Shown one piece after another: positions 1-64,000 of a stretch of DNA of 64,000 nucleotides (positions are counted from its first letter, which is position 1; the number at the start of each line of letters is the position of its first letter). The position numbers and the translations under genes were made by a program. The stretch is taken from NCBI GenBank assembly GCA_030637655.1, contig DAOWGI010000031.1, forward strand, positions 9,588 through 73,587. Direction: 5' to 3'. The notes under the pieces are model-generated. The model saw only the letters and a program-made list of their open reading frames with translations, was not told the origin of the DNA and did no database searches. Origin of the DNA: a candidate division FCPU426 bacterium (lineage in GTDB: Bacteria > Oederibacteriota > JAAXVQ01 > JAUVAV01).

Positions 1-1467
1 GCGCTCACACTGGCCGCGCTCTTTGACTTGGTGCCAAACGCGCTTGAAAGCGTAAAGCGCATTGCAGTTGACGCTGAAGCTGATAAAGCGGATCAACAAA
101 AAACCAGTGTTACGGTAGATAGCAGCTCTGTGAAATTCTTGGGTCAACAATTCTCAGAAAGCGTGCTTAACCAATTAATAATGGCCGCAACAACTAAGCT
201 GTTTGGCGGCGGCACGGAAGAAACCTTAGATACCCTGACCAACTCCTATATCGTGAAATTAAAACAGCATCCGCGATTCAAGGGATTCGGCAACAACGCT
301 TTTCAGGAATTTCTGAAACAATACATAATGGACGGCGAAAATTTAAAAATTCTTTGCACCTCAGATATGAAATTAACAACGTTATATGAGAAAGTGAAAA
401 GTAAAATGGGCCGCGAGTTTACAGAAAAGGATATGAGTAACCTGGCCGAAGCTTCCGTCGAATTGGAAACTGAGGCTTTTACTCTGATGAAGCAAAAAGC
501 CGCTGAGATCAAAACAGCAGCAGCAGAAAATCAGCCGGGTATGGTGGTGGAGTTCAATACTATATTTGGTATGTCCTATGCCGCCTATCAAAAGATGATG
601 AAGCCCTCCTGGTCACAGGAGATATTTACCAAAATTGTGGGCAAAGAACGTTTGCACAGCGAGCAAACGCCGCTTATCTTTATCCGCAGCAAATCCCAGC
701 AGATGATCGGCTGGGGCGCGGTATCTTTGGCCGCCGGCGCGGCACTCATCCTGGGCGTAGGCACTGTTGCACCCATAATTCTAGGTATTGGCGCGGCTGT
801 GTTCGGCGCGGCCCTGGCTTTGGAAGGCACAGCAACCTGGTTCCAGGCCAAAAAGATGGCCTTCCGTATCAATCCCACGGACACGGTGCAGGAGCAATTG
901 GATAATGTTGTATTTGCTTCGCGCGATGTGAAGGTAGAAAGCCAGGCCAAGATGATCACTGGTAAAGAACTCAGAGCTGTAGAGGCGCTTAAGCAAAGCA
1001 AGGAATTCACCAAGGAGTATGGCGTGCCGCCGCAAACCTATCAAGACATTTCAATCAATGCCTTGCTGAACAATGCCGGCTTTAAAAAGGCCATTGCCAA
1101 TTTAAAGATCGCGGGAACAGAACAGATAGTGTCCGAGGAAAGTCAGAACAGCGCCATCCGTCTGGCTTTGCTGCACCTTCTGCAGGCAGTGGAATCCGAT
1201 GCCAAGTACAAGACCAAGATAGCCATTGCCGGGGATATCACAAAAATCTTGGGCTTCCTGGGATTCAACATTAACATGACTTACAAGGAATACGCGGACG
1301 CGCTCTCCATTACCTTGACACCTGAGGCAGTACCACGTACCTTGCTTGAGTATAAAAACCTCGGTCGAATTATCGAAAGTCTGGAAGGTTTTGGTGTGGG
1401 TATTAAGCTGGATATGGCGCCGCAAACACCCCAGCGGAAATTGAAGGCCGTAGGAGCGGCAGCGTAA
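1..1467 (+). CDS. C-terminal part (5'-truncated) of a large membrane protein, probable paralog of the two giant proteins downstream
   Basis: Frame is open from base 1. Hydrophobic hairpin GWGAVSLAAGAALILGVGTVAPIILGIGAAVFGAALAL. C-terminus (LLHLLQAVE...VPRTLLE...PQ...VGAAA) resembles the ends of 7944 and 18051. Confidence 0.75.
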   Translation, partial: ALTLAALFDLVPNALESVKRIAVDAEADKADQQKTSVTVDSSSVKFLGQQFSESVLNQLIMAATTKLFGGGTEETLDTLTNSYIVKLKQHPRFKGFGNNAFQEFLKQYIMDGENLKILCTSDMKLTTLYEKVKSKMGREFTEKDMSNLAEASVELETEAFTLMKQKAAEIKTAAAENQPGMVVEFNTIFGMSYAAYQKMMKPSWSQEIFTKIVGKERLHSEQTPLIFIRSKSQQMIGWGAVSLAAGAALILGVGTVAPIILGIGAAVFGAALALEGTATWFQAKKMAFRINPTDTVQEQLDNVVFASRDVKVESQAKMITGKELRAVEALKQSKEFTKEYGVPPQTYQDISINALLNNAGFKKAIANLKIAGTEQIVSEESQNSAIRLALLHLLQAVESDAKYKTKIAIAGDITKILGFLGFNINMTYKEYADALSITLTPEAVPRTLLEYKNLGRIIESLEGFGVGIKLDMAPQTPQRKLKAVGAAA

Positions 1468-1499
1468 AAATTCGTTTTGGTCGTTGTGATTTTGATTTC

Positions 1500-1527
1500 G
1501 TAGGGGCACGGCATGCCGTGCCCCTAC
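1500..1527. repeat. GTAG-type REP, perfect 28-bp palindrome
   Basis: GTAGGGGCACGGCA|TGCCGTGCCCCTAC. Confidence 0.9.
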
Positions 1528-1660
1528 TGTTATTCAATACGCGCCCCCCTTAACAAACGTAAAATAATACGCAAGGATTTTGTTGTTTTCCAGTCTCAAT
1601 TTGTGAGGAATTGGCAGTTGACAGAACCTGCCAAATATCACAAAATCAGGAGGCGCGAAA

Positions 1661-1930
1661 ATGACAGAAGAAGGAAAAATTACCATGAGCGAGTTTAAAA
1701 CAGTTGTTGAAAGATTTGAGGACAATCAGAAGAAAATTATTGAAGTAATGAACCATCGCTTTGACAAAGTAGAGACGGATATGCACGCGATAAAAGAAGA
1801 TGTTTCTTCGCTTAAAGAGGAAGTGGCCTTATTGCATGAGGGTCAAACCGCGATTCGTGCTGATCTGCGCCGGAAAGTCTCGTATGATGATTTTGAGATG
1901 CTGGAAAAACGGGTGGCGCGTATTGAATAA
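1661..1930 (+). CDS. small coiled-coil hypothetical protein
   Basis: AGGAGG RBS upstream; heptad pattern RFDKVETDMHAIKEDVSSLKEEVALL. Confidence 0.75.
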   Translation: MTEEGKITMSEFKTVVERFEDNQKKIIEVMNHRFDKVETDMHAIKEDVSSLKEEVALLHEGQTAIRADLRRKVSYDDFEMLEKRVARIE

Positions 1931-1931
1931 C

Positions 1932-2008
1932 GTAGGGGCGCGATTTATCGCGCCCAAAAATATGGGTGTGGAAACCGGAATGATGGGCGTGATAAATCAC
2001 GCCCCTAC
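1932..2008. repeat. inverted REP doublet (REPIN-like)
   Basis: GTAGGGGCGCGATTTATCGCGCCC ... GGGCGTGATAAATCACGCCCCTAC; the second REP contains the lnt stop codon. Confidence 0.9.
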
Positions 2009-3669
2009 GATTTCTTTGGCTGATAAAAGGCCGCGGCCAACAGTCCGGAGAAGAGCAAGAGAAAGAAGAAGGGAATGATATTTCCAAAGCGGGTAAAGAA
2101 GGTGCGGAAAACGGCCGGGTAAATGGTTACGTGTTTAACACCCGCGATATAATATTCCAGGTGTTCTCCGATATTGCCCCAGGGATCTATCACGCAGGTC
2201 GGTCCGGTCATGTCCGCTTTAGCCACATAGGCGCGATGCTCCACAGCCAGGAAAACCGACATGGCTGAATGCTGATAACTCATGGCCGACTTGCCGGACC
2301 AACTGTTGTTGGCCATGCAGAGAAAGAAATCAGCTCCAGCCCGGGCCAAGTGAAACCCCAGTTCCTCAAAGAGATCTTCATAGCAGATCAAGGCGGCAAA
2401 CGTGGATTTTCCGAGCTTAAATACAGAATAATCATCACCCGGCTCAAAATCAATGGGAATGGGTTCTTGTACCACGGTTTGCAAATGCTTTTTTAAAATT
2501 GTATAAGGTATGTATTCACCAAAAGGAACCAAATGGATCTTGCGGTAGCGTCCGATGGTTTCTCCCAGCGAATCAAAATAAAAGGCGCTGTTGTAATGAT
2601 GCCAGGTATGTTTGGCTTCCAGATTTTTTTCGCGCTGATATTCATTACTGGTCAGCAAGGTTGGTGTTTTGCCCTGTATGATCAGCGCGCGCAATTGATC
2701 TTCCCATTGCTGATAGCCGGGATGTTCGAGGATGCCCGGAAAGCAGGATTCCGCCCAGACAATTAAATCCGGCCGGCCTTGTGCTGCTTGCGCGTGCAAG
2801 GCGCTCATTTTTTTCATAGCCGCGTCGCGATACTTGCGATTCCATTTCTGGCGGGTATTGATATTGCCCTGTACCAGAGCCAGTTTTACTTCTGTGGTTT
2901 TAGTTTTGGCAAACTGTATGGTTTCAGTAACACAAATGCCGCCCAGGATCAGCCACAAGAGAAGCATGCCAATACTGAGACCGGTTGCGAAAGGTTTTTC
3001 TTGAAACCATTGGGGAAAGGAAGGCCGACGAGGCAGAAAATAGCCTAAGGACCAGGTCTGGTCTTTGGGCTTGTGCAGTATTTTTTCCAGACCATTGGTA
3101 ATCCAGATGTTTACCAGCAGCACTAAAAAAGAGATGCCGCCCACACCCACAACTGATGCCATCTGCCGGAGTACCACATTGCCATACTGTGTGTGTCCCA
3201 GGCTGCCCCAGGGCCAACCGCCGGTCAGAATATGACCGCGCAGATATTCCCAGGCCACCCAGGCCAAAGGCAGTACCAGGGAGTCCGGTAGTTTCAGCCG
3301 GTTTTTGGTTAATCGGGCAGTCAGGCCAAAGAGAGCAAAATAAATACCACCGCATACGGCAAAGAAGATCCAGGCAAAAGCATTGTCAATATTGGTATTC
3401 CGGCCAATTAAACGGATCCAGGCCAGGATTCCGATAAAATAGAAAAAGCCCATGAGAAAGGAATAAACACCAGTGCCGACCCAGGTAGTTCTTCGCCATA
3501 GGTAGATGAAGGGAACAAAAGCAATAAGCGCGATCCAGGTGTGCCAGACGGAATGCCCGGTGAAAATCAGATTGGGAAAAGAGAACGCTTGTAAAAATCC
3601 AGCCAGGACTGCAAGTAGTACGCCATAACGGATTTGCAAGGGTTGCCATTGAGTGGTTGTGTCGGACAT
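2005..3669 (-). CDS. lnt: apolipoprotein N-acyltransferase
   Basis: TM-rich N-half with WEYLRG..GGWPWGSLGHTQ; nitrilase domain VQGNI, WAES, YRKIHLVPFGEYIP, LICYE. Start set at ATG 3669 with GGAG upstream. Confidence 0.95.
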   Translation of the reverse strand: MSDTTTQWQPLQIRYGVLLAVLAGFLQAFSFPNLIFTGHSVWHTWIALIAFVPFIYLWRRTTWVGTGVYSFLMGFFYFIGILAWIRLIGRNTNIDNAFAWIFFAVCGGIYFALFGLTARLTKNRLKLPDSLVLPLAWVAWEYLRGHILTGGWPWGSLGHTQYGNVVLRQMASVVGVGGISFLVLLVNIWITNGLEKILHKPKDQTWSLGYFLPRRPSFPQWFQEKPFATGLSIGMLLLWLILGGICVTETIQFAKTKTTEVKLALVQGNINTRQKWNRKYRDAAMKKMSALHAQAAQGRPDLIVWAESCFPGILEHPGYQQWEDQLRALIIQGKTPTLLTSNEYQREKNLEAKHTWHHYNSAFYFDSLGETIGRYRKIHLVPFGEYIPYTILKKHLQTVVQEPIPIDFEPGDDYSVFKLGKSTFAALICYEDLFEELGFHLARAGADFFLCMANNSWSGKSAMSYQHSAMSVFLAVEHRAYVAKADMTGPTCVIDPWGNIGEHLEYYIAGVKHVTIYPAVFRTFFTRFGNIIPFFFLLLFSGLLAAAFYQPKKS

Positions 3670-3701
3670 ACGTGACTCCAAACAATTTTCATTAAGTATA
3701 G

Positions 3702-3913
3702 GTAACTGCTCAGGTGGGTAAAAAAAGTATTCAAATATTCACGCCTGGCAGGTCACTTTGGTCTTTTTCAAGCATTGCAAAGCGGAAAACCAAGGTCCAG
3801 GCTGGTAACGGGCAATAGGGGCATATGCTTTTCTAAACCACATCTCCGCAGTTACCGCTGCCACGCTTGAAAAAGACCAAAGCGCCCTGCTCCTTGCAGA
3901 CTTGAGTAGTTAT
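3702..3913. mobile_element. MITE-like element with terminal inverted repeats and target-site duplication
   Basis: Ends GTAACTGCTCAG / TTGAGTAGTTAT (imperfect IR). Internal IR CTTTGGTCTTTTTCAAGC / GCTTGAAAAAGACCAAAG. Flanked by direct repeat AAGTATAG (3694-3701, 3914-3921). Confidence 0.7.
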
Positions 3914-3946
3914 AAGTATAGCATAAAAAAAATAAAAAAACGAAAT

Positions 3947-3971
3947 GTAGGGGCACCCTTTACGGGTGCCC
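3947..3971 (+). repeat. GTAG-type REP
   Basis: GTAGGGGCACCCTTTACGGGTGCCC. Confidence 0.85.
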
Positions 3972-4049
3972 GGTATCATTGCTTGAATCCAGGCATAAAC
4001 CACAGTAGAATATATAAAGGCACAATAATTGGCGCCAATATACCAAAGG

Positions 4050-4151
4050 AATCCCCGACCTAAGTCCGGGATTACCGCATTCCCTCTACCTTTTAGGGAG
4101 AGGAATAAAGGGTGAGGGTTACCTGAATATTCCGCACTTCAGTGCGGGGAT
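4050..4151. repeat. cluster of three short palindromic elements
   Basis: AATCCCCGACCTAAGTCCGGGATT; TTCCCTCTACCTTTTAGGGAGAGGAA..GGGTGAGGG; ATTCCGCACTTCAGTGCGGGGAT. Confidence 0.55.
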
Positions 4152-4182
4152 GATTTATTAAATGGAGAAAGGAAACTGACCT

Positions 4183-4818
4183 GTGCGCATTTTAGCAATT
4201 CTCTACATTATATCAATAAGCAACGTGATGGTATTGCCGGTTTCCGGCCATACCGGGGTGGGACCGACCCTGGGCGATGCTTTGCTCCAGGGAAAAATAG
4301 AAAACTGGCAGACTGCGGAAAAACATACGCAGGAGGTGGAGCAGGCAAATCGTTTGACGCAAAATTTTTCCTTGCCGGAAGAATACAGCCGTGTGGGCCG
4401 CTTGTTAAGCCGGGAACGCTTGGATGGCACGCGTGAAAAAATCACCTATGACCAAAACGGCAGACTGATTTCCGTCTGGGTAACCAGTCCGGACGGAAAA
4501 TTTGAGAAAGAACGATTATACGTAGATAATTATTTGCGGGCTATTTTGTATGTGGACAAGTCATTGAAAACTTTGCAGTATCTGGGTCCCTTGCAATTGG
4601 GGATCGAAAGTAAAGAGCAAAAGAGTGAAGCTGACCCGGCTTTGTGCATTATTGTTTCCGCGGGAGCCAAAGTGCGTATTCTGCAATATAACACCTATGG
4701 AAAATTGCTTGGTAGTTATCAGCCCAACGGCAAAAAAAACATACAAACAACTCAGACCAACGCGAACGATTTGGATCAGGTAATTCCAATTAATGAACTG
4801 CAGTTTTTAAAACAGTAG
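4183..4818 (+). CDS. exported hypothetical protein with YD/RHS-like beta repeats
   Basis: GTG start after GGAG/AAGGA; hydrophobic N-terminus; motifs KITYDQNGRL, LQYNTYGKLL. Confidence 0.65.
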   Translation: MRILAILYIISISNVMVLPVSGHTGVGPTLGDALLQGKIENWQTAEKHTQEVEQANRLTQNFSLPEEYSRVGRLLSRERLDGTREKITYDQNGRLISVWVTSPDGKFEKERLYVDNYLRAILYVDKSLKTLQYLGPLQLGIESKEQKSEADPALCIIVSAGAKVRILQYNTYGKLLGSYQPNGKKNIQTTQTNANDLDQVIPINELQFLKQ

Positions 4819-4829
4819 AAAGGGAAAAC

Positions 4830-7517
4830 ATGCTTGAGTTTGAGCAGAATCCCAAAATGAAGAAGCGTAATAAAAGCAGCGCGCTGCTTGGCGTCTGCTT
4901 AACTTTGCTGGGATTTACCATTGCCGGATATGCCAGGGACGCAACCGCGAAAATAGAACCCCGTAAACAGGCTGAGCAGATGTACAACCTGCTCAAAGAT
5001 CGTTGTTCCATTAAAAATTACACCTGGGATCATTTGGCTGAGGATTTTACTGTTACTTTCACACTCTTGGATGGGAGCGTACTGACTTACAATGCGCGGG
5101 GTTGTCTCATCCGGCGTCAAGCGCCCAATGGTCTGGAAACCCACTATGAGAAAGGTTTTCCGGTTAAAAAAATATCGCCGCCAGGTGAGGTCATATCCCA
5201 AACCGAATATGTCCGGTCCTCCCAGGAAAAAATTAAATGCGCGGTAACCCGACAAAAAGGATTTCTGACAGCAAGTTTTTATACGGAAGACGGTGATATT
5301 CAGCACGAAACCATACATACGCCGGCCGGCCGGCTGTATCGTTACAACTTTACTTGGGCCGACGATCGCAGAACTTATAACTATTATGAGACGCGTGCCT
5401 GGGATGGGAAGACCAGCTACTTTTGTGTTTCCGCGAACACAGGACTTATTAGGGAACAGTGGCGGGTAACGACGGACTTGCGGCAAGTGTGGGAAGAGCA
5501 GCATCGGGTATTTACAAAATTGCTCATACGGAGATTTGAAGACGATTATTCGGATCGTTCACAATTTAAAAAAGATGAGCACGGACAAATCCGCGGTGAT
5601 GTGCTTTTAAAAAATATACAACCCAACAAAATGCTTCCGCTTGACGTTTTTGACAAATATATGCAAAAAGGCAACCTGCAGTTTGAGGCTGGATGGAAGT
5701 ATATAGATTGCTCGGAGGTGGTGATCTTCCTGCCGTTAGTCGAATTTGTCGAACAAAAACGAGTGATCGCGCAAAAGGTGAAGGTGAAAAAAACCCAAGT
5801 ATATGTCTGGGTGAAAAAACGGCGAAAATGGGTCCAATATCCATATGATTCACGGAAGGAAAAGATAATTCCCGGCAACCGGCGGGGCGATGCGCGCCTT
5901 GAGGCTCGTTTCCCCAAAACGGATTGGAAAGTTATTCCTGAAAAGATGGGGAAAATGAAATTAAATGTGCGCCTGCAGATCCCGCCGGAATTATTGGAGC
6001 AACAGCGTCTCCATCTCTCTCAGCAGCAATATGCTGATCCGGATTTTTATGACCTGTATGCTCTGATGCCTTCGGCTCAGGAAAAAAGCTCTGAGCCCAC
6101 GCCGGCGGTCCGGGCGGGCCGGGTTGTGACCCGTTTCGCCGGGCAGGAACTAAAAACCTTCAAGTTGGAATTGATCCAGCAAATTAAAAATCAATTGCAG
6201 AACAGTCCGCAGCTTAATCAACGCGATAGCCGGCAACAAACCCAAGCCCAGGTAATCTTGCGGGCCCTGCGGCCTGAGCAGGTACTCTTTGTAAAAGAAC
6301 TCAAATCGCAGCTTAAACAGTTGCGGTGTATAGAGCATCCGGCCTTTGCTGAAATACGGTATCGGGAATTGGAAATATTTTTACCCAAAGTACAAAAACA
6401 AAAAGTGTTTAAAATTATCAATCGCGTAAAAGAAAACCGAGGTCTGGTAAAAATCTGGAAAGAAGATGCGGATCATCCGGCCGGTGGATATTGGACCACG
6501 TACACGTTGCGTCCTTTTCGCGATAAGTTGTGCCAACGAGGCGGCCACTTGATTATTCAAGTGGATGAAAGCCGTTTTGAGTGGATACTATCCTCAGAGC
6601 GGCAATCCCTGAGGGTTTCCGGTTCGGTCTTTCTGGCCAAGGGTTCCGGGAAAAAGATCATTCCGGCCAGGGCAACAACAACCGGGATTGCTGCTGCCAC
6701 AGAAGATAAGCTGACGGCATTGGAAAGCCTGGTGCCATTATCCGGTCCGGCCGGGCAAAACAAACTTCCCAAAGTGCTGCAGGCGGCAATTCCGGATATT
6801 CGTTTGGGAATAGGACTTCAGTGTTGGTTGCTTACCAAGACAGCCGGCTGGTTAGGGCGCGGACGCTCTGGAGTGCGGGTACTACAGAGCGCTACTCCTG
6901 CCAGGGGTGGTGAGGTTAAGGTCCTGGAAAAATTGGATTGGTGGGGACACGTAAATGGATACCAACGTGTATTCCTACAAAATCAAAAAGAGCGTTTGCT
7001 GGAAACCTACAATCAGGAAAAGCAGTTAACCTCAATGCGTGATCTTTTAGGGAGCACATACCAGGTTACGTATTTGGCAGACAATAAAATTGAGGTCGTA
7101 CGCACACAGGGCGGGCAACAACAGGTGCTGCGTTTTGAGCAGGGTCAGTTAAAAACCGTTTTGCTCAGTGCCGGCAATCAACTTGAGTATAACAGTAATG
7201 AGAAAATGCATCAGGTTAATTTGCTTACTGAAAAAGGGGAAGTCGTTTTTGAGAAACTGTATTTAACTTCCGGGAAACAAGTAGGAATGAAGTTTGCGCA
7301 GGGTGAAAAGATTGCCTATCATTACCAGAAAAATAAATTAATTCAAATTCTTTTAATGAACAAGGAAGGGCAAACAGCACGCTTGCTGGTCAACAAAAAA
7401 GGCCGGATAGTAAAACAATCCGGCAATGGAAAAATAATTTATTTTGCCAAAAAGCAACTGGATTTCATTTTGCCGGATATTTTTACACCTGTAACAATTC
7501 AATTTGGGCTAAAATAA
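4830..7517 (+). CDS. large exported/anchored hypothetical protein with degenerate YD/RHS-like repeats
   Basis: Signal-like N-terminus; LTYNARGCLIRRQAPNGLETHY, ETYNQEKQLTSMRDLLGSTYQVTY, LEYNSNEKM; starts 11 bp after the previous gene. Confidence 0.7.
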   Translation: MLEFEQNPKMKKRNKSSALLGVCLTLLGFTIAGYARDATAKIEPRKQAEQMYNLLKDRCSIKNYTWDHLAEDFTVTFTLLDGSVLTYNARGCLIRRQAPNGLETHYEKGFPVKKISPPGEVISQTEYVRSSQEKIKCAVTRQKGFLTASFYTEDGDIQHETIHTPAGRLYRYNFTWADDRRTYNYYETRAWDGKTSYFCVSANTGLIREQWRVTTDLRQVWEEQHRVFTKLLIRRFEDDYSDRSQFKKDEHGQIRGDVLLKNIQPNKMLPLDVFDKYMQKGNLQFEAGWKYIDCSEVVIFLPLVEFVEQKRVIAQKVKVKKTQVYVWVKKRRKWVQYPYDSRKEKIIPGNRRGDARLEARFPKTDWKVIPEKMGKMKLNVRLQIPPELLEQQRLHLSQQQYADPDFYDLYALMPSAQEKSSEPTPAVRAGRVVTRFAGQELKTFKLELIQQIKNQLQNSPQLNQRDSRQQTQAQVILRALRPEQVLFVKELKSQLKQLRCIEHPAFAEIRYRELEIFLPKVQKQKVFKIINRVKENRGLVKIWKEDADHPAGGYWTTYTLRPFRDKLCQRGGHLIIQVDESRFEWILSSERQSLRVSGSVFLAKGSGKKIIPARATTTGIAAATEDKLTALESLVPLSGPAGQNKLPKVLQAAIPDIRLGIGLQCWLLTKTAGWLGRGRSGVRVLQSATPARGGEVKVLEKLDWWGHVNGYQRVFLQNQKERLLETYNQEKQLTSMRDLLGSTYQVTYLADNKIEVVRTQGGQQQVLRFEQGQLKTVLLSAGNQLEYNSNEKMHQVNLLTEKGEVVFEKLYLTSGKQVGMKFAQGEKIAYHYQKNKLIQILLMNKEGQTARLLVNKKGRIVKQSGNGKIIYFAKKQLDFILPDIFTPVTIQFGLK

Positions 7518-7698
7518 AAAAATCAGCTATTATTCAGGAATATGATTGAAAGTATTGGTTTTTTTAGAATGGAGTAAAATTAATTTCCAGCGAACAATTG
7601 ACAAAATACTTACATTAACGTGGTTTTGCTATTTTTTTACAGTTATATATAGGTAATTTCCTGCTTGTTCCAATTCAAAACATTTTCGTTCCGCCTGT

Positions 7699-7727
7699 TT
7701 GCGAGTCTTGATTTCCTATGCTATACT
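7699..7727 (+). promoter_or_regulatory. putative sigma70 promoter for the giant gene
   Basis: TTGCGA-17bp-TATACT with extended -10 TG. Confidence 0.5.
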
Positions 7728-7779
7728 AAAATTAGTATAATATTATTTATTATCTGTTGTGGAAGTGTGTTTTCTTAAG

Positions 7780-7856
7780 TTTGTCATTCCCGAGGGTTTA
7801 ATCGGGAATCTGGTTTTTAAACCGTATCCCCGATACAAGCATTCGGGGATGACAAA
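7780..7856. repeat. GTCATTCCCG-type double-hairpin palindromic element
   Basis: TTTGTCATTCCCGA..TCGGGAAT..TCCCCGA..TCGGGGATGACAAA. Confidence 0.75.
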
Positions 7857-7943
7857 CAAAATAAATCGCGTGACTGATATTTTACGTTGTATTTTTGTAT
7901 ATGAATGTACGCGAAAGCATAATAAAAAGGGAGAGTAATCCTT

Positions 7944-10900
7944 ATGTTGCCAAATATCAAATTCCCCAAATTGGATATCGCTGCCGCCTTGAGTTTGAGC
8001 GCCTGGCAGAAGTCCCATCGTCAATTGTGGACCAAAGTCCTGGTCATCATGATATCCATAACATTCCTGTTACCCTATGTCTCCTTTGCTTTTCAACCGG
8101 GAACTTATCCAACAGACCTGGTAGGAGCGTTTGGGTACACACCATTAAAAGCCAATGGCGCGGCTATTCACATCAAACCCGAATGGGGACGCGTGACGAG
8201 CAGTTTCCACGGCACGTCAAACAAGACCATTGTATATATTCAAGACCTGCACTGCAATTACGAGGTCCAAAGCAATATTAGTTTCATGCTGGAACGTTTG
8301 CTGAAAAAAAACGGCCTGCGTTTGGTTGGTGTGGAAGGCGAGAGCACGCCCATCAATGTGAGCCAGCTTTCCTCCATACCTATTTTAGAAGTGAAAAAAA
8401 GCGTGGGCCAATACTTTTTACAGCGCGGCCGCATCACCGGGCCGGAATATCAATCCATAATGAGCAAGCAGCCGCTGATATTGCAGGGCATTGAATCGGA
8501 AAGCTTGTATTTGGACAATAAAGACACCTTGTTGAAATTCTTAAATGAAGAAAGCCAGGGATATTGCGAGGATCTGCGCTATGCTTTGGAGCGCTTGAAA
8601 AGTCCCTTGTACAATATAGAACTGGCTAAGCTGGATCACAAGCAAGAAGATTATGACCTGGAAAACATCACACTGGAAAACTATTGCGATTTTCTCCTGC
8701 TGGAAGCGAAAAAAGCCGGGGTGGAGATCAAACCGTATAAGGTTATGCGTTTATATGCCATTGATCACAAACTTCCGATTACAGCGGCAGTGGATTATGA
8801 AAAACTTTTGGCAGAGGCTCAAGCTCTGGATCGCGCGATTCGCGGCAAATACTATACGTCACCAGAGCAGCGCCGTTTGGATCATTATATTTATGTGCTA
8901 AAGATAATGGAAAACCTGGTGAACATCAGCGCCACCCAGAAGGATCTCACCTATTTCCGCAGACACCGCGAGGAATTCAAGATCACCAACCTGCTGCATT
9001 TTCTGGAAGACATTAGTTACCGTTTTGCCCTTCATCCGGATATGGATCCAGGAATTTTAAAAATGGATGAATATTTGAATCTGGCGGCAAAGTTCTACCT
9101 GGTGGCGGACGAGCGTTCGCATGCTTTTGTGGAAAACCTTACCCGCGCCATGAAAAAACACCAACAAAATACGTCCGTGCTAATCACCGGCGGTTTCCAT
9201 GCCGCGCACGTGGAAAAAGCGCTGCGCAGCCAAAACATCTCCTTTATTACGGTCAAGCCGCGTATTACGCGCACAGATGTGGAGAACCCCTATTTTTCGC
9301 TATTGCGCAATCAAAAGACGCCTCTGGAGCGGTTGCTGGCGCAGAATGAAAACATCTTTGCTGTGCGCAGTTTCTTTAGCCGGCTGCTTAATTTTAAATT
9401 AAATAGACGCTATATGGAGACCATGTGCGAAATAGTAACAGGGTATCAACTGGCTGTAAAACAAGGTTTGCGTGGCGATGATCTGCAAACAGCTTTCATA
9501 AACGCGCGCAAGAAAAATCCTGCTGACAATCCAAATCTCAATATTCAATTAGTGGAGGAAAGTTCCAATCCTAAGAACAAGGTCTTTGTGTTCAGGTTTG
9601 TTAATGACGAAGAAAATACTCATGTGGTGATCCGGCCCAACCAGACCACAAATTATCAGACCATGGTAGAGTCCGAGGTCCTGTATGGAAATAATTACCA
9701 GTTCGAGTTTGTAAGCGCGGAGTATTTTAAAGACAATAGGGCCGCAATCTTAGGCACACCAGCACCCAAGCGCGCGGGCGTCAAAGCTCTCACTGATATG
9801 GTGTTACAAATCAGCGGCATTACCAATCCCATTACCCGGGCCATTGGCGGTTTGGCTCTCGCGCTGGGAGTGGGCAAACACCAGCCAACCTTGACTGTTG
9901 GTTTAGGCCGCCTGAGTTTGATCGCCTGGTTAATTAACGCGGGAAAACTGCTATCCGCGCTGGGTTCAGGTTTTTCGAATATTACTCAATCCATGGCCAC
10001 GGGCTGGAGGCAATGGCATGTCAATTTCGCCGAGCGCAATTCGCTGCTAATGGCCTGGATCGCGGGTATTTCTTTCACTTTGCTGGCCCACAGCGTAATA
10101 ATGGGAGCAACGCCTCTGGTGCCAATAGCGTTTATGGCTGCTTTTACCTGGAGCATAGGTTCTTTAATGCATAACAACTGGTTTCAGCCCTTGGCAAGCT
10201 TGGTTTTGCTTCCGCGGGACGATCTTATAGCCCGTGCCGTACAGTGGGGGCGCGAGGCATATGGTTTTGGTGAAAATGATATTGTCAGCACCCCCCGTGA
10301 AATTATCCTAGAAAGAATCATGACCTTGGCCCAAGGCAATCCTGTACTGGCGGAGTTTATCGACAATCGCGCGGACCGTCTGGCCCTGGCAGGCATGGCC
10401 TACAACGAAGGCCAGAAAACCTGGACAGCCGGCACGGCAATTGGAAATGTTGAGGCCCTGGCCCAGGATTTCATGGAAGCGGAGACCCTGGCTGAGCAGC
10501 TGGCAGCGGGAACTAAAATCGCGAATTTAAAATCCACAGGCAATTCCCCGTTGGCTGAGCTGATTAGAAATCTGCAAGCCAAACCAAACCTTGAAACAGA
10601 GGAGATTATCTTAGGCATGCAGCATGCTTTGAATCCGGAACGATTAATGCCTGAGTGCATCTCACCCGCGCAAAGAGAGGCAATCAAAACCGTGCTGGCT
10701 GATTTCAAGAATGTGAAAGTTAAATTAGTACAAGTGGGATTAATAAACGACGTGGATTTCACGCCTGGGGTCAAGCAATACGCTGCCATGGATGAAAAAC
10801 TAAAAGAGCTGCTGGGCGAGTTTGGCAAGCAGATGGAAACATACGCTATTGAATATGTTTCAGGTGATATTGAGAGAAGAAGGACCGCCGTAGCCAAAGC

Positions 10901-13900
10901 AGAAGTTTTAGCTAAGTTGAAACCCTATTCCCTACAAGTAAAGTATTTAAGCGATATTATAACAAATGCTAAAGCAGTTATAAACAAAGCTGCTGATTTG
11001 GGCGATTTTCTGAAAGGCTCAGAAGCTGCCAGGATAGCAACGCAGAGTGTCCGGGCCATGATCGCGAATGCCACTCCGCTGGTAGAAGCATATGCTAATA
11101 TTGAGCAAGCCCTGGCAGCGCAGGATTTTAGTGTGGAAAAAGCCCAAGCGCTATTGGAGGCAATTGATCGGGAATTTGCCGATATTGAGGCGGTGATGGC
11201 AATTTCTGATCAAACCTGGAAATTGCGAAATCAAATAACCGCATATAACGCGCAAGTAAAAGTTGAACAACCAGCAGCAGTAAAAGCAGCGTCCCGGCAA
11301 AAAGCTGAAAAAACAACCGAGGATATTCTGAACCGCGCCGCGCCTATGAATAAAGCAACAGATGAAAATGTGCTGAAAATTCTGGCAGCCAATTTAAAGA
11401 TTTTGGGATTCAAAATTCTAAACAACGGACAGGCAGTGCTTAGCGCTAAGGCCATGAGGCAAAAGGTGAGGAAAATCAAGGGGCGGATTGCCAGGGAGAG
11501 AAAGATACTGGACAAGAGTTTCCGTATCTTATCGCGCAAAAAAGATTTAACCAAGAATGAGGACGAGGAATTGGGCAGGCTCCGCCGGGTTTTAAGCCAA
11601 CATGACGACGCTCTTATGGAACTCCGGGAAATCAGCTTGGCATTTAAGGAAAGCGGCAACCTTACTTTTGATATCCGTGTGTCAGAGGAAATGGAGTCAG
11701 ATCAGCAGGTCATTTTATCAGCAGTTGGCAATGTGATTTGTTTTAACGCGAAGAATATTCCCCGGTTTTCCGCCAAAAAATCCCGCGCCCAGCTCATGCG
11801 GCGCATAGCGAGAGCAAGCGGTCATATTGAGGGCTTGGAACTGACTCAACTGGGAAAAGACCGGCTGAATATAATTAGCAAACTCCTGGCCGGTTATAAA
11901 TTGAAGGGCACCGACATGGCCTTTGTTGCCGAGAGCAAGCGCGCGTTTATGGGCACACAAACAGCAGAAGGTCGTCCGGCGCTGGGAGTGTTCTGGACTG
12001 CGCAACAGCGCGATGTGATGAAAGAATGGTTGAGCAGCCAGAGGTGGCAAGACTATTTGAATATTTTTGCCATGTTTGATAAAGCGATACCTACAGATGA
12101 GTTACAAAGTATGGTGCCGGGAAATGAAGCGGATAAAACACACCAGCTAGGCGTGGCCGCGCTCGAGCAAATTACCGAAGCCTTGGTACAAAGCGAAGCC
12201 AGGATGTTTTCCGGAGCCGATGTGCTGGAAGTTTTGAGGCATATGGTGGAAAGCCGCTTGTCTGTGCAAAATGCGGTTAAACTTTTCCAACAGGAACAGG
12301 TGGATTATACTGGAGAGAAACTACTGGTAGAATATGAAAATTACGAAGAAACCCAAGGACCTATCACCAGCGTTAAGGCTGTGCATTCCTTTATTAAAAC
12401 GGTTTTTGAGGGAGAAGCCATTGCCATCACCCCGGCCCTGCGGATGTTTGTAGATCGCCTGATAGCCAATGAACAGGAAGCCTTGGGTGATGACAATTAC
12501 GCAATGGAACTCTATTTGAATTTTGAAGAGCAAGCCGGACAAAAACTGGCCGGTTTGCCCACTGCCTGGCAGGTGCAAATAACAGAAAAGTTGCGCTCTG
12601 CTTTGGACAATGCCCTGAGCAGAAACGCAGAGTTAATAGACCTGCTGATTGCCAAAAAATTGGAAAGCCTATTCAAAACCCAGGAGGCAGTGGCTTACGC
12701 GCTGCGCAATTCCCCTCAATTTCTGCGCGGTAATTTTCCGGACAAGATATTTAAGGGCAAGCAGAATCTAATTATTAGTAAAATGCGTCAAATAGACAGG
12801 TTTTGGTTTTTGAACCAGACAGCTAAGCTAAATGATGAAGGCAGCTATAGCAACAGAGCGCCTCCGCTTATTGAACGCTTTATGCGTGATCTGCAAGCTG
12901 CCCTTACCAAATCCAGCTCTCAGCGCATCTATTTCGCGTTTTTCTTCTCACTTGCCCTTGTTCTCATAACCCAAGCGATCATCCTGGGTTTTCCAGTAAC
13001 AGCCATGATTCTGGGACCGAATATTGTTCCAATTGCGATTATCTTGGTTTCCTCGCTCATACTCAGTATTCGATCCAAACTCCCTTCATCCTGGTTAAAA
13101 ATAGGCACAACCGTGATAAGTCTCTTTGCTATCGTATTTAGCGGTTATATGATTTTAAGCGGCAACCTCTCTGCCGCGCCGCTGAGCAGCATGGCTCCTC
13201 AGCCGGAGGAAATTGCAAGCAGCCTATCAAGCAATTTCAAACCCTGGGCACCGGGCGCTTTAGTGTTCTTGGCTGGGATTTCCCGGCCAATTGGGCATGG
13301 CTTAGCTTCTATAAAAAAATGGGCAGCCGGCAGCAAAGAACCAAGAATGCTGGACGCTGTTGAAGGTGAGGCCAAATTAATAGAGATGCTGAAAGAAACC
13401 GGCAATGCTTGGATCGTTTCCAGCGATGTCGATTCTTTAAAATTATATAATAACTTTTACGGCAAAAAGATCACGAATGTGATTTTGGATGAAATAATAG
13501 AGACACGGGTAAACGCGCTGCATTCACCCCAAGTAAAGGAAATTATTAAGAAATATGGAATTACTTCAGATGAGCTTTATGCCTCCCGGCCCAGCGGAGA
13601 TGAAGGCATGGATATTCTGCCCGAGAAGTTAAGTTCAGAGGATGTCACCGCGATAATGAACATTGTCCGCCAGGCCATTCCTCAAGCCTTGCACCTTAAA
13701 TATATGGCCTATGATATTAAAGGGAAACAGACCCCGGACCAGGAGAAAAAATTAAGGAAAGCGGCAAATGCCTATAATGCCAAGGCCAAAGACGAACAAA
13801 AAGTTCGGGTGTTTAGGGATTCTGATTCTGATTTGCGGCTCTTAGTAAAAGTGGAAGGCAAAACAGATTTGGGCAATAAAATAATTGAAGAATTAAATTT

Positions 13901-16900
13901 AGCAGATGAAAAGGGAGCGCTGCACGCGGTTCCCATCACTTTGTCCCAGAATATTACCAAATTGGATTATCCGGACAATGGATATATGTTGACGCCCACC
14001 TGCACCTTTGGAGCGAGCCAAGCCGGCCGGGTTTTGGATAAGGAAGAGGATTTTAAAAAATGGGCTCTGGCTGCCTTTAAGCTGGCGGACAGGCTTCTCT
14101 TGCGGGGCAAAGACGAGGGCAAAAATAAAGTTGTGGTTGATGATTTGGAAGAGAAGTTTGAAAAATTATCGCGCCCGCCGCCTAAAGAAGGATTTATGGA
14201 TAAAGACCAGATAGCCGGGATAACCGAGGCCAGGGAAGCGCATTTGAAAAATCTGGACAAGAAGGACGCGGCCGGCAATAAACTATATGATCAGCTGGTT
14301 CCTTACCACTTTAGTATTGATGGTTTAAAACAAAAAATTAAAGAGAGATTGCAAGAACTTAAAGGAAGGGATGATTTTGAGCCTGAAATCCATTTTGCCC
14401 GCGCTTCTTCGGATAGAGGCCCGGACAAAATACTGGTTTTTGTTCTCACACCACAAGGCAGCGCTAGTTTTAAATTAGAAGGCAGCACTGGTGTGGAATT
14501 GGAAGGCAGTTATGCTTTTGAAGGCGAGGAAAATCAAGGATTCGCGGCAGTCAATGAGAGATATGACCATGCCGGCGGAAATGTTGTAATCTCGCTGCCC
14601 CACTATATTATCCACCAGATGACACAAGCGAATAGACATAATTGGTTAAACCCGAATGATTTACAGGGTTCATTTGAAATTTTTGTAAAACAGCTCGAGC
14701 AAGAAATGAATTTGCCGGACAATCAGGTCGAAATTAATCTGTCCGGCGCTTGTTGTGGTGTTTCGACCAATGATTTATTCGCTCATTTAGAAGACGAAGC
14801 TGAAATTGATGCCACTATCGGTGAAATGTTTAGAAGCCTGGAAGAAACAATGCTGGCAAAAAGTGAGGAAGACTTAGGCAAGATCACAGCTCATGATCAC
14901 GAAGAACATCAGCCCCTGGCGCTTGCCCGTCGGGCAAGACTCGGAAAACAAGCAACAATAAAGCTTTTTAAAAATAAACAAGCACAGCTGCGTATGGTGA
15001 AAGAAGTAAGAGAAGCCAGGGCTGAGTTAGCTAAAGCAAAAGCAGACAAAGCCCCCGTCTTTCTAAGCGCCGCATCCCTCCTGGGCCTGGCATCGCCATT
15101 TTTAAGTGGATTGGATATTTCGCCCATCATTACAGCCGTCCTGGCTTTTGGCGGGATTATTGGCAGCCTGTTTTTACTGGAAAACAGCTTTAAAACCTTT
15201 AGCACTATATTCAGACAATTGAAAACAGCCTTCACGCCTGCGGCCTGGCGTCAATACTTGGCCTGGGCGCGAGCCAACCCCATGATCATATTAGCTATCG
15301 GCGCGGGCCTGTACGCGCTGTTCAACCCGGAGGCTAGCGGAGAGACCGGCTACCTGGCGGCCATGGGCATCATCGGTCCGTCCTTAGAATTAGTGGATAA
15401 AGATATCAGGGTAAAGGATACAAACAGCGAAGAATTTGAAAAGTTTGTCCAGGAAAATACAGAATCAAGGGAGTTGAGAAAATTAAAAATATGGGTTAGC
15501 GACCAAACTGGATCAGCTGGTTATAATGTTTTCAGCCCTGCGCAGCCGCTTACGGAAACAAGAATTAGTGAAAAAGTGTCCAAACTGACAGATGAGAGTT
15601 TAGAAACAATGGCCAAAAAAGGCTTAATGGCCATCAGAACAGAACTGGAGGTTAAACTCGGCTTTTATTCCGAGGCCGATTTGAATGAAGCGTTTAAATA
15701 TTGTGTAAGAAAAAATAATACAATGAAAGTAGCAGATGCAGTTGCGACAATCAAAAAAAAGCGTTTGGAATATGCTGCGCAAAACAGTGAGCAGGTGGAT
15801 TTTTATCTTAAAGTTAAATTCTTTTTAAACAATGTGAAGAACGAGAATATTAAGAATATTAAGCCCGAAGTGGTTAAAAATTTCCTGGATTTTATCCGGG
15901 AGCAAGGTTATTCCGTAGAACATATGCAGCACACTCCCGAAAAATTCATTGAAAAATTTATAACGGCAAAAAACCCATCCAACGAGTTGGGTGAGAGTGA
16001 AGAAATAAAAACCCAGATTAATCAGATAATAGCTGCGTTACCTGAAAAGAGAGAGAGCGAAGAGTATTCTATAGATGGGCCGGCAATAGCAGAGGCGATA
16101 AATGGATTTAAGGCATTTTATTTAGATACTTTTAGCAGTCTCGGTCAAAATAATCCGGAGGCTATTGGTTTTGTTTATTCCCGCTTGGAGGCGTGGAAAT
16201 TCAGGGTGAATGAGAATGAACGTGAAAAGGTGGATGGGGTTGCAGTAAATGTAAATGACGTAAAATATGGGAGACTGTCTTCCGATATTAAAAAGACCGT
16301 AGGAATGTTAAAAGCGTTCATAGCTAAACAACAGGTCATACGCTTAGAAAAGCAGGCTGTTGATGTTGTTTTAACCACTTCAGAGGATCAGAAATGTTGG
16401 ACGAAGTTCGGAAATGACGATTATGCGGCGCTGGAAAAACTTGTAACTGCCCGTGAACAAGCAAGGGCTGCTGCGGATTTTGAAAAAATAAAGCAAACAT
16501 TTTTAAAACGTATTGCGGAGGTTTCATACTTCGGGACCATGGCAGATCTGCGAAATCTCAATTATTTTTATCAGCTAATACTCGCAGCGATTACCGACCA
16601 GGAATACAAAGAATTGTTGGAAAACGGAAAAATAGAGAAAGACTCTCAAGAAAACCAGCGAAAGGTGCTGCTGGGGTTAGAAGAAAACGGCCATCCTGAA
16701 ATTGCAGCGCAATTGGTATTGTATTATGAGGTGATAAACGAAGTTTTGGAAGGCATAGACGAAATAGACGTAGACTGGGACCAAGTGCGGCAAAATATTG
16801 AAAGGGTGTGCCTGGAAAAAAGCATAGCCAACGGAGTTATGGCGCCAAAAGTAGCAGGATCGAATATACTGGGGAAACCTGAAGCGGGGAATATTCCGGG

Positions 16901-17864
16901 TGTTTCATTATTCACGCTGGGAAGCTTATCTCTGCTCAGTGGCGGAGCAGTCACCGTTGCTCTGGCCGGTGGTTCCGCGGCTATGTTCATTGGGGGCGGA
17001 GTGGCTGCTGCCCTAGGATTGATGGTATTAATTGGGACCGCTTTTATGGTTTATCGCCAAACCAAAATTCCGGCAGTGGCAGATTCTGGTGAAGGTGCTC
17101 CGGCGGGTGCGTTGGCAAAAACAGGACTCCTTACTAAACTAATATCGAACATCAAAGACCGCCAAGTCTTGGGTGAAGCAGCGCAACCCGGAGCCAAAAA
17201 AGTCAACCCCTTCCTGCTCAATTTACGCGAGAGCCGGATTGGCCGGGCGTTGCTGTCTCGCCGCGGCATGCCAACTGGACTTCGCTTGATGATGCTCTTA
17301 CCCAGCCCGGCCATACGCGGCTTGCTGCGGGTAGTGGTGGCCGGCGCTATGGCTGCGGCCTGGATAGGTATGGTCGTGTTAGTCGGAAACGCTAATAGTG
17401 AACTGGCAATACTTGTAATTGTGTCCGGCATTGCGGCCCTGGCGCCGGCTAAGTATCTCAGTTACCAGCTACGTACAACAGTTTATTCACAAGTGGGTGG
17501 ACAGCTTGTCAATAGCCCATGGATGAAAAACAAATTAGCGAATATGGAACAGAATTGGAATGAAGCCAAGGTAATCAGCATGCTGCAAGGTCTGCTCACT
17601 ATACTGGAAGCTGTGAAGGACAATGCTCAGGCTCGCGAAGGTGTGCTGGAAGTTATGGCGCAAGTGCCATATAAAGAACGGAAGACCGTGCTATTAACAA
17701 CCAAAGATGGACAGAAGATGACCACCCGATCATTGCCAACAGTAATATTTGAACCATATTTGGCATGGAGAATGCTGCGAATATTCCCATCAATAATTAT
17801 TGATGGGAAGGAATTTAAGATGCCGCAACTACGTCAGCCCAGAGCTATGGACAGTTCTGCATAA
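7944..17864 (+). CDS. giant (3306 aa) multi-pass membrane protein: extended leader, TraB/Tiki/ChaN-like domain, degenerate GGDEF-like modules
   Basis: Uninterrupted 9.9-kb ORF with GGGAG RBS. Motifs IQDLHC, VEG, GIES, ERS, GGFH. GGDEF-like DVDSLKLYNNFYG..RPSGDE..ADRLLLRGKDEGKNKVV. Several TM hairpins. Confidence 0.85.
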   Translation: MLPNIKFPKLDIAAALSLSAWQKSHRQLWTKVLVIMISITFLLPYVSFAFQPGTYPTDLVGAFGYTPLKANGAAIHIKPEWGRVTSSFHGTSNKTIVYIQDLHCNYEVQSNISFMLERLLKKNGLRLVGVEGESTPINVSQLSSIPILEVKKSVGQYFLQRGRITGPEYQSIMSKQPLILQGIESESLYLDNKDTLLKFLNEESQGYCEDLRYALERLKSPLYNIELAKLDHKQEDYDLENITLENYCDFLLLEAKKAGVEIKPYKVMRLYAIDHKLPITAAVDYEKLLAEAQALDRAIRGKYYTSPEQRRLDHYIYVLKIMENLVNISATQKDLTYFRRHREEFKITNLLHFLEDISYRFALHPDMDPGILKMDEYLNLAAKFYLVADERSHAFVENLTRAMKKHQQNTSVLITGGFHAAHVEKALRSQNISFITVKPRITRTDVENPYFSLLRNQKTPLERLLAQNENIFAVRSFFSRLLNFKLNRRYMETMCEIVTGYQLAVKQGLRGDDLQTAFINARKKNPADNPNLNIQLVEESSNPKNKVFVFRFVNDEENTHVVIRPNQTTNYQTMVESEVLYGNNYQFEFVSAEYFKDNRAAILGTPAPKRAGVKALTDMVLQISGITNPITRAIGGLALALGVGKHQPTLTVGLGRLSLIAWLINAGKLLSALGSGFSNITQSMATGWRQWHVNFAERNSLLMAWIAGISFTLLAHSVIMGATPLVPIAFMAAFTWSIGSLMHNNWFQPLASLVLLPRDDLIARAVQWGREAYGFGENDIVSTPREIILERIMTLAQGNPVLAEFIDNRADRLALAGMAYNEGQKTWTAGTAIGNVEALAQDFMEAETLAEQLAAGTKIANLKSTGNSPLAELIRNLQAKPNLETEEIILGMQHALNPERLMPECISPAQREAIKTVLADFKNVKVKLVQVGLINDVDFTPGVKQYAAMDEKLKELLGEFGKQMETYAIEYVSGDIERRRTAVAKAEVLAKLKPYSLQVKYLSDIITNAKAVINKAADLGDFLKGSEAARIATQSVRAMIANATPLVEAYANIEQALAAQDFSVEKAQALLEAIDREFADIEAVMAISDQTWKLRNQITAYNAQVKVEQPAAVKAASRQKAEKTTEDILNRAAPMNKATDENVLKILAANLKILGFKILNNGQAVLSAKAMRQKVRKIKGRIARERKILDKSFRILSRKKDLTKNEDEELGRLRRVLSQHDDALMELREISLAFKESGNLTFDIRVSEEMESDQQVILSAVGNVICFNAKNIPRFSAKKSRAQLMRRIARASGHIEGLELTQLGKDRLNIISKLLAGYKLKGTDMAFVAESKRAFMGTQTAEGRPALGVFWTAQQRDVMKEWLSSQRWQDYLNIFAMFDKAIPTDELQSMVPGNEADKTHQLGVAALEQITEALVQSEARMFSGADVLEVLRHMVESRLSVQNAVKLFQQEQVDYTGEKLLVEYENYEETQGPITSVKAVHSFIKTVFEGEAIAITPALRMFVDRLIANEQEALGDDNYAMELYLNFEEQAGQKLAGLPTAWQVQITEKLRSALDNALSRNAELIDLLIAKKLESLFKTQEAVAYALRNSPQFLRGNFPDKIFKGKQNLIISKMRQIDRFWFLNQTAKLNDEGSYSNRAPPLIERFMRDLQAALTKSSSQRIYFAFFFSLALVLITQAIILGFPVTAMILGPNIVPIAIILVSSLILSIRSKLPSSWLKIGTTVISLFAIVFSGYMILSGNLSAAPLSSMAPQPEEIASSLSSNFKPWAPGALVFLAGISRPIGHGLASIKKWAAGSKEPRMLDAVEGEAKLIEMLKETGNAWIVSSDVDSLKLYNNFYGKKITNVILDEIIETRVNALHSPQVKEIIKKYGITSDELYASRPSGDEGMDILPEKLSSEDVTAIMNIVRQAIPQALHLKYMAYDIKGKQTPDQEKKLRKAANAYNAKAKDEQKVRVFRDSDSDLRLLVKVEGKTDLGNKIIEELNLADEKGALHAVPITLSQNITKLDYPDNGYMLTPTCTFGASQAGRVLDKEEDFKKWALAAFKLADRLLLRGKDEGKNKVVVDDLEEKFEKLSRPPPKEGFMDKDQIAGITEAREAHLKNLDKKDAAGNKLYDQLVPYHFSIDGLKQKIKERLQELKGRDDFEPEIHFARASSDRGPDKILVFVLTPQGSASFKLEGSTGVELEGSYAFEGEENQGFAAVNERYDHAGGNVVISLPHYIIHQMTQANRHNWLNPNDLQGSFEIFVKQLEQEMNLPDNQVEINLSGACCGVSTNDLFAHLEDEAEIDATIGEMFRSLEETMLAKSEEDLGKITAHDHEEHQPLALARRARLGKQATIKLFKNKQAQLRMVKEVREARAELAKAKADKAPVFLSAASLLGLASPFLSGLDISPIITAVLAFGGIIGSLFLLENSFKTFSTIFRQLKTAFTPAAWRQYLAWARANPMIILAIGAGLYALFNPEASGETGYLAAMGIIGPSLELVDKDIRVKDTNSEEFEKFVQENTESRELRKLKIWVSDQTGSAGYNVFSPAQPLTETRISEKVSKLTDESLETMAKKGLMAIRTELEVKLGFYSEADLNEAFKYCVRKNNTMKVADAVATIKKKRLEYAAQNSEQVDFYLKVKFFLNNVKNENIKNIKPEVVKNFLDFIREQGYSVEHMQHTPEKFIEKFITAKNPSNELGESEEIKTQINQIIAALPEKRESEEYSIDGPAIAEAINGFKAFYLDTFSSLGQNNPEAIGFVYSRLEAWKFRVNENEREKVDGVAVNVNDVKYGRLSSDIKKTVGMLKAFIAKQQVIRLEKQAVDVVLTTSEDQKCWTKFGNDDYAALEKLVTAREQARAAADFEKIKQTFLKRIAEVSYFGTMADLRNLNYFYQLILAAITDQEYKELLENGKIEKDSQENQRKVLLGLEENGHPEIAAQLVLYYEVINEVLEGIDEIDVDWDQVRQNIERVCLEKSIANGVMAPKVAGSNILGKPEAGNIPGVSLFTLGSLSLLSGGAVTVALAGGSAAMFIGGGVAAALGLMVLIGTAFMVYRQTKIPAVADSGEGAPAGALAKTGLLTKLISNIKDRQVLGEAAQPGAKKVNPFLLNLRESRIGRALLSRRGMPTGLRLMMLLPSPAIRGLLRVVVAGAMAAAWIGMVVLVGNANSELAILVIVSGIAALAPAKYLSYQLRTTVYSQVGGQLVNSPWMKNKLANMEQNWNEAKVISMLQGLLTILEAVKDNAQAREGVLEVMAQVPYKERKTVLLTTKDGQKMTTRSLPTVIFEPYLAWRMLRIFPSIIIDGKEFKMPQLRQPRAMDSSA

Positions 17865-18050
17865 AAGTGTAGGAGCTTATTGAAAAACGCTTATTATATA
17901 ATGATTTTATGTAGGAATTGCAAAAAAATATAAAAACAGTCGCAATTTGAAATACGAGTTAAAATGTGCTATATATTATATGTATAATATAGCACGTTTA
18001 AAAACAAAACAATTATAGAACGGTTTATTAATTAATTGGAGGATATGATT

Positions 18051-21000
18051 ATGTTGCCTTTTCTTTCATTCAAAAAAGTCTCAAGCTTTAACTTGAGTCT
18101 ATCTCAGTGGTATTTGCCACGCAGGCAGAAGCTCAAACGCGCGGTGGCTCTGCTTATTGCGCTCTGTTTTGTGCTGCCTACAGTGAGCTGGGCGTTTACT
18201 GTGGATAGTTATTTTTATCCGGATATGCAAAACATCCGGCTGGGTGATAAAGGCAGCAAACAATTGGCTTTGGATTATTCTATTCCCGCGCATCTGGGTA
18301 AAGTGGTGGAAGCCGGTTTTGCGCCCGGGGATTTGACCTTTATTCTGATTCAGGACTTGCACTGTAATTACGAGATTCAATCCAATATTCAAGCCATGCT
18401 TAACCGCCTGATTAGAAGACATCCTGAGATAAAATTGGTGGCTGTCGAAGGCGCCAGTGGGATTATTCCCACCATGGAATTGGCCTATATTCCGGATTCG
18501 CCGGCCAAGCGCGCGGTGGCGGATTATTTTATGCGGGAGGGCAAACTAACCGGCGCGGATTGCCTGGTGATCTGCGACCGGCCCGCGATTGAGCTGTTTG
18601 GCGCTGAGGACGGGCAACTGTATGACCGCAGCCTGGAATTGATCCAGGAATTTACTACTGCGGAAAACCAGGGGCTGATTCTGGAATTGATGGATCAACT
18701 GGATATGCTCCAGGACAAAATTTATAATCCTCAGTTATTGGCTTGGGAACAAAGACGACGGGCCTATTTGCAGGGAAACATAGGCACTGAGGAATATCAC
18801 TACAGCCTGATCCAAAATGCCCGCAGTCTGAGAATTCCGGAGATTCCTCCGGTTTTGCGTAAATCCGGCCGCAGGCACAATCTGGATTATCAAGAGCGCG
18901 AAATCCAGGCTCAATATCTTGAAACCGAGATCCGCGCCCGCCTGGCAAAGAGTGTTGCAGAGAGGCGGCTCATTGAGTACCAGGATTTTGTGGAGATTTT
19001 AGAGCGGATTTTAAATGTCTCAGCCGCGCGTGAAGATATTCTCAAGTATCAAACCCAATCCCGAAAAATTTCCCTGAAACTTATCTTAAAAGAATTAAAA
19101 GCTTCATTGGGAGATATTTATTTCACCACCGTGGAAGATATGGACATGCTGGAGACGGCTGTAGGTAAATCTTTGAAATTTTATCAATTAGCTGAAGAGC
19201 GCAACCACGCGCTTTTGGGAAATGCGGCCCAGCGGGCGCGCAGCCGTAAGGAACAACACGTGGTTTTGGTTACCGGCGGATTTCATACCCCGGCGATTAT
19301 TGATCTGATTAAGGCCCAGGGCCAGTCCTATGTCAGCCTGCGCCCGGCTATGACCAAAGTCGATACTTCCAGCAATTATTTTGAATTACTGCGCAATCCC
19401 GAGCAGCCCACAGACCTGGAAAGACTGCTGGCTGCCGGCCAGGCTACCCCAACTTCTGCCATGGCGGTAATAAATTTAGTGAATACAGTTTTATTTAAGC
19501 CTGCCGTGAAATTTATAAGGGAAAAGCCGGCAAAAATGTACCGCAGCGCTATACATCGGATGCAGAGCGGCCCATTCACGCTGAAACGAACAGAAAAAAA
19601 ATTCATCGAGGCTTCTACTTCGGGCGGGGATAAAATAGGATTTTCGTTTGAAAGAATATGGCGCATTGTAGGGCTGGAGGAGTTTGGCCAGATTCCCCAA
19701 ACGAGTCTCTTGGCTTCAGAGAGGATGCGTGTTGGCGCGTTAGCTTTGCTGGGCTTAAGCCTGATAGTGGTGATTCCGGCGGTTTTAGGCGTTTTAGGCG
19801 TCACGGCAACCGGTGTAGTGACAGTCGGACTGGCCGGATTCGGGCTAAGTGTAGCGGCAGGGATGCTTTGGAGTGAAGCAAAGTATATGAAAGCCATATC
19901 CGAATTTTTTAGACAAAATCCCAACGCATTAAAAGGGGTTGCAGTAACAACATGTATACTGTTGGCGCTCCTTCCTTTATATATGGTTGCAGGTGCCGCG
20001 GCAGCAGAAACAAGCGTAGAATTTGCGGGCGCGATTCAGGGCGTCCCGGCGGCGACATTCACGCCGACATTAGCTGGGGTTCATGGAGCAATCGGCGTGG
20101 CACTAAATTACACGCCGGGTATAGAGGGCTTAAGTATACAGCCACACTCAGGCCAGTTAGGAATTAATTTAAAAAAAATGATTAATTTGTTAGGAACAAT
20201 TTTTCCGGTTTTTATATTTGGTGCAGTAATAGATAGTATACGCGCTTTACTTGTTACGGATCCAAAAATTATTGAAAACACTCAGGATAAAAGTTTCCTA
20301 GAGGTACAAGGTATGGAGCGGAAAAAGATTCCCCTTGGCAAAATAGAACAGGAGATAGAGTACGCTGAGAAGTTTATGTACGGCAACAAAGTCGATTCAT
20401 GGCAAGATTTGCCGTCTAGAGGATATGATGTTGTAATAGAAGAAAAACATGTAATAACAATGAGAAAAATATTGAATTTATTGGGTATGGCAGAATTTCA
20501 AAAAAAGATAGGAACGCGACTATTTTTTAAAAATAATCATTTTCAAGGAATTTTATCTGCAGGAATCGATGAATTAATAAAGGGAGACACAATAGAATTG
20601 GCACCTAGTTTGACAATAGTCAGACCTAAACCAGGAATGTTTGATCCAATATCAGAAGTTGACAACTATAATCCTGCAGGGTATCGGGCAAAGATCGGTG
20701 AAGAAAGATGGAAAGAGTATTTGGAAATATGGGACAAAAAGGTAGTTCAGCCTGCCATAGCAAGAGGTGAAGCTGATCTGTTCATCACAAAGAAACAATT
20801 AGAGGATTTGTCTAGAATAGAATCTACTCAAATAGCCCAAATGGGAAATGATGAAAAAGCACATTTGGGAACAATAATAGAGCAGTATCATGCTATGTTG
20901 CATGAAATATTTCATTTTATGGCTCATGAACTTGTTTTTCTCCGGGAAGATGTAGATGGCGTAAAACGTCCATGGTGGAAAATATTTGCCAGGCATTTCG

Positions 21001-24000
21001 CGCAGGACCCCGGAATACACGAGTATAAAAGTAATACTAGGGTGCTTGAGGAAGAACCTTGGGAATTGATGGGTATAGAGAGTTTTCTTGAGACTTTTTG
21101 CAATAAAGGGTCGGATGTGCTATTAAAATTAGCTTTTCCTTATAACGATGAGCTAAAGCTAGGGCTTGACGAAGGCGTAAAAAAAGTAATTGAATTATTT
21201 GACGGGCAAGTGAGCCCAGAGCTGGAAGCTGAATATATCGCATTCATGGAGCATATAAAGGCAAGAAGTGACCTGGTTCTAAAGTATAAAAAAAAATCGA
21301 ATATAACAAACGGACCAATATATAAAGCAAGTACACATACAATAACATCTGGGTTTCCAGAAGAAACAGAAGAGCTGAGACTTAATGTTAATATTTCCTG
21401 GATGAAAGCCATTACTCGGGCATTATTTATCGGAATTATTGTAACATTCGCGGCTCACTCTATTTTGTTTGGCTTTATAGGCGGTATAGTGTATGGGCTT
21501 TGGCAGATCGCGAAAGTTGGTTTTTTTGCAATATATGAAGGGAAAAAAGAAAAAATTGATACAGCTCTTAAGGATTGGCAGGATAAAAAGGAAAAAGGCC
21601 CAAATAAATGGCTAAAAGAGCATTCATGGATTGGTCAACTTTGTGAAACGCATAACTTTGAGCTGGATAAATTAAGAATCATGGATGAAAAAGGAAGCGT
21701 TTTTCGGCAATTTTTAAGCAAGGGATTTAGCCCGGCAAATTTTGTCGAAAGGACAGATAAGAACACAGGGAAAAAAATCCGCACGATCAACTTACATCCT
21801 GTTTTTTTAATTTTACCTCGCATATTTGCCGAGAGCCTATTAATCCATGAATTGAAACATTTAGAAGACATTCAAGCTTCTCCAACCAGGCCTCCTGAAT
21901 GGCAACTGGAACTTAGGGCGGAACACGCAGCTTTAATGGCGATAATATTGTATCCTAAGAAAATCCGGCAGGAAAAAAATTCCATCCCTAATTATTCTGC
22001 TGATATTACTTCAGATATTGTCAAAAAGGTCGCGCCACGAAGTGTAAAAACATCTACCCCGATCTATGAGGAAGGCATGTTTCATGCTAGAAGTAAAATG
22101 CCAATAGATGAGGTGGCGGGTGTGCCGGATTCGACACCTAAAGAATTGAATTTAGTCTCAGCAAAAGCATATAGTGGTAGTGTTAAAGGCAAACCAATAA
22201 AAAGTCCTGGGATTATGGCTGTAGAATTGACAATCGATGATGATAGTTATAGGCGGACGAAGACGGTAATGCCGGAAGTAGAGGCTATATCCCCGGGAAA
22301 TAAGAAAACAGTAGGTAAGGAATTCAAAAAGTATGTAAACGCAAAAGGATATTCAAGAGTCTCAACCCCAGACGATATGGCTCAGGTTAGCGTAGGTGTT
22401 GAGCAGCAATCAGATTTGCAAGAAATCCCGGCCGCCACCGAACAAACTTCCGACGCGCGGCCTGCTGCCTATCAAGCGAGCAGCACAGATACCCAAACAA
22501 CCCAGCCCTACTCCGCCGGCCAAAGAAACGTCACCCCTGTCCCGCCGCCGGTGGGAGCTATGAATTATCTATGGAATACTTTTAGTCGATTAATAAACGC
22601 CACCGGACCGCCGCAAGTGCAAACCTGGCCAACTGCCGGCCGTATTGCCCGGGATGCTTTGTATTTATGGCAAGCTGCAAAAGCCGGTCTTAGTCCGGGA
22701 GAGGTCTTTACTGTTTATATGGATAATGAAGACTTACTAAAAATTACAATTTATATTATAAATAAAATGGCAGACGCAGATGACGCTTCTTATAAAGCGC
22801 TGCAAACCGCGATCCAAAACGGAACCGTCCAATTCAGCATGCTTCCTTCAGACAAGTTCGGCCGGCCCAGCGCATCTGGAATAAAAGCTACGCCGGGCAC
22901 GGTTATTTTAACTGATCAGTCGACCCGCAAAGACTACTGTGTAGTCCGCGCTGATAAGACTGCCAGTGTTATAACCTCGTCACTTATGCTCAGATTAGAT
23001 ATTTTACATCAATTGTTTCCAGATGCAGTTGTAGCTGAACTGCTGAAGCAGAACAAAATGCTGATTAAGAGTTTAGGACAATTACGAAACCTAAATGAAC
23101 TCGAGCGTCGGCTAAGCCAAGGATATGTTTTCCTGACATCTGAATGGCTGGACCAGCACCTGACGCAAGTGCAGCAAAATCAGGCGCAATTATTTGCTCC
23201 TGGAAAGTGCAGAGTTTTTAATGGTGAACAAGACATAGCCACGCGGTCTGATCTTCAACGGAGGATAAAGGCGGAAATGGATAAATATTTAGCCAGGATG
23301 GATAAGGAGAAAAAAACCGAACTGCATATTACTCTAGAGGAGATTCAGGCCGCGGTGGAGGCTGCTTCGCTGGCAACAGAAGGTCCTGTATTGCTAATCA
23401 GCGCTGATGCGGAGGTGTTTGAGGCAAGCGCGAGGGTAGTTGAGAAACAAAAAAGTCCGGGAACTTTCCTGAACATGCAGGAATGGTTGGAAAGCACAAC
23501 AGGTGAAGAAAAACTCAGAGTTATTATCAATGAACTAATGATGGCGCGGCTGGAAAGCGGACAATTTGGCATTGGTGCAGAAGAGCTGAAAAGGCTTGCC
23601 GAAGAAGAAGTAAGCCCAACAAGTTGGTTTGAAGAGCAAGCCGAAAAAGCAAATGTTAATGCTAAAGTGCTATTGCTCAGCAAGCATGGCGTGAAGCTTC
23701 CGCCCGGCTTCAGAGAGCGGGGGACACCTATGTTACTCCGTGGTCAATACATGGGCCCGGTCGTAGAAGGGCGTAAATTGGAGTTCGAAGCAGTCGGCAG
23801 GCAGCCGGTGCCGGAATTTACAACTCCACTCATGAAGACGAAAGGCGGAGAAAAGGTTCTTTCTCTGATCTTTCTCCTGATTACCGCTGGTTTTAACACT
23901 GTGACCACAGGATTTGCAACAGCTACTAAGTCACGGATTGAAAATCTCCGCCGGGTGGCTGCAGCAAAAGCTCGGACGCCAATTCCTTTTGTCACTATCT

Positions 24001-24818
24001 CAATGCATTATATTATTGGTATTACGACCGGTTTTAAAATCGTATTAAGCCCGAAGTTTTTTAAGGCCTTAAGGATGATATGGGAGATTTCGTCTGGCCG
24101 CGGTATAAATATTTCAGAATTATGGGTTGGCGGGCATCTGGAAAAATCTTTGGCAGCGCTTGCGGAACATAAAGATTTGGTAAACAAAGGGGAAACTAAA
24201 AATCTTCCCTCAAGCTTGCAGATGCTGGTAAGCTTTAAGCAGGAATTTTTACAGAAGAGATTCGGGTTTTTAATGAAGTTGCTGAACATCTCGTCATTGG
24301 ATCGCTATAACCAGGAACTGCTGATAATTCTGCACGCTTTAGAAGAAACTGTGCAGTACATTATGGCGGAGATTGATCCGGCCATGGTCATTCAGGTGGA
24401 ACTCGAGAAATTAGCGCGATCAAAGCCGGAAGATGCTCTCAGACTGGAAACCAAGCTCGCTTTGGTTTTAAAGCAACTGGCGCGCAAGCCTTCCAAAAAG
24501 TATCTGCACCGCCTGCTTAGAACTCTGTTAACACAAGCAGGGAACGCGGCGGACGCGACCCCGGCGGAATATAGATACTGTGAAAACGTTTTTCGGCTTA
24601 TGGGAAAAGTCACTCCTGACAAGCAGAGATTATGCCGCATCAGGCTATCGCATGCTGAGCCGGCTCTGGAAGTAAATCTGCCTGAAATGATTTTTAAAGA
24701 CAAATTTTTATTTAACCAGTTGCATGGCATGTTTCCATACGCTGTTTACAATGAAAACAATAAGCTAATAGAACCTCTCTCTGAGCCGCAGTTATTGCGT
24801 TTCACAGGCGCTGCTTAA
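18051..24818 (+). CDS. giant (~2255 aa) membrane protein, paralog of 7944: TraB/Tiki/ChaN-like domain plus two HExxH modules
   Basis: GGAGG 8 nt before ATG 18051; IQDLHCNYEIQSNI, VEG, GAED, ERN, GGFH; HEIFH (20901) and HELKH (21846); ends FTGAA. Confidence 0.85.
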   Translation: MLPFLSFKKVSSFNLSLSQWYLPRRQKLKRAVALLIALCFVLPTVSWAFTVDSYFYPDMQNIRLGDKGSKQLALDYSIPAHLGKVVEAGFAPGDLTFILIQDLHCNYEIQSNIQAMLNRLIRRHPEIKLVAVEGASGIIPTMELAYIPDSPAKRAVADYFMREGKLTGADCLVICDRPAIELFGAEDGQLYDRSLELIQEFTTAENQGLILELMDQLDMLQDKIYNPQLLAWEQRRRAYLQGNIGTEEYHYSLIQNARSLRIPEIPPVLRKSGRRHNLDYQEREIQAQYLETEIRARLAKSVAERRLIEYQDFVEILERILNVSAAREDILKYQTQSRKISLKLILKELKASLGDIYFTTVEDMDMLETAVGKSLKFYQLAEERNHALLGNAAQRARSRKEQHVVLVTGGFHTPAIIDLIKAQGQSYVSLRPAMTKVDTSSNYFELLRNPEQPTDLERLLAAGQATPTSAMAVINLVNTVLFKPAVKFIREKPAKMYRSAIHRMQSGPFTLKRTEKKFIEASTSGGDKIGFSFERIWRIVGLEEFGQIPQTSLLASERMRVGALALLGLSLIVVIPAVLGVLGVTATGVVTVGLAGFGLSVAAGMLWSEAKYMKAISEFFRQNPNALKGVAVTTCILLALLPLYMVAGAAAAETSVEFAGAIQGVPAATFTPTLAGVHGAIGVALNYTPGIEGLSIQPHSGQLGINLKKMINLLGTIFPVFIFGAVIDSIRALLVTDPKIIENTQDKSFLEVQGMERKKIPLGKIEQEIEYAEKFMYGNKVDSWQDLPSRGYDVVIEEKHVITMRKILNLLGMAEFQKKIGTRLFFKNNHFQGILSAGIDELIKGDTIELAPSLTIVRPKPGMFDPISEVDNYNPAGYRAKIGEERWKEYLEIWDKKVVQPAIARGEADLFITKKQLEDLSRIESTQIAQMGNDEKAHLGTIIEQYHAMLHEIFHFMAHELVFLREDVDGVKRPWWKIFARHFAQDPGIHEYKSNTRVLEEEPWELMGIESFLETFCNKGSDVLLKLAFPYNDELKLGLDEGVKKVIELFDGQVSPELEAEYIAFMEHIKARSDLVLKYKKKSNITNGPIYKASTHTITSGFPEETEELRLNVNISWMKAITRALFIGIIVTFAAHSILFGFIGGIVYGLWQIAKVGFFAIYEGKKEKIDTALKDWQDKKEKGPNKWLKEHSWIGQLCETHNFELDKLRIMDEKGSVFRQFLSKGFSPANFVERTDKNTGKKIRTINLHPVFLILPRIFAESLLIHELKHLEDIQASPTRPPEWQLELRAEHAALMAIILYPKKIRQEKNSIPNYSADITSDIVKKVAPRSVKTSTPIYEEGMFHARSKMPIDEVAGVPDSTPKELNLVSAKAYSGSVKGKPIKSPGIMAVELTIDDDSYRRTKTVMPEVEAISPGNKKTVGKEFKKYVNAKGYSRVSTPDDMAQVSVGVEQQSDLQEIPAATEQTSDARPAAYQASSTDTQTTQPYSAGQRNVTPVPPPVGAMNYLWNTFSRLINATGPPQVQTWPTAGRIARDALYLWQAAKAGLSPGEVFTVYMDNEDLLKITIYIINKMADADDASYKALQTAIQNGTVQFSMLPSDKFGRPSASGIKATPGTVILTDQSTRKDYCVVRADKTASVITSSLMLRLDILHQLFPDAVVAELLKQNKMLIKSLGQLRNLNELERRLSQGYVFLTSEWLDQHLTQVQQNQAQLFAPGKCRVFNGEQDIATRSDLQRRIKAEMDKYLARMDKEKKTELHITLEEIQAAVEAASLATEGPVLLISADAEVFEASARVVEKQKSPGTFLNMQEWLESTTGEEKLRVIINELMMARLESGQFGIGAEELKRLAEEEVSPTSWFEEQAEKANVNAKVLLLSKHGVKLPPGFRERGTPMLLRGQYMGPVVEGRKLEFEAVGRQPVPEFTTPLMKTKGGEKVLSLIFLLITAGFNTVTTGFATATKSRIENLRRVAAAKARTPIPFVTISMHYIIGITTGFKIVLSPKFFKALRMIWEISSGRGINISELWVGGHLEKSLAALAEHKDLVNKGETKNLPSSLQMLVSFKQEFLQKRFGFLMKLLNISSLDRYNQELLIILHALEETVQYIMAEIDPAMVIQVELEKLARSKPEDALRLETKLALVLKQLARKPSKKYLHRLLRTLLTQAGNAADATPAEYRYCENVFRLMGKVTPDKQRLCRIRLSHAEPALEVNLPEMIFKDKFLFNQLHGMFPYAVYNENNKLIEPLSEPQLLRFTGAA

Positions 24819-24862
24819 TATCAGCGCGCACAGCAGCGGATACAGATGGACCTTTGATATTT

Positions 24863-24888
24863 GTAGGGGCGCCCTTTACGGGCGCCCT
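24863..24888 (+). repeat. GTAG-type REP
   Basis: GTAGGGGCGCCCTTTACGGGCGCCCT. Confidence 0.85.
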
Positions 24889-25045
24889 GAATTATTTTAC
24901 TCCATGCATTTCCTTCCCCCGGCGTGTCATAAATGTTATTATTAAGGTTATTATTGTCCAAATTAAAAATCAGTAACCACGGATGAACACAGATTAACAC
25001 GGATTTTAAAAGCTGTTTCAGCATACTCTGGTTTTCCGCAACAGA

Positions 25046-25219
25046 AACCAGGAGCCTGTAGGACTTAAGTATAAAATCGGAGTTTGAGCGATCTTCCCCC
25101 TTTGAAAAAGGGGGATTGAGGGGGATTTTGCATATGAAAGCGGGCGTTTTATTGATTAAATCCCCCCTGCCCCCTTTACAAACGGGGGAGAATAACTTAA
25201 ATTCGACAGGCTCCTGGTT
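25046..25219. mobile_element. MITE-like element upstream of clpB
   Basis: IRs AACCAGGAGCCTGTAGGACTTAAGT / ACTTAAATTCGACAGGCTCCTGGTT enclose two inverted CCCCCTTT..GGGGG hairpin units. Confidence 0.7.
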
Positions 25220-25246
25220 AAAATTTTTAAATAGGAGGTTGAGCCG

Positions 25247-27823
25247 GTGCGTTATGATCGATTCACAATTAAAAGCCAGGAAGCCATTCAACAGGCGGCT
25301 GAAACAGCCCAAGAGAACGGCAATCCGGAGCTGACGCCTTTACATTTGTTATTCTCTCTACTCCAGGAGGAAGGTGTCATCCGTTCCTGGTTAAGCAAAT
25401 TGGGTGTGGAGGCCCAAACACTGTTGAGAATCGCGCAAGCGGAAGTAGATCATCTGCCCAAGGTCAGCGGCGCCAACGCCCAGCCGGCGCCCAGCCAGGA
25501 GTTTAGCTTGCTGCTGGATTTGGCCTGGAAAAAATCACAAGCCATGCAGGATGAGTATGTGTCAACCGAGCATTTGTTTCTCGCTGCGGCGGAAGATAAA
25601 GGCGCGGCCGGCAAGGTTTTATCAGCTTCAGGAATACAAAAAGAGGCGCTCCTGTCGGCTTTGCAGGAAATTCGCGGCACGCACCGCGTGACTGATCAGA
25701 ATCCGGAGGATAAATACCAGGCCTTAAAACGCTATTGTCTGGATTTGACTGAGCAGGCGCGTTTGGGCAAACTCGATCCGGTGATCGGGCGGGATCAGGA
25801 AATCCGCCGCGTTATTCAAGTGTTATCCAGACGCAAAAAAAACAATCCCGTGCTTTTAGGTGAACCCGGCGTGGGTAAGACAGCCATTGCCGAAGGACTG
25901 GCCAAAAGAATTGTGGACCAGGATGTGCCTGAAGGATTGAAAAAGAAACAGGTGTTGTCTTTGGACCTGGGCGCGCTTTTGGCCGGCGCCAAATACCGGG
26001 GAGAATTTGAAGACCGGCTCAAAGCAGTGCTCAAAGAGATTGCCGCTGCCAGTGGAGAAGTTATTTTATTTATTGATGAATTGCATACGGTGGTGGGCGC
26101 GGGCGCGGCGGAAGGCGCCATTGATGCTTCGAACATGCTCAAACCCGCCCTGGCACGGGGTGAATTGCGCTGTGTTGGCGCCACGACCTTGAATGAATAT
26201 AAGAAATATATTGAAAAAGACGCGGCTTTGGAAAGACGCTTCCAAGTCGTTTTGGTGGGCGAACCTACGGTTGCGGATACGGTTTCCATTCTGCGCGGTT
26301 TGCGCGAGCGCTATGAGTTGCATCATGGCGTAAAAATTAAGGATGCCGCCCTGGTCGCGGCAGCAGAACTAAGTCACCGGTATATTCAAGGACGTTTTTT
26401 ACCGGATAAAGCTATTGATCTGGTGGATGAGTCGGCAGCCTGTTTGCGTACGGAAATCGACAGCCTGCCGGCTGAATTGGATGAAGTGGAGCGAAAGGCG
26501 CGTCAATTGGAAATCGAGCGCCAGGCGCTCAAACGGGAAAGCGGTCAGGCCGCGCAAGCGCGCAGTCAGGAATTGGAAAAAGAGTTGAAAATACATACTC
26601 AAAAGCGTGATACCATGCGCCAACAGTGGCAGCAGGAAAAACAGGATATTGAACAGGTGCAAAAGATCAAGGAGCAACTGGACCGGTTAAAGCAGGAAGA
26701 AGCCAACGCGGAACGGGAAGGCAATTTGGAGCGTGTGGCGGAAATTCGTTACGGCCGTTTGCGGGAACTGCAGGCTGAATTGGAGAAAACCGAACAGGCG
26801 TTAACAGAAAAAAGCCAGGGCCAGGCCTTGCTCAAGGATGATGTGGATGAGGAAGATGTGGCTGAAGTGGTGGCACGCTGGACTGGAATTCCGGTAACTA
26901 AACTATTGCAAGGCGATATGACCAAACTAATGACTATGGAAGAGGTGTTGAAAAAACGTGTGGTCGGACAGGATGAAGCGGTACAAGCGGTTTCAGACGC
27001 TGTGCGCCGGGCGCGGTCAGGTTTGGCTGAACCCAACCGGCCGGTGGGATCGTTCATGTTCTTAGGACCCACGGGTGTGGGTAAAACCGAATTGGCGCGG
27101 GCTTTGGCGGAATTTCTGTTCAATGACGAAGCAGCTATGGTGCGGATTGACATGTCCGAATACATGGAAAAGCATTCAGTGGCACGCTTGATTGGCGCTC
27201 CGCCCGGATACGTGGGCTATGAAGAAGGGGGTCAATTAACCGAAGCAGTGCGGCGCAAACCATACAGCCTTATTCTATTCGATGAAATTGAAAAAGCGCA
27301 TTCTGAAGTATTTTCTGTTTTGTTGCAGGTATTGGATGATGGCCGCTTAACTGACGGCCAGGGCCGGACAGTGGATTTTCGCCAGTCCCTGATCATTATG
27401 ACCAGTAATATAGGCGGTCAAACCATATCTCAGATGAGCGGGCGTTCGGAAGAGGAAATGCGCCAAGCGGTTATGACGGAATTGCGTGCGCAGTTCAAAC
27501 CGGAATTTTTAAACCGTTTGGATGATCTGATTCTGTTTCACCGATTGTCCGAACAGGTTATCGCGCGGATTGTTGACCGCCAAGTAGCCCGGTTGCAGGC
27601 GCGGTTGGCCCCAAGGCATCTGCGAATTGAACTGGATGATAAAGCCCGGCAATTGTTGGCCAAAGAAGGATATGATCCGGTTTATGGCGCGCGTCCCTTG
27701 AAGCGCGTGCTGCAGCGCCTGGTGACTGATCCACTGGCCAAACGTTTGATTGCCGGAGAGTTTGTTGTGGGGGATAAAATTCTAGTGCAGGTTGTGGATG
27801 GAAACCTGAAGTTGTTAAAGTAG
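25247..27823 (+). CDS. clpB: ATP-dependent chaperone ClpB
   Basis: Clp-N domain; Walker A motifs GEPGVGKT and GPTGVGKT; long coiled-coil middle domain; [34 protein letters not shown]. Confidence 0.97.
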
Positions 27824-27989
27824 GGGCGCCCTTTACGGGTGTCCTTAAAAGCAATAGGGGAGAACCTTGCTTGCCTTGCCGAAGCTTTAGCATAGGCAGG
27901 TGTTCGCTCTTAAAGTAGGGAACAAATTGTCATGTAGGGGCGAACCTTGTGTTCGCCCTAAAGGCAGTAGGGGCGCACTGAGTGCGCCC
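27820..27989 (+). repeat. cluster of GTAG-type REPs, one with a nested insert
   Basis: GTAGGG/TAGGGG starts at 27820, 27855, 27915, 27934, 27967; insert 27870-27900. Confidence 0.85.
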
Positions 27990-28024
27990 GTGGCTAAACC
28001 GGTTATTCAAAAGGTGCCTGGCTG

Positions 28025-28158
28025 AAGGATGGTGGCATGTCTGTTTTTTCCAAACGCCGCTTGAGCGTCGGATCAACGGGCAACACTATGGCTGCAAATC
28101 AACGATTGAGGTTGTTTTCCGCTTACCATTTGGAAAAAACAGACATGCCACCATCCTT
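28025..28158 (-). repeat. long hairpin element, copy A (perfect 30-bp stem)
   Basis: 28025-28054 is the exact reverse complement of 28129-28158; homologous to 28261-28394 in the opposite orientation. Confidence 0.85.
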
Positions 28159-28260
28159 TTAAAAAGTACGTTGTACTATGATCGCTTTTGAGAATTAGAT
28201 TATTAAGAAGAAGGTGTTTGGTTAATAATATACGGAGATGGTATAATAAACCACTGCTAT

Positions 28261-28394
28261 AGGTATGAGGCATGTGAGTTTTTTCACAACGGGAAGCCGA
28301 AAAACCAGTACATCCTGTTGCTTTTCAATCGTCCCCTTGCCTGTTTGCCTGACGCTCAAGCGGCGTTGTGAAAAAACTCACATGCCTCATACCT
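28261..28394 (+). repeat. long hairpin element, copy B (perfect 31-bp stem)
   Basis: 28261-28291 is the exact reverse complement of 28364-28394; shares GACGCTCAAGCGGCGTT with copy A. Confidence 0.85.
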
Positions 28395-28436
28395 GTACAC
28401 ACCCGGCTATAGTATATTTATCATAAGGATTATCGT

Positions 28437-30035
28437 ATGCGCCACAACATCGCAGGAATTACACTGCTATTCATGCTTTTTGCGCAATCCGTATTAGCCG
28501 GCGAACCGGCGTTGATACCTGTGAAGCAACCTCTCAAGAAAAAAGCCGTTGAAATTTTGGTAAAGTATAGTCAGGGGAGCCGATTCACCAAGCAAAGCGG
28601 TTACTTGGGAAAGCTTCCGGCTTTGCAATGCGAACGCTTTTGTGTTCCAAAACAGCAGACCGCTGAGGCCATGGCCAAAAGCAGGCAGGCGGATCCGCAG
28701 GTGGAATGGGTTCAACCTAATTATTGGCGTTATGCCTTGGCCACTGAAGTGGTTCCTGATGATCCGTACTATCGTCCGGAACAAAATCAACGTCAGTATC
28801 AGCAATGGTATCTTTCCAAAGTGAATGCCAATTTTGCCTGGTCTGTGGCAGATGGCAGTGAGAATATCACTGTTGCGGTGGTGGACTCAGGAGTGGATTT
28901 GAACCATCCGGATTTAAAAAATCGTCTGGTGCGCGGCGCGACTTTGGTAAGCCAAGAAGATTATTCTCCAACTTCCGAAGGTATGGATGATCATGGTCAT
29001 GGCACCCATGTGGCTGGTATTATCGCGGCGCAAAGTAACAACAACCTCGGGATCAGCGGCTGTGCCTGGAAGGGCAAAATCATGCCCATCAAAGTTTTGA
29101 ACAATAAAGGCGAAGGACTGGATTCGGATATTGCTGTTGGCATTCGTTGGGCAGTAGACGCGGGAGCGAAAATTATTAATCTCTCCCTTGGCGGATATGG
29201 CGACGATGGCAGTCCACCGCCGGTATTGCAGGAGGCAGTAGATTACGCGTACTCTCAAGGATGTTTAGTCATTGCTGCTGCGGGAAATACCGGCGATAAT
29301 ACAGTTCACTATCCAGGCGCCCTGGAACATGTTATAGCAGTTGCTGCTACAGATCCGTGGGATCAGCGCGCTGCTTATTCCACCTATGGTTCCTATGTGG
29401 ATTTGGCAGCGCCCGGAGGCGCCGGCGCAGATCAATTTTCCCGAGCCACAGGTATGTTAAGCACCTATTGGAATGAAAACAGCCATATTACCGATAAATC
29501 CTCCGGGTCTGAGGCAGGAGAGTACGCAATCATGGCAGGCACTTCCTTTGCGGCGGCCGTGGTTTCCGGAGCCGCGCTGGTGGTCTGGGGAAATCAACCA
29601 AGCTATACAGTGGACGAGGTTGAAAATGTTTTATTGGATAGTGCTGTGGATGTGGGAGCAATTGGCGCGGATATCCGGACCGGTAATGGCCGAATAGATC
29701 TTTTGGCTGCTCTGGGTAATCCGGTAGTTGAACGGACGGCCTTAACCTCATACAACTATCCCAATCCGTTTTATCCGGAAAAAGATACTACTACCCGGAT
29801 TGTTTTTTTTCTGGATGAGCCTGCTGAAACAAAAGTCAGGATATATGATTCAGCGCGGGAATTGGTCTGGCACAAAAAAATAGCGGCCGCGGAAACCCTG
29901 GCAGGTAAAAATACGCTGACTTGGGATGGAACCAATGATTTAGGACAAAGGGTCGCAAATGGCGTGTATTTTTACCGGTTAACCACAGCCCCAGGATTAG
30001 CCGGTAAATTAAAAACCATCGCGGTGGTGCGATGA
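28437..30035 (+). CDS. secreted S8 (subtilisin) serine protease with FlgD/T9SS-like C-terminal domain
   Basis: Signal peptide; triad VVDSG, HGTHVAG, GTSFAA; C-terminal NYPNPF..WDGTN..VANGVYFY. Confidence 0.92.
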   Translation: MRHNIAGITLLFMLFAQSVLAGEPALIPVKQPLKKKAVEILVKYSQGSRFTKQSGYLGKLPALQCERFCVPKQQTAEAMAKSRQADPQVEWVQPNYWRYALATEVVPDDPYYRPEQNQRQYQQWYLSKVNANFAWSVADGSENITVAVVDSGVDLNHPDLKNRLVRGATLVSQEDYSPTSEGMDDHGHGTHVAGIIAAQSNNNLGISGCAWKGKIMPIKVLNNKGEGLDSDIAVGIRWAVDAGAKIINLSLGGYGDDGSPPPVLQEAVDYAYSQGCLVIAAAGNTGDNTVHYPGALEHVIAVAATDPWDQRAAYSTYGSYVDLAAPGGAGADQFSRATGMLSTYWNENSHITDKSSGSEAGEYAIMAGTSFAAAVVSGAALVVWGNQPSYTVDEVENVLLDSAVDVGAIGADIRTGNGRIDLLAALGNPVVERTALTSYNYPNPFYPEKDTTTRIVFFLDEPAETKVRIYDSARELVWHKKIAAAETLAGKNTLTWDGTNDLGQRVANGVYFYRLTTAPGLAGKLKTIAVVR

Positions 30036-31012
30036 GAAACGTATGTCAACCAACAGGATGGTTGCTCAGCCTCGTAGTACTGCTGGTTGCTGGAACTGTT
30101 TATGCGGAAGGGACCGGCGGACAGGCCGGCGCGTATTTGAAGCTGGGTATGGATGCGCGTGCCAAGGCTTTGGGCAGCGCTTATACCGCAGTGGCCACGG
30201 ATGCTGCTGCCGGATATTGGAATCCGGCAGGTTTGGGATTGGCGTTGCGCCAGCAGGTCATGGCCGCCTACACGGCCTTTCCTGAGGGCGGTGATTATTC
30301 ACAAATCGCCTATGTCCTGCCTGTGAGCGAGTTCACATTTCCTGAGGATCAGCGATCCGCCGGTACGGGTCAATTTTCACTAGGATCTTTGGGCATTACG
30401 ATCCTGAGGTACGCGGCGGCTTATAATATTGAAGCGCGCCAGGTGGATTCCATCAATCCGGATTATTATTTTTCAGACATTGAAGGCTGCTATGGATTCG
30501 CCTATGGTATATCATTGAATCCGGAGTGGAGCGTGGGGTTGGGTGTGAAAGGATTGTATCATGAATTGGATCAGGTGGATGCCACCGGGTTTGGGATGGA
30601 TGCAGGTGTAGTTTGGCAGGGATTTCCCGGGCTTTCCGTGGGGTTCGCGGTTCGCGATGCCTACAGTAAATTGCAGTGGTCTACCGGCTGCCAAGAAGTG
30701 TTTCCCGCCACACTGAAAGCCGGCGCAGCGTACCAGCGCGAGTTTGGAAAAGCCCAGGTAGTTTTGGTGAGTGTTGAAGCTACACACAATTTAACTTCAG
30801 CGCTTCTAAGGCTGCACGCTGGTTTGGAATATGCCTTTGAAAAAATACTTTTTATACGGATGGGTTATGATGACGGGGTTTTGGCCGCGGGCGGCGGGGT
30901 ACGTATTCCTTGGTTGGGTTGGGAACAAGCTGCCTGGCGGATTGACTATTGTGCCCAGGAAGATCGTATTGTAGGCTGGGACCATTGGTTTAGCTTGAAA
31001 CTGGAGTTGTGA
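30032..31012 (+). CDS. PorV/PorQ-like outer-membrane beta-barrel
   Basis: AYLKLGMDARAKALGSAYTAVATDAAAGYWNPAGL, typical of the PorV/FadL-like N-terminus; overlaps the protease stop (ATGA). Confidence 0.85.
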   Translation: MRNVCQPTGWLLSLVVLLVAGTVYAEGTGGQAGAYLKLGMDARAKALGSAYTAVATDAAAGYWNPAGLGLALRQQVMAAYTAFPEGGDYSQIAYVLPVSEFTFPEDQRSAGTGQFSLGSLGITILRYAAAYNIEARQVDSINPDYYFSDIEGCYGFAYGISLNPEWSVGLGVKGLYHELDQVDATGFGMDAGVVWQGFPGLSVGFAVRDAYSKLQWSTGCQEVFPATLKAGAAYQREFGKAQVVLVSVEATHNLTSALLRLHAGLEYAFEKILFIRMGYDDGVLAAGGGVRIPWLGWEQAAWRIDYCAQEDRIVGWDHWFSLKLEL

Positions 31013-31082
31013 ATTTATTTTCAAAGGGCATTCGCAAGGGGTGCCCCTGCGGTTTTTAATTTTCTGTACCCGGGAAGCGGTA

Positions 31083-31111
31083 TTGACAAAAAGCTCATTT
31101 TTAAGTAAAAT
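31083..31111 (+). promoter_or_regulatory. sigma70 promoter for the yicC-coaBC operon
   Basis: TTGACA-17bp-TAAAAT. Confidence 0.65.
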
Positions 31112-31131
31112 CTTTTATTCTCTTTATATCT

Positions 31132-31223
31132 GTAGGGAACGGTCCCCAACTGGAATGCCTGTAGGGAACGGTCGCGACCGAAGGGAATCCCATTTGTAGG
31201 GAACGGTCGCGACCGTTCCCTAC
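31132..31223 (+). repeat. tandem/nested GTAGGGAACGGTC REP cluster
   Basis: Three GTAGGGAACGGTC starts; the last is the complete palindrome GTAGGGAACGGTCGCGACCGTTCCCTAC. Confidence 0.85.
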
Positions 31224-31252
31224 AGGATAATTAAAATCAGGAAACGGAGTGC

Positions 31253-31498
31253 ATGAAAACAAAAACAAAACCTCAGGAAATCCGGATTAATACTTCTTTC
31301 CTGGTTATTTTGCTGGTCATGGGATTACTGGGTCTTATCACTCTGATTACGATTTTATCCATTCAACCGGTTGGATCGGCAATTATCAAAGTGATTTTCA
31401 TATATGCCATCGGTTTTTTGGGAGCCGGACTTTTAATCGCGGCGCTGGTTAATCGTTTGGTGGATCATCGTGATTCCGAGACAGGAGAGCCGGCATGA
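31253..31498 (+). CDS. small two-TM membrane protein
   Basis: Two hydrophobic segments, GGAG RBS, overlaps the yicC start. Confidence 0.7.
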   Translation: MKTKTKPQEIRINTSFLVILLVMGLLGLITLITILSIQPVGSAIIKVIFIYAIGFLGAGLLIAALVNRLVDHRDSETGEPA

Positions 31499-32373
31499 TA
31501 ACAAGCATGACAGGCTATGGTCGCGGCGAAGCCAGGAATGGCCGTTTGGCTGTGGCGCTGGAGGTAAAAACCGTCAATCACCGGCATCTTGAAGTGATGG
31601 TTAAATTGCCAGGCGGTCTCTGGGAACTGGAACCGCTAATTAAAAAGAAAGCGCGCGAGATGGTACGTCGCGGACGTGCGGAAGTATATTTGCATTTGCT
31701 TTCTCCGGTAGCCGGGACGCGGGAACCGGTCGTAGATGTGGATCTGGCAGCCAAATATTTACGCGCTTTGAGCAAAGCGGGCAGTTGCTTAGGGATTACG
31801 GGCAATGTGGATCTCTCCATGATTGCGCGTTTGCCGGAAGTGGTTCGGGTGGAGGATCGTCCGATTCAGACCACCATGGTCAGCTCTTTGGTGGAACGCG
31901 CCCTGCAGCAAGCGTTAAAGCGTGTGAGCACCATGCGCCGTACTGAGGGCAAACGGTTGGCTGTGGATATTAAGCAACGCTTGAATTCCATCCGGAGATT
32001 ATTGCCTAAAATTCAGCAACGCTTGCGGAGCAGTATGCGACAACAGGAAAAACGTTTGCGTAAGAAGATCGCTTTATGGTTAAGCACGGACAATGTCGAA
32101 GCCAAACGCATCACACAGGATGCGATGCTCAAGCATATACGTTCCGATGTCACAGAAGAAATTGTTCGTCTCAACTCACATTTAAGTCAGTTTTTGGTTT
32201 TTATGCGCCAATGTGAACCTGTGGGCAGGCGTTTGGATTTTTTGATCCAGGAAATGAACCGTGAAATTAATACTATTGGAGCCAAAGCTGCTGACGCGGT
32301 CATAGCCCAGTTTGTTGTGACTGTGAAAGAGGAAATTGAGAAAATTCGCGAGCAGGTCCAAAATTTAGAATAA
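31495..32373 (+). CDS. yicC: YicC/YloC family endoribonuclease
   Basis: MITSMTGYGRG, VNHRHL, GRRLDFLIQEMNREINTIGAK, REQVQNLE. Confidence 0.95.
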   Translation: MITSMTGYGRGEARNGRLAVALEVKTVNHRHLEVMVKLPGGLWELEPLIKKKAREMVRRGRAEVYLHLLSPVAGTREPVVDVDLAAKYLRALSKAGSCLGITGNVDLSMIARLPEVVRVEDRPIQTTMVSSLVERALQQALKRVSTMRRTEGKRLAVDIKQRLNSIRRLLPKIQQRLRSSMRQQEKRLRKKIALWLSTDNVEAKRITQDAMLKHIRSDVTEEIVRLNSHLSQFLVFMRQCEPVGRRLDFLIQEMNREINTIGAKAADAVIAQFVVTVKEEIEKIREQVQNLE

Positions 32374-32403
32374 ACGGATGTCCGGCGTACGCCCAATAAT
32401 ATT

Positions 32404-32453
32404 GTAGGGACGCACTGAGTGCGCCCGCGGTGTTGCGCACTGAGTGCGCCCGC
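32404..32453 (+). repeat. REP doublet
   Basis: GTAGGGACGCACTGAGTGCGCCC plus a second GCGCACTGAGTGCGCCC. Confidence 0.8.
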
Positions 32454-32469
32454 AACGAGCAGGTGTCTT

Positions 32470-32760
32470 ATGGAATTAACGCTCATCCCAATCGGGTACG
32501 GCAATATAGTGGTCGGCCAAAGAATAGTTGCTATTATTGCTCCGGATTCTTCTCCGGTCAAACGACTGCGGGAAGAAGCCGCTGCGCATGGGAAACTTAT
32601 TGATGCCACGCACGGACGACGAACACGGGCGGTGATTATTACGGATTCGGATCATGTTGTGCTTTCGGCCCTGCAGCCGGAAACCATTTCGCAGCGATTT
32701 GGCGGCAATGGAACGCAGGAGTCCAACTCCACTGAGACCCGGACCCGGAACAAAAAATGA
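32470..32760 (+). CDS. remA: RemA/DUF370 family regulator
   Basis: [50 protein letters not shown]; position between yicC and gmk. Confidence 0.92.
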
Positions 32761-33395
32761 AGCGCCAAGGAGTACTCATTGTGGTTTCTTCCCCGTCCGG
32801 TGGCGGCAAGACAACCATTTGTGAACAGTTGTTAAAGCAAGACCGGAATTTGGTGCGCAGCATATCTGTGACTACCCGGGAACCACGTGGTTGTGAAAGC
32901 CAAGGACGTGATTATTACTATATGGATATGCTCAAATTCCGGCAATTAAAAAAACAAGCTGCTTTTTTGGAATGGGCGCAAGTGCACGGACATTGTTACG
33001 GAACCTTGCGGCAAGCGGTTGCCAAAGAGCAACAACGCGGCAAAGATGTTCTGCTGGTCATTGATGTACAGGGCGGAATGGCAGTGAAAAAAAAAGATCC
33101 CCGGGCAGCATTGATTTTTGTGCAGCCGCCTACACTTAAAGCCTTACAGTCCCGCTTACAAGGACGCGGGACCGATGGCCAAGACACTATTCGAAAGCGT
33201 CTGCAAAACGCGCGCTGGGAAATGTCCTGTGCGCAATATTATGACTATGTGGTCGTGAATGAGTATTTGCCCAAAGCAGTGGAACAGGTACAGGCGATTA
33301 TTACGGCAGAGCGATTGCGGGTAATGCCAACCCCGAAAAGCAGAGAAAGATGGGATAAAAACCGTAGAGACGCGATTAATCGCGTCTCTACATAG
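32757..33395 (+). CDS. gmk: guanylate kinase
   Basis: [37 protein letters not shown]. Confidence 0.96.
33364..33391. repeat. REP palindrome inside the gmk 3' end
   Basis: GTAGAGACGCGATTAATCGCGTCTCTAC, identical to copies at 39969 and 61850. Confidence 0.9.
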
Positions 33396-33478
33396 AACAA
33401 TCCATGTATCCTCTGCGTGTATCGGCGGCTAAATTTAATTCCGGCTTGTCCGGGCTATAGTGAAAGGAGATAAAGAAG

Positions 33479-33688
33479 ATGCATCATCTGGATTTTGAAA
33501 AAATTATCGACAAATTGGGCAGTAGGTACGAAGCCGTGATTCGTATGTCCGTGATTGCCCGTAAAATGGCTGATGAGGGAATTACTGAAGAGAATACCGG
33601 TGGCAAGAAAATCACCAGCGCAGCTTTAAATCAGTATTTGGAAGAAAATAAGCTGCTGATGACCGACAAAGCCGAAATCAAGGAGTAA
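33479..33688 (+). CDS. rpoZ: RNA polymerase omega subunit
   Basis: KLGSRYEAV..ARKM..KITSAAL; position between gmk and coaBC. Confidence 0.8.
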   Translation: MHHLDFEKIIDKLGSRYEAVIRMSVIARKMADEGITEENTGGKKITSAALNQYLEENKLLMTDKAEIKE

Positions 33689-33691
33689 GCC

Positions 33692-34957
33692 ATGCTTAGC
33701 GGCCGCCGTATTGTTCTGGGAATTACCGGGAGTATTGCGGCCTATAAAGCCGCGGATTTGGCACGTCAATTGGTAAAAGCCGGAGCAGAAGTTACGGTCG
33801 TGATGACGGAAAACGCCTGTCGTTTTATCACTCCCTTGACCTTTCGCACGCTAACCCGTGGACCGGTGATCACCGGTTTTTTTGCCGAGCAGGCTGAACC
33901 TGTGCCGCATATAGCGTTGGCACAGTGGGCTGAGCTTATTCTAATAGCGCCGGCTACCGCGGATACCATTGCCAAAACAGCCGTTGGCCGGGCTGATGAT
34001 CTATTGACCGCAATGCTGTTGGATACTACGGCGCCGATTCTCTGGGCTCCGGCTATGAACACCCGCATGTGGGACAATTCAGTTACCCGGGAAAATGTCA
34101 AAAAGCTTACCCAGCGTGGTCATCACTGGGTCCAGCCAACAGAAGGGGAACTAGCCTGCGCTGAAACCGGCAGAGGACGATTGGCGGAAGTTGAGGACAT
34201 TGTCGCGGCTGTACAGAATCTATTGCTTCCTGCGAGCCGTTTGACCGGCAAGCAGGTGCTCATCACAGCCGGACCGACACGCGAACCCTGGGATGCGATT
34301 CGTTTTTTATCCAACCGTTCTTCAGGCAAAATGGGGTATGCACTGGCTGAGGAAGCGAGGCGCAGAGGAGCGAAGGTTACCTTGCTGTCCGGACCGGTGG
34401 CCTTAATTCCTCCGGCTGGAATTGATCTGGTAACTGTAAACACAGCCCGGGAAATGTATGCTGCCGCTAAAAAAGCATTTGTACAGACCGATATATTTAT
34501 GGCCGCTGCTGCAGTAGCGGATTTTCGTCCGGCCGAAAGCAAAACAAATAAAATAAAAAAATCCAAAGCCCCGGAAACAATTGCGCTGGTTCCGAATCCT
34601 GATATACTCCTGGAATTAGGCCAACACAAGGGTGAGAAAATTGTGGTCGGTTTTGCCGCGGAAAGCGATAAGGTAGTGGACGCAGCCAAACAAAAACGGG
34701 TTAAAAAAAATTGTGATCTGATGGTAGCCAACGCGGCAGGTGGAGAAGCTGATGCTTTTGCTGCTGATCACGCCCAGGTTTTTATACTGGATAACCAGGA
34801 TCAGGTGGAAGCCTTGCCGTCCTTGCCCAAGGCGCAGGTGGCGTCTGTAATCTGCGACCGGATTGAGACGCTGATAAAAGAAAAGAATTCACCGCATACC
34901 CAAAAAACGGGCACGCGGAGACGCAGAGGACGCAAAGAAAACGAAGAGGAAAAATAA
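33692..34957 (+). CDS. coaBC: phosphopantothenoylcysteine decarboxylase/synthetase
   Basis: GITGSIAAYKA, PAMNTRMW, TAGPTRE..RFLSNRSSGKMG, VGFAAE. Confidence 0.97.
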   Translation: MLSGRRIVLGITGSIAAYKAADLARQLVKAGAEVTVVMTENACRFITPLTFRTLTRGPVITGFFAEQAEPVPHIALAQWAELILIAPATADTIAKTAVGRADDLLTAMLLDTTAPILWAPAMNTRMWDNSVTRENVKKLTQRGHHWVQPTEGELACAETGRGRLAEVEDIVAAVQNLLLPASRLTGKQVLITAGPTREPWDAIRFLSNRSSGKMGYALAEEARRRGAKVTLLSGPVALIPPAGIDLVTVNTAREMYAAAKKAFVQTDIFMAAAAVADFRPAESKTNKIKKSKAPETIALVPNPDILLELGQHKGEKIVVGFAAESDKVVDAAKQKRVKKNCDLMVANAAGGEADAFAADHAQVFILDNQDQVEALPSLPKAQVASVICDRIETLIKEKNSPHTQKTGTRRRRGRKENEEEK

Positions 34958-34968
34958 AATTAATAATA

Positions 34969-35038
34969 GTAGGGGCGCACCGAGTGAGCCCGCCGCATAC
35001 GTCCGCAATGAACATGTAGGGGCGCACTGAGTGCGCCC
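34969..35038 (+). repeat. tandem REP pair
   Basis: GTAGGGGCGCAC..GCCC at 34969 and 35016. Confidence 0.85.
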
Positions 35039-35058
35039 GTAAGAAAGAGTAATTATTT

Positions 35059-36684
35059 ATGAAGCAAACACTAAGCCGTATTCTAATTGCTTCCTTTTTA
35101 TCACTGTTGATTTTTTCCTCAAGCTTTGCCCGGCAGCCATTGCCCGGACCGGAAGACTTTGAACCCGGTGTGCTGTTAGTAAAATTCAAAGCTGCTGTGT
35201 CTGCTGAAACAATTTCCGAAACAGCGACAACATTCGGAGTACAGACCAATCAGCTTGCCGATGTACTGCAAGCCATGCGCGCGCAATATAAAGTCGTTGC
35301 CTCCACAACTTTAACTCCTCTTAACATTGAGCGTTGGCAATTTTTAGACCAACACGCTTTAACCCGGACCAGGCAAACCATTCTGCACACCGGTTTAGTG
35401 GAGTATGTGGAGCCGAATTACCAGCGCGTGGCACAGGCGCCGCGAACGGATGGTCCGAATGACACCTATTATCAAGCAGGTAACCAATGGTGGTTGGAAG
35501 CCGTTTCCGCGGACCGGGTTTTTGCGGAAAATATTTTGCCGGTCGGACAGGAAGTGATTGTGGCTGTTTTGGACAGCGGGATTTTATTAACGCACGAAGA
35601 TCTAACGGCTAACCTGGTGTTGGGAAAAGATTATGTGATACAAAATGGCGTGGGTAATGATGATGATGGTCATGGTACGCATGTCGCGGGTATTGCCGGC
35701 GCGGTGACCAATAATAATCTGGGCATGGCCGGAATAGCAGGAACCGCCAATGTCAAACTTATGCCAATAAAAATATTGGATCATGATGGTTTTGGGTATG
35801 ACTCTGATATTGCCCAGGGAGTGATCTGGGCGGTGGACCATGGCGCCCGGGTTCTTAACCTGAGCTTTGGCAGTACAGCCATGGGAAAAGTATTGGAAGA
35901 TGCCATTGCTTATGCCTATCAAAAAAAATGTGTGATTATCGCGTCTGCTGGAAATGATGGAGACCTGGATAACCCGGTTATTTATCCGGCTGCGTATGAC
36001 AAAGTGATTGCGGTCGCGGCGTGTACCTTGGCAGGAGTTCGGGCCGCCTATTCCGAGTATCATGATTATGTGGATTTGGCAGCGCCGGGCGGTGATGACG
36101 GCACGAACGCGGAAAGAATGTTAAGTACCTATAACCAAACAAACGATTCGTACGCCTATGCTTTCGGCACTTCCATGGCCGCACCGGTGGTTTCCGGAGT
36201 GGCGGCCTTGCTGGTTCTCCAGGATCCGAGACGCACGGCCGAAGAAATTAAACAATTGCTGGTCAGCACAGCTGATAAAATCGGCAGCCTGCAAAATGAT
36301 ACTGATGGTTGGAATCGCTATTTGGGTTGGGGCCGGGTGAATTGCTTTCAGGCCTTAACGCGTTTTATTACGTTTCAAAGCCGGACAACCGGCCGCGCAT
36401 CCTACAATTACCCTAATCCATTTAGTCCGGTGGTGGGAGAGCAAACGCATATTTTAATTCCTGTTGCGGAAACCGGAGCGCGCGCGCGTTTGCGGATCTT
36501 TGATAGTCTGGGATACTTGGTTTGTGAAAAGGATAATACCGGCACACAGATCTGGGCAGGCAGCATTATTACGTGGGACGGCCACGATAAAAACGGTGAT
36601 TGGGTGGCCAATGGTGTGTATCCGTATATTTTGGATGTGGACGGCAAACGTTATAAAAATAAAATAGTGGTTTTGAACAAATGA
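35059..36684 (+). CDS. secreted S8 serine protease with FlgD/T9SS-like C-terminal domain
   Basis: Signal peptide; VLDSG, HGTHVAG, GTSMAAP; NYPNPF..WDGHD..VANGVYPY. Confidence 0.92.
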   Translation: MKQTLSRILIASFLSLLIFSSSFARQPLPGPEDFEPGVLLVKFKAAVSAETISETATTFGVQTNQLADVLQAMRAQYKVVASTTLTPLNIERWQFLDQHALTRTRQTILHTGLVEYVEPNYQRVAQAPRTDGPNDTYYQAGNQWWLEAVSADRVFAENILPVGQEVIVAVLDSGILLTHEDLTANLVLGKDYVIQNGVGNDDDGHGTHVAGIAGAVTNNNLGMAGIAGTANVKLMPIKILDHDGFGYDSDIAQGVIWAVDHGARVLNLSFGSTAMGKVLEDAIAYAYQKKCVIIASAGNDGDLDNPVIYPAAYDKVIAVAACTLAGVRAAYSEYHDYVDLAAPGGDDGTNAERMLSTYNQTNDSYAYAFGTSMAAPVVSGVAALLVLQDPRRTAEEIKQLLVSTADKIGSLQNDTDGWNRYLGWGRVNCFQALTRFITFQSRTTGRASYNYPNPFSPVVGEQTHILIPVAETGARARLRIFDSLGYLVCEKDNTGTQIWAGSIITWDGHDKNGDWVANGVYPYILDVDGKRYKNKIVVLNK

Positions 36685-36686
36685 TT

Positions 36687-36744
36687 GTAGGGGCACGATG
36701 CTTGTCCGACATCACTTTAGCGACGTCGGATGCCGTGCCCCTAC
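36687..36744. repeat. REP with a nested palindromic insert
   Basis: GTAGGGGCACGATG[CTTGTCCGACATCACTTTAGCGACGTCGGA]TGCCGTGCCCCTAC. Confidence 0.8.
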
Positions 36745-36764
36745 CGCCAAAGGAAAAATGGCAC

Positions 36765-37730
36765 ATGGATTCATATTGGACACGAAAAACATTGCTCGGC
36801 ATTTTAACGGGTTTGTGCATTCTGCTAACAGTTGTAGTGCCAAATCGCATGGAGGCTGCCGGCCAGGCAGCGGCGTATCTGCGCGAAGGCGTAGGTGCCC
36901 GGGCTTTGGGCATGGGTAATGCGGGAACCGCGGTGTCGCAGGATGCTTCTGCTGCCTATTGGAATCCGGCTTCCCTGGCCTTTATGCCTCTGCCTGCCAG
37001 TTTTGTCGCGCAGACTGTGATCTTGGGCTGGGAACGCTCTTGGAGTTATCTGAGTATTGCGTATTCCGACTTCACCACTGGTGATGAAAAATTTTCCTAT
37101 GCCGCGAGTTGGATCAGTTTTTCAGCCGGTGGTGATCTGGAAGCCCGTGCGGTCAACCGTCCGGAACCGGATCACATCTTTCGTGATTCCCAAAACATGA
37201 TTTCGTTTTCTGTCAGTGCCGGAAGTTTGAGGGATCTCTTTTCCCTTGGCCTGAATGTAAAAATGATTTTTCACAGTTTGGATACGGAATCAGCCAATGG
37301 TTTTGGTTTTGACCTGGGGTTGTGGAACGAGATCGCGGTGGGCACACAATGGGGAGTTGTATGGCAGGATGTGTACACTACCTTGGGTTGGGAAGATTGG
37401 CACGCGGATCGGGTGCCGGCCTATGTGCGCCTGGGTGCGGCGCAGTATTTTTTGGACAAACAACTGCTCCTGACCGGTGATTTGGGTCTGGAATTTTTTC
37501 ACGCGGCCGGGGCTTTTCGGGATATGCGAGTTCATCTGGGTTTGGAATATTTTCTTATGCCGGCTCTGGCGCTGCGTGCCGGGTGGGACACGGACCGCTG
37601 GACCACAGGAGTTGGTTGGGAATTTTATATTCAAAAAGCGGCTTGGGTACATCTGGATTATGCCTTGGCCGGAGAACGTTTAAGCGACGAGGGCATCACC
37701 CAATTTATCTCTCTGACGGTAAATTTTTAA
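36765..37730 (+). CDS. PorV/PorQ-like outer-membrane beta-barrel
   Basis: AYLREGVGARALGMGNAGTAVSQDASAAYWNPASL; C-terminal Phe; start set at ATG 36765 after AAGGA. Confidence 0.85.
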   Translation: MDSYWTRKTLLGILTGLCILLTVVVPNRMEAAGQAAAYLREGVGARALGMGNAGTAVSQDASAAYWNPASLAFMPLPASFVAQTVILGWERSWSYLSIAYSDFTTGDEKFSYAASWISFSAGGDLEARAVNRPEPDHIFRDSQNMISFSVSAGSLRDLFSLGLNVKMIFHSLDTESANGFGFDLGLWNEIAVGTQWGVVWQDVYTTLGWEDWHADRVPAYVRLGAAQYFLDKQLLLTGDLGLEFFHAAGAFRDMRVHLGLEYFLMPALALRAGWDTDRWTTGVGWEFYIQKAAWVHLDYALAGERLSDEGITQFISLTVNF

Positions 37731-37872
37731 AACCTAACCCGGACCAGCCGGAACAAAAATATAACCGCCGATACACGCCGATATACGCAAATTAAAAATC
37801 TTTTTTATCCATTATGCAATAAACATTTGCGTTTATCTGCGTGTATCGGCGGTTAATTTTCTTTCCATTTTG
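37731..37872 (+). repeat. ~140-bp dispersed hairpin repeat (AACCGCCGAT family)
   Basis: Near-identical reverse-complement copies at 47973-48103 and 55570-55710; partial copies at 33411-33455 and 63860-63901. Confidence 0.85.
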
Positions 37873-37905
37873 TAAGATACTAAGCCACCGAAAGGAGCCG
37901 AAAAT

Positions 37906-38646
37906 ATGGCAAGTGTTAAAGCGGAATTACTATTGCATGTACAGCGTTTGAAACATTACCTGCGTAAGCGCATGCATAATGGCGAGCCGGCCACTGTGTT
38001 TCAAAAAATCCGGCCGGCTCAACCGGGCAGCTCAACTGCCGCGACGGCAGCTGCTTCCGGAAGCACAGCGGCAAAACTGTATTCGGAATTTGAGCAATTG
38101 GCACAGACTGTACAATCGTGCACTCAATGTAAATTGGCGCAAACACGAAAACACGTAGTTTTTGGCGAGGGGGATATACAGGCCAAATTGGTTTTTGTGG
38201 GTGAAGCGCCGGGAGTGGATGAAGATAGTGAAGGCCGGATTTTTGTGGGCGCGGCCGGCAAATTGCTTACCCGGATTATTGAATCTATCGGTCTGGCCAG
38301 AGAGGAAGTCTATATCTGCAATGTCTTGAAATGCCGTCCGCCGGGAAATCGAAATCCGGCTCCGGATGAAATTACAGCTTGCCAAAACTATTTGATCAAG
38401 CAACTTGAATTTTTACAGCCCAAACTCATATGCGTTCTGGGCACCTTTGCCGCGCAAACTCTGCTGGGATCACAGGAACCGATCGGACGTTTGCGAGGGA
38501 AAACGTATACCTATCAGAACATACCCGTGATACCTACCTTTCATCCGGCTGCACTGCTCTATCATCCACAGAATAAAAAATTGGTCTGGGAAGATATGAA
38601 ACGAGTGGCAAAAGCGTTGGGCATAACAATTTCTGCCAGAAAATAA
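37906..38646 (+). CDS. uracil-DNA glycosylase family 4 (Fe-S)
   Basis: CTQCKL, GEAPG, NVLKCRPPGNRNP, TFHPAALL. Confidence 0.93.
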   Translation: MASVKAELLLHVQRLKHYLRKRMHNGEPATVFQKIRPAQPGSSTAATAAASGSTAAKLYSEFEQLAQTVQSCTQCKLAQTRKHVVFGEGDIQAKLVFVGEAPGVDEDSEGRIFVGAAGKLLTRIIESIGLAREEVYICNVLKCRPPGNRNPAPDEITACQNYLIKQLEFLQPKLICVLGTFAAQTLLGSQEPIGRLRGKTYTYQNIPVIPTFHPAALLYHPQNKKLVWEDMKRVAKALGITISARK

Positions 38647-38729
38647 AATCCAATTCTTCATTAGACACTTAAAAAACGCATCATAACTATAATATTTACA
38701 GCAAAAACTAAACAACTACAATTTTGTTA

Positions 38730-38757
38730 TTGACATCCACTATATAATGGGTATTAT
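38730..38757 (+). promoter_or_regulatory. putative sigma70 promoter
   Basis: TTGACA-16bp-TATTAT upstream of the GGAGG RBS. Confidence 0.45.
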
Positions 38758-38796
38758 CGTAAAAAGGAGCACAATATAATAGGGAGGTTAGGATTT

Positions 38797-39897
38797 GTGA
38801 AAATCCGGTTCACTTCTTCTCCTTTTGATGATGACGGAACTCTCTTAAAAGCATTGCTTCTTTTTGTGTTGCTTATTATTATACTTGTTTTTCTTTTTGG
38901 GCCGCCGGTCTATCCTGTGCCAACAGGACGTACTGCAAATGTTCCTGGGATAATATTGTCTTCTAAAATTGTGCCTATCATGAAGATTACTACGAAACCA
39001 AAAGTTTTATACCTTGCGGAAAAATCCTCGTTTCCACCGGTGATTGCGAACACGCCTCAGCCAACACCAACTCCAGCCGGCGGCGGGATTCTGCATAAAA
39101 TTGCTTTTGCTTCCAACCGGGCTGATGGCCGGCATTATCAATTATATATGATGGATGCCAATGGAAAAAAAATGGAACGCTTGCATGAGTCCAATAGTTT
39201 TGATCGTGATCCGCATTTTTCCTATGACGGAACACGCTTGGCATTTACCTCGAACCGGACTGGGCGCTATCAAATTTACATTCTTGACTTAGCTACCCGG
39301 GCAGTGAAGCAGATTACGCACGGTAGAAACGATAAAACCAATCCCTTTTGGAGTCCGAACAATCAGCAAATTCTCTTTACCAGCCACAACCAGGAATCAG
39401 CTGAATTAGGCATCATGAACGCGGAAGGAACCGGTATCCGGCAGCTGACCAATGATTTTGGCCACAGCCATGGTTACGGGTTTTCACCCAATGGTAGTTG
39501 GATCTCTTTTGAATCGACCAGGAACAATCGGAATGAAATTTTTATGTATGACATTTTGGCTAAAACTTCAACACCTATTATTGCAAACGATGAGCTGACC
39601 TATCAGGGTGATCCGGTCTTCTCGCCGGCAGGCCGTAAACTGGTATTTACTTCCAATAATTCGGATAAAAATAAAAGGCAACTGTATATCTACGATCTGG
39701 ACTGGAAGAAATATTATCGAATTACGCATGATGATATGGATAAAGACGACCCGATTTTTTCGCCGGACGGATCAAAGATAGCCTATGTGGCGTGTTGGGA
39801 AAATGCCTGGAATATTTTCATCACGGACGCAGACGGCAAGCATGCGCGCAATGTGACCAAAAGCTATTATGACAATGTAGTCCCCAGTTGGCGTTAA
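38797..39897 (+). CDS. membrane-anchored TolB-like PD40 beta-propeller protein
   Basis: N-terminal TM; repeated P.FSPDG.KI.F.S.R motifs. Confidence 0.85.
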   Translation: MKIRFTSSPFDDDGTLLKALLLFVLLIIILVFLFGPPVYPVPTGRTANVPGIILSSKIVPIMKITTKPKVLYLAEKSSFPPVIANTPQPTPTPAGGGILHKIAFASNRADGRHYQLYMMDANGKKMERLHESNSFDRDPHFSYDGTRLAFTSNRTGRYQIYILDLATRAVKQITHGRNDKTNPFWSPNNQQILFTSHNQESAELGIMNAEGTGIRQLTNDFGHSHGYGFSPNGSWISFESTRNNRNEIFMYDILAKTSTPIIANDELTYQGDPVFSPAGRKLVFTSNNSDKNKRQLYIYDLDWKKYYRITHDDMDKDDPIFSPDGSKIAYVACWENAWNIFITDADGKHARNVTKSYYDNVVPSWR

Positions 39898-39968
39898 TTG
39901 TTCACAATCAGCTTGACGAAGTAGAAAAAGAGGCATAAAAAATATAGTGGGCTGTTGCTGCTTTCCGC

Positions 39969-40042
39969 GTAGAGACGCGATTAATCGCGTCTCTACAACA
40001 GATTGAAATAAAAGGTAGGGGCGCGATTAATCGCGCCCCTAC
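39969..40042. repeat. two perfect REP palindromes
   Basis: GTAGAGACGCGATTAATCGCGTCTCTAC; GTAGGGGCGCGATTAATCGCGCCCCTAC. Confidence 0.9.
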
Positions 40043-40077
40043 AAGATACTAAAAACTAAAGGGGGATAAAAGATTAT

Positions 40078-41424
40078 ATGAAAAAAGCGCTTGTTCTACT
40101 CACAGCACTGTTGTTACTGGTTGGCAGTGTAAACCCGGCGGATGCCAAGAAGGCCGAAAAAGCCGCAAGTAAAACCAGCACAGCGTATACACCACTCACT
40201 GCCGCGGAACAAATTACCGATATGACCGCTGGTTTTGCCTTCAATGGCGGGATTGATATTAAAATATTTGATATGGTAAATACGAATTATAGCGAGACTT
40301 CAGACTGGTATTTTTATCCGGTCTATCGCATGGCAGTGGCACAGGTTTTTGACAAGCGGAATTTTGGGTTGTATGCTGATATTGAGAAACCCGGTTATGC
40401 CAACATCACTTATCCCTTCATTAAAGTGAATGAACTCTATGCCAAATTTCAACAAGATACGTTTTATGTCAAACTCGGTCGTCAGGTGTTTGGCGACAAA
40501 GATGATCTCCTGCTGGGTCTGCAAAACGATGCTATTTCTCTGGGATTTGATCTGGGAACCACAGATCTCTTATTCTTCCTGGCCAGAACACAGATTACAA
40601 CTCCCTGGAATACGGGTGGGAATATTGAGAGTGTGATCGGATTTGTGCCGTATTTTGGTTTGGGTGATACGATGGGTCTGCGTGGTTATCTTTTGATTGG
40701 TATGGAGCCGATTACCATCACCACCGGGACCCCACCCGACACGTCGACCAAAGATACAGTCAACACCGCGATTCAGGCCGGAGGAAAATACTCCCTGGAT
40801 ATGCCGGTCGGATCCAACGGCACGTTCGATTTGGATGCTCAGTTGGGCATTCAATTCGGACTGGCTCGAACCGCCGGTGATGATTCCATTGATGCCATGG
40901 GTTTGGGTCTCAAGCTGGATGCCGCCTATGCTTCACAAGTTGAGACATTTGGATTTATGGTGGGCGCTCATGTTGTCTACACCAGCGGTGATCCGGATCC
41001 GGCAGTGAATACCAAATGCGGATTTGGAAGTTCTAATGCTTTGCCTGGTTCAGGTCCGGGATTGTTCTCGAAAATTCAGGATGGCGCCGGACCCTATACC
41101 TATTTGGACGGACACTTGGTAAGTGATAATAAAACCCAGAATTATGTTGGAGTGATGGCTCTGGGTGTGACAGGTGAATTTTCGTTTGGCGCCTGGAAAC
41201 CAGGTTTGGGGATCTGGATATATTCCAATACCGATGATGAGGGCAAGAGTCTGGGCACGGAATTGAACGAGTGGCTGATCTGGGAACTTTCCCAAGTGAT
41301 CTCTTTTTATCAGCAAGCCGCGCTCTTTATCCCCAATCGCGATGGTATTGGGTGGCCGCCCTCGCCGGCCGATGCTCCCAAGAGCGCGATGAAGCTATTG
41401 TTTGGCAGTTCCATTACTTTTTAG
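40078..41424 (+). CDS. putative outer-membrane beta-barrel (porin/alginate-export-like)
   Basis: Signal peptide; NELY..VKLGRQ, SGD, LGTELN motifs; C-terminal Phe. Confidence 0.7.
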   Translation: MKKALVLLTALLLLVGSVNPADAKKAEKAASKTSTAYTPLTAAEQITDMTAGFAFNGGIDIKIFDMVNTNYSETSDWYFYPVYRMAVAQVFDKRNFGLYADIEKPGYANITYPFIKVNELYAKFQQDTFYVKLGRQVFGDKDDLLLGLQNDAISLGFDLGTTDLLFFLARTQITTPWNTGGNIESVIGFVPYFGLGDTMGLRGYLLIGMEPITITTGTPPDTSTKDTVNTAIQAGGKYSLDMPVGSNGTFDLDAQLGIQFGLARTAGDDSIDAMGLGLKLDAAYASQVETFGFMVGAHVVYTSGDPDPAVNTKCGFGSSNALPGSGPGLFSKIQDGAGPYTYLDGHLVSDNKTQNYVGVMALGVTGEFSFGAWKPGLGIWIYSNTDDEGKSLGTELNEWLIWELSQVISFYQQAALFIPNRDGIGWPPSPADAPKSAMKLLFGSSITF

Positions 41425-41497
41425 TATCTTAGTTCTCAAATTCGTGCTTTTTATGGCGGAAAACTATTCGCCGTAAAGAGCGCAAAAATTTTTTTTT

Positions 41498-41590
41498 GAC
41501 AGGATAACAGGATTGATAGGATTTATTTAAAATCCCGTATATCCTGATAATCCTGTCAAAGATTTTCAGTTCCGGCTGGTCCGGGTTAGG
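41498..41590. repeat. GACAGGAT-type hairpin plus CCGGCTGGTCCGGGTTAGG tail
   Basis: GACAGGAT..ATCCTGTC inverted repeat; tail shared with the 140-bp repeat family. Confidence 0.7.
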
Positions 41591-41599
41591 AGTTGAATT

Positions 41600-42058
41600 A
41601 TGAATACGAAAGCTTGGTTACTTCTGTGGGGATTTTTTCTGTGTGCCGGGATTATGCTTAGCGCCGGTTGTTTTACCATGCCCACCTCACCGGCCTTGCT
41701 CACCAGTGGTGGTAGTGCTGACAGTAGCGGCGGTCACCATCATCCGGGAGATGACCCGGAGGGCGTGTTTGTGCCAACACCCACACCTGCTCCAACCTAT
41801 GGCGGGGGAACAGGCAATGGATCGATCAGCGGAACGGTTTCCAATTCCGCCGGCGGACAGATTATTGTTTTCGCGGTTCTCGGTAGCACGAGTGTTTTTG
41901 CAGAAGTGCACATTGTGGGAGACGGTCCGTTTACGCTTAGCGGTTTGTCTGACGGAGATTACGAGGTAACGGCGCTGGAAGGTACGAGTATGACCAATGA
42001 AGAACGGGTAACCATTAGTGGTGAAAATGCGGTCACCGATGTGCGTTTGAGTTTTTAG
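41600..42058 (+). CDS. putative lipoprotein with a carboxypeptidase-regulatory-like beta-sandwich
   Basis: Lipobox LSAGC; GSISGTV..G.FTLSGLSDGDYEVTA. Confidence 0.7.
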   Translation: MNTKAWLLLWGFFLCAGIMLSAGCFTMPTSPALLTSGGSADSSGGHHHPGDDPEGVFVPTPTPAPTYGGGTGNGSISGTVSNSAGGQIIVFAVLGSTSVFAEVHIVGDGPFTLSGLSDGDYEVTALEGTSMTNEERVTISGENAVTDVRLSF

Positions 42059-42204
42059 CCCGGGGAATTTTTGAAAGAGGGTAAAGGTTATATAAGGAAA
42101 AGCAAAAAGGCGATGGGTATGATGCTCATGTTTGCCCAAAACAATAGAAATCCGGCAATAATCTTTTGCCGTAAGCGGAAAATATAGCTGTGGCGGTAAA
42201 AATT

Positions 42205-42243
42205 AAGGGGCGGAAAGTGCGAAGCATTTTTCCGCCCCTTTTT
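42205..42243. terminator. intrinsic terminator-like hairpin
   Basis: AAGGGGCGGAAA..TTTCCGCCCCTT followed by a T-run. Confidence 0.5.
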
Positions 42244-42308
42244 GTTTTATATTTCGATCACTTACCGGATAAACATGGCGCTGTATTTTATAAAGGGGAA
42301 ATTATTTC

Positions 42309-44483
42309 ATGCTTGTTTTCGTTGCTTTAGCCATACCGCGTTTGCAACCGCTGACCTATAGCTGGCCGGAAAGCACTCCATTGCTTCCGGGTATGCGGGT
42401 TACGGTTCCTTTGGGGCGCAGGACAGTGGTGGGAGTAGTGGTTGGAGAGGCTGCGGAGAGCAAAGGCCGCGTGCTGAAAAATGTGATCAATACCTTGGAT
42501 GAGAAGCCGGCCCTAACCAAAGAGCTGCTCAAACTTGGCCGGTGGATGGCGGAGTATTATCAGTGTACCTGGGGTGAGGCTTTGGCAGCCATGCTGCCGG
42601 TTAATGTTCCGGTAAAAAAAATGGAGCGTTTCTCTATGGCTGCTCTTGCGCCGGAAAAACAGTTGTCGCGAGGTATTGCGCAACGGCTGGTGGAACGTTT
42701 ACAGGCCGGACCGTGCTTGCGTGCTGAGCTGTTGGAAGGGTTTTCAACCCAGGCTGCGCGTGTTTTGCAAAGCCTGATCAAACAGGGCTGGGTCCAATCT
42801 GAATTTATTTCTGTGCCGGCCAAGCCCGAACCGGTCTATTCCAGGCAACCGCGCACACGAAGTACGCCCTTGCAGCTGAATGACCATCAAGCCAAGGCGT
42901 TGAGCGCTATTCAATCGGCATTGCAGCGGCAAGAATATGCCGGTTTTCTTTTACACGGAGTGACTGGTAGTGGTAAGACAGAAGTCTATTTGCAGGCAAT
43001 CGCGCAGACTTTGGAACAAAAACGCGGGGCGATTTTTTTAGTACCTGAGATTTCACTCACACCCCAGACGCGCGCGCGCATCGCAGATCGTTTTGGCGCT
43101 CACGTAGAAGTCTTGCATTCCGGGATAACCACCAAAGAACGGAGTGGAGCCTGGAGGCGCATACGAGCAGGAACTTCCCAGGTCGTGTTGGGTGCGCGCT
43201 CAGCCATTTTTGCGCCAGTGCATGATCTGGGCTTGATTGTGGTAGACGAGGAATATGAGAGTTCTTACAAACAAGAGGACTCGCCCCGTTATCATGCCCG
43301 TGATATTGCTGCGGTGAGGGCCAAAGCCGGCCAGGCTGTGTTGGTTCTGGGGTCCGCTACACCAGCCGTTGAAACGTATTACAATGCGCAATTCGGAAAG
43401 TATCAATTATTGGAAATGCCCGAACGTGTGGATGCTAAGCAACTCCCAAAAGTTCGCATTGTGGACATGAGTCGTGAAATCAATCCGCAGCCCGGGTTGC
43501 CTATTTTTTCTCAAGTATTATTAGAGGAAATCGAGAAACGTCTGGATGCTAAAGAACAAAGTATTTTATTCTTGAATCGGCGCGGATATGCGCCTCTGGT
43601 GATGTGTCCGGAGTGCCGGCATATTTTGACCTGTCCGGATTGCAGTATCTCGCTGGTCTATCATCAATCCAGTGACCGCTTGCTGTGTCATAGCTGTGGA
43701 AAATCCCAGTCACCACGACCTGCTTGTCCCAAGTGCGGGACAGCTTGCATCCGTTTGGCTGGAGCCGGGACACAACGTGTGGAAGCAGAATTGCAAAAAT
43801 ATTTTCCTCGCGCCGGGATACTGCGTTTGGACCAGGACACAGTCCGCAAACGCGGGGTATTGGAAAAAATCATGGATCAATTTGGAAAAAGGCAAGGTGA
43901 TATTCTGGTAGGAACACAGATGGTAGCCAAAGGCATTGATTTTCCGGGCGTGACTTTAGTGGGCATTATATCCACAGATACGGCGCTGCATTTTCCGGAT
44001 TTTCGGGCGGAAGAAAGAACTTTTCAATTACTCGTACAAGTTGCCGGACGTGCCGGACGGGGTGGTAAGCCCGGCCTGGTCTTGGCACAAACACTCAACA
44101 GCGGGCATCCGATCATTGCTTTGGCACAAAAGCAGAATTATCTTGATTTTTACAACCGGGAAATTGAACAGCGCCGGGATCTTCTTTATCCGCCGTTTGC
44201 GCGTATGGCCAATATTATACTCCAAGGTAAAAATTCCACAGCTGTTCGGAATTTTGCCAAACGCGTGGTTGCAACAATGCGAAAATCAGCCGGCAAACGT
44301 GATATTATTCTCGGACCGGCGCCTTCGCCCAGAGAGCGAATCGCCCAAGAGAGTCGCTTTCAAATACTGGTTAAAAGTATTAACTACGCGGCCCGGAGCC
44401 GTGTTTTGAGTTCTGTGGCGCAAATTAAAGTGCCTTTTGGGATTCGTTTTATCGTAGATGTTGATCCGCAAAATATGTTATAA
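42309..44483 (+). CDS. priA: primosomal protein N'
   Basis: GVTGSGKTEVY, VPEISLTPQ, four CxxC pairs, GTQMVAKG.DFP, QVAGRAGR. Confidence 0.97.
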   Translation: MLVFVALAIPRLQPLTYSWPESTPLLPGMRVTVPLGRRTVVGVVVGEAAESKGRVLKNVINTLDEKPALTKELLKLGRWMAEYYQCTWGEALAAMLPVNVPVKKMERFSMAALAPEKQLSRGIAQRLVERLQAGPCLRAELLEGFSTQAARVLQSLIKQGWVQSEFISVPAKPEPVYSRQPRTRSTPLQLNDHQAKALSAIQSALQRQEYAGFLLHGVTGSGKTEVYLQAIAQTLEQKRGAIFLVPEISLTPQTRARIADRFGAHVEVLHSGITTKERSGAWRRIRAGTSQVVLGARSAIFAPVHDLGLIVVDEEYESSYKQEDSPRYHARDIAAVRAKAGQAVLVLGSATPAVETYYNAQFGKYQLLEMPERVDAKQLPKVRIVDMSREINPQPGLPIFSQVLLEEIEKRLDAKEQSILFLNRRGYAPLVMCPECRHILTCPDCSISLVYHQSSDRLLCHSCGKSQSPRPACPKCGTACIRLAGAGTQRVEAELQKYFPRAGILRLDQDTVRKRGVLEKIMDQFGKRQGDILVGTQMVAKGIDFPGVTLVGIISTDTALHFPDFRAEERTFQLLVQVAGRAGRGGKPGLVLAQTLNSGHPIIALAQKQNYLDFYNREIEQRRDLLYPPFARMANIILQGKNSTAVRNFAKRVVATMRKSAGKRDIILGPAPSPRERIAQESRFQILVKSINYAARSRVLSSVAQIKVPFGIRFIVDVDPQNML

Positions 44484-44579
44484 AAAAGCACGTTTTTTTT
44501 TTACATTTACATAAGTGTGCCTTGAAACTAAGGGAAAAGATGTTATATAATATAATGCTGGTTGAAGAAGGTGATTAAA

Positions 44580-45125
44580 ATGGCAATAGTACCGGTATGC
44601 ACGTGGGGTCATCCGGTTTTAAAAACTCGGGCCCAAAAAGTGGTTGAAATTACGGATGATATTCGTTGCTTGGTTCGGGATATGCAGGAAACCATGCAAG
44701 CACAAAACGGTGTCGGTTTGGCAGCCAATCAAGTTGGTGAAGCCATACGGATATTTGTGGTTGAAATTCCGCAAAAAACCACTGAGCCGATCCGTTATAC
44801 TTTGATTAATCCTGAATTGACGTACAAGAGTAAAACCAAAGAGAGTCAAGATGAAGGTTGTTTATCTTTTCCGGAAATATACGGTCCGGTTGAGAGGTTT
44901 TTGGAGGTGGAAGTGCGAGGTACGGATTTGGACAACCAACCGGTCGTGGTACGCGGGAGCGGATTGTTGGCGCGCGCCATGCAGCATGAATTGGATCATT
45001 TGGATGGTATGGTCTTTGTGGAGCGCATGAATATTGTGCACCGCCTGTGTCTGAAAAAACAATTGAAAGCCTTGGCGCAAAAGACCAAAGCCAGGTTGGC
45101 CGGACAAGGGATAAAGAAATATTAA
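44580..45125 (+). CDS. def: peptide deformylase
   Basis: GVGLAANQVG, EGCLS, QHELDHLDG. Confidence 0.97.
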   Translation: MAIVPVCTWGHPVLKTRAQKVVEITDDIRCLVRDMQETMQAQNGVGLAANQVGEAIRIFVVEIPQKTTEPIRYTLINPELTYKSKTKESQDEGCLSFPEIYGPVERFLEVEVRGTDLDNQPVVVRGSGLLARAMQHELDHLDGMVFVERMNIVHRLCLKKQLKALAQKTKARLAGQGIKKY

Positions 45126-45147
45126 TGGTGAAAAGAGAAAGGACGTT

Positions 45148-46110
45148 ATGCGTCCTCGTTTGATTTTTATGGGGACACCGGATTTCGGGGTTCCTACATT
45201 TCGGTATTTAGTGGAGAACCACTATCCGGTTGCAGCGGTGGTAACCCGTCCGGACAAACCCAAAGGACGCGGTTATCAATCGTCCGTGTCTGCTGTGAAA
45301 GCCATGGCCCTGGAATTGGGATTGCCGGTGTTGCAACCCTTGGATGTGAATCACCGGGAATTTTTAGAACAATTAAAGGCGTTACAAGCAAAGGTTATTG
45401 TAGTCGCGGCTTTTGGCCGGATTTTAAAAACGGAATTGTTGTACTTGTTACCCTTAGGCTGCATTAACCTGCATGGATCCTTGCTTCCCAACTACCGGGG
45501 AGCGGCTCCGATCCAGTGGGCAATCGCCCAAGGGGAAAAGGAAACCGGAATCACGGTTCAGATTATGGCGGAAGAAGTAGACAGCGGAGCGATTCTGGTG
45601 CAGCGAGCAATTCCGATCGGACCGGACGAGTGTTGTCAGGAGGTATACCAAAAATTGGCTGCTGTGGGAGGTCCGGCAACAGCAGAAGCATTGGAGAAGC
45701 TGGCGGAAAAGGGCAGGGCAGCCGGTATGGCTCAGGATGAGACCCAGGCTACTTTAGCACCCCGGCTGCGCCGGGAAGACGGCTGCCTGGACTGGACTCA
45801 GCCGGCAGAGCGGATTCATAATCGAGTACGTGCGTTTAATCCCTGGCCAGGCACCTATTCCTTTGCCAGGGGAAAACGATTGAAAATTATAACCACGCAA
45901 AGAGCAAAACGATCCCTGCCCAAAGACACACCTCCGGGAAGCATCCTGGAAGTGGACAATGCGACTGGGTGGTTGGTTGCCGCGGGACATGGTACCACGC
46001 TGCGAGTGGTGCGAGTACAATGCGACAATGCCAAAGAGATGGCGGCGCAATCTTTTACCTGCGGGTATCGTGTCGGAGTAGGTAGCGTGCTGGGACTAAG
46101 GAGGGAATAA
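45148..46110 (+). CDS. fmt: methionyl-tRNA formyltransferase
   Basis: FMGTPDF, NLHGSLLPNYRGAAPIQ, RAFNPWPG. Confidence 0.97.
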   Translation: MRPRLIFMGTPDFGVPTFRYLVENHYPVAAVVTRPDKPKGRGYQSSVSAVKAMALELGLPVLQPLDVNHREFLEQLKALQAKVIVVAAFGRILKTELLYLLPLGCINLHGSLLPNYRGAAPIQWAIAQGEKETGITVQIMAEEVDSGAILVQRAIPIGPDECCQEVYQKLAAVGGPATAEALEKLAEKGRAAGMAQDETQATLAPRLRREDGCLDWTQPAERIHNRVRAFNPWPGTYSFARGKRLKIITTQRAKRSLPKDTPPGSILEVDNATGWLVAAGHGTTLRVVRVQCDNAKEMAAQSFTCGYRVGVGSVLGLRRE

Positions 46111-46112
46111 AA

Positions 46113-46502
46113 GTGGCGTCAAAACGTATCATCATTGTGGACGATGATCCTGGTATAGTGGAATTGTTTCAGGATATTTTGGAAGGGAAGGGATACGAAG
46201 TCCAGACTTTTCATCGTGGTTGGGAAGCTTTGCAGGCAGTATCGCGTCAACGTCCGGATTTGATGATTCTGGATATCATGATGCCGCGGGTGAATGGTTA
46301 TGAAGTCTGTCAGATCATGAAAGAAAATCCCAAGACCAAACAAATTCCGGTTATTTTTTTGACCGCGCTTTCCCACCAGGAGGCGTTGCGCCTGGCAGCC
46401 GAAGGTGGCGCGGATGATTTTTTGGTAAAGCCATGTACTCCGGAGCGGTTGATCCGGCACGTGGAAAGGCATTTAAGTATGCTTAAAACCGAGGAAGAAT
46501 AG
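46113..46502 (+). CDS. single-domain response regulator (receiver)
   Basis: IVDDD, LDIMMP, FLTA, KP. Confidence 0.92.
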   Translation: MASKRIIIVDDDPGIVELFQDILEGKGYEVQTFHRGWEALQAVSRQRPDLMILDIMMPRVNGYEVCQIMKENPKTKQIPVIFLTALSHQEALRLAAEGGADDFLVKPCTPERLIRHVERHLSMLKTEEE

Positions 46503-46512
46503 AGGAAGCATA

Positions 46513-47223
46513 ATGGAACTGGACAAAATTCTCCACCAAGCGCAGGCAGAATTAAAAAAAAGTTTTGGCGATGATTTGGAAAGTCTTTTGGTGTATGGTT
46601 CAGCGGCTATTGGTGATTATACACCCGGTGTCTCGGATATAAATTTGTTGGTAGTGCTGAAAAGAGTAAACATTTATATTCTGGACAGTATGCGCGATTT
46701 CATGAAAAAAATGGGCCGGGCATTTGTGACCGCGCCGTTGGTGATGACCCGGGAGCACATTCGCACGTCAGCGGATGTTTTTCCCATTGAATTTTTGGAA
46801 ATCAAAGAGAAGCACCGTATGCTTATAGGTGAAGATTATTTTGCTGATCTGAAAATTGACATAAAAAACTTGAGGCACGAATGCGAGCATGAATTAAAGG
46901 GCCGGGTCATCCGAATCCGGCAGAGTTTTATAGAAGCCAAGGGATCGAGTCATGAATTGAAAGAACTGCTCATATCCGCACACACAGCCAATTTCCCGGC
47001 CTTTCGGACGGCCTTGCGGTTGAAAGAAGCAGCGCCGCCCATGAAAAAAGAGGAAGTGACTGCGGCCTTGTCCGTGCACTTTGACTTGGATGTGGAATTA
47101 TTTCATACCATCAAACGGCTCCGGATGCATGAGATCAAATTGAATGCGGGCAGCTTGCGTGAATTGATAGGTAAATATTTAAGTGAGGTTGAAAAACTTG
47201 CAGCCATTGTGGACCGTTTGTAA
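46513..47223 (+). CDS. nucleotidyltransferase-domain protein
   Basis: YGSAA.GDY..GVSDIN; DVFPIEF; adjacent to TPM/lemA. Confidence 0.85.
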   Translation: MELDKILHQAQAELKKSFGDDLESLLVYGSAAIGDYTPGVSDINLLVVLKRVNIYILDSMRDFMKKMGRAFVTAPLVMTREHIRTSADVFPIEFLEIKEKHRMLIGEDYFADLKIDIKNLRHECEHELKGRVIRIRQSFIEAKGSSHELKELLISAHTANFPAFRTALRLKEAAPPMKKEEVTAALSVHFDLDVELFHTIKRLRMHEIKLNAGSLRELIGKYLSEVEKLAAIVDRL

Positions 47224-47974
47224 AACCTTTTTTGCTGTTCTGCTCCTTTCCGTACTGCTTGTCAATCCGGTACCCGGAGCAACTGCCGCGAAGGCGCCTC
47301 AGGTGCCGCGACCAGTCGGTTTTGTAAATGATTATGCCCAGGTGCTTAGTGAACCGGCTAAAGCGCAACTAAATGCTCTCTCAACCAGTCTGGCGCAAGC
47401 TACCGGCGCGCAGATGGTTTTTGTGATTATGCCCAGCATTGCTCCTTACGATGAATTTACCTATGGCCAGGCTATTTTTGATGCTTGGGGCATTGGTCAA
47501 AAAGGCAAGGATAATGGACTCTTGTTTTTAATTGCCATCAAAGAAAAGCGTCTTCGTATTCATACGGGGTACGGTGTAGAGGGAGTGTTGCCGGACGGCA
47601 AGTTGGGACGTTATCGGGATGAATACTTGCGGCCCTATTTAAAGAAAAACGAGATAGGCGCCGGCTTGGCCAACATTGGTCTGGTCTGTGCTCAGGATCT
47701 GGCCCAAGAGGCCGAGGTACAGTTGAATATCAACGGAACACCAAAGCGGTTTCCGCGCCAAAAAAGTCAGGGGACCCCCGGGCGCCTGATTATCATGATT
47801 GTTTTATTGGTGTTCCTCAGTGTGATTTCGAGACTAAACCGGCGTCGTCGTTCTGTGACCGGTGCCTATATTCCAGGGGGCTACTATCGCAGCGGTGGCG
47901 GTGGTTTTGGTGGCGGCTTCTCGGGTTTTGGCGGCGGTTTTTCCGGTGGCGGCGGCGTGGGTGGCGGCTGGTAA
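47183..47974 (+). CDS. TPM-domain protein with a Gly-rich tail (start uncertain)
   Basis: VNDYAQVL, WGIGQKGKDNGLL, TGYGVEGVLPD, GGGFSGGGG. Confidence 0.9.
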   Translation: MRLKNLQPLWTVCKTFFAVLLLSVLLVNPVPGATAAKAPQVPRPVGFVNDYAQVLSEPAKAQLNALSTSLAQATGAQMVFVIMPSIAPYDEFTYGQAIFDAWGIGQKGKDNGLLFLIAIKEKRLRIHTGYGVEGVLPDGKLGRYRDEYLRPYLKKNEIGAGLANIGLVCAQDLAQEAEVQLNINGTPKRFPRQKSQGTPGRLIIMIVLLVFLSVISRLNRRRRSVTGAYIPGGYYRSGGGGFGGGFSGFGGGFSGGGGVGGGW

Positions 47975-48103
47975 AGAAAATTAACCGCCGATGAACGCCG
48001 ATAAACGCGGATATTTATAGCTTAAGGGATAAAAAAGATTTTTAATTTGCGTATATCGGCGTGCATCGGCGGCTAAATTTGGTTCCGGCTGGTCCGGGTT
48101 AGG
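47973..48103 (-). repeat. 140-bp dispersed repeat copy
   Basis: Reverse complement of the 37731 copy. Confidence 0.85.
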
Positions 48104-48121
48104 AAAAAAATAGGAGGTGTT

Positions 48122-48715
48122 ATGGAAAAAACAGGATTGGCAGTACTTTCGATTGTGGGTGTTGTCCTGGCAGTGTTTTTGTTGGTCTTGCTGGGTGTGG
48201 TTTTTTATGTAATCGGAAGTTATAACAGTTTGGTCAAAATGGATGAGTCCGTAAAAACCGCATGGTCACAAGTCGAGAATCAATTGCAGCGGCGCAATGA
48301 CCTGATTCCCAATTTGGTTAATACGGTCAAAGGGTACGCCTCACATGAGAAGGGGATTTTTGAGAATGTGGCTGAAGCCCGGGCCAAGTTGGCCGGGGCT
48401 CAAAACCGGAATGAAAAAATTGCTGCGGCCGGTGAAATGTCAAGTGTACTGGGACGTTTGTTTGCCATTGTAGAAAATTATCCACAACTCAAAGCGGACA
48501 TGAATTTTCGGCAACTACAGGATGAATTGGCCGGTACAGAGAACCGGATTGCGGTTGAACGTATGCGGTACAATGAGACTGTGAAGCTTTTTAATCAGAG
48601 CATCCGCGTTTTTCCCAAGAATATCATTGCCGGTATGTTCGGTTTTGAAAAAGCCAATTTATTTGAGGCGGAAGAAGGAAGCAAAGAAGTGCCGAAGGTT
48701 GATTTTACACAGTAG
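48122..48715 (+). CDS. lemA: LemA family protein
   Basis: QLQRRNDLIPNLV..KGYA.HE, ENYPQLKA, TENRIAVER..YN. Confidence 0.95.
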   Translation: MEKTGLAVLSIVGVVLAVFLLVLLGVVFYVIGSYNSLVKMDESVKTAWSQVENQLQRRNDLIPNLVNTVKGYASHEKGIFENVAEARAKLAGAQNRNEKIAAAGEMSSVLGRLFAIVENYPQLKADMNFRQLQDELAGTENRIAVERMRYNETVKLFNQSIRVFPKNIIAGMFGFEKANLFEAEEGSKEVPKVDFTQ

Positions 48716-48731
48716 GGACGATTGGGGACGT

Positions 48732-48834
48732 GGGGACGTTGATCGGTAATACGGTTATCCAGAATCACTAATATTTATGAAGAAATCCAAAGAGTCAGCA
48801 AATAAAGATAACCGTATTACCGATCAACGTCCCC
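48732..48834. mobile_element. 103-bp MITE-like element, left copy
   Basis: Perfect 28-bp TIR GGGGACGTTGATCGGTAATACGGTTATC. Confidence 0.85.
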
Positions 48835-48840
48835 CGAGGT

Positions 48841-49234
48841 GGAGTAGTCCGGGCGGCCGCTCTTGTGAGGGCGCGATGACCGCGCCCCTACAGGGGAGGA
48901 AAGTCCGAGCTCCCAGGGCAGAGTGCTGGGTAACACCCAGTCGCGGTGACGTGAAGGAAAGTGCCACAGAAAATATACCGCCCTGCACCCTTGTGGTGCA
49001 GGGTAAGGGTGAAATGGTGAGGTAAGAGCTCACCGCGCTCCGGGTGACCGGAGTGGCAGGGCAAACCCCGCTTGGAGCAAGACCAAATAGGAGGGATGTG
49101 TCTGGCAACAGACACAAACCACGGCCCGTGGTTCCCTCGGGTTGGTCGCTTGAGGCGCAGCGTAAGTTGCGTCCCAGATAAATGGTCGCCATCTCTGGCA
49201 ACAGAGAGACAGAACTCGGCTTATGGACTACTCC
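48841..49234 (+). ncRNA. rnpB: RNase P RNA (type A)
   Basis: GAGGAAAGTCC and ACAGAACTCGGCTTA conserved boxes; P1 pairing GGAGTAGTCC/GGACTACTCC; GAAAGTGCCACAGAAA; GGCAAACCCC..GGAGCAAG. Confidence 0.97.
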
Positions 49235-49262
49235 TTAATTTTTTTTCGCTTTACGAATGATT

Positions 49263-49365
49263 GGGGACGTTGATCGGTAATACGGTTATCCAAAATCACT
49301 AATATTTATGAAAAAATCCAAAGAGTCAGCAAATAAAGATAACCGTATTACCGATCAACGTCCCC
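49263..49365. mobile_element. 103-bp MITE-like element, right copy
   Basis: Direct repeat of 48732-48834 with 2 substitutions. Confidence 0.85.
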
Positions 49366-49387
49366 CCGTTACTTTGAGGTGGTTCCG

Positions 49388-50401
49388 ATGATTATTGTCA
49401 TGAAACCAGGCGTGCCCATGCAGGAAATTCGTCAGATCATGGAGCGCATAAAGAAAATGAAGTTAGCGCCGCATCTGCTGCGTGGTACTGAGCGCAATGT
49501 CATTGCAGTGATTGGTGATGAACGGAATTTGCAGCGAGAGCCCTTGGAAGCGATTCCCGGGGTGGAAAATGTCATGTCCGTACTCAAGCCCTATAAGCTG
49601 GCCAGTCTGGAAGGGCATCAAGAAAGAACAGTAATCAGCACCGGAGGTTTTGTAATTGGCGAAAAAAAAATAGCTGTCATCGCCGGTCCCTGTACAGTTG
49701 AAAACCAAAAGATGTTGCTGCAAACAGCACGTCATATCCAACGTCAGGGGGCCTGCGGTTTGCGGGGCGGGGTTTTTAAGCCGCGTACCAGTCCTTATGC
49801 TTTTCAGGGTTTGAAAAATGCCGGATTAAAAGTACTTGCTCAAGTACGCAAGAGTTGCCGGATTCCGGTGGTTACCGAAGTGTTGGATCCCCGCGATGTG
49901 AAAGCGGTTGCCAAGTGTGCGGATATATTGCAAGTGGGCACGCGTAATATGCAGAATTATGAACTTTTGAAAGCAGTTGGCAAACAGAAAAAGCCGGTAC
50001 TTCTCAAGCGCGGTATGGCCGCAGGGGTTGATGATTTTCTAATGTCAGCTGAATACATTATGGCGCAAGGAAATTATAAAGTGATTTTATGTGAGCGTGG
50101 GATTCGCACGTTTAATGATTATGCCCGGAACACTTTGGATTTAACCATCATCCCCGCCTTAAAAGAGAGAACACACTTGCCGGTTATCGTGGATCCGTCA
50201 CATGGTACGGGTAAGAGAAAATATGTGATGCCCATGGCGAGGGCCGCGATTGCCGCCGGAGCGGATGGGCTGTTGATTGAGGTGCATCCGCATCCGGAGC
50301 GGGCCTGGGTAGATGGCCGGCAATCACTTTCTTTGCAAGAATTCACAGAATTGATGAGAGAAATACAGAGTATAGCCCATGCTATTGGCAGGACTTTATA
50401 A
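49388..50401 (+). CDS. aroF: DAHP synthase class I-beta with N-terminal regulatory domain
   Basis: IAGPC, KPRTSPY.FQG, GTRNMQN, CERGIRTF, DPSHGTG. Confidence 0.95.
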   Translation: MIIVMKPGVPMQEIRQIMERIKKMKLAPHLLRGTERNVIAVIGDERNLQREPLEAIPGVENVMSVLKPYKLASLEGHQERTVISTGGFVIGEKKIAVIAGPCTVENQKMLLQTARHIQRQGACGLRGGVFKPRTSPYAFQGLKNAGLKVLAQVRKSCRIPVVTEVLDPRDVKAVAKCADILQVGTRNMQNYELLKAVGKQKKPVLLKRGMAAGVDDFLMSAEYIMAQGNYKVILCERGIRTFNDYARNTLDLTIIPALKERTHLPVIVDPSHGTGKRKYVMPMARAAIAAGADGLLIEVHPHPERAWVDGRQSLSLQEFTELMREIQSIAHAIGRTL

Positions 50402-50493
50402 TTGCGCGGTATGGGTGTATGAAAATTAAATATTTATAGGTATTTTATTGGCAATCCAGGGGAAAAAGAAAAATCCAGGAAGGATTCAAGCAG

Positions 50494-51777
50494 ATGAATC
50501 TTCGTATTATAATAACTACTGTTTTTATTTTTTTGATAGGAGCTTTAACCGTTCAGGCGGCAGCTTTTGGCGAACAAGGGAGCGGCACAGGAGACTTGTC
50601 CGGTCTTGACGGTTATCTTTATGCAACCCAGTACAACAATTCCACGGCTGGTAATATCAATCGTATTTTTGTGTATTTAACAGCCGCCGGCGCTACCGGA
50701 GCGCAGGGGAGAATGGCGGTTTACGACAATGGCGGAACCAACCTGCCGGAAAGTCTGGTAGTACAAAGCAATACCCAAACCCTGGTAGCTGGATGGAATG
50801 AATTCGTGGTGGCCTCAGCGGCAGTATCCGCTGGTACGTATTGGATTTCTTTTCAATTTGACACATCCAATACCCGGATTGGGTATTATATCGGCACTGT
50901 ACAACAAACACAATATAGAGCGTTTTCTCCTGTGCAATCGTTTCCTGCTTCTTGGGGCACACCCGATGGCAATGGTGCTTTTGATATCTGCATGTATGCT
51001 ACGGAAATCACTCCCACCCTAACAGTTACACCCACCTATACCGGAACTGCAACACCCACCTATACCCGGACAGCTACCCATTCGCCAACCAGTACAAATA
51101 CACCAACCTATACAATGACGAATACTGCTACTATAACTCCTACCAATACTGTAACCTCCACCTTGACTTCCACCTTAACACCCACACCGACCGGCACGAT
51201 TACACCAACATATACCGGTACGGTTTCACCGACACCGTTTATTTCCAGAACCTATACACCGACCGCTACATTTACGGCCACATCTTCTTTCACTCCCACT
51301 TCAACCATTACCATAACTTCGACCATTTCGCAAACAGCTACCGTGACTCCAACTTATACAGTTACTTTAACTTCAACCCCGGTCTATTCGCCGACCGTGA
51401 CACGTACCGGCACCATAACTCCCACGCTCACCACCACACCCACACCCCGTCAGGCCTATAATGATCTGACCGAAGTACGGGTGTTTCCCAATCCCTGGCG
51501 CGGCGATATTGTTAGGGTGCAAAGACGGGTTGTGATTGAAAATTTGACTAGGGATGCCACTGTGTATATCTATACTATAGACAGTCGACTGGTGAAGGAG
51601 ATTCCACCCGGAGCCAATGAAGACAATGGCCGGACCAACAATCCGGGTAACAATGGACGTGCGGAATGGGGCCTGGCCAACCAAGACGGCGATCCGGTGG
51701 CCTCAGGGGTGTATGTGTATGTGATTAAAGATCCGGCTGGTAATTTCAGACGAGGGAAAATTGCGATTTTAAAATGA
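50494..51777 (+). CDS. secreted protein with a long Thr/Pro-rich linker and a T9SS/FlgD-like C-terminal domain
   Basis: Signal peptide; TPT repeats ~51007-51447; VFPNPW..IYT..W..VASGVYVY. Confidence 0.85.
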   Translation: MNLRIIITTVFIFLIGALTVQAAAFGEQGSGTGDLSGLDGYLYATQYNNSTAGNINRIFVYLTAAGATGAQGRMAVYDNGGTNLPESLVVQSNTQTLVAGWNEFVVASAAVSAGTYWISFQFDTSNTRIGYYIGTVQQTQYRAFSPVQSFPASWGTPDGNGAFDICMYATEITPTLTVTPTYTGTATPTYTRTATHSPTSTNTPTYTMTNTATITPTNTVTSTLTSTLTPTPTGTITPTYTGTVSPTPFISRTYTPTATFTATSSFTPTSTITITSTISQTATVTPTYTVTLTSTPVYSPTVTRTGTITPTLTTTPTPRQAYNDLTEVRVFPNPWRGDIVRVQRRVVIENLTRDATVYIYTIDSRLVKEIPPGANEDNGRTNNPGNNGRAEWGLANQDGDPVASGVYVYVIKDPAGNFRRGKIAILK

Positions 51778-51804
51778 TTCACCGCGGCGAAATTAAATAT
51801 TTCT

Positions 51805-51862
51805 GTAGGGAACGGTCCCCCAACCGGAATTTTTGTAGGGAACGGTCGCGACCGTTCCCTAC
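51805..51862 (+). repeat. REP cluster (GTAGGGAACGGTC type)
   Basis: Partial copy plus a complete palindrome. Confidence 0.85.
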
Positions 51863-51886
51863 TTCGGGCAAGGAGGAGTTATTTCT

Positions 51887-52516
51887 ATGCCTCGCATTAC
51901 GGCCATTGAGATACAATCCAAACAAAAAAATCGACGTTCGATTTTTGTGGACCAGGAATTTATTTGCGGCCTGGATCAGTCAATAGTTGCCAAGCTGCGT
52001 TTGACGACCGGACAAGCAGTTGCGATCAAAGAGCTCAAGAACATAGTTCGGGAAGAAGAAATAAATTGGGCCAAGGAAAAATGTTTGCGTTGGTTGGATC
52101 ATCGGGCGCGAACTCGCCGGGAATTAGCCGGGCGTTTACAACAGCATGGGGTTGAACCTGAAGTGTCGGAAGCTGTTCTCAAGCGGTTGCAGGAAATCAA
52201 ACTGGTTGATGATGAAGCCTACGCGCGAGGGTTTATTCAAGAACGTGTGCGCTTACAAGGTGTTGGCCGGCGCCGGCTGCGTTTGGAATTAAGCAAACGT
52301 GGGCTAGATCATGAAATAATAGAGATGGCCCTGCAAGAGAACGTGGCTGAGGACGAGAACCAAGCCTGTGAGGCAGAGGCTAAAAGAAAGGTCCGAACGT
52401 ATGCCCGGTTGCCTGTTTTTGTTGCCAGGCGGCGGTTAATTGCTTTTTTAAGCCGTAAAGGATTTGATTTTGAGACCATAAACCCCATTGTGCGCCTGGT
52501 GCTGCCGGAAGAGTAA
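51887..52516 (+). CDS. recX: regulatory protein RecX
   Basis: RARTRRELAGRL, LVDDEAYA, G.RRLRLEL..RG, FLSRKGFD. Confidence 0.9.
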   Translation: MPRITAIEIQSKQKNRRSIFVDQEFICGLDQSIVAKLRLTTGQAVAIKELKNIVREEEINWAKEKCLRWLDHRARTRRELAGRLQQHGVEPEVSEAVLKRLQEIKLVDDEAYARGFIQERVRLQGVGRRRLRLELSKRGLDHEIIEMALQENVAEDENQACEAEAKRKVRTYARLPVFVARRRLIAFLSRKGFDFETINPIVRLVLPEE

Positions 52517-52597
52517 ACGGCGCGCGGTACTATATTTATTAAAAACGGGTACTGTCAAAAATAACATGAAAGAAAAATGAAATAATTTTCTGAAAAT

Positions 52598-52734
52598 ATC
52601 CACCACAAAGGCACAAAGAACACTAAGGAGCACTAAGGAAAAATTAAGTGATAAGAGTAAAACAATAAACATTAATAAATATTAATTTTGTGTTTCTTTG
52701 TGAACCTTTGAGCCTTTGTGCCTTTGTGGTGGAT
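52598..52734. repeat. CACCACAAAG-type inverted repeat element
   Basis: ATCCACCACAAAGGCACAAAG / CTTTGTGCCTTTGTGGTGGAT with ~9-nt internal periodicity. Confidence 0.75.
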
Positions 52735-52859
52735 CTTTTTAAGATATTTTATTATGGGGGAGATACCTATAAAACAAGAAAAATCCTGAATTACCAATAG
52801 TTTAAAGAATTGAAGATAAAATATTTTGACAATACCTAAAAACGCTGTTGGAGGCAAGT

Positions 52860-55487
52860 ATGCAAAGCAATGAAATCCGTCGAAAATTCATTGAGTATTT
52901 TAAAGAGCGTGGTCATATCCATCAACCCAGCGCCGGCCTGGTGCCGGATGATCCGACTGTGCTTTTTACAGTGGCAGGTATGGTCCAGTTCAAGCCGTAT
53001 TTTATGGGAACCGGTGCCAAACCCTTTACCCGGGCCGTGACTTCACAGAAATGCCTGCGAACCAATGATATTGAAAATGTAGGTTTTACGCCCCGGCACC
53101 ATACTTTTTTTGAGATGCTGGGTAATTTTTCTTTTGGTGATTATTTTAAAAAGGAGGCCATTGTCTGGTCCTGGGAGTTTTTAACCAAGGTTATTGGTTT
53201 GGATCAGGACAAACTCTGGGTTACTATTCACCGTGAGGATGATGAAGCGTATACGATCTGGAAAGAAGAGGTTAAAATTCCCGAAAAACGGATTGTGCGT
53301 ATGGGAGAGGAAACTAACTTCTGGACCATGGGAGAGACCGGGCCGTGTGGTCCCTGCAGTGAAATTCTCTATGATATTGGTCCGGTAGCCGGCAAACCCG
53401 AAGCCGGACCGGATGAGGATGAGGATCGCTATTTGGAAGTATGGAATTTGGTGTTTACTCAATACGACCGGCAGGCGGACGGCAGCAGGCAACCTTTGCC
53501 CCAAAAAAATATTGATACCGGCATGGGGTTGGAGCGTTTGGTCGCGGTCAGTCAAGGAGTTCCAACCAATTTTGATACGGATTTGTTCCAGCCGTTGATT
53601 CAAGCCATTGCCAAAGAAACCATGACGCGATATGGCAAGGATGCCAAAAGTGACAGCTCCCTGCGCGTGATCGCGGATCACATTCGCTGCGCTGCCTTTC
53701 TGATAACAGACGGCATATTGCCCGGCAATGAGGGTCGCGGCTATGTGTTGCGCCGGATTTTGCGCAGGGCAGTGCGGCATGGGAAATTGTTGGGGACCAG
53801 TGATGTTTTTCTGTATCGCTTAGTTCCTTATGTGGTGGAGCTGATGAAAGGCGCCTATGGGGAGATTGCCGAACGTCGCGAGCATGTAGTGGCTGTGGTC
53901 AAGGGGGAAGAAGACCGCTTTCAACATACGCTGGATTCCGGTCTGGCCATATTAAACGATATTATTGCGGAGATGAAAAAGGAGAAAAAAAGCAGTATTC
54001 CCGGCAAACAAATTTTTCAACTGTATGATACCTACGGTTTTCCTCTGGATTTGACCAGGGAAATTGCGCAGGAGCATAAACTGGTTTTAGATGAGGCAGG
54101 TTTTGAGCAGGCCATGAAAGAACAACGTGAGCGCGCTCGTTCTGCCTGGGTGGGTAGCGGTGAGAAAGATTTCGCGCCCCTGATTCGTGAGCTGGGCGGG
54201 AAATTGACGCCTACTCATTTTTGCGGATACCAGGAGTACAATACCAATGCGCAGGTTATGGCCGTGATCCATAAAGATAAGCAGGTTGAGCAGGCACAGG
54301 CCGGGGATGATATTATTGTGGTTCTCAACCACTCCACTTTCTATGCGGCTTCCGGCGGTCAAGTGGCGGATCAGGGAGAAATTATTACCGCGAACGGTAA
54401 AATGGAAGTCACTAATGTGTTGAAAAGTCCGGAAGGCTTGTATTTGCATTACGGCCAGGTAAGGCAGGGCAAGATAAGGCTGAATGAATCCGTAAAGGCG
54501 GCGATTAAACATTCCGAGCGTCGCGCTACAGTCCGGAATCATACGGGTACGCATCTTTTACACGCAGCTTTGCGTCAGGTATTGGGCAAGCATGTGGAAC
54601 AAGCCGGATCAGAAGTGCGGCCGGCTGGCTTCCGTTTTGACTTTAGCCATTTCCAGGCAGTCACGCAACGGGAATTGGATCGCGTTGAAGAAATTGTGAA
54701 TGTCCATATTCTGGAAAATCAACCGGTTGTGATCCAGGAAGTAGCAATCGAGGAAGCCAAAGCCAGGGGCGCGATGGCTTTGTTCGGTGAAAAGTACGGA
54801 GACGTAGTGCGCATGGTACAAATCGAAGAATTTTCCTGTGAATTATGCGGTGGCACGCATGTGCGGGCAACCGGAGATATCGGTATGGTTCGCATTACTT
54901 CTGAAGCCGGCGTGGCGGCCGGTGTGCGTCGGATCGAGGCCATTACCGGGGACTATGCTTTTCGGGAAACTAAACGCCAACAGTTGGTGCTGCGGGATGT
55001 GAGTGGAATTCTGCGTACCGCGGAAGCCGAGATTCCCACCCGGGTCGAGAAATTGCTGGCACGGGTCCGGGAACTGGAAAAAGAGAAGGAAAAAAATCAG
55101 CTCAAGCAAGCCGGTAAAAATGTTGACGATTTGGTAAAGCAGGCGCAGAATATAAACGGCATTACCTACATTGCGGCGGAATTGTCCGGATTTAATTCCA
55201 ATGCCTTGCGGGCTGCAGCAGATATACTAAAACAAAAGCTGGGTTCAGGTATGGTGGTCTTGGGCAGTGTGGCAGAAGGCAAAGCCTCATTGATTGCCGC
55301 GGCGACCAAAGATCTAGCCGGTAAAAAGATACATGCCGGGAATTTGGTGCGTGAAATTGCCAAGCAGATTGAGGGGTCGGGCGGTGGCCGGCCTGATTTT
55401 GGACAAGCAGGCGGAAAAAAACCTGAACAGATGGCTAAAGCGTTGGAAGCCACCAAGGCCGTTATTGAAAAAATGACGGCGAATTAA
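52860..55487 (+). CDS. alaS: alanine--tRNA ligase
   Basis: RHHTFFEMLGNFSFGDYFK, IDTGMGLER, NHTGTHLLH, ELCGGTH, GGGRPDFGQAGG. Confidence 0.98.
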   Translation: MQSNEIRRKFIEYFKERGHIHQPSAGLVPDDPTVLFTVAGMVQFKPYFMGTGAKPFTRAVTSQKCLRTNDIENVGFTPRHHTFFEMLGNFSFGDYFKKEAIVWSWEFLTKVIGLDQDKLWVTIHREDDEAYTIWKEEVKIPEKRIVRMGEETNFWTMGETGPCGPCSEILYDIGPVAGKPEAGPDEDEDRYLEVWNLVFTQYDRQADGSRQPLPQKNIDTGMGLERLVAVSQGVPTNFDTDLFQPLIQAIAKETMTRYGKDAKSDSSLRVIADHIRCAAFLITDGILPGNEGRGYVLRRILRRAVRHGKLLGTSDVFLYRLVPYVVELMKGAYGEIAERREHVVAVVKGEEDRFQHTLDSGLAILNDIIAEMKKEKKSSIPGKQIFQLYDTYGFPLDLTREIAQEHKLVLDEAGFEQAMKEQRERARSAWVGSGEKDFAPLIRELGGKLTPTHFCGYQEYNTNAQVMAVIHKDKQVEQAQAGDDIIVVLNHSTFYAASGGQVADQGEIITANGKMEVTNVLKSPEGLYLHYGQVRQGKIRLNESVKAAIKHSERRATVRNHTGTHLLHAALRQVLGKHVEQAGSEVRPAGFRFDFSHFQAVTQRELDRVEEIVNVHILENQPVVIQEVAIEEAKARGAMALFGEKYGDVVRMVQIEEFSCELCGGTHVRATGDIGMVRITSEAGVAAGVRRIEAITGDYAFRETKRQQLVLRDVSGILRTAEAEIPTRVEKLLARVRELEKEKEKNQLKQAGKNVDDLVKQAQNINGITYIAAELSGFNSNALRAAADILKQKLGSGMVVLGSVAEGKASLIAAATKDLAGKKIHAGNLVREIAKQIEGSGGGRPDFGQAGGKKPEQMAKALEATKAVIEKMTAN

Positions 55488-55489
55488 CC

Positions 55490-55806
55490 GTAGGGGCGCA
55501 CTGAGTGCGCCCGATCAACATATGCCTGTAGGGGCGAGATGACCTCGCCCACACAACTGAAATTCTTTGCAAAATGGAAAGAAAATTAACCGCCGATACA
55601 CGCAGATAAACGCAGATATTTATAGCTTAATGGATAAAAAAGATTTTTAATTTGCGTATATCGGCGTGTATCGGCGGCTAAATTTGATTCCGGCTTGTCC
55701 GGGTTAGGTTATTAGAATTTCGAATTTGCATTAATGTGTAGGGGCGACCCTGGCGGTCGCCCGATCAACAAATGCCGTAGGGGCGAGGTCACCTCGCCCA
55801 CACAAT
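55490..55806. repeat. composite: REP doublet - 140-bp repeat - REP doublet
   Basis: Doublets 55490-55556 and 55738-55806 share the linker GATCAACA.ATGCC and tail ACACAA; 140-bp copy at 55570-55710. Confidence 0.85.
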
Positions 55807-55822
55807 TCAAGGAGGTTTTACC

Positions 55823-56194
55823 ATGGATCATTTTAAAAAAATCTTTTTAGCAGGTGTAGGGGCGCTTAGTCTTTCCAAGGACCGAGCTAAAATTGTGGTC
55901 CGGGAACTTATTGCCCAAGGCAAAATCCGGGAAAAAGAGGGCCGCAAATTGGTGAACGATATGATGAAACGCGCTGAAAGCACGCGCAAAGATGTTGAGC
56001 ATACCATCAATGAACAAGTGGCTGTTGCTGTTAAGAAGATCAATCTGGTAACCCAAGATCAGCTAAAAAAAACGGAACGTCGCATCCATGATTTGGAGCG
56101 TGAACTGGCCAGGAAAAACAAGACCGCGTCGACTGCCAGGAAGACAGTAAAAAAAACCACGACTGTTCAAAAAAAATCTAGTGAAAACAGTTAA
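55823..56194 (+). CDS. phasin-like (PHA granule regulator family) protein
   Basis: KKIFLAGVGALSL..ELIAQGKI..EG; AGGAGG RBS; adjacent to ubiB-like gene. Confidence 0.8.
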   Translation: MDHFKKIFLAGVGALSLSKDRAKIVVRELIAQGKIREKEGRKLVNDMMKRAESTRKDVEHTINEQVAVAVKKINLVTQDQLKKTERRIHDLERELARKNKTASTARKTVKKTTTVQKKSSENS

Positions 56195-57868
56195 ATGATT
56201 CTGCTTCCAAATATTGGCAATGCCATTCAGGATATCAATCGTTTTGGTGAGATTCTGACAATTTTAACCCGTCATGGGTTTGGTTTTTTTATTGATCGCT
56301 TGCATTTGGAAGGGTATTTGCCGGCTAAAAGCCGGGTAACACGCCAAAAAAAAATCACAGCCTCAGTACCAACACGTATACGTCTCATGCTGGAGGAATT
56401 GGGTCCTACCTTTATTAAAATGGGCCAAATACTTTCCATGCGTCCGGACCTCCTGCCCCCGGACTTTATCAAGGAATTATCCAAATTACAAGACCGGGTC
56501 GCTCCCTTTACAGAACCCAGCGCAGAAAGTATTGTTTACGATGCCTTGGGCGGTCCGGTGAGTAAAATATTTAAATCCTTTACTAAAACTCCGTTCGCAG
56601 CTGCCTCCATTTCCCAGGTGCATGCGGCTGTGACCAAAGACAATAAAAAAGTAGTGGTAAAAGTACAGCGGCCCGGATTAAAACGTGTAGTGGAGTCGGA
56701 TCTGGAGATTTTACGGTTTTTGGCTCGAGCTTGGGAAAAGCTGGGAGACGTGGCTCTACCGCGAAAGCCGGTTGAGTTTATCGATGAATTTGAACAAATT
56801 ATTATCGCGGAATTGGATTTTATGACCGAGGCCCGGCATCTGGAACACTTTACCAAAAATTTTAAAAACCGTCCAGGCTATCATTTTACCAAAGTATATT
56901 GGTCCCTGACATCCTCCCGGTGCTTGACTTTAGAGTATATCGAAGGCAGGAAACTGACCGATTTACCCAACCGTATGACCACAGACGCGAAAAGCAAACT
57001 AGCTCAATCCTTGTTTGATGCCTACATTTACATGACTTTGGAGGATCGCTTTTTTCACGCTGACCCGCATGCCGGTAATTTCATACTGACGGTCGAGAAC
57101 AAATTGGCTTTTTTGGATGCCGGACAAGTAGGACGTTTAGATACGGAAACAGTGGTCGCATTTACCGATATGCTCCTGGCCTTGGTAAGTAAAGACAGCG
57201 ACAATTTGGTGGACGCCTATTTGCGCTTGGGTACCGCGGATGAGGGTGTTGATCGCCGGAGGTTAAAGCGCGATACCGGAATTTTTTTAGAACAGTATTA
57301 TGATTTTCCAGTGGAACGGATATCATTTGGCAAAGCCTTGCAGGATTTGATCGGCTTGAGTATGAAATACCGCATTACCTTGCCGCCGGATTTTGTCATT
57401 CTGGCTAAAACTTTTCTAGGTGTGGAAGGCCTGGCCAGAAAACTGAACCCAGAATTGAACTTGATAGATGCAGTCCAACCCATGGCTGAGGTTATTCTAC
57501 GCCGTCGTTACAAGCCGGAACAGATTGCCCGCGTGTTGTATGACCAACTGCAGGATCTTTGGCGGTTTTTAAAAGGTTTGCCCAATCAATTGCAGGACCT
57601 GTTGGGAAAGTTGCAGCATGGCCGGTTAAAGATTGAATTTGAGCACAAAGGACTGGAAGAGCTGCAGCACAAGCTGGATCGAGTCGGAAATCGGCTCTCG
57701 TTTTCCCTGGTCATTGCGGCCTTGATTGTGGGCTCTTCCTTGATTTTATCTTCGCAGATTGGTCCTAAGTGGGGAGGATTTTCCATCTTAGGCTTGATTG
57801 GCTTTTTGATGTCAGGTTTTTTTGGCTTTCTGCTGATCATCGCCATATTGCGTTCCGGCCGCATGTGA
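56195..57868 (+). CDS. ubiB: AarF/UbiB (ABC1) atypical kinase
   Basis: LGPTFIKMGQ, AAASISQVH, VKVQRP, FHADPHAGN, C-terminal TMs. Confidence 0.92.
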   Translation: MILLPNIGNAIQDINRFGEILTILTRHGFGFFIDRLHLEGYLPAKSRVTRQKKITASVPTRIRLMLEELGPTFIKMGQILSMRPDLLPPDFIKELSKLQDRVAPFTEPSAESIVYDALGGPVSKIFKSFTKTPFAAASISQVHAAVTKDNKKVVVKVQRPGLKRVVESDLEILRFLARAWEKLGDVALPRKPVEFIDEFEQIIIAELDFMTEARHLEHFTKNFKNRPGYHFTKVYWSLTSSRCLTLEYIEGRKLTDLPNRMTTDAKSKLAQSLFDAYIYMTLEDRFFHADPHAGNFILTVENKLAFLDAGQVGRLDTETVVAFTDMLLALVSKDSDNLVDAYLRLGTADEGVDRRRLKRDTGIFLEQYYDFPVERISFGKALQDLIGLSMKYRITLPPDFVILAKTFLGVEGLARKLNPELNLIDAVQPMAEVILRRRYKPEQIARVLYDQLQDLWRFLKGLPNQLQDLLGKLQHGRLKIEFEHKGLEELQHKLDRVGNRLSFSLVIAALIVGSSLILSSQIGPKWGGFSILGLIGFLMSGFFGFLLIIAILRSGRM

Positions 57869-58293
57869 TGAAAAAAACCGGACGTGTCCTGGGTCTGGAT
57901 TTTGGCGCTCGCCGGATTGGAGTGGCTATATCAGATCCTTTGGGCATTACTGCCCAGCCACTTACCACCATTCGCAATAAAAAAGCGACCTGCCTGTCAG
58001 AACTGACCCAACTTATTCTGGAGAAAGAGGTCATCCTGTTGGTGGTCGGCTTACCGCGGCACATGAGTGGCCAGGAGGGTGAAAAAGCGCTGGCTGCCAG
58101 GGAGTTTGGGGAACGCTTAAGCCAACAGGCGAAAGTTCCGGTTCAGTACATTGATGAGCGTCTGACCACTGTGGCAGCACAACGTGTGCTCACTGAAAGC
58201 GGCATGTCAGGAAGTAAACAAAGACAAGCAGTTGATAAATTAGCCGCGGTTTTAATTCTGCAAACCTGGATGGATAGACAGCAGCGAGCGTAG
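57868..58293 (+). CDS. ruvX: Holliday junction resolvase-like / pre-16S rRNA nuclease
   Basis: LGLDFG.RRIGVAISD, VVGLP, DERLTT, VDKLAA. Confidence 0.95.
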   Translation: MKKTGRVLGLDFGARRIGVAISDPLGITAQPLTTIRNKKATCLSELTQLILEKEVILLVVGLPRHMSGQEGEKALAAREFGERLSQQAKVPVQYIDERLTTVAAQRVLTESGMSGSKQRQAVDKLAAVLILQTWMDRQQRA

Positions 58294-58549
58294 GGAACGG
58301 TCCCCCAACCGGAAGGCTTATTGAAAAATAAGGGATTCCCTTTGGTTGCGACCGTTCCCTACAGCCCCGGCTATAAATGTAAAATTAATGTAATTTATCG
58401 GTTTCCAGAGAAATCCGAAAGAGAAATATCCTTGTGTTCTAAAGGAAATATGATAAACTACCTAAACAATAATTTTGTAGGGAACGTTCCCCCAACCGGA
58501 AGGCTTATTGAAAAATAAGGGATTCCCTTTGGTTGCGAACGTTCCCTAC
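58290..58549 (+). repeat. two 73-bp REP+insert direct repeats
   Basis: 58290-58362 and 58477-58549 are identical except for one compensatory base pair. Confidence 0.9.
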
Positions 58550-58590
58550 TGAAGATGACAAAAATATTCATATGGGCACTGATTATCAGA

Positions 58591-60030
58591 ATGAAAACCT
58601 ATATTTTAAATCCTACTCTAAAAAATGAAGATCAATTTATTCGTGAAGGCCGTTGTATGCAAAAAGCCTCCTCCTGGGCCACTGCCTGGCCGCCCATCTC
58701 CCTGGCTTTGCTGGGAACCCTGGCCCAGAAATGGGGAGAAGTCCGTTTATTGGATGGCAATGTGGAACCCCCGAGTATGGCAGAACTGCTGGCAGACATT
58801 CGGTCTTTTGCTCCGGACTGCTTGTTGGTCAATACCGGATTTCCCTCTATTGACGCGGATATGGCTGTTGCCAAAGCCATTAAAAAAGCTTTTCCAGAGA
58901 TAAAACTGGTTACCTATGGGGTGTACTTTACCATGCTGAAAAAAGAGGGATATGCCAATTATCCTTTTCTGGATGTGGCCATGGTGGGTGAACCGGAAGA
59001 AACGTTTATGGAGTTGCTGGAAGCGTTTGCCACAGGCAAAAAACCATTGAGTACCATCCGCGGCATTATCTACCAAGAAAACAATCAGATCAGCATGACG
59101 GAGATTCGTCCCTTGTTGGAGGATCTGGACAAGTTGCCCAGGCCCAATCGTAAGCTGCTAAAAAACGAGCGCTATCGCTTGCCGCACAACAACAAGGTTT
59201 ATACTTTGGTCAATTCCGCGCGCGGCTGTCCTTTTGATTGCACCTATTGCATTGTAAAGACCTTTTACGGAAAAAAGCTGCGCAAGCATTCCATAGAGTA
59301 TGTGATCCGGGAAATCAAGCAATGTCAGGAAGAATTTGGCATACAGGAATTCCTGTTTTGGGAAGAAGCCTTTACCTTAGATAAAAATTATGTCCTAACA
59401 CTCTGTGATGCCATCCTTAAAAACAACTTAAACATCAAGTGGGCAGCCACTACCCGGGTCAGCTCTTTGACCGAAGAAATCGTGGCAGCTATGAAAAAAG
59501 CCGGCTGCTATTTGGTAGGGTTGGGAATCGAGAGTTCCAGCCAGGAAATACTCGATCTAGCCAAGAAAAAGCAGACCATAGCGGAAATCGAGCGCGCGGT
59601 TGCGATCTGTAAAAAATTTAAGTTGCAGACCATGGGTCACTTTATTTTTGGCTTGCCGGGCGAAACCCGGGAAACAGCGGAACAGACCTTAAAATTCATG
59701 AAACGCTTGGGTATTGATTACATGCAGTGTTATTGTGCTGTGCCGTATCCTGGGACTGAACTGGGTGAAATGGCCAAAGCCAAGGGGTGGGTGTGCGCGG
59801 AAAAATGGTCGCAATATGATTTTGGCGGCAACTCCATTATGAATACCGACCAATTAACCCATGCGGAAGTAGATGACTTCCGGCGCCGTGCTTTTTTGGG
59901 TTTTTATTTTCGTCCCTGGTACGTGCTCAAAAAAATACTTACAGACCTCTCCATACGGCAACTTTTCAGATTGTCGAACTTCACGGATTGGATGAAACTC
60001 ATAGGAATCGGAAAGCAGAGGACAAAATGA
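58591..60030 (+). CDS. B12-binding radical SAM protein
   Basis: SARGCPFDCTYC; N-terminal B12-like domain with GEPE; GIESSS; FIFGLPGET. Confidence 0.92.
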   Translation: MKTYILNPTLKNEDQFIREGRCMQKASSWATAWPPISLALLGTLAQKWGEVRLLDGNVEPPSMAELLADIRSFAPDCLLVNTGFPSIDADMAVAKAIKKAFPEIKLVTYGVYFTMLKKEGYANYPFLDVAMVGEPEETFMELLEAFATGKKPLSTIRGIIYQENNQISMTEIRPLLEDLDKLPRPNRKLLKNERYRLPHNNKVYTLVNSARGCPFDCTYCIVKTFYGKKLRKHSIEYVIREIKQCQEEFGIQEFLFWEEAFTLDKNYVLTLCDAILKNNLNIKWAATTRVSSLTEEIVAAMKKAGCYLVGLGIESSSQEILDLAKKKQTIAEIERAVAICKKFKLQTMGHFIFGLPGETRETAEQTLKFMKRLGIDYMQCYCAVPYPGTELGEMAKAKGWVCAEKWSQYDFGGNSIMNTDQLTHAEVDDFRRRAFLGFYFRPWYVLKKILTDLSIRQLFRLSNFTDWMKLIGIGKQRTK

Positions 60031-61190
60031 GTAAATTTGATATCAGTCTGGTTATCCCTTGTTTGAATGAAGAAAAGACCCTGAAAGTGTGTATTCAAAA
60101 GGCGCAAAAAGCTTTCAAACAGGTAAAGATGATGGGTGAGGTGGTGGTGGTGGATAACGGTTCCACAGACCGCTCGACAGCAATAGCCCAAAAAGCCGGG
60201 GCCCGGGTGGTGTCGCATTCCATGCGCGGGTATGGCAGCGCCTTGAAACGCGGAATTGCTGAGGCTAAGGGAAAATACATCATTATGGGTGACGGGGACA
60301 ACACCTATGATTTTTTGGAAATTCCCAAGTTTATTGAACAATTAAAGCAGGGTGCTGAGCTGGTTATGGGCAGCCGCTTACGCGGTAAGATCGAAAAAAA
60401 TGCCATGCCCTGGCTCCACCGCTATGTGGGAACTCCGGTATTGACCACGATTATGAATATATTCTACGGCTCCAAAATTTCGGATACCAATTGCGGGATG
60501 CGTGGTTTTACTAAAAAGGCAATTGAATCCCTTAAATTACGCTGCAATGGCATGGAATTTGCGACTGAAATGGTTATCAAAGCGGCGCAGAAGAAATTGA
60601 AAATTGTTGAGTTTCCGATTGATTATTATGCTACTTTACCGGACCGGGTGCCCAATTTGCACACATTTCGGGATGGCTGGCGGCACCTCCGTTTTATCCT
60701 GCTGTTGGCGCCGCGCTACTTATTCTTGCTGCCCGGATTGGTTATCTTTTTAGCTGGTTTGAGCTTGTCCTTGCTCTTGTTTATTCAGAATCAGGTCAGT
60801 TTTTTAAACATTCCCTTAGGGCTGTCCACAGCCATGTTTGCCAACGCGCTCTTGTTTATGGGGTTGCAGATCGGCTTGTTCGGCGTGTATGCGGTTATCT
60901 TTAATACTTCCCAGGGTCTGATGGACGAGGATGGCTTGAGCCGCTGGATCAATAAGTACTTCAATCTGGAACTGGGTCTGGTGATTGGCAGTATAGTCTT
61001 ATTTCTGGGTCTGGTGATCAGCGGAGGTACTATCAGCACCTTGCTCAAGGTTTCAGCCAGTATGGGCAGTGTCAATATTCCGGTAACTAAATTGGCGATT
61101 ATTTCTGTTTTTACTATTTTACTGGGTATTCAGATTGTGTTTTCGTCGTTCTACTTAAGCCTCTTTAATTTAAAGAAGACTCTGGAATAA
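60027..61190 (+). CDS. glycosyltransferase family 2 with C-terminal TMs
   Basis: VIPCLNEE, VVDNGSTD, GYGSAL, GDGD, GSR, RDGWRH. Confidence 0.93.
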   Translation: MSKFDISLVIPCLNEEKTLKVCIQKAQKAFKQVKMMGEVVVVDNGSTDRSTAIAQKAGARVVSHSMRGYGSALKRGIAEAKGKYIIMGDGDNTYDFLEIPKFIEQLKQGAELVMGSRLRGKIEKNAMPWLHRYVGTPVLTTIMNIFYGSKISDTNCGMRGFTKKAIESLKLRCNGMEFATEMVIKAAQKKLKIVEFPIDYYATLPDRVPNLHTFRDGWRHLRFILLLAPRYLFLLPGLVIFLAGLSLSLLLFIQNQVSFLNIPLGLSTAMFANALLFMGLQIGLFGVYAVIFNTSQGLMDEDGLSRWINKYFNLELGLVIGSIVLFLGLVISGGTISTLLKVSASMGSVNIPVTKLAIISVFTILLGIQIVFSSFYLSLFNLKKTLE

Positions 61191-61206
61191 AAATCCGCCC
61201 TTTGTC

Positions 61207-61231
61207 GTAGGGGCGGGTTCCAAACCCGCCC
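61207..61231 (+). repeat. GTAG-type REP
   Basis: GTAGGGGCGGGTTCCAAACCCGCCC. Confidence 0.85.
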
Positions 61232-61255
61232 ACAAATCAAATATATGAAATCGTA

Positions 61256-61615
61256 TCAAATATTGCGTTCAGCAATATCACCTACAATAGGAAGCTTGAA
61301 AGCAATACCTTGAGAAGCCTTTACCATCATAAAGAGCCAGATCGAAAAAGCCGCAATGGACAGGAAAAAATTCAGAATAAAGCCTAAGATCGGGATAACT
61401 TTTAACACCATGATAATCACAAAGAGACCGCCAAATACCATGGTGGATTGCAGAGCATGGAAACGGACAAAAGGATTGTCTTTTTCCAAAATGTAGAAAA
61501 AGATACCAGTCACAAATCCTAGCAGGTAGGCAAGCGCTCCTGCCACACTGGGTTCAATGCCGGATTTAGTGGTGCCCAAATCATAATCCGGTTTACGATG
61601 GGAATGAACTGGCAT
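61256..61615 (-). CDS. DUF4870-like membrane protein
   Basis: AGALAYLLG..EKDNPFVRFHALQS..FKLPIVGDIAE; GGGGG RBS. Confidence 0.85.
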   Translation of the reverse strand: MPVHSHRKPDYDLGTTKSGIEPSVAGALAYLLGFVTGIFFYILEKDNPFVRFHALQSTMVFGGLFVIIMVLKVIPILGFILNFFLSIAAFSIWLFMMVKASQGIAFKLPIVGDIAERNI

Positions 61616-61849
61616 CGAAATACCCCCCTTGGAATGAAAACTTTAGACAAGCGATATTATAGTAATGTCGCCGGCTTTTGTAAACAGTAAAGACGTGTGC
61701 CTGGGAAAGGATTTGTGCCGGTGCCAGGCCGGAAGAAGAAAACAGGCTGCCTTGGTATGTTGCTTTGGCGGAAATTCTGAAGACAGAAGCAGAAATTTGC
61801 GATAAAATATATGTGTTTTTAAAGCTTGTATGAGATGATGATTTTATTC

Positions 61850-61877
61850 GTAGAGACGCGATTAATCGCGTCTCTAC
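61850..61877. repeat. REP palindrome
   Basis: GTAGAGACGCGATTAATCGCGTCTCTAC. Confidence 0.9.
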
Positions 61878-61903
61878 AGTATAGAGATCAAAAAGAGGGG
61901 ATT

Positions 61904-63829
61904 ATGTTAAAAAAAACCATATTCTGTATCTTTTCTGTTCTTTTTATCTGTGCCTCAGCCTGGTCTCAAACCCGGCCTGATAAAAGCAGTTTACCCACTT
62001 TGCCCCATCCTTCTCAAAAAACTAATGATTATATCCCCGGTGAAGTGATTGTAAAATACCGCTCTGTCTTTACCACCACTGATTGTAACCTTTTTAATAC
62101 GCAAGTTCAGGCCAGCGCGGTGAATAAGATTACAGCACAAGCCGCTTTTCATAAGCATTTCAAAACACAAGTGAAGAAAAAAAACCGTATGAAGGATTGG
62201 GAGTTATTACGCTTACCGGAGGGTCAATCCGTTAGCGCAGCAATTGCGGACATGAAAGAAAACGCTCTGATTGAATATGTGGAGCCGAACGGCCGTGTTT
62301 ATGCTGCTGCGTCCTCTACTACCTTCACACCCAATGGAGTTTTCAATGATCCTTATTATACGGATGGCTCCACTCAGTGGTGGATTGACCGGACTCAAGG
62401 CGATGAGGCGGCTAATGCCGGAGTCTTTTTTGGCGGCAGCTCGGATGTAATCGTGGCTGTTCTGGATACCGGCGCGGACGCGGATCATGTTGAATTTACC
62501 GGACGCTTGGTAGCTGGCTGGAATTTTGTGTCAGGCAATAGCAACACAGATGATGACAATTACAGGCTTGGCGGACCTACGGGTACTATTGTTAATGGTC
62601 ACGGTACGCATGCTGCTGGAGCAGTGGTGGCCATTAATAACAATACCCTGGGAGTTGCCGGAACTGCCTGGGATTCGCGGATCAAGGTCATGCCTGTGAA
62701 AGTGTTGAATAACTTTGCTAATGGAAATTTTTTCGACATTGCCGATGGAATTACTTATGCTGCTGACAATGGCGCGCATATTATCAATATGAGTTTTGTT
62801 ACCACCTCACATTCAACAGCGATCTATGCTGCTATTACTAATACTGCTGGTACAATGAAGGTGGCAGCTGCAGGTAATGCGAATGAAAACATGAAAGACA
62901 CGCCTTATTATCCGGCATGTTATGCGGAAGTCATGAGTGTGGGTGCAACAGATGCCCGGGATATGGTAACTTTTTATTCCAATTACTGCGATGCCTATGA
63001 TGCGGACCGTTTGGATTGCGTAGCTCCGGGAGGGGCTTTGGAAAATTATTGGCCGGAGGACCCATTGCTCTATCCGGAAGACAATGGATTAACTATAACA
63101 GCCAGAACCGGAGGCTGGAACGCGGTGGACGGGACCTCGTTTGCCGCCCCGCAAGTGGCTGCGCTGGCTGCCTTAATAAAACTTACCTGGCCGAGCATGA
63201 CAGCCAGTGAATTACGCACTCGTATATTGAATAATTGTGATGTTGTTGACACCGGGGAAACCCGCTACTACGGGCAGGGCAGAATCAATGTACTGAGCGC
63301 ATTAAGCGGTTTCCCGACGCCGACCATTACTCCCACAGCTACTATTTCTGCGACTTATACAGCATCTCCCACCCATTCCCCGACTGCTACTCATTCTCCT
63401 ACATCTACGATTACTCCAACTGTTTCCCCAACACCGACTATTTCTGCGACCTACACTCATTCTCCAACTGTGACATTGACACCGACTGCCAGTCCGACCA
63501 GCACCAATTCGCCGACTGCTACCATAACGCCGACGACAATACCACTCTCATTTGTTTCAGATGAATTCCAAGCTTATCCGCAGCCAGGCCGGAATTTTGT
63601 GCGCGTGGCTTTCCGTTTTGTGGGTACTGGAACTGTGGCACTGGAATTATACAATACAATTGGTGAACGGGTGCTGCGTGTGGAAGAGCAGCCCCAGGAT
63701 CAGGGAGATTATGCAGTGGTTGAGATGATCACCCGGGATATAAGACCTGGTGTGTATTACCTGAAATTAAAGGTTGAAGATACCAATGGCAGCCGGGTGA
63801 TTACCGGAAAAATAGCGATTGTGAAATGA
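61904..63829 (+). CDS. secreted S8 protease with a Thr/Pro/Ser linker and a T9SS-like C-terminal domain
   Basis: Start MLKK after GAGGGG; VLDTG, HGTHAAG, GTSFAAP; TPT/SPT repeats; AYPQP..LYN..G..PGVYYL. Confidence 0.9.
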   Translation: MLKKTIFCIFSVLFICASAWSQTRPDKSSLPTLPHPSQKTNDYIPGEVIVKYRSVFTTTDCNLFNTQVQASAVNKITAQAAFHKHFKTQVKKKNRMKDWELLRLPEGQSVSAAIADMKENALIEYVEPNGRVYAAASSTTFTPNGVFNDPYYTDGSTQWWIDRTQGDEAANAGVFFGGSSDVIVAVLDTGADADHVEFTGRLVAGWNFVSGNSNTDDDNYRLGGPTGTIVNGHGTHAAGAVVAINNNTLGVAGTAWDSRIKVMPVKVLNNFANGNFFDIADGITYAADNGAHIINMSFVTTSHSTAIYAAITNTAGTMKVAAAGNANENMKDTPYYPACYAEVMSVGATDARDMVTFYSNYCDAYDADRLDCVAPGGALENYWPEDPLLYPEDNGLTITARTGGWNAVDGTSFAAPQVAALAALIKLTWPSMTASELRTRILNNCDVVDTGETRYYGQGRINVLSALSGFPTPTITPTATISATYTASPTHSPTATHSPTSTITPTVSPTPTISATYTHSPTVTLTPTASPTSTNSPTATITPTTIPLSFVSDEFQAYPQPGRNFVRVAFRFVGTGTVALELYNTIGERVLRVEEQPQDQGDYAVVEMITRDIRPGVYYLKLKVEDTNGSRVITGKIAIVK

Positions 63830-63911
63830 CGCCGTCGGGTAACATGTCAATGAACTAATGGAACCAAAATTAACCGCCGATGAACGCAGATAGACGCAGA
63901 TAATTTTAATC

Positions 63912-63976
63912 GTAGGGGCACCCCTTGCGGGTGCCCTTCAAATTAAAACCAGGGCAGGGGCAAGCCCTGCCCCTAC
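63912..63976. repeat. inverted REP doublet
   Basis: GTAGGGGCACCCCTTGCGGGTGCCCT ... AGGGCAGGGGCAAGCCCTGCCCCTAC. Confidence 0.85.
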
Positions 63977-64000
63977 GGGAATATAAAAATCCTGCGGGTA

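Follow-up and report, generated by a model that had tools for sequence, protein, structure and literature searches.

The 64,000-nt window analysed here (G000:C98:9588-73587) comes from a 3.28-Mb draft genome of 120 contigs, with an estimated completeness of 91.5%. In it, the gene for RNase P RNA, rnpB, stands between two near-identical 103-bp inverted-repeat elements that almost touch it on both sides. What are these elements, how did two of them come to bracket one ribozyme gene, and do they take part in making its RNA? We conclude, with a probability of roughly 0.78, that they are gene-less dimers of terminal inverted repeats (TIRs) derived from a TIRtron with a Y1/HUH transposase, and that they were inserted, apparently separately, beside a resident rnpB.

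All features of the locus lie on the + strand. The lemA gene (48122..48715, 197 aa; Pfam LemA PF04011, E 1.2e-63) is the conserved upstream neighbour of rnpB. The rnpB gene itself (48841..49238) encodes a class A RNase P RNA that scores 322.3 bits against Rfam RF00010 (gathering score 100), with the full model 1-367 covered, and is followed immediately 3′ by a run of eight T residues, read from the sequence (49239..49246). An aroF-type DAHP synthase gene comes next (49388..50401; Pfam DAHP_synth_1, E 7.6e-79, plus an FXD domain); its ribosome-binding site, GAGGTG at 49376-49381, lies 11 nt past the right element. The two elements occupy 48732..48834 (arms 48732-48759 and 48807-48834) and 49263..49365 (arms 49263-49290 and 49338-49365). 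Each is a TIR dimer with perfect 28-nt inverted arms and a 47-nt spacer. A repeat search recovered them as 105-nt direct repeats (48731-48835 and 49262-49366) with 98% identity, the two 103-bp cores differing at 2 positions, and the 28-mer arm occurs four times in the window as against 0 in 100 shuffles. Between the left element and rnpB lie 6 nt; the right element begins 24 nt past the gene when the Rfam 3′ end is used, or 28 nt when the count starts from the last P1 pair (49234). The Rfam and repeat searches thus bear out what a sequence-only reading of this DNA had described, a gene bracketed by near-identical direct repeats with 28-bp TIRs at distances of 6 nt on the left and, from the last P1 pair, 28 nt on the right.

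That reading had also noticed a stutter ahead of the left copy, which is real. At 48716..48731 the sequence reads GGACGATT then GGGGACGT, the latter (48724-48731) repeating in tandem the 8 nt with which the left arm opens, with GGGACGATT ahead of it. A comparable duplication of the tip, 13 nt long, stands ahead of the gene-bearing element on contig C82, described below. The 8-nt stutter is left out (at 48723) in one assembled contig, from X4, that otherwise continues into the left arm, and GGGACGATTG, which lies ahead of the left element, is not a repeat family in this genome, with only 11 scattered occurrences. A whole-genome search of G000 gave one match to rnpB, and hence no second copy, and rnpA, for the protein subunit of RNase P, is encoded on C23. 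Recombination between the elements would, as had been pointed out, delete rnpB, given direct repeats identical at 101/103 positions around a single copy.

The two elements belong to a family of which ten members were catalogued in G000 (3.3 Mb). Type A, of 103 bp, has five copies (two at rnpB and one each on C47, C39 and C25); type B, of 116-117 bp, has two, both on C40; type C, of 167 bp, has one, on C33; and the list is completed by a truncated remnant on C65 and a single gene-bearing element of 1.1 kb at C82:7561-8658. Several solo or decayed tips exist besides these, and a 22-nt tip pattern has 23 matches in the genome at up to 2 mismatches, so the flanking repeat of the gene-bearing element is dispersed as a family. 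Most copies sit 7-16 nt past the end of a gene. The 103-bp elements elsewhere in G000 adjoin unrelated genes, and the only structured RNA gene next to another copy is a group II intron domain, at the C65 remnant. As single-stranded DNA the left element is predicted to form a hairpin of -32.9 kcal/mol (z -11.8) and the right one of -31.4 kcal/mol, with z values ranging from about -11 to -12; RNA folds with short flanks reach -53.5 and -58.6 kcal/mol for the two elements. A single arm has no fold of its own (-0.6 kcal/mol). Inside the G-rich tip, the arm consists of two tandem 8-mers, CGGTAATA CGGTTATC, a pattern found by reading and not by statistics. The arms of most relatives are likewise built of tandem 8-mers (TTAGAATA twice, TCAACTTA twice and TTAACTAT twice) whose sequence varies from element to element, and we infer that these are the sites read by a helix-turn-helix (HTH) tail of the transposase.

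The gene-bearing element on C82 has the same ends as the 103-bp elements, and these enclose a 339-aa open reading frame. Its own arms match at 23/31 aligned terminal positions, and the copy may be inactive, given its decayed right tip. The encoded protein matches Y1_Tnp (PF01797, 37.7 bits; cut-off 23) and has the HUH motif and catalytic tyrosine of a Y1/HUH transposase, with H60, H62 and Y119 (RYIHLNP) invariant in 9/9 aligned homologues. Its best NCBIfam match is REP_Tyr_transpos (NF047646), at 63.4 bits and thus below the cut-off of 80. Residues 257-319, at the C terminus, resemble Bac_DnaA_C (E 1.8e-5, 25.1 bits, below the 31.5 cut-off), and the NCBIfam search also returned weak DnaA matches. 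Homologues with 41-58% identity are present in 11/11 genomes of the bacterial family, with 1-7 matches each; in most of 17 homologous loci the gene lies between the arms of the best exact inverted repeat, and in seven of the 17 this repeat contains GGGAC.

The link between this element and the dimers is in the spacer. The spacer of the 103-bp element resembles the leader between the C82 left arm and the start codon (87% over query positions 2-54), and for a near-identical 103-bp copy from another genus (G007:C21, L063) the match to the left end and leader of C82 extends over 71 nt at 82%. This homology identifies the 103-bp dimers as internal-deletion derivatives of the gene-bearing element, made up of a left repeat, some 43-47 nt taken from the transposase leader, and a right repeat. 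The sequence-only reading had called them miniature inverted-repeat transposable elements (MITEs), a name that is apt in so far as they are small, non-coding, TIR-bearing derivatives of a mobile element. They are not MITEs of the classical, DDE-derived kind, which we reject on two grounds: no consistent target-site duplication was seen in six type-A copies (one copy has TTAACG on both sides), and the parent is a Y1/HUH enzyme. Classical MITEs such as Correia/NEMIS, RUP and ERIC (listed in PMC3733652) do resemble the dimers in size, in 28-bp TIRs and in insertion next to genes. As with those elements, co-transcription with neighbouring genes is likely here, and strong RNA hairpins would be able to affect neighbouring transcripts.

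IS200/IS605 elements move by single-strand ‘peel and paste’ transposition, and their ends are not inverted repeats of each other. The ends studied here, by contrast, are inverted repeats, show no strand bias by GC skew and reveal no fixed target tetranucleotide from six copies. The type-A flanks (n = 6, few for calling a motif) tend to (G/A)AT(C/T) on one side and TAAC(G/T) on the other, with the spacer flipped relative to this flank polarity in 4/6 copies. Spacer orientation follows no rule with respect to GC skew (four ‘+’ and two ‘-’ copies, on contigs of which five have positive skew and C25 has a skew near zero); IS608-type elements would be expected to show a replication-strand bias, and none appears here. 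What is shared with IS608 and ISDra2 is the Y1/HUH motifs, the hairpin-forming ends and the lack of a consistent target duplication; PMC6006769 gives background on this family.

Two families of RAYT-like genes come closer. REPIN-RAYT systems (Bertels & Rainey 2011, PMC3116915) have non-coding doublets of inverted units of about 100 bp that form a long hairpin, a single cognate HUH gene flanked by the same units, intergenic positions near gene ends and arm changes that are matched in both arms, all of which recur here. Unlike those of REPINs, the arms in G000 are non-palindromic (the -0.6 kcal/mol given above) and lack the GTAG foot, and there are about ten copies instead of hundreds; the C82 protein also falls short of the NF047646 cut-off. 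A closer fit is the TIRYT/TIRtron, defined in the corresponding passages of PMC3733652 (Di Nocera, De Gregorio & Rocco 2013) by a RAYT-like gene for a tyrosine transposase with a terminal inverted repeat on either side. According to the same passages, many TIRtron tips agree with GGGGWSAS, and in some cases the repeats are dispersed as small families whose members stand singly, as dimers or in groups. In the TnpA-REP classification of PMC6006769 (Quentin et al. 2018), most TIRYTs belong to subclass 2.1, in which a C-terminal domain like Bac_DnaA_C, HTH_23 or HTH_28 marks subgroup 2.1.2. As far as these passages of the two papers describe the class, the element in G000 shares with it a RAYT-like Y1/HUH gene bounded by TIRs and not by REPs and the modest number of single, dimeric and grouped copies; its tip is likewise G-rich, and the sub-threshold match suggests a DnaA_C-like C-terminal HTH. 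Its tip, GGGGACGT, fits GGGGWSAS at 6/8 positions and that of a dimer in G007, GGGGACAT, at 7/8, the consensus being stated in that part of PMC3733652 for ‘some’ TIRs. The case at this locus is a further, well-documented member of a known, little-studied class. It differs from the published cases, as those sources present them, in that the dimers can be traced through the shared leader to an internal deletion of the gene-bearing element, one copy is apparently missing in some strains, and one 103-bp copy is 97-98% identical across genera.

If the repeats are mobile, is rnpB? Among order-level relatives, lemA lies upstream of rnpB on the same strand in 12/12 loci that have upstream sequence, and aroF (DAHP synthase) lies 3′ of it in 6/15 loci, the rest having another gene or a contig end. 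None of the order-level rnpB loci of relatives holds a 103-bp element. The context in relatives thus gives lemA-rnpB-aroF as the ancestral order, and rnpB was not carried in. In the nearest genus, where no element is present, the last aligned LemA codon is only 11-18 nt from rnpB. The corresponding gap in G000 measures 128 nt, of which 17 nt remain when the 103-bp element and the 8-nt stutter are subtracted. It had been argued that there is no room for a promoter outside the left element. The spacing is indeed tight, but the elements are not the reason: with 11-18 nt in element-free relatives, the space between lemA and rnpB was already too short for a promoter before the insertion. Transcription of rnpB in this family would, on these spacings, have to start within or upstream of lemA.

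The two elements appear to have reached rnpB in separate events, the left one first and the right one later. They have 2 derived spacer positions in common relative to the other four type-A copies, which makes them sisters, and the left copy carries 2 further private changes. They are not the only such pair. The type-B copies on C40, which differ by 3 substitutions and 1 indel, are also in direct orientation and lie 534 bp apart from start to start (531 at rnpB). This pair brackets a gene for a 117-aa HIT-family protein, with 12 nt past its stop and 52 nt before its start. The position of the HIT gene after an upstream 596-aa gene is kept in 9/10 relatives, and on this comparison we regard it as resident at its locus. 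Solo-tip direct pairs 483 and 566 bp apart in G002 and G007 were considered and are not the same structure; in the G002 pair the tip belongs to a longer direct repeat that surrounds a 106-aa open reading frame.

The sequence-only reading had named an abundance high enough to make double flanking expected by chance as a possible way out. With about ten elements in 3.3 Mb, this fails: random placement of 10 elements among 3000 intergenic slots gave P = 0.029 for one or more adjacent pairs and P = 0.0004 for two or more. Short-range re-insertion would best explain the sister pairs, and would fit HUH action on single-stranded DNA near the donor site. On the course of events that we propose, both units inserted into very short spacers beside a resident rnpB in the conserved lemA-rnpB-aroF array. 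The transposase would act in trans on the hairpin-forming ends in single-stranded DNA, in the manner of IS200/IS605 and without target duplication, and re-insertion within a few hundred bases would leave direct sister pairs around short genes, as the two pairs suggest. Copies would persist where spacers past gene ends offer some of the few sites at which insertion is harmless, and rnpB would presumably be expressed as it is in the relatives, from a promoter in or upstream of lemA.

Two other accounts of how the locus arose, an assembly artefact and a composite mobile unit, are judged partly on assembled contigs of sequencing runs. The check used Logan contigs; X1 is possibly the source sample, and X4 comes from a different study. 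At 3/4 junctions, contigs from X1 and X2 pass without a single difference from unique flanking sequence into the repeat and follow it for 29 nt (X1 records 48400-48760, 48806-48982 and 49209-49291; X2 records 48400-48760 and 49165-49291), 29 letters being short of the 31-letter bridging rule, and k-mer contigs from a 31-mer graph break inside repeats. Among the Logan contigs listed, none crosses the fourth junction (49365/49366) and none spans a whole element. This speaks against the misassembly that the earlier reading had raised, at three of the four junctions and to a depth of 29 letters. In X4, one contig joins lemA to the left arm, and a contig of similar depth joins the 3′ end of rnpB (49234) to 49372, skipping 137 nt (49235-49371); by arithmetic, this 198-nt record has about 42 unaligned letters between its two sides. 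An X1 contig joins 49249 to 49372 and skips 122 nt (49250-49371), a gap that takes in the element together with 13 nt of left and 6 nt of right flank. The short side of these skipping contigs is only 30 letters, other letters may lie between the sides, and diverged strains are possible; what they record appears to be alleles or strains that lack the right element, not exact empty sites. That the metagenome assembler misplaced one copy is, on this evidence, very unlikely. A draft in 120 contigs, in which repeats break k-mer contigs and no contig listed bridges an element or 49365/49366, would permit such an error, but three junctions are joined to the repeat tip without a difference in two runs, the two copies differ at 2 positions and share 2 private ones, and the lemA-left arm join recurs in a different study. 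Scarcely any credence attaches to the composite-transposon-like unit that the sequence-only reading had put forward, in which the outer ends would be used jointly and rnpB, like the HIT gene, would be movable or have been brought in as cargo. It would account for two direct sister pairs that each surround one short gene at a similar period (531 and 534 bp). Yet rnpB and the HIT gene both stand in ancestral neighbourhoods, lemA-rnpB-aroF is conserved without elements, rnpB is single copy, and strains with the left element alone appear to exist, their contigs keeping the left copy and skipping the right. A composite origin of the locus is therefore largely refuted, with no cargo found at a non-ancestral site.

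Whatever their origin, the dimers might act on the transcript. Correia elements are cut by RNase III. In a lemA-rnpB-aroF read-through transcript the 28-bp stems could be sites of RNase III cleavage or blocks to exonucleases, so that P RNA would be freed or shielded and the mRNAs on either side insulated, a role compatible with a transposon origin and one that we consider unlikely. In its favour, the stems are perfect 28-bp duplexes with no U-run after either, so they should not terminate transcription in the way of intrinsic terminators; G000 encodes RNase III (232 bits, above the cut-off); and the minimum-energy fold of 48700-49400 pairs inner arm with inner and outer with outer, such that a 28-bp stem encloses rnpB. 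The 3′ side of the gene offers further support. A native GC-rich 3′ hairpin seen in several relatives is absent in G000. In G007, an unrelated 79-bp TIR dimer (tip GGGGACAT; one full copy and one solo arm in that genome) lies 4 nt past rnpB, where two sister genomes of G007 have a GC-rich hairpin of which only the 3′ tail survives in G007. These observations are just as compatible with an element having inserted in, or beside, DNA able to form a hairpin. Against a role in processing, element-free relatives are equally tight, so P RNA can be made without the dimers; strain contigs lack the right element; the same elements lie beside unrelated genes elsewhere; and local hairpins should form before long-range pairing. 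We accordingly give a co-opted 3′ structure or RNase III site a low probability, and consider it likewise unlikely that the dimers have been taken over as processing or insulating signals, with RNase III cutting the stems or the rnpB-enclosing stem as in rRNA processing stalks. Were that true, a native GC-rich 3′ hairpin would have been replaced here and, independently, by a different TIR dimer in another genus; hairpins of HUH transposons would be recurrently domesticated at rnpB, and the sister pairs would be selected units, not by-products of local hopping. Still less probable is a role as promoter donors, in which the spacer, coming from the transposase leader, would carry an outward promoter, the left copy driving rnpB and the right one aroF. 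Both spacers are oriented as in the C82 leader, towards rnpB and aroF, and the leader itself, by reading of the sequence, has a TTGAAA-16/17-TAAAAAT arrangement. However, TTGAAA is ATGAAA in the dimers, the -10-like part falls on the far side of the deletion junction, the C39 copy points away from the gene next to it downstream, and a scan of 47900-49700 for sigma-70-like sites returned 0 on the + strand and 1 on the - strand, fewer than in shuffles, for a consensus that may not be that of this lineage. The reading that we prefer, gene-less dimers inserted beside a resident rnpB, leaves expression as in the relatives. An RNA contig of metatranscriptome X11 matches 49045-49215 exactly over 171 nt, with cover within 48884-49215 only, and shows that rnpB sequence is present as RNA.

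The ribozyme gene has also received a repeat of a different kind. A REP-type palindrome, GTGAGGGCGCG-ATGAC-CGCGCCCCTAC (48865..48891, + strand), forms an extended P3 stem-loop of rnpB and is an insertion relative to 7/8 aligned relatives and to the Rfam model. It has 23-nt matches at 91-96% elsewhere in G000 (on C71, C118, C64 and C10), and its foot, CGCCCCTAC, occurs 218 times in the genome. This locus of an essential ribozyme thus tolerates two hairpin dimers, 6 and 24 nt away, together with a REP within helix P3. A literature search for a REP in helix P3 of RNase P RNA found no such pairing, only a passing co-mention of REP and RNase P RNA; a search for rnpB with miniature inverted-repeat elements found none among the best matches listed, and one combining palindromic element, rnpB and Rickettsia found none. 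Repeats in the 3′ flank of E. coli rnpB were reportedly described by Reed and Altman in 1983. They too lie immediately 3′ of an RNase P RNA gene, but are tandem and one-sided, and they are not transposase-linked hairpin dimers.

Beyond G000, the tip pattern is found in 5/15 genomes of the order (23 matches in G000, 8 in G002, 6 in G007, 2 in G001 and 1 in G003) and in 0/4 genomes of a second family. Between a 103-bp copy in G007 and the C39 copy there are 2 differences (97-98% identity). For comparison, rnpB is 87% identical between G000 and G007, and the sequence surrounding the G007 copy either matches G000 at 85% or has no match there. The similarity suggests that the element passed recently from one genus to another, or that it is under unusually strong constraint. 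Neither the 27-nt 3′ end of rnpB nor the 26-nt repeat tip had a match in a scan of JGI metagenome contigs, and a scan of genome contigs with the repeat tip gave one locus, L118, in a collection from which records near the window's own genome may be left out.

The locus is a neat but fairly ordinary case, and for RNase P itself it leaves present knowledge unchanged. For annotation it carries a lesson: where hairpin repeats look MITE-like but lack target duplications, a comparison with HUH transposase genes is in order. A literature search for TIRYTs found them in two papers only, PMC3733652 and PMC6006769, whose passages on them report no mobility experiment. The locus offers natural evidence of recent TIRYT/TIRtron activity in the form of a traceable deletion derivative of a gene-bearing element, to which may be added its apparent presence and absence among strains, a near-identical copy in another genus, and two sister pairs that suggest short-range re-insertion.

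The RNase P RNA of the genome under study, G000, itself contains a small palindromic repeat. A REP-type palindrome, GTGAGGGCGCG-ATGAC-CGCGCCCCTAC, lengthens its helix P3 (window 48865–48891). This palindrome belongs to a genomic repeat family, with 23-nt matches of 91–96% identity on contigs C71, C118, C64 and C10, and its foot, CGCCCCTAC, occurs 218 times in the G000 genome. In the rnpB of the relative G002 (locus L028), a different REP, of the GTAG type, GTAGATACG...CGTATCTAC, likewise lies within P3 (G002:C3:106926–106954), and a sister copy of it is found around 70 nt upstream of that gene. In the alignment, P3 is short in each of the 7 relatives other than G002. Text searches of the literature found no paper describing REPs inside RNase P RNA.

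Among the 13 listed rnpB loci of order-level relatives, 5 have a contig end at or within the gene (G003, G008, G012, G013 and G014; loci L032, L033 and L035–L037), and in G003 a 24-nt piece of the P3 region is found again on four other contigs. Together, these observations suggest that repeats within or next to rnpB are a frequent cause of assembly breaks in this clade.

Downstream of rnpB, RNA folding of the right 103-bp element with its flanks (window 49246–49385) gave a stem that reaches past the arms, with CGCUUUA (49247–49253) predicted to pair with UGAGGUG, part of the aroF ribosome-binding region. Such an extended stem could lower aroF translation. In all six copies of the 103-bp type A element, the inner edge of one arm carries TTATCCA(G/A)A (window 48753–48761 and 49284–49292), which agrees at 8 of 9 positions with the DnaA-box consensus TT[AT]TNCACA, as given in PMC6006769. 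This arm sequence is a curious neighbour to the DnaA_C-like tail of the family's transposase. The likeness may be coincidental, because the gene-bearing C82 copy lacks the DnaA-box-like sequence.

A second direct sister pair, formed by type B elements of the same repeat superfamily (116–117 bp each; G000:C40:11627–12277, locus L010), closely flanks a resident 117-aa HIT-family gene on both sides, with a period nearly equal to that of the rnpB pair (534 versus 531 bp, start to start). Elsewhere in G000, a 5′-truncated copy of the element (C65:18913–19145, locus L009) is followed after 27 nt by a group II intron domain (RF01999 at 58.8 bits); two tip relatives with a differing inner arm, GGGACGTTGTTTnGTTGTCCAGTTG, are inverted with respect to each other at a distance of about 255 bp (C104:39790–40065); and three solo tips in the same orientation (C30:56712–57987) bracket two small genes, tandem paralogues of 119 and 133 aa.

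In G007, which belongs to a different genus from G000, a 79-bp TIR dimer unlike type A begins 4 nt past rnpB (L025:1851–1929, G007:C8:39025–39103). It has 29-bp arms, the tip GGGGACAT and tandem TTAACTAT 8-mers, and takes the place of most of a GC-rich hairpin present in two sister genomes; G007 holds just a single full copy of this dimer plus one solo copy. The same genome also carries a type A 103-bp element (L063:1500–1602, contig C21) with 2 differences from the C39 copy of G000. These copies are near-identical despite only 87% identity between the two rnpB genes, a sequence comparison that makes recent horizontal spread of the type A element possible.
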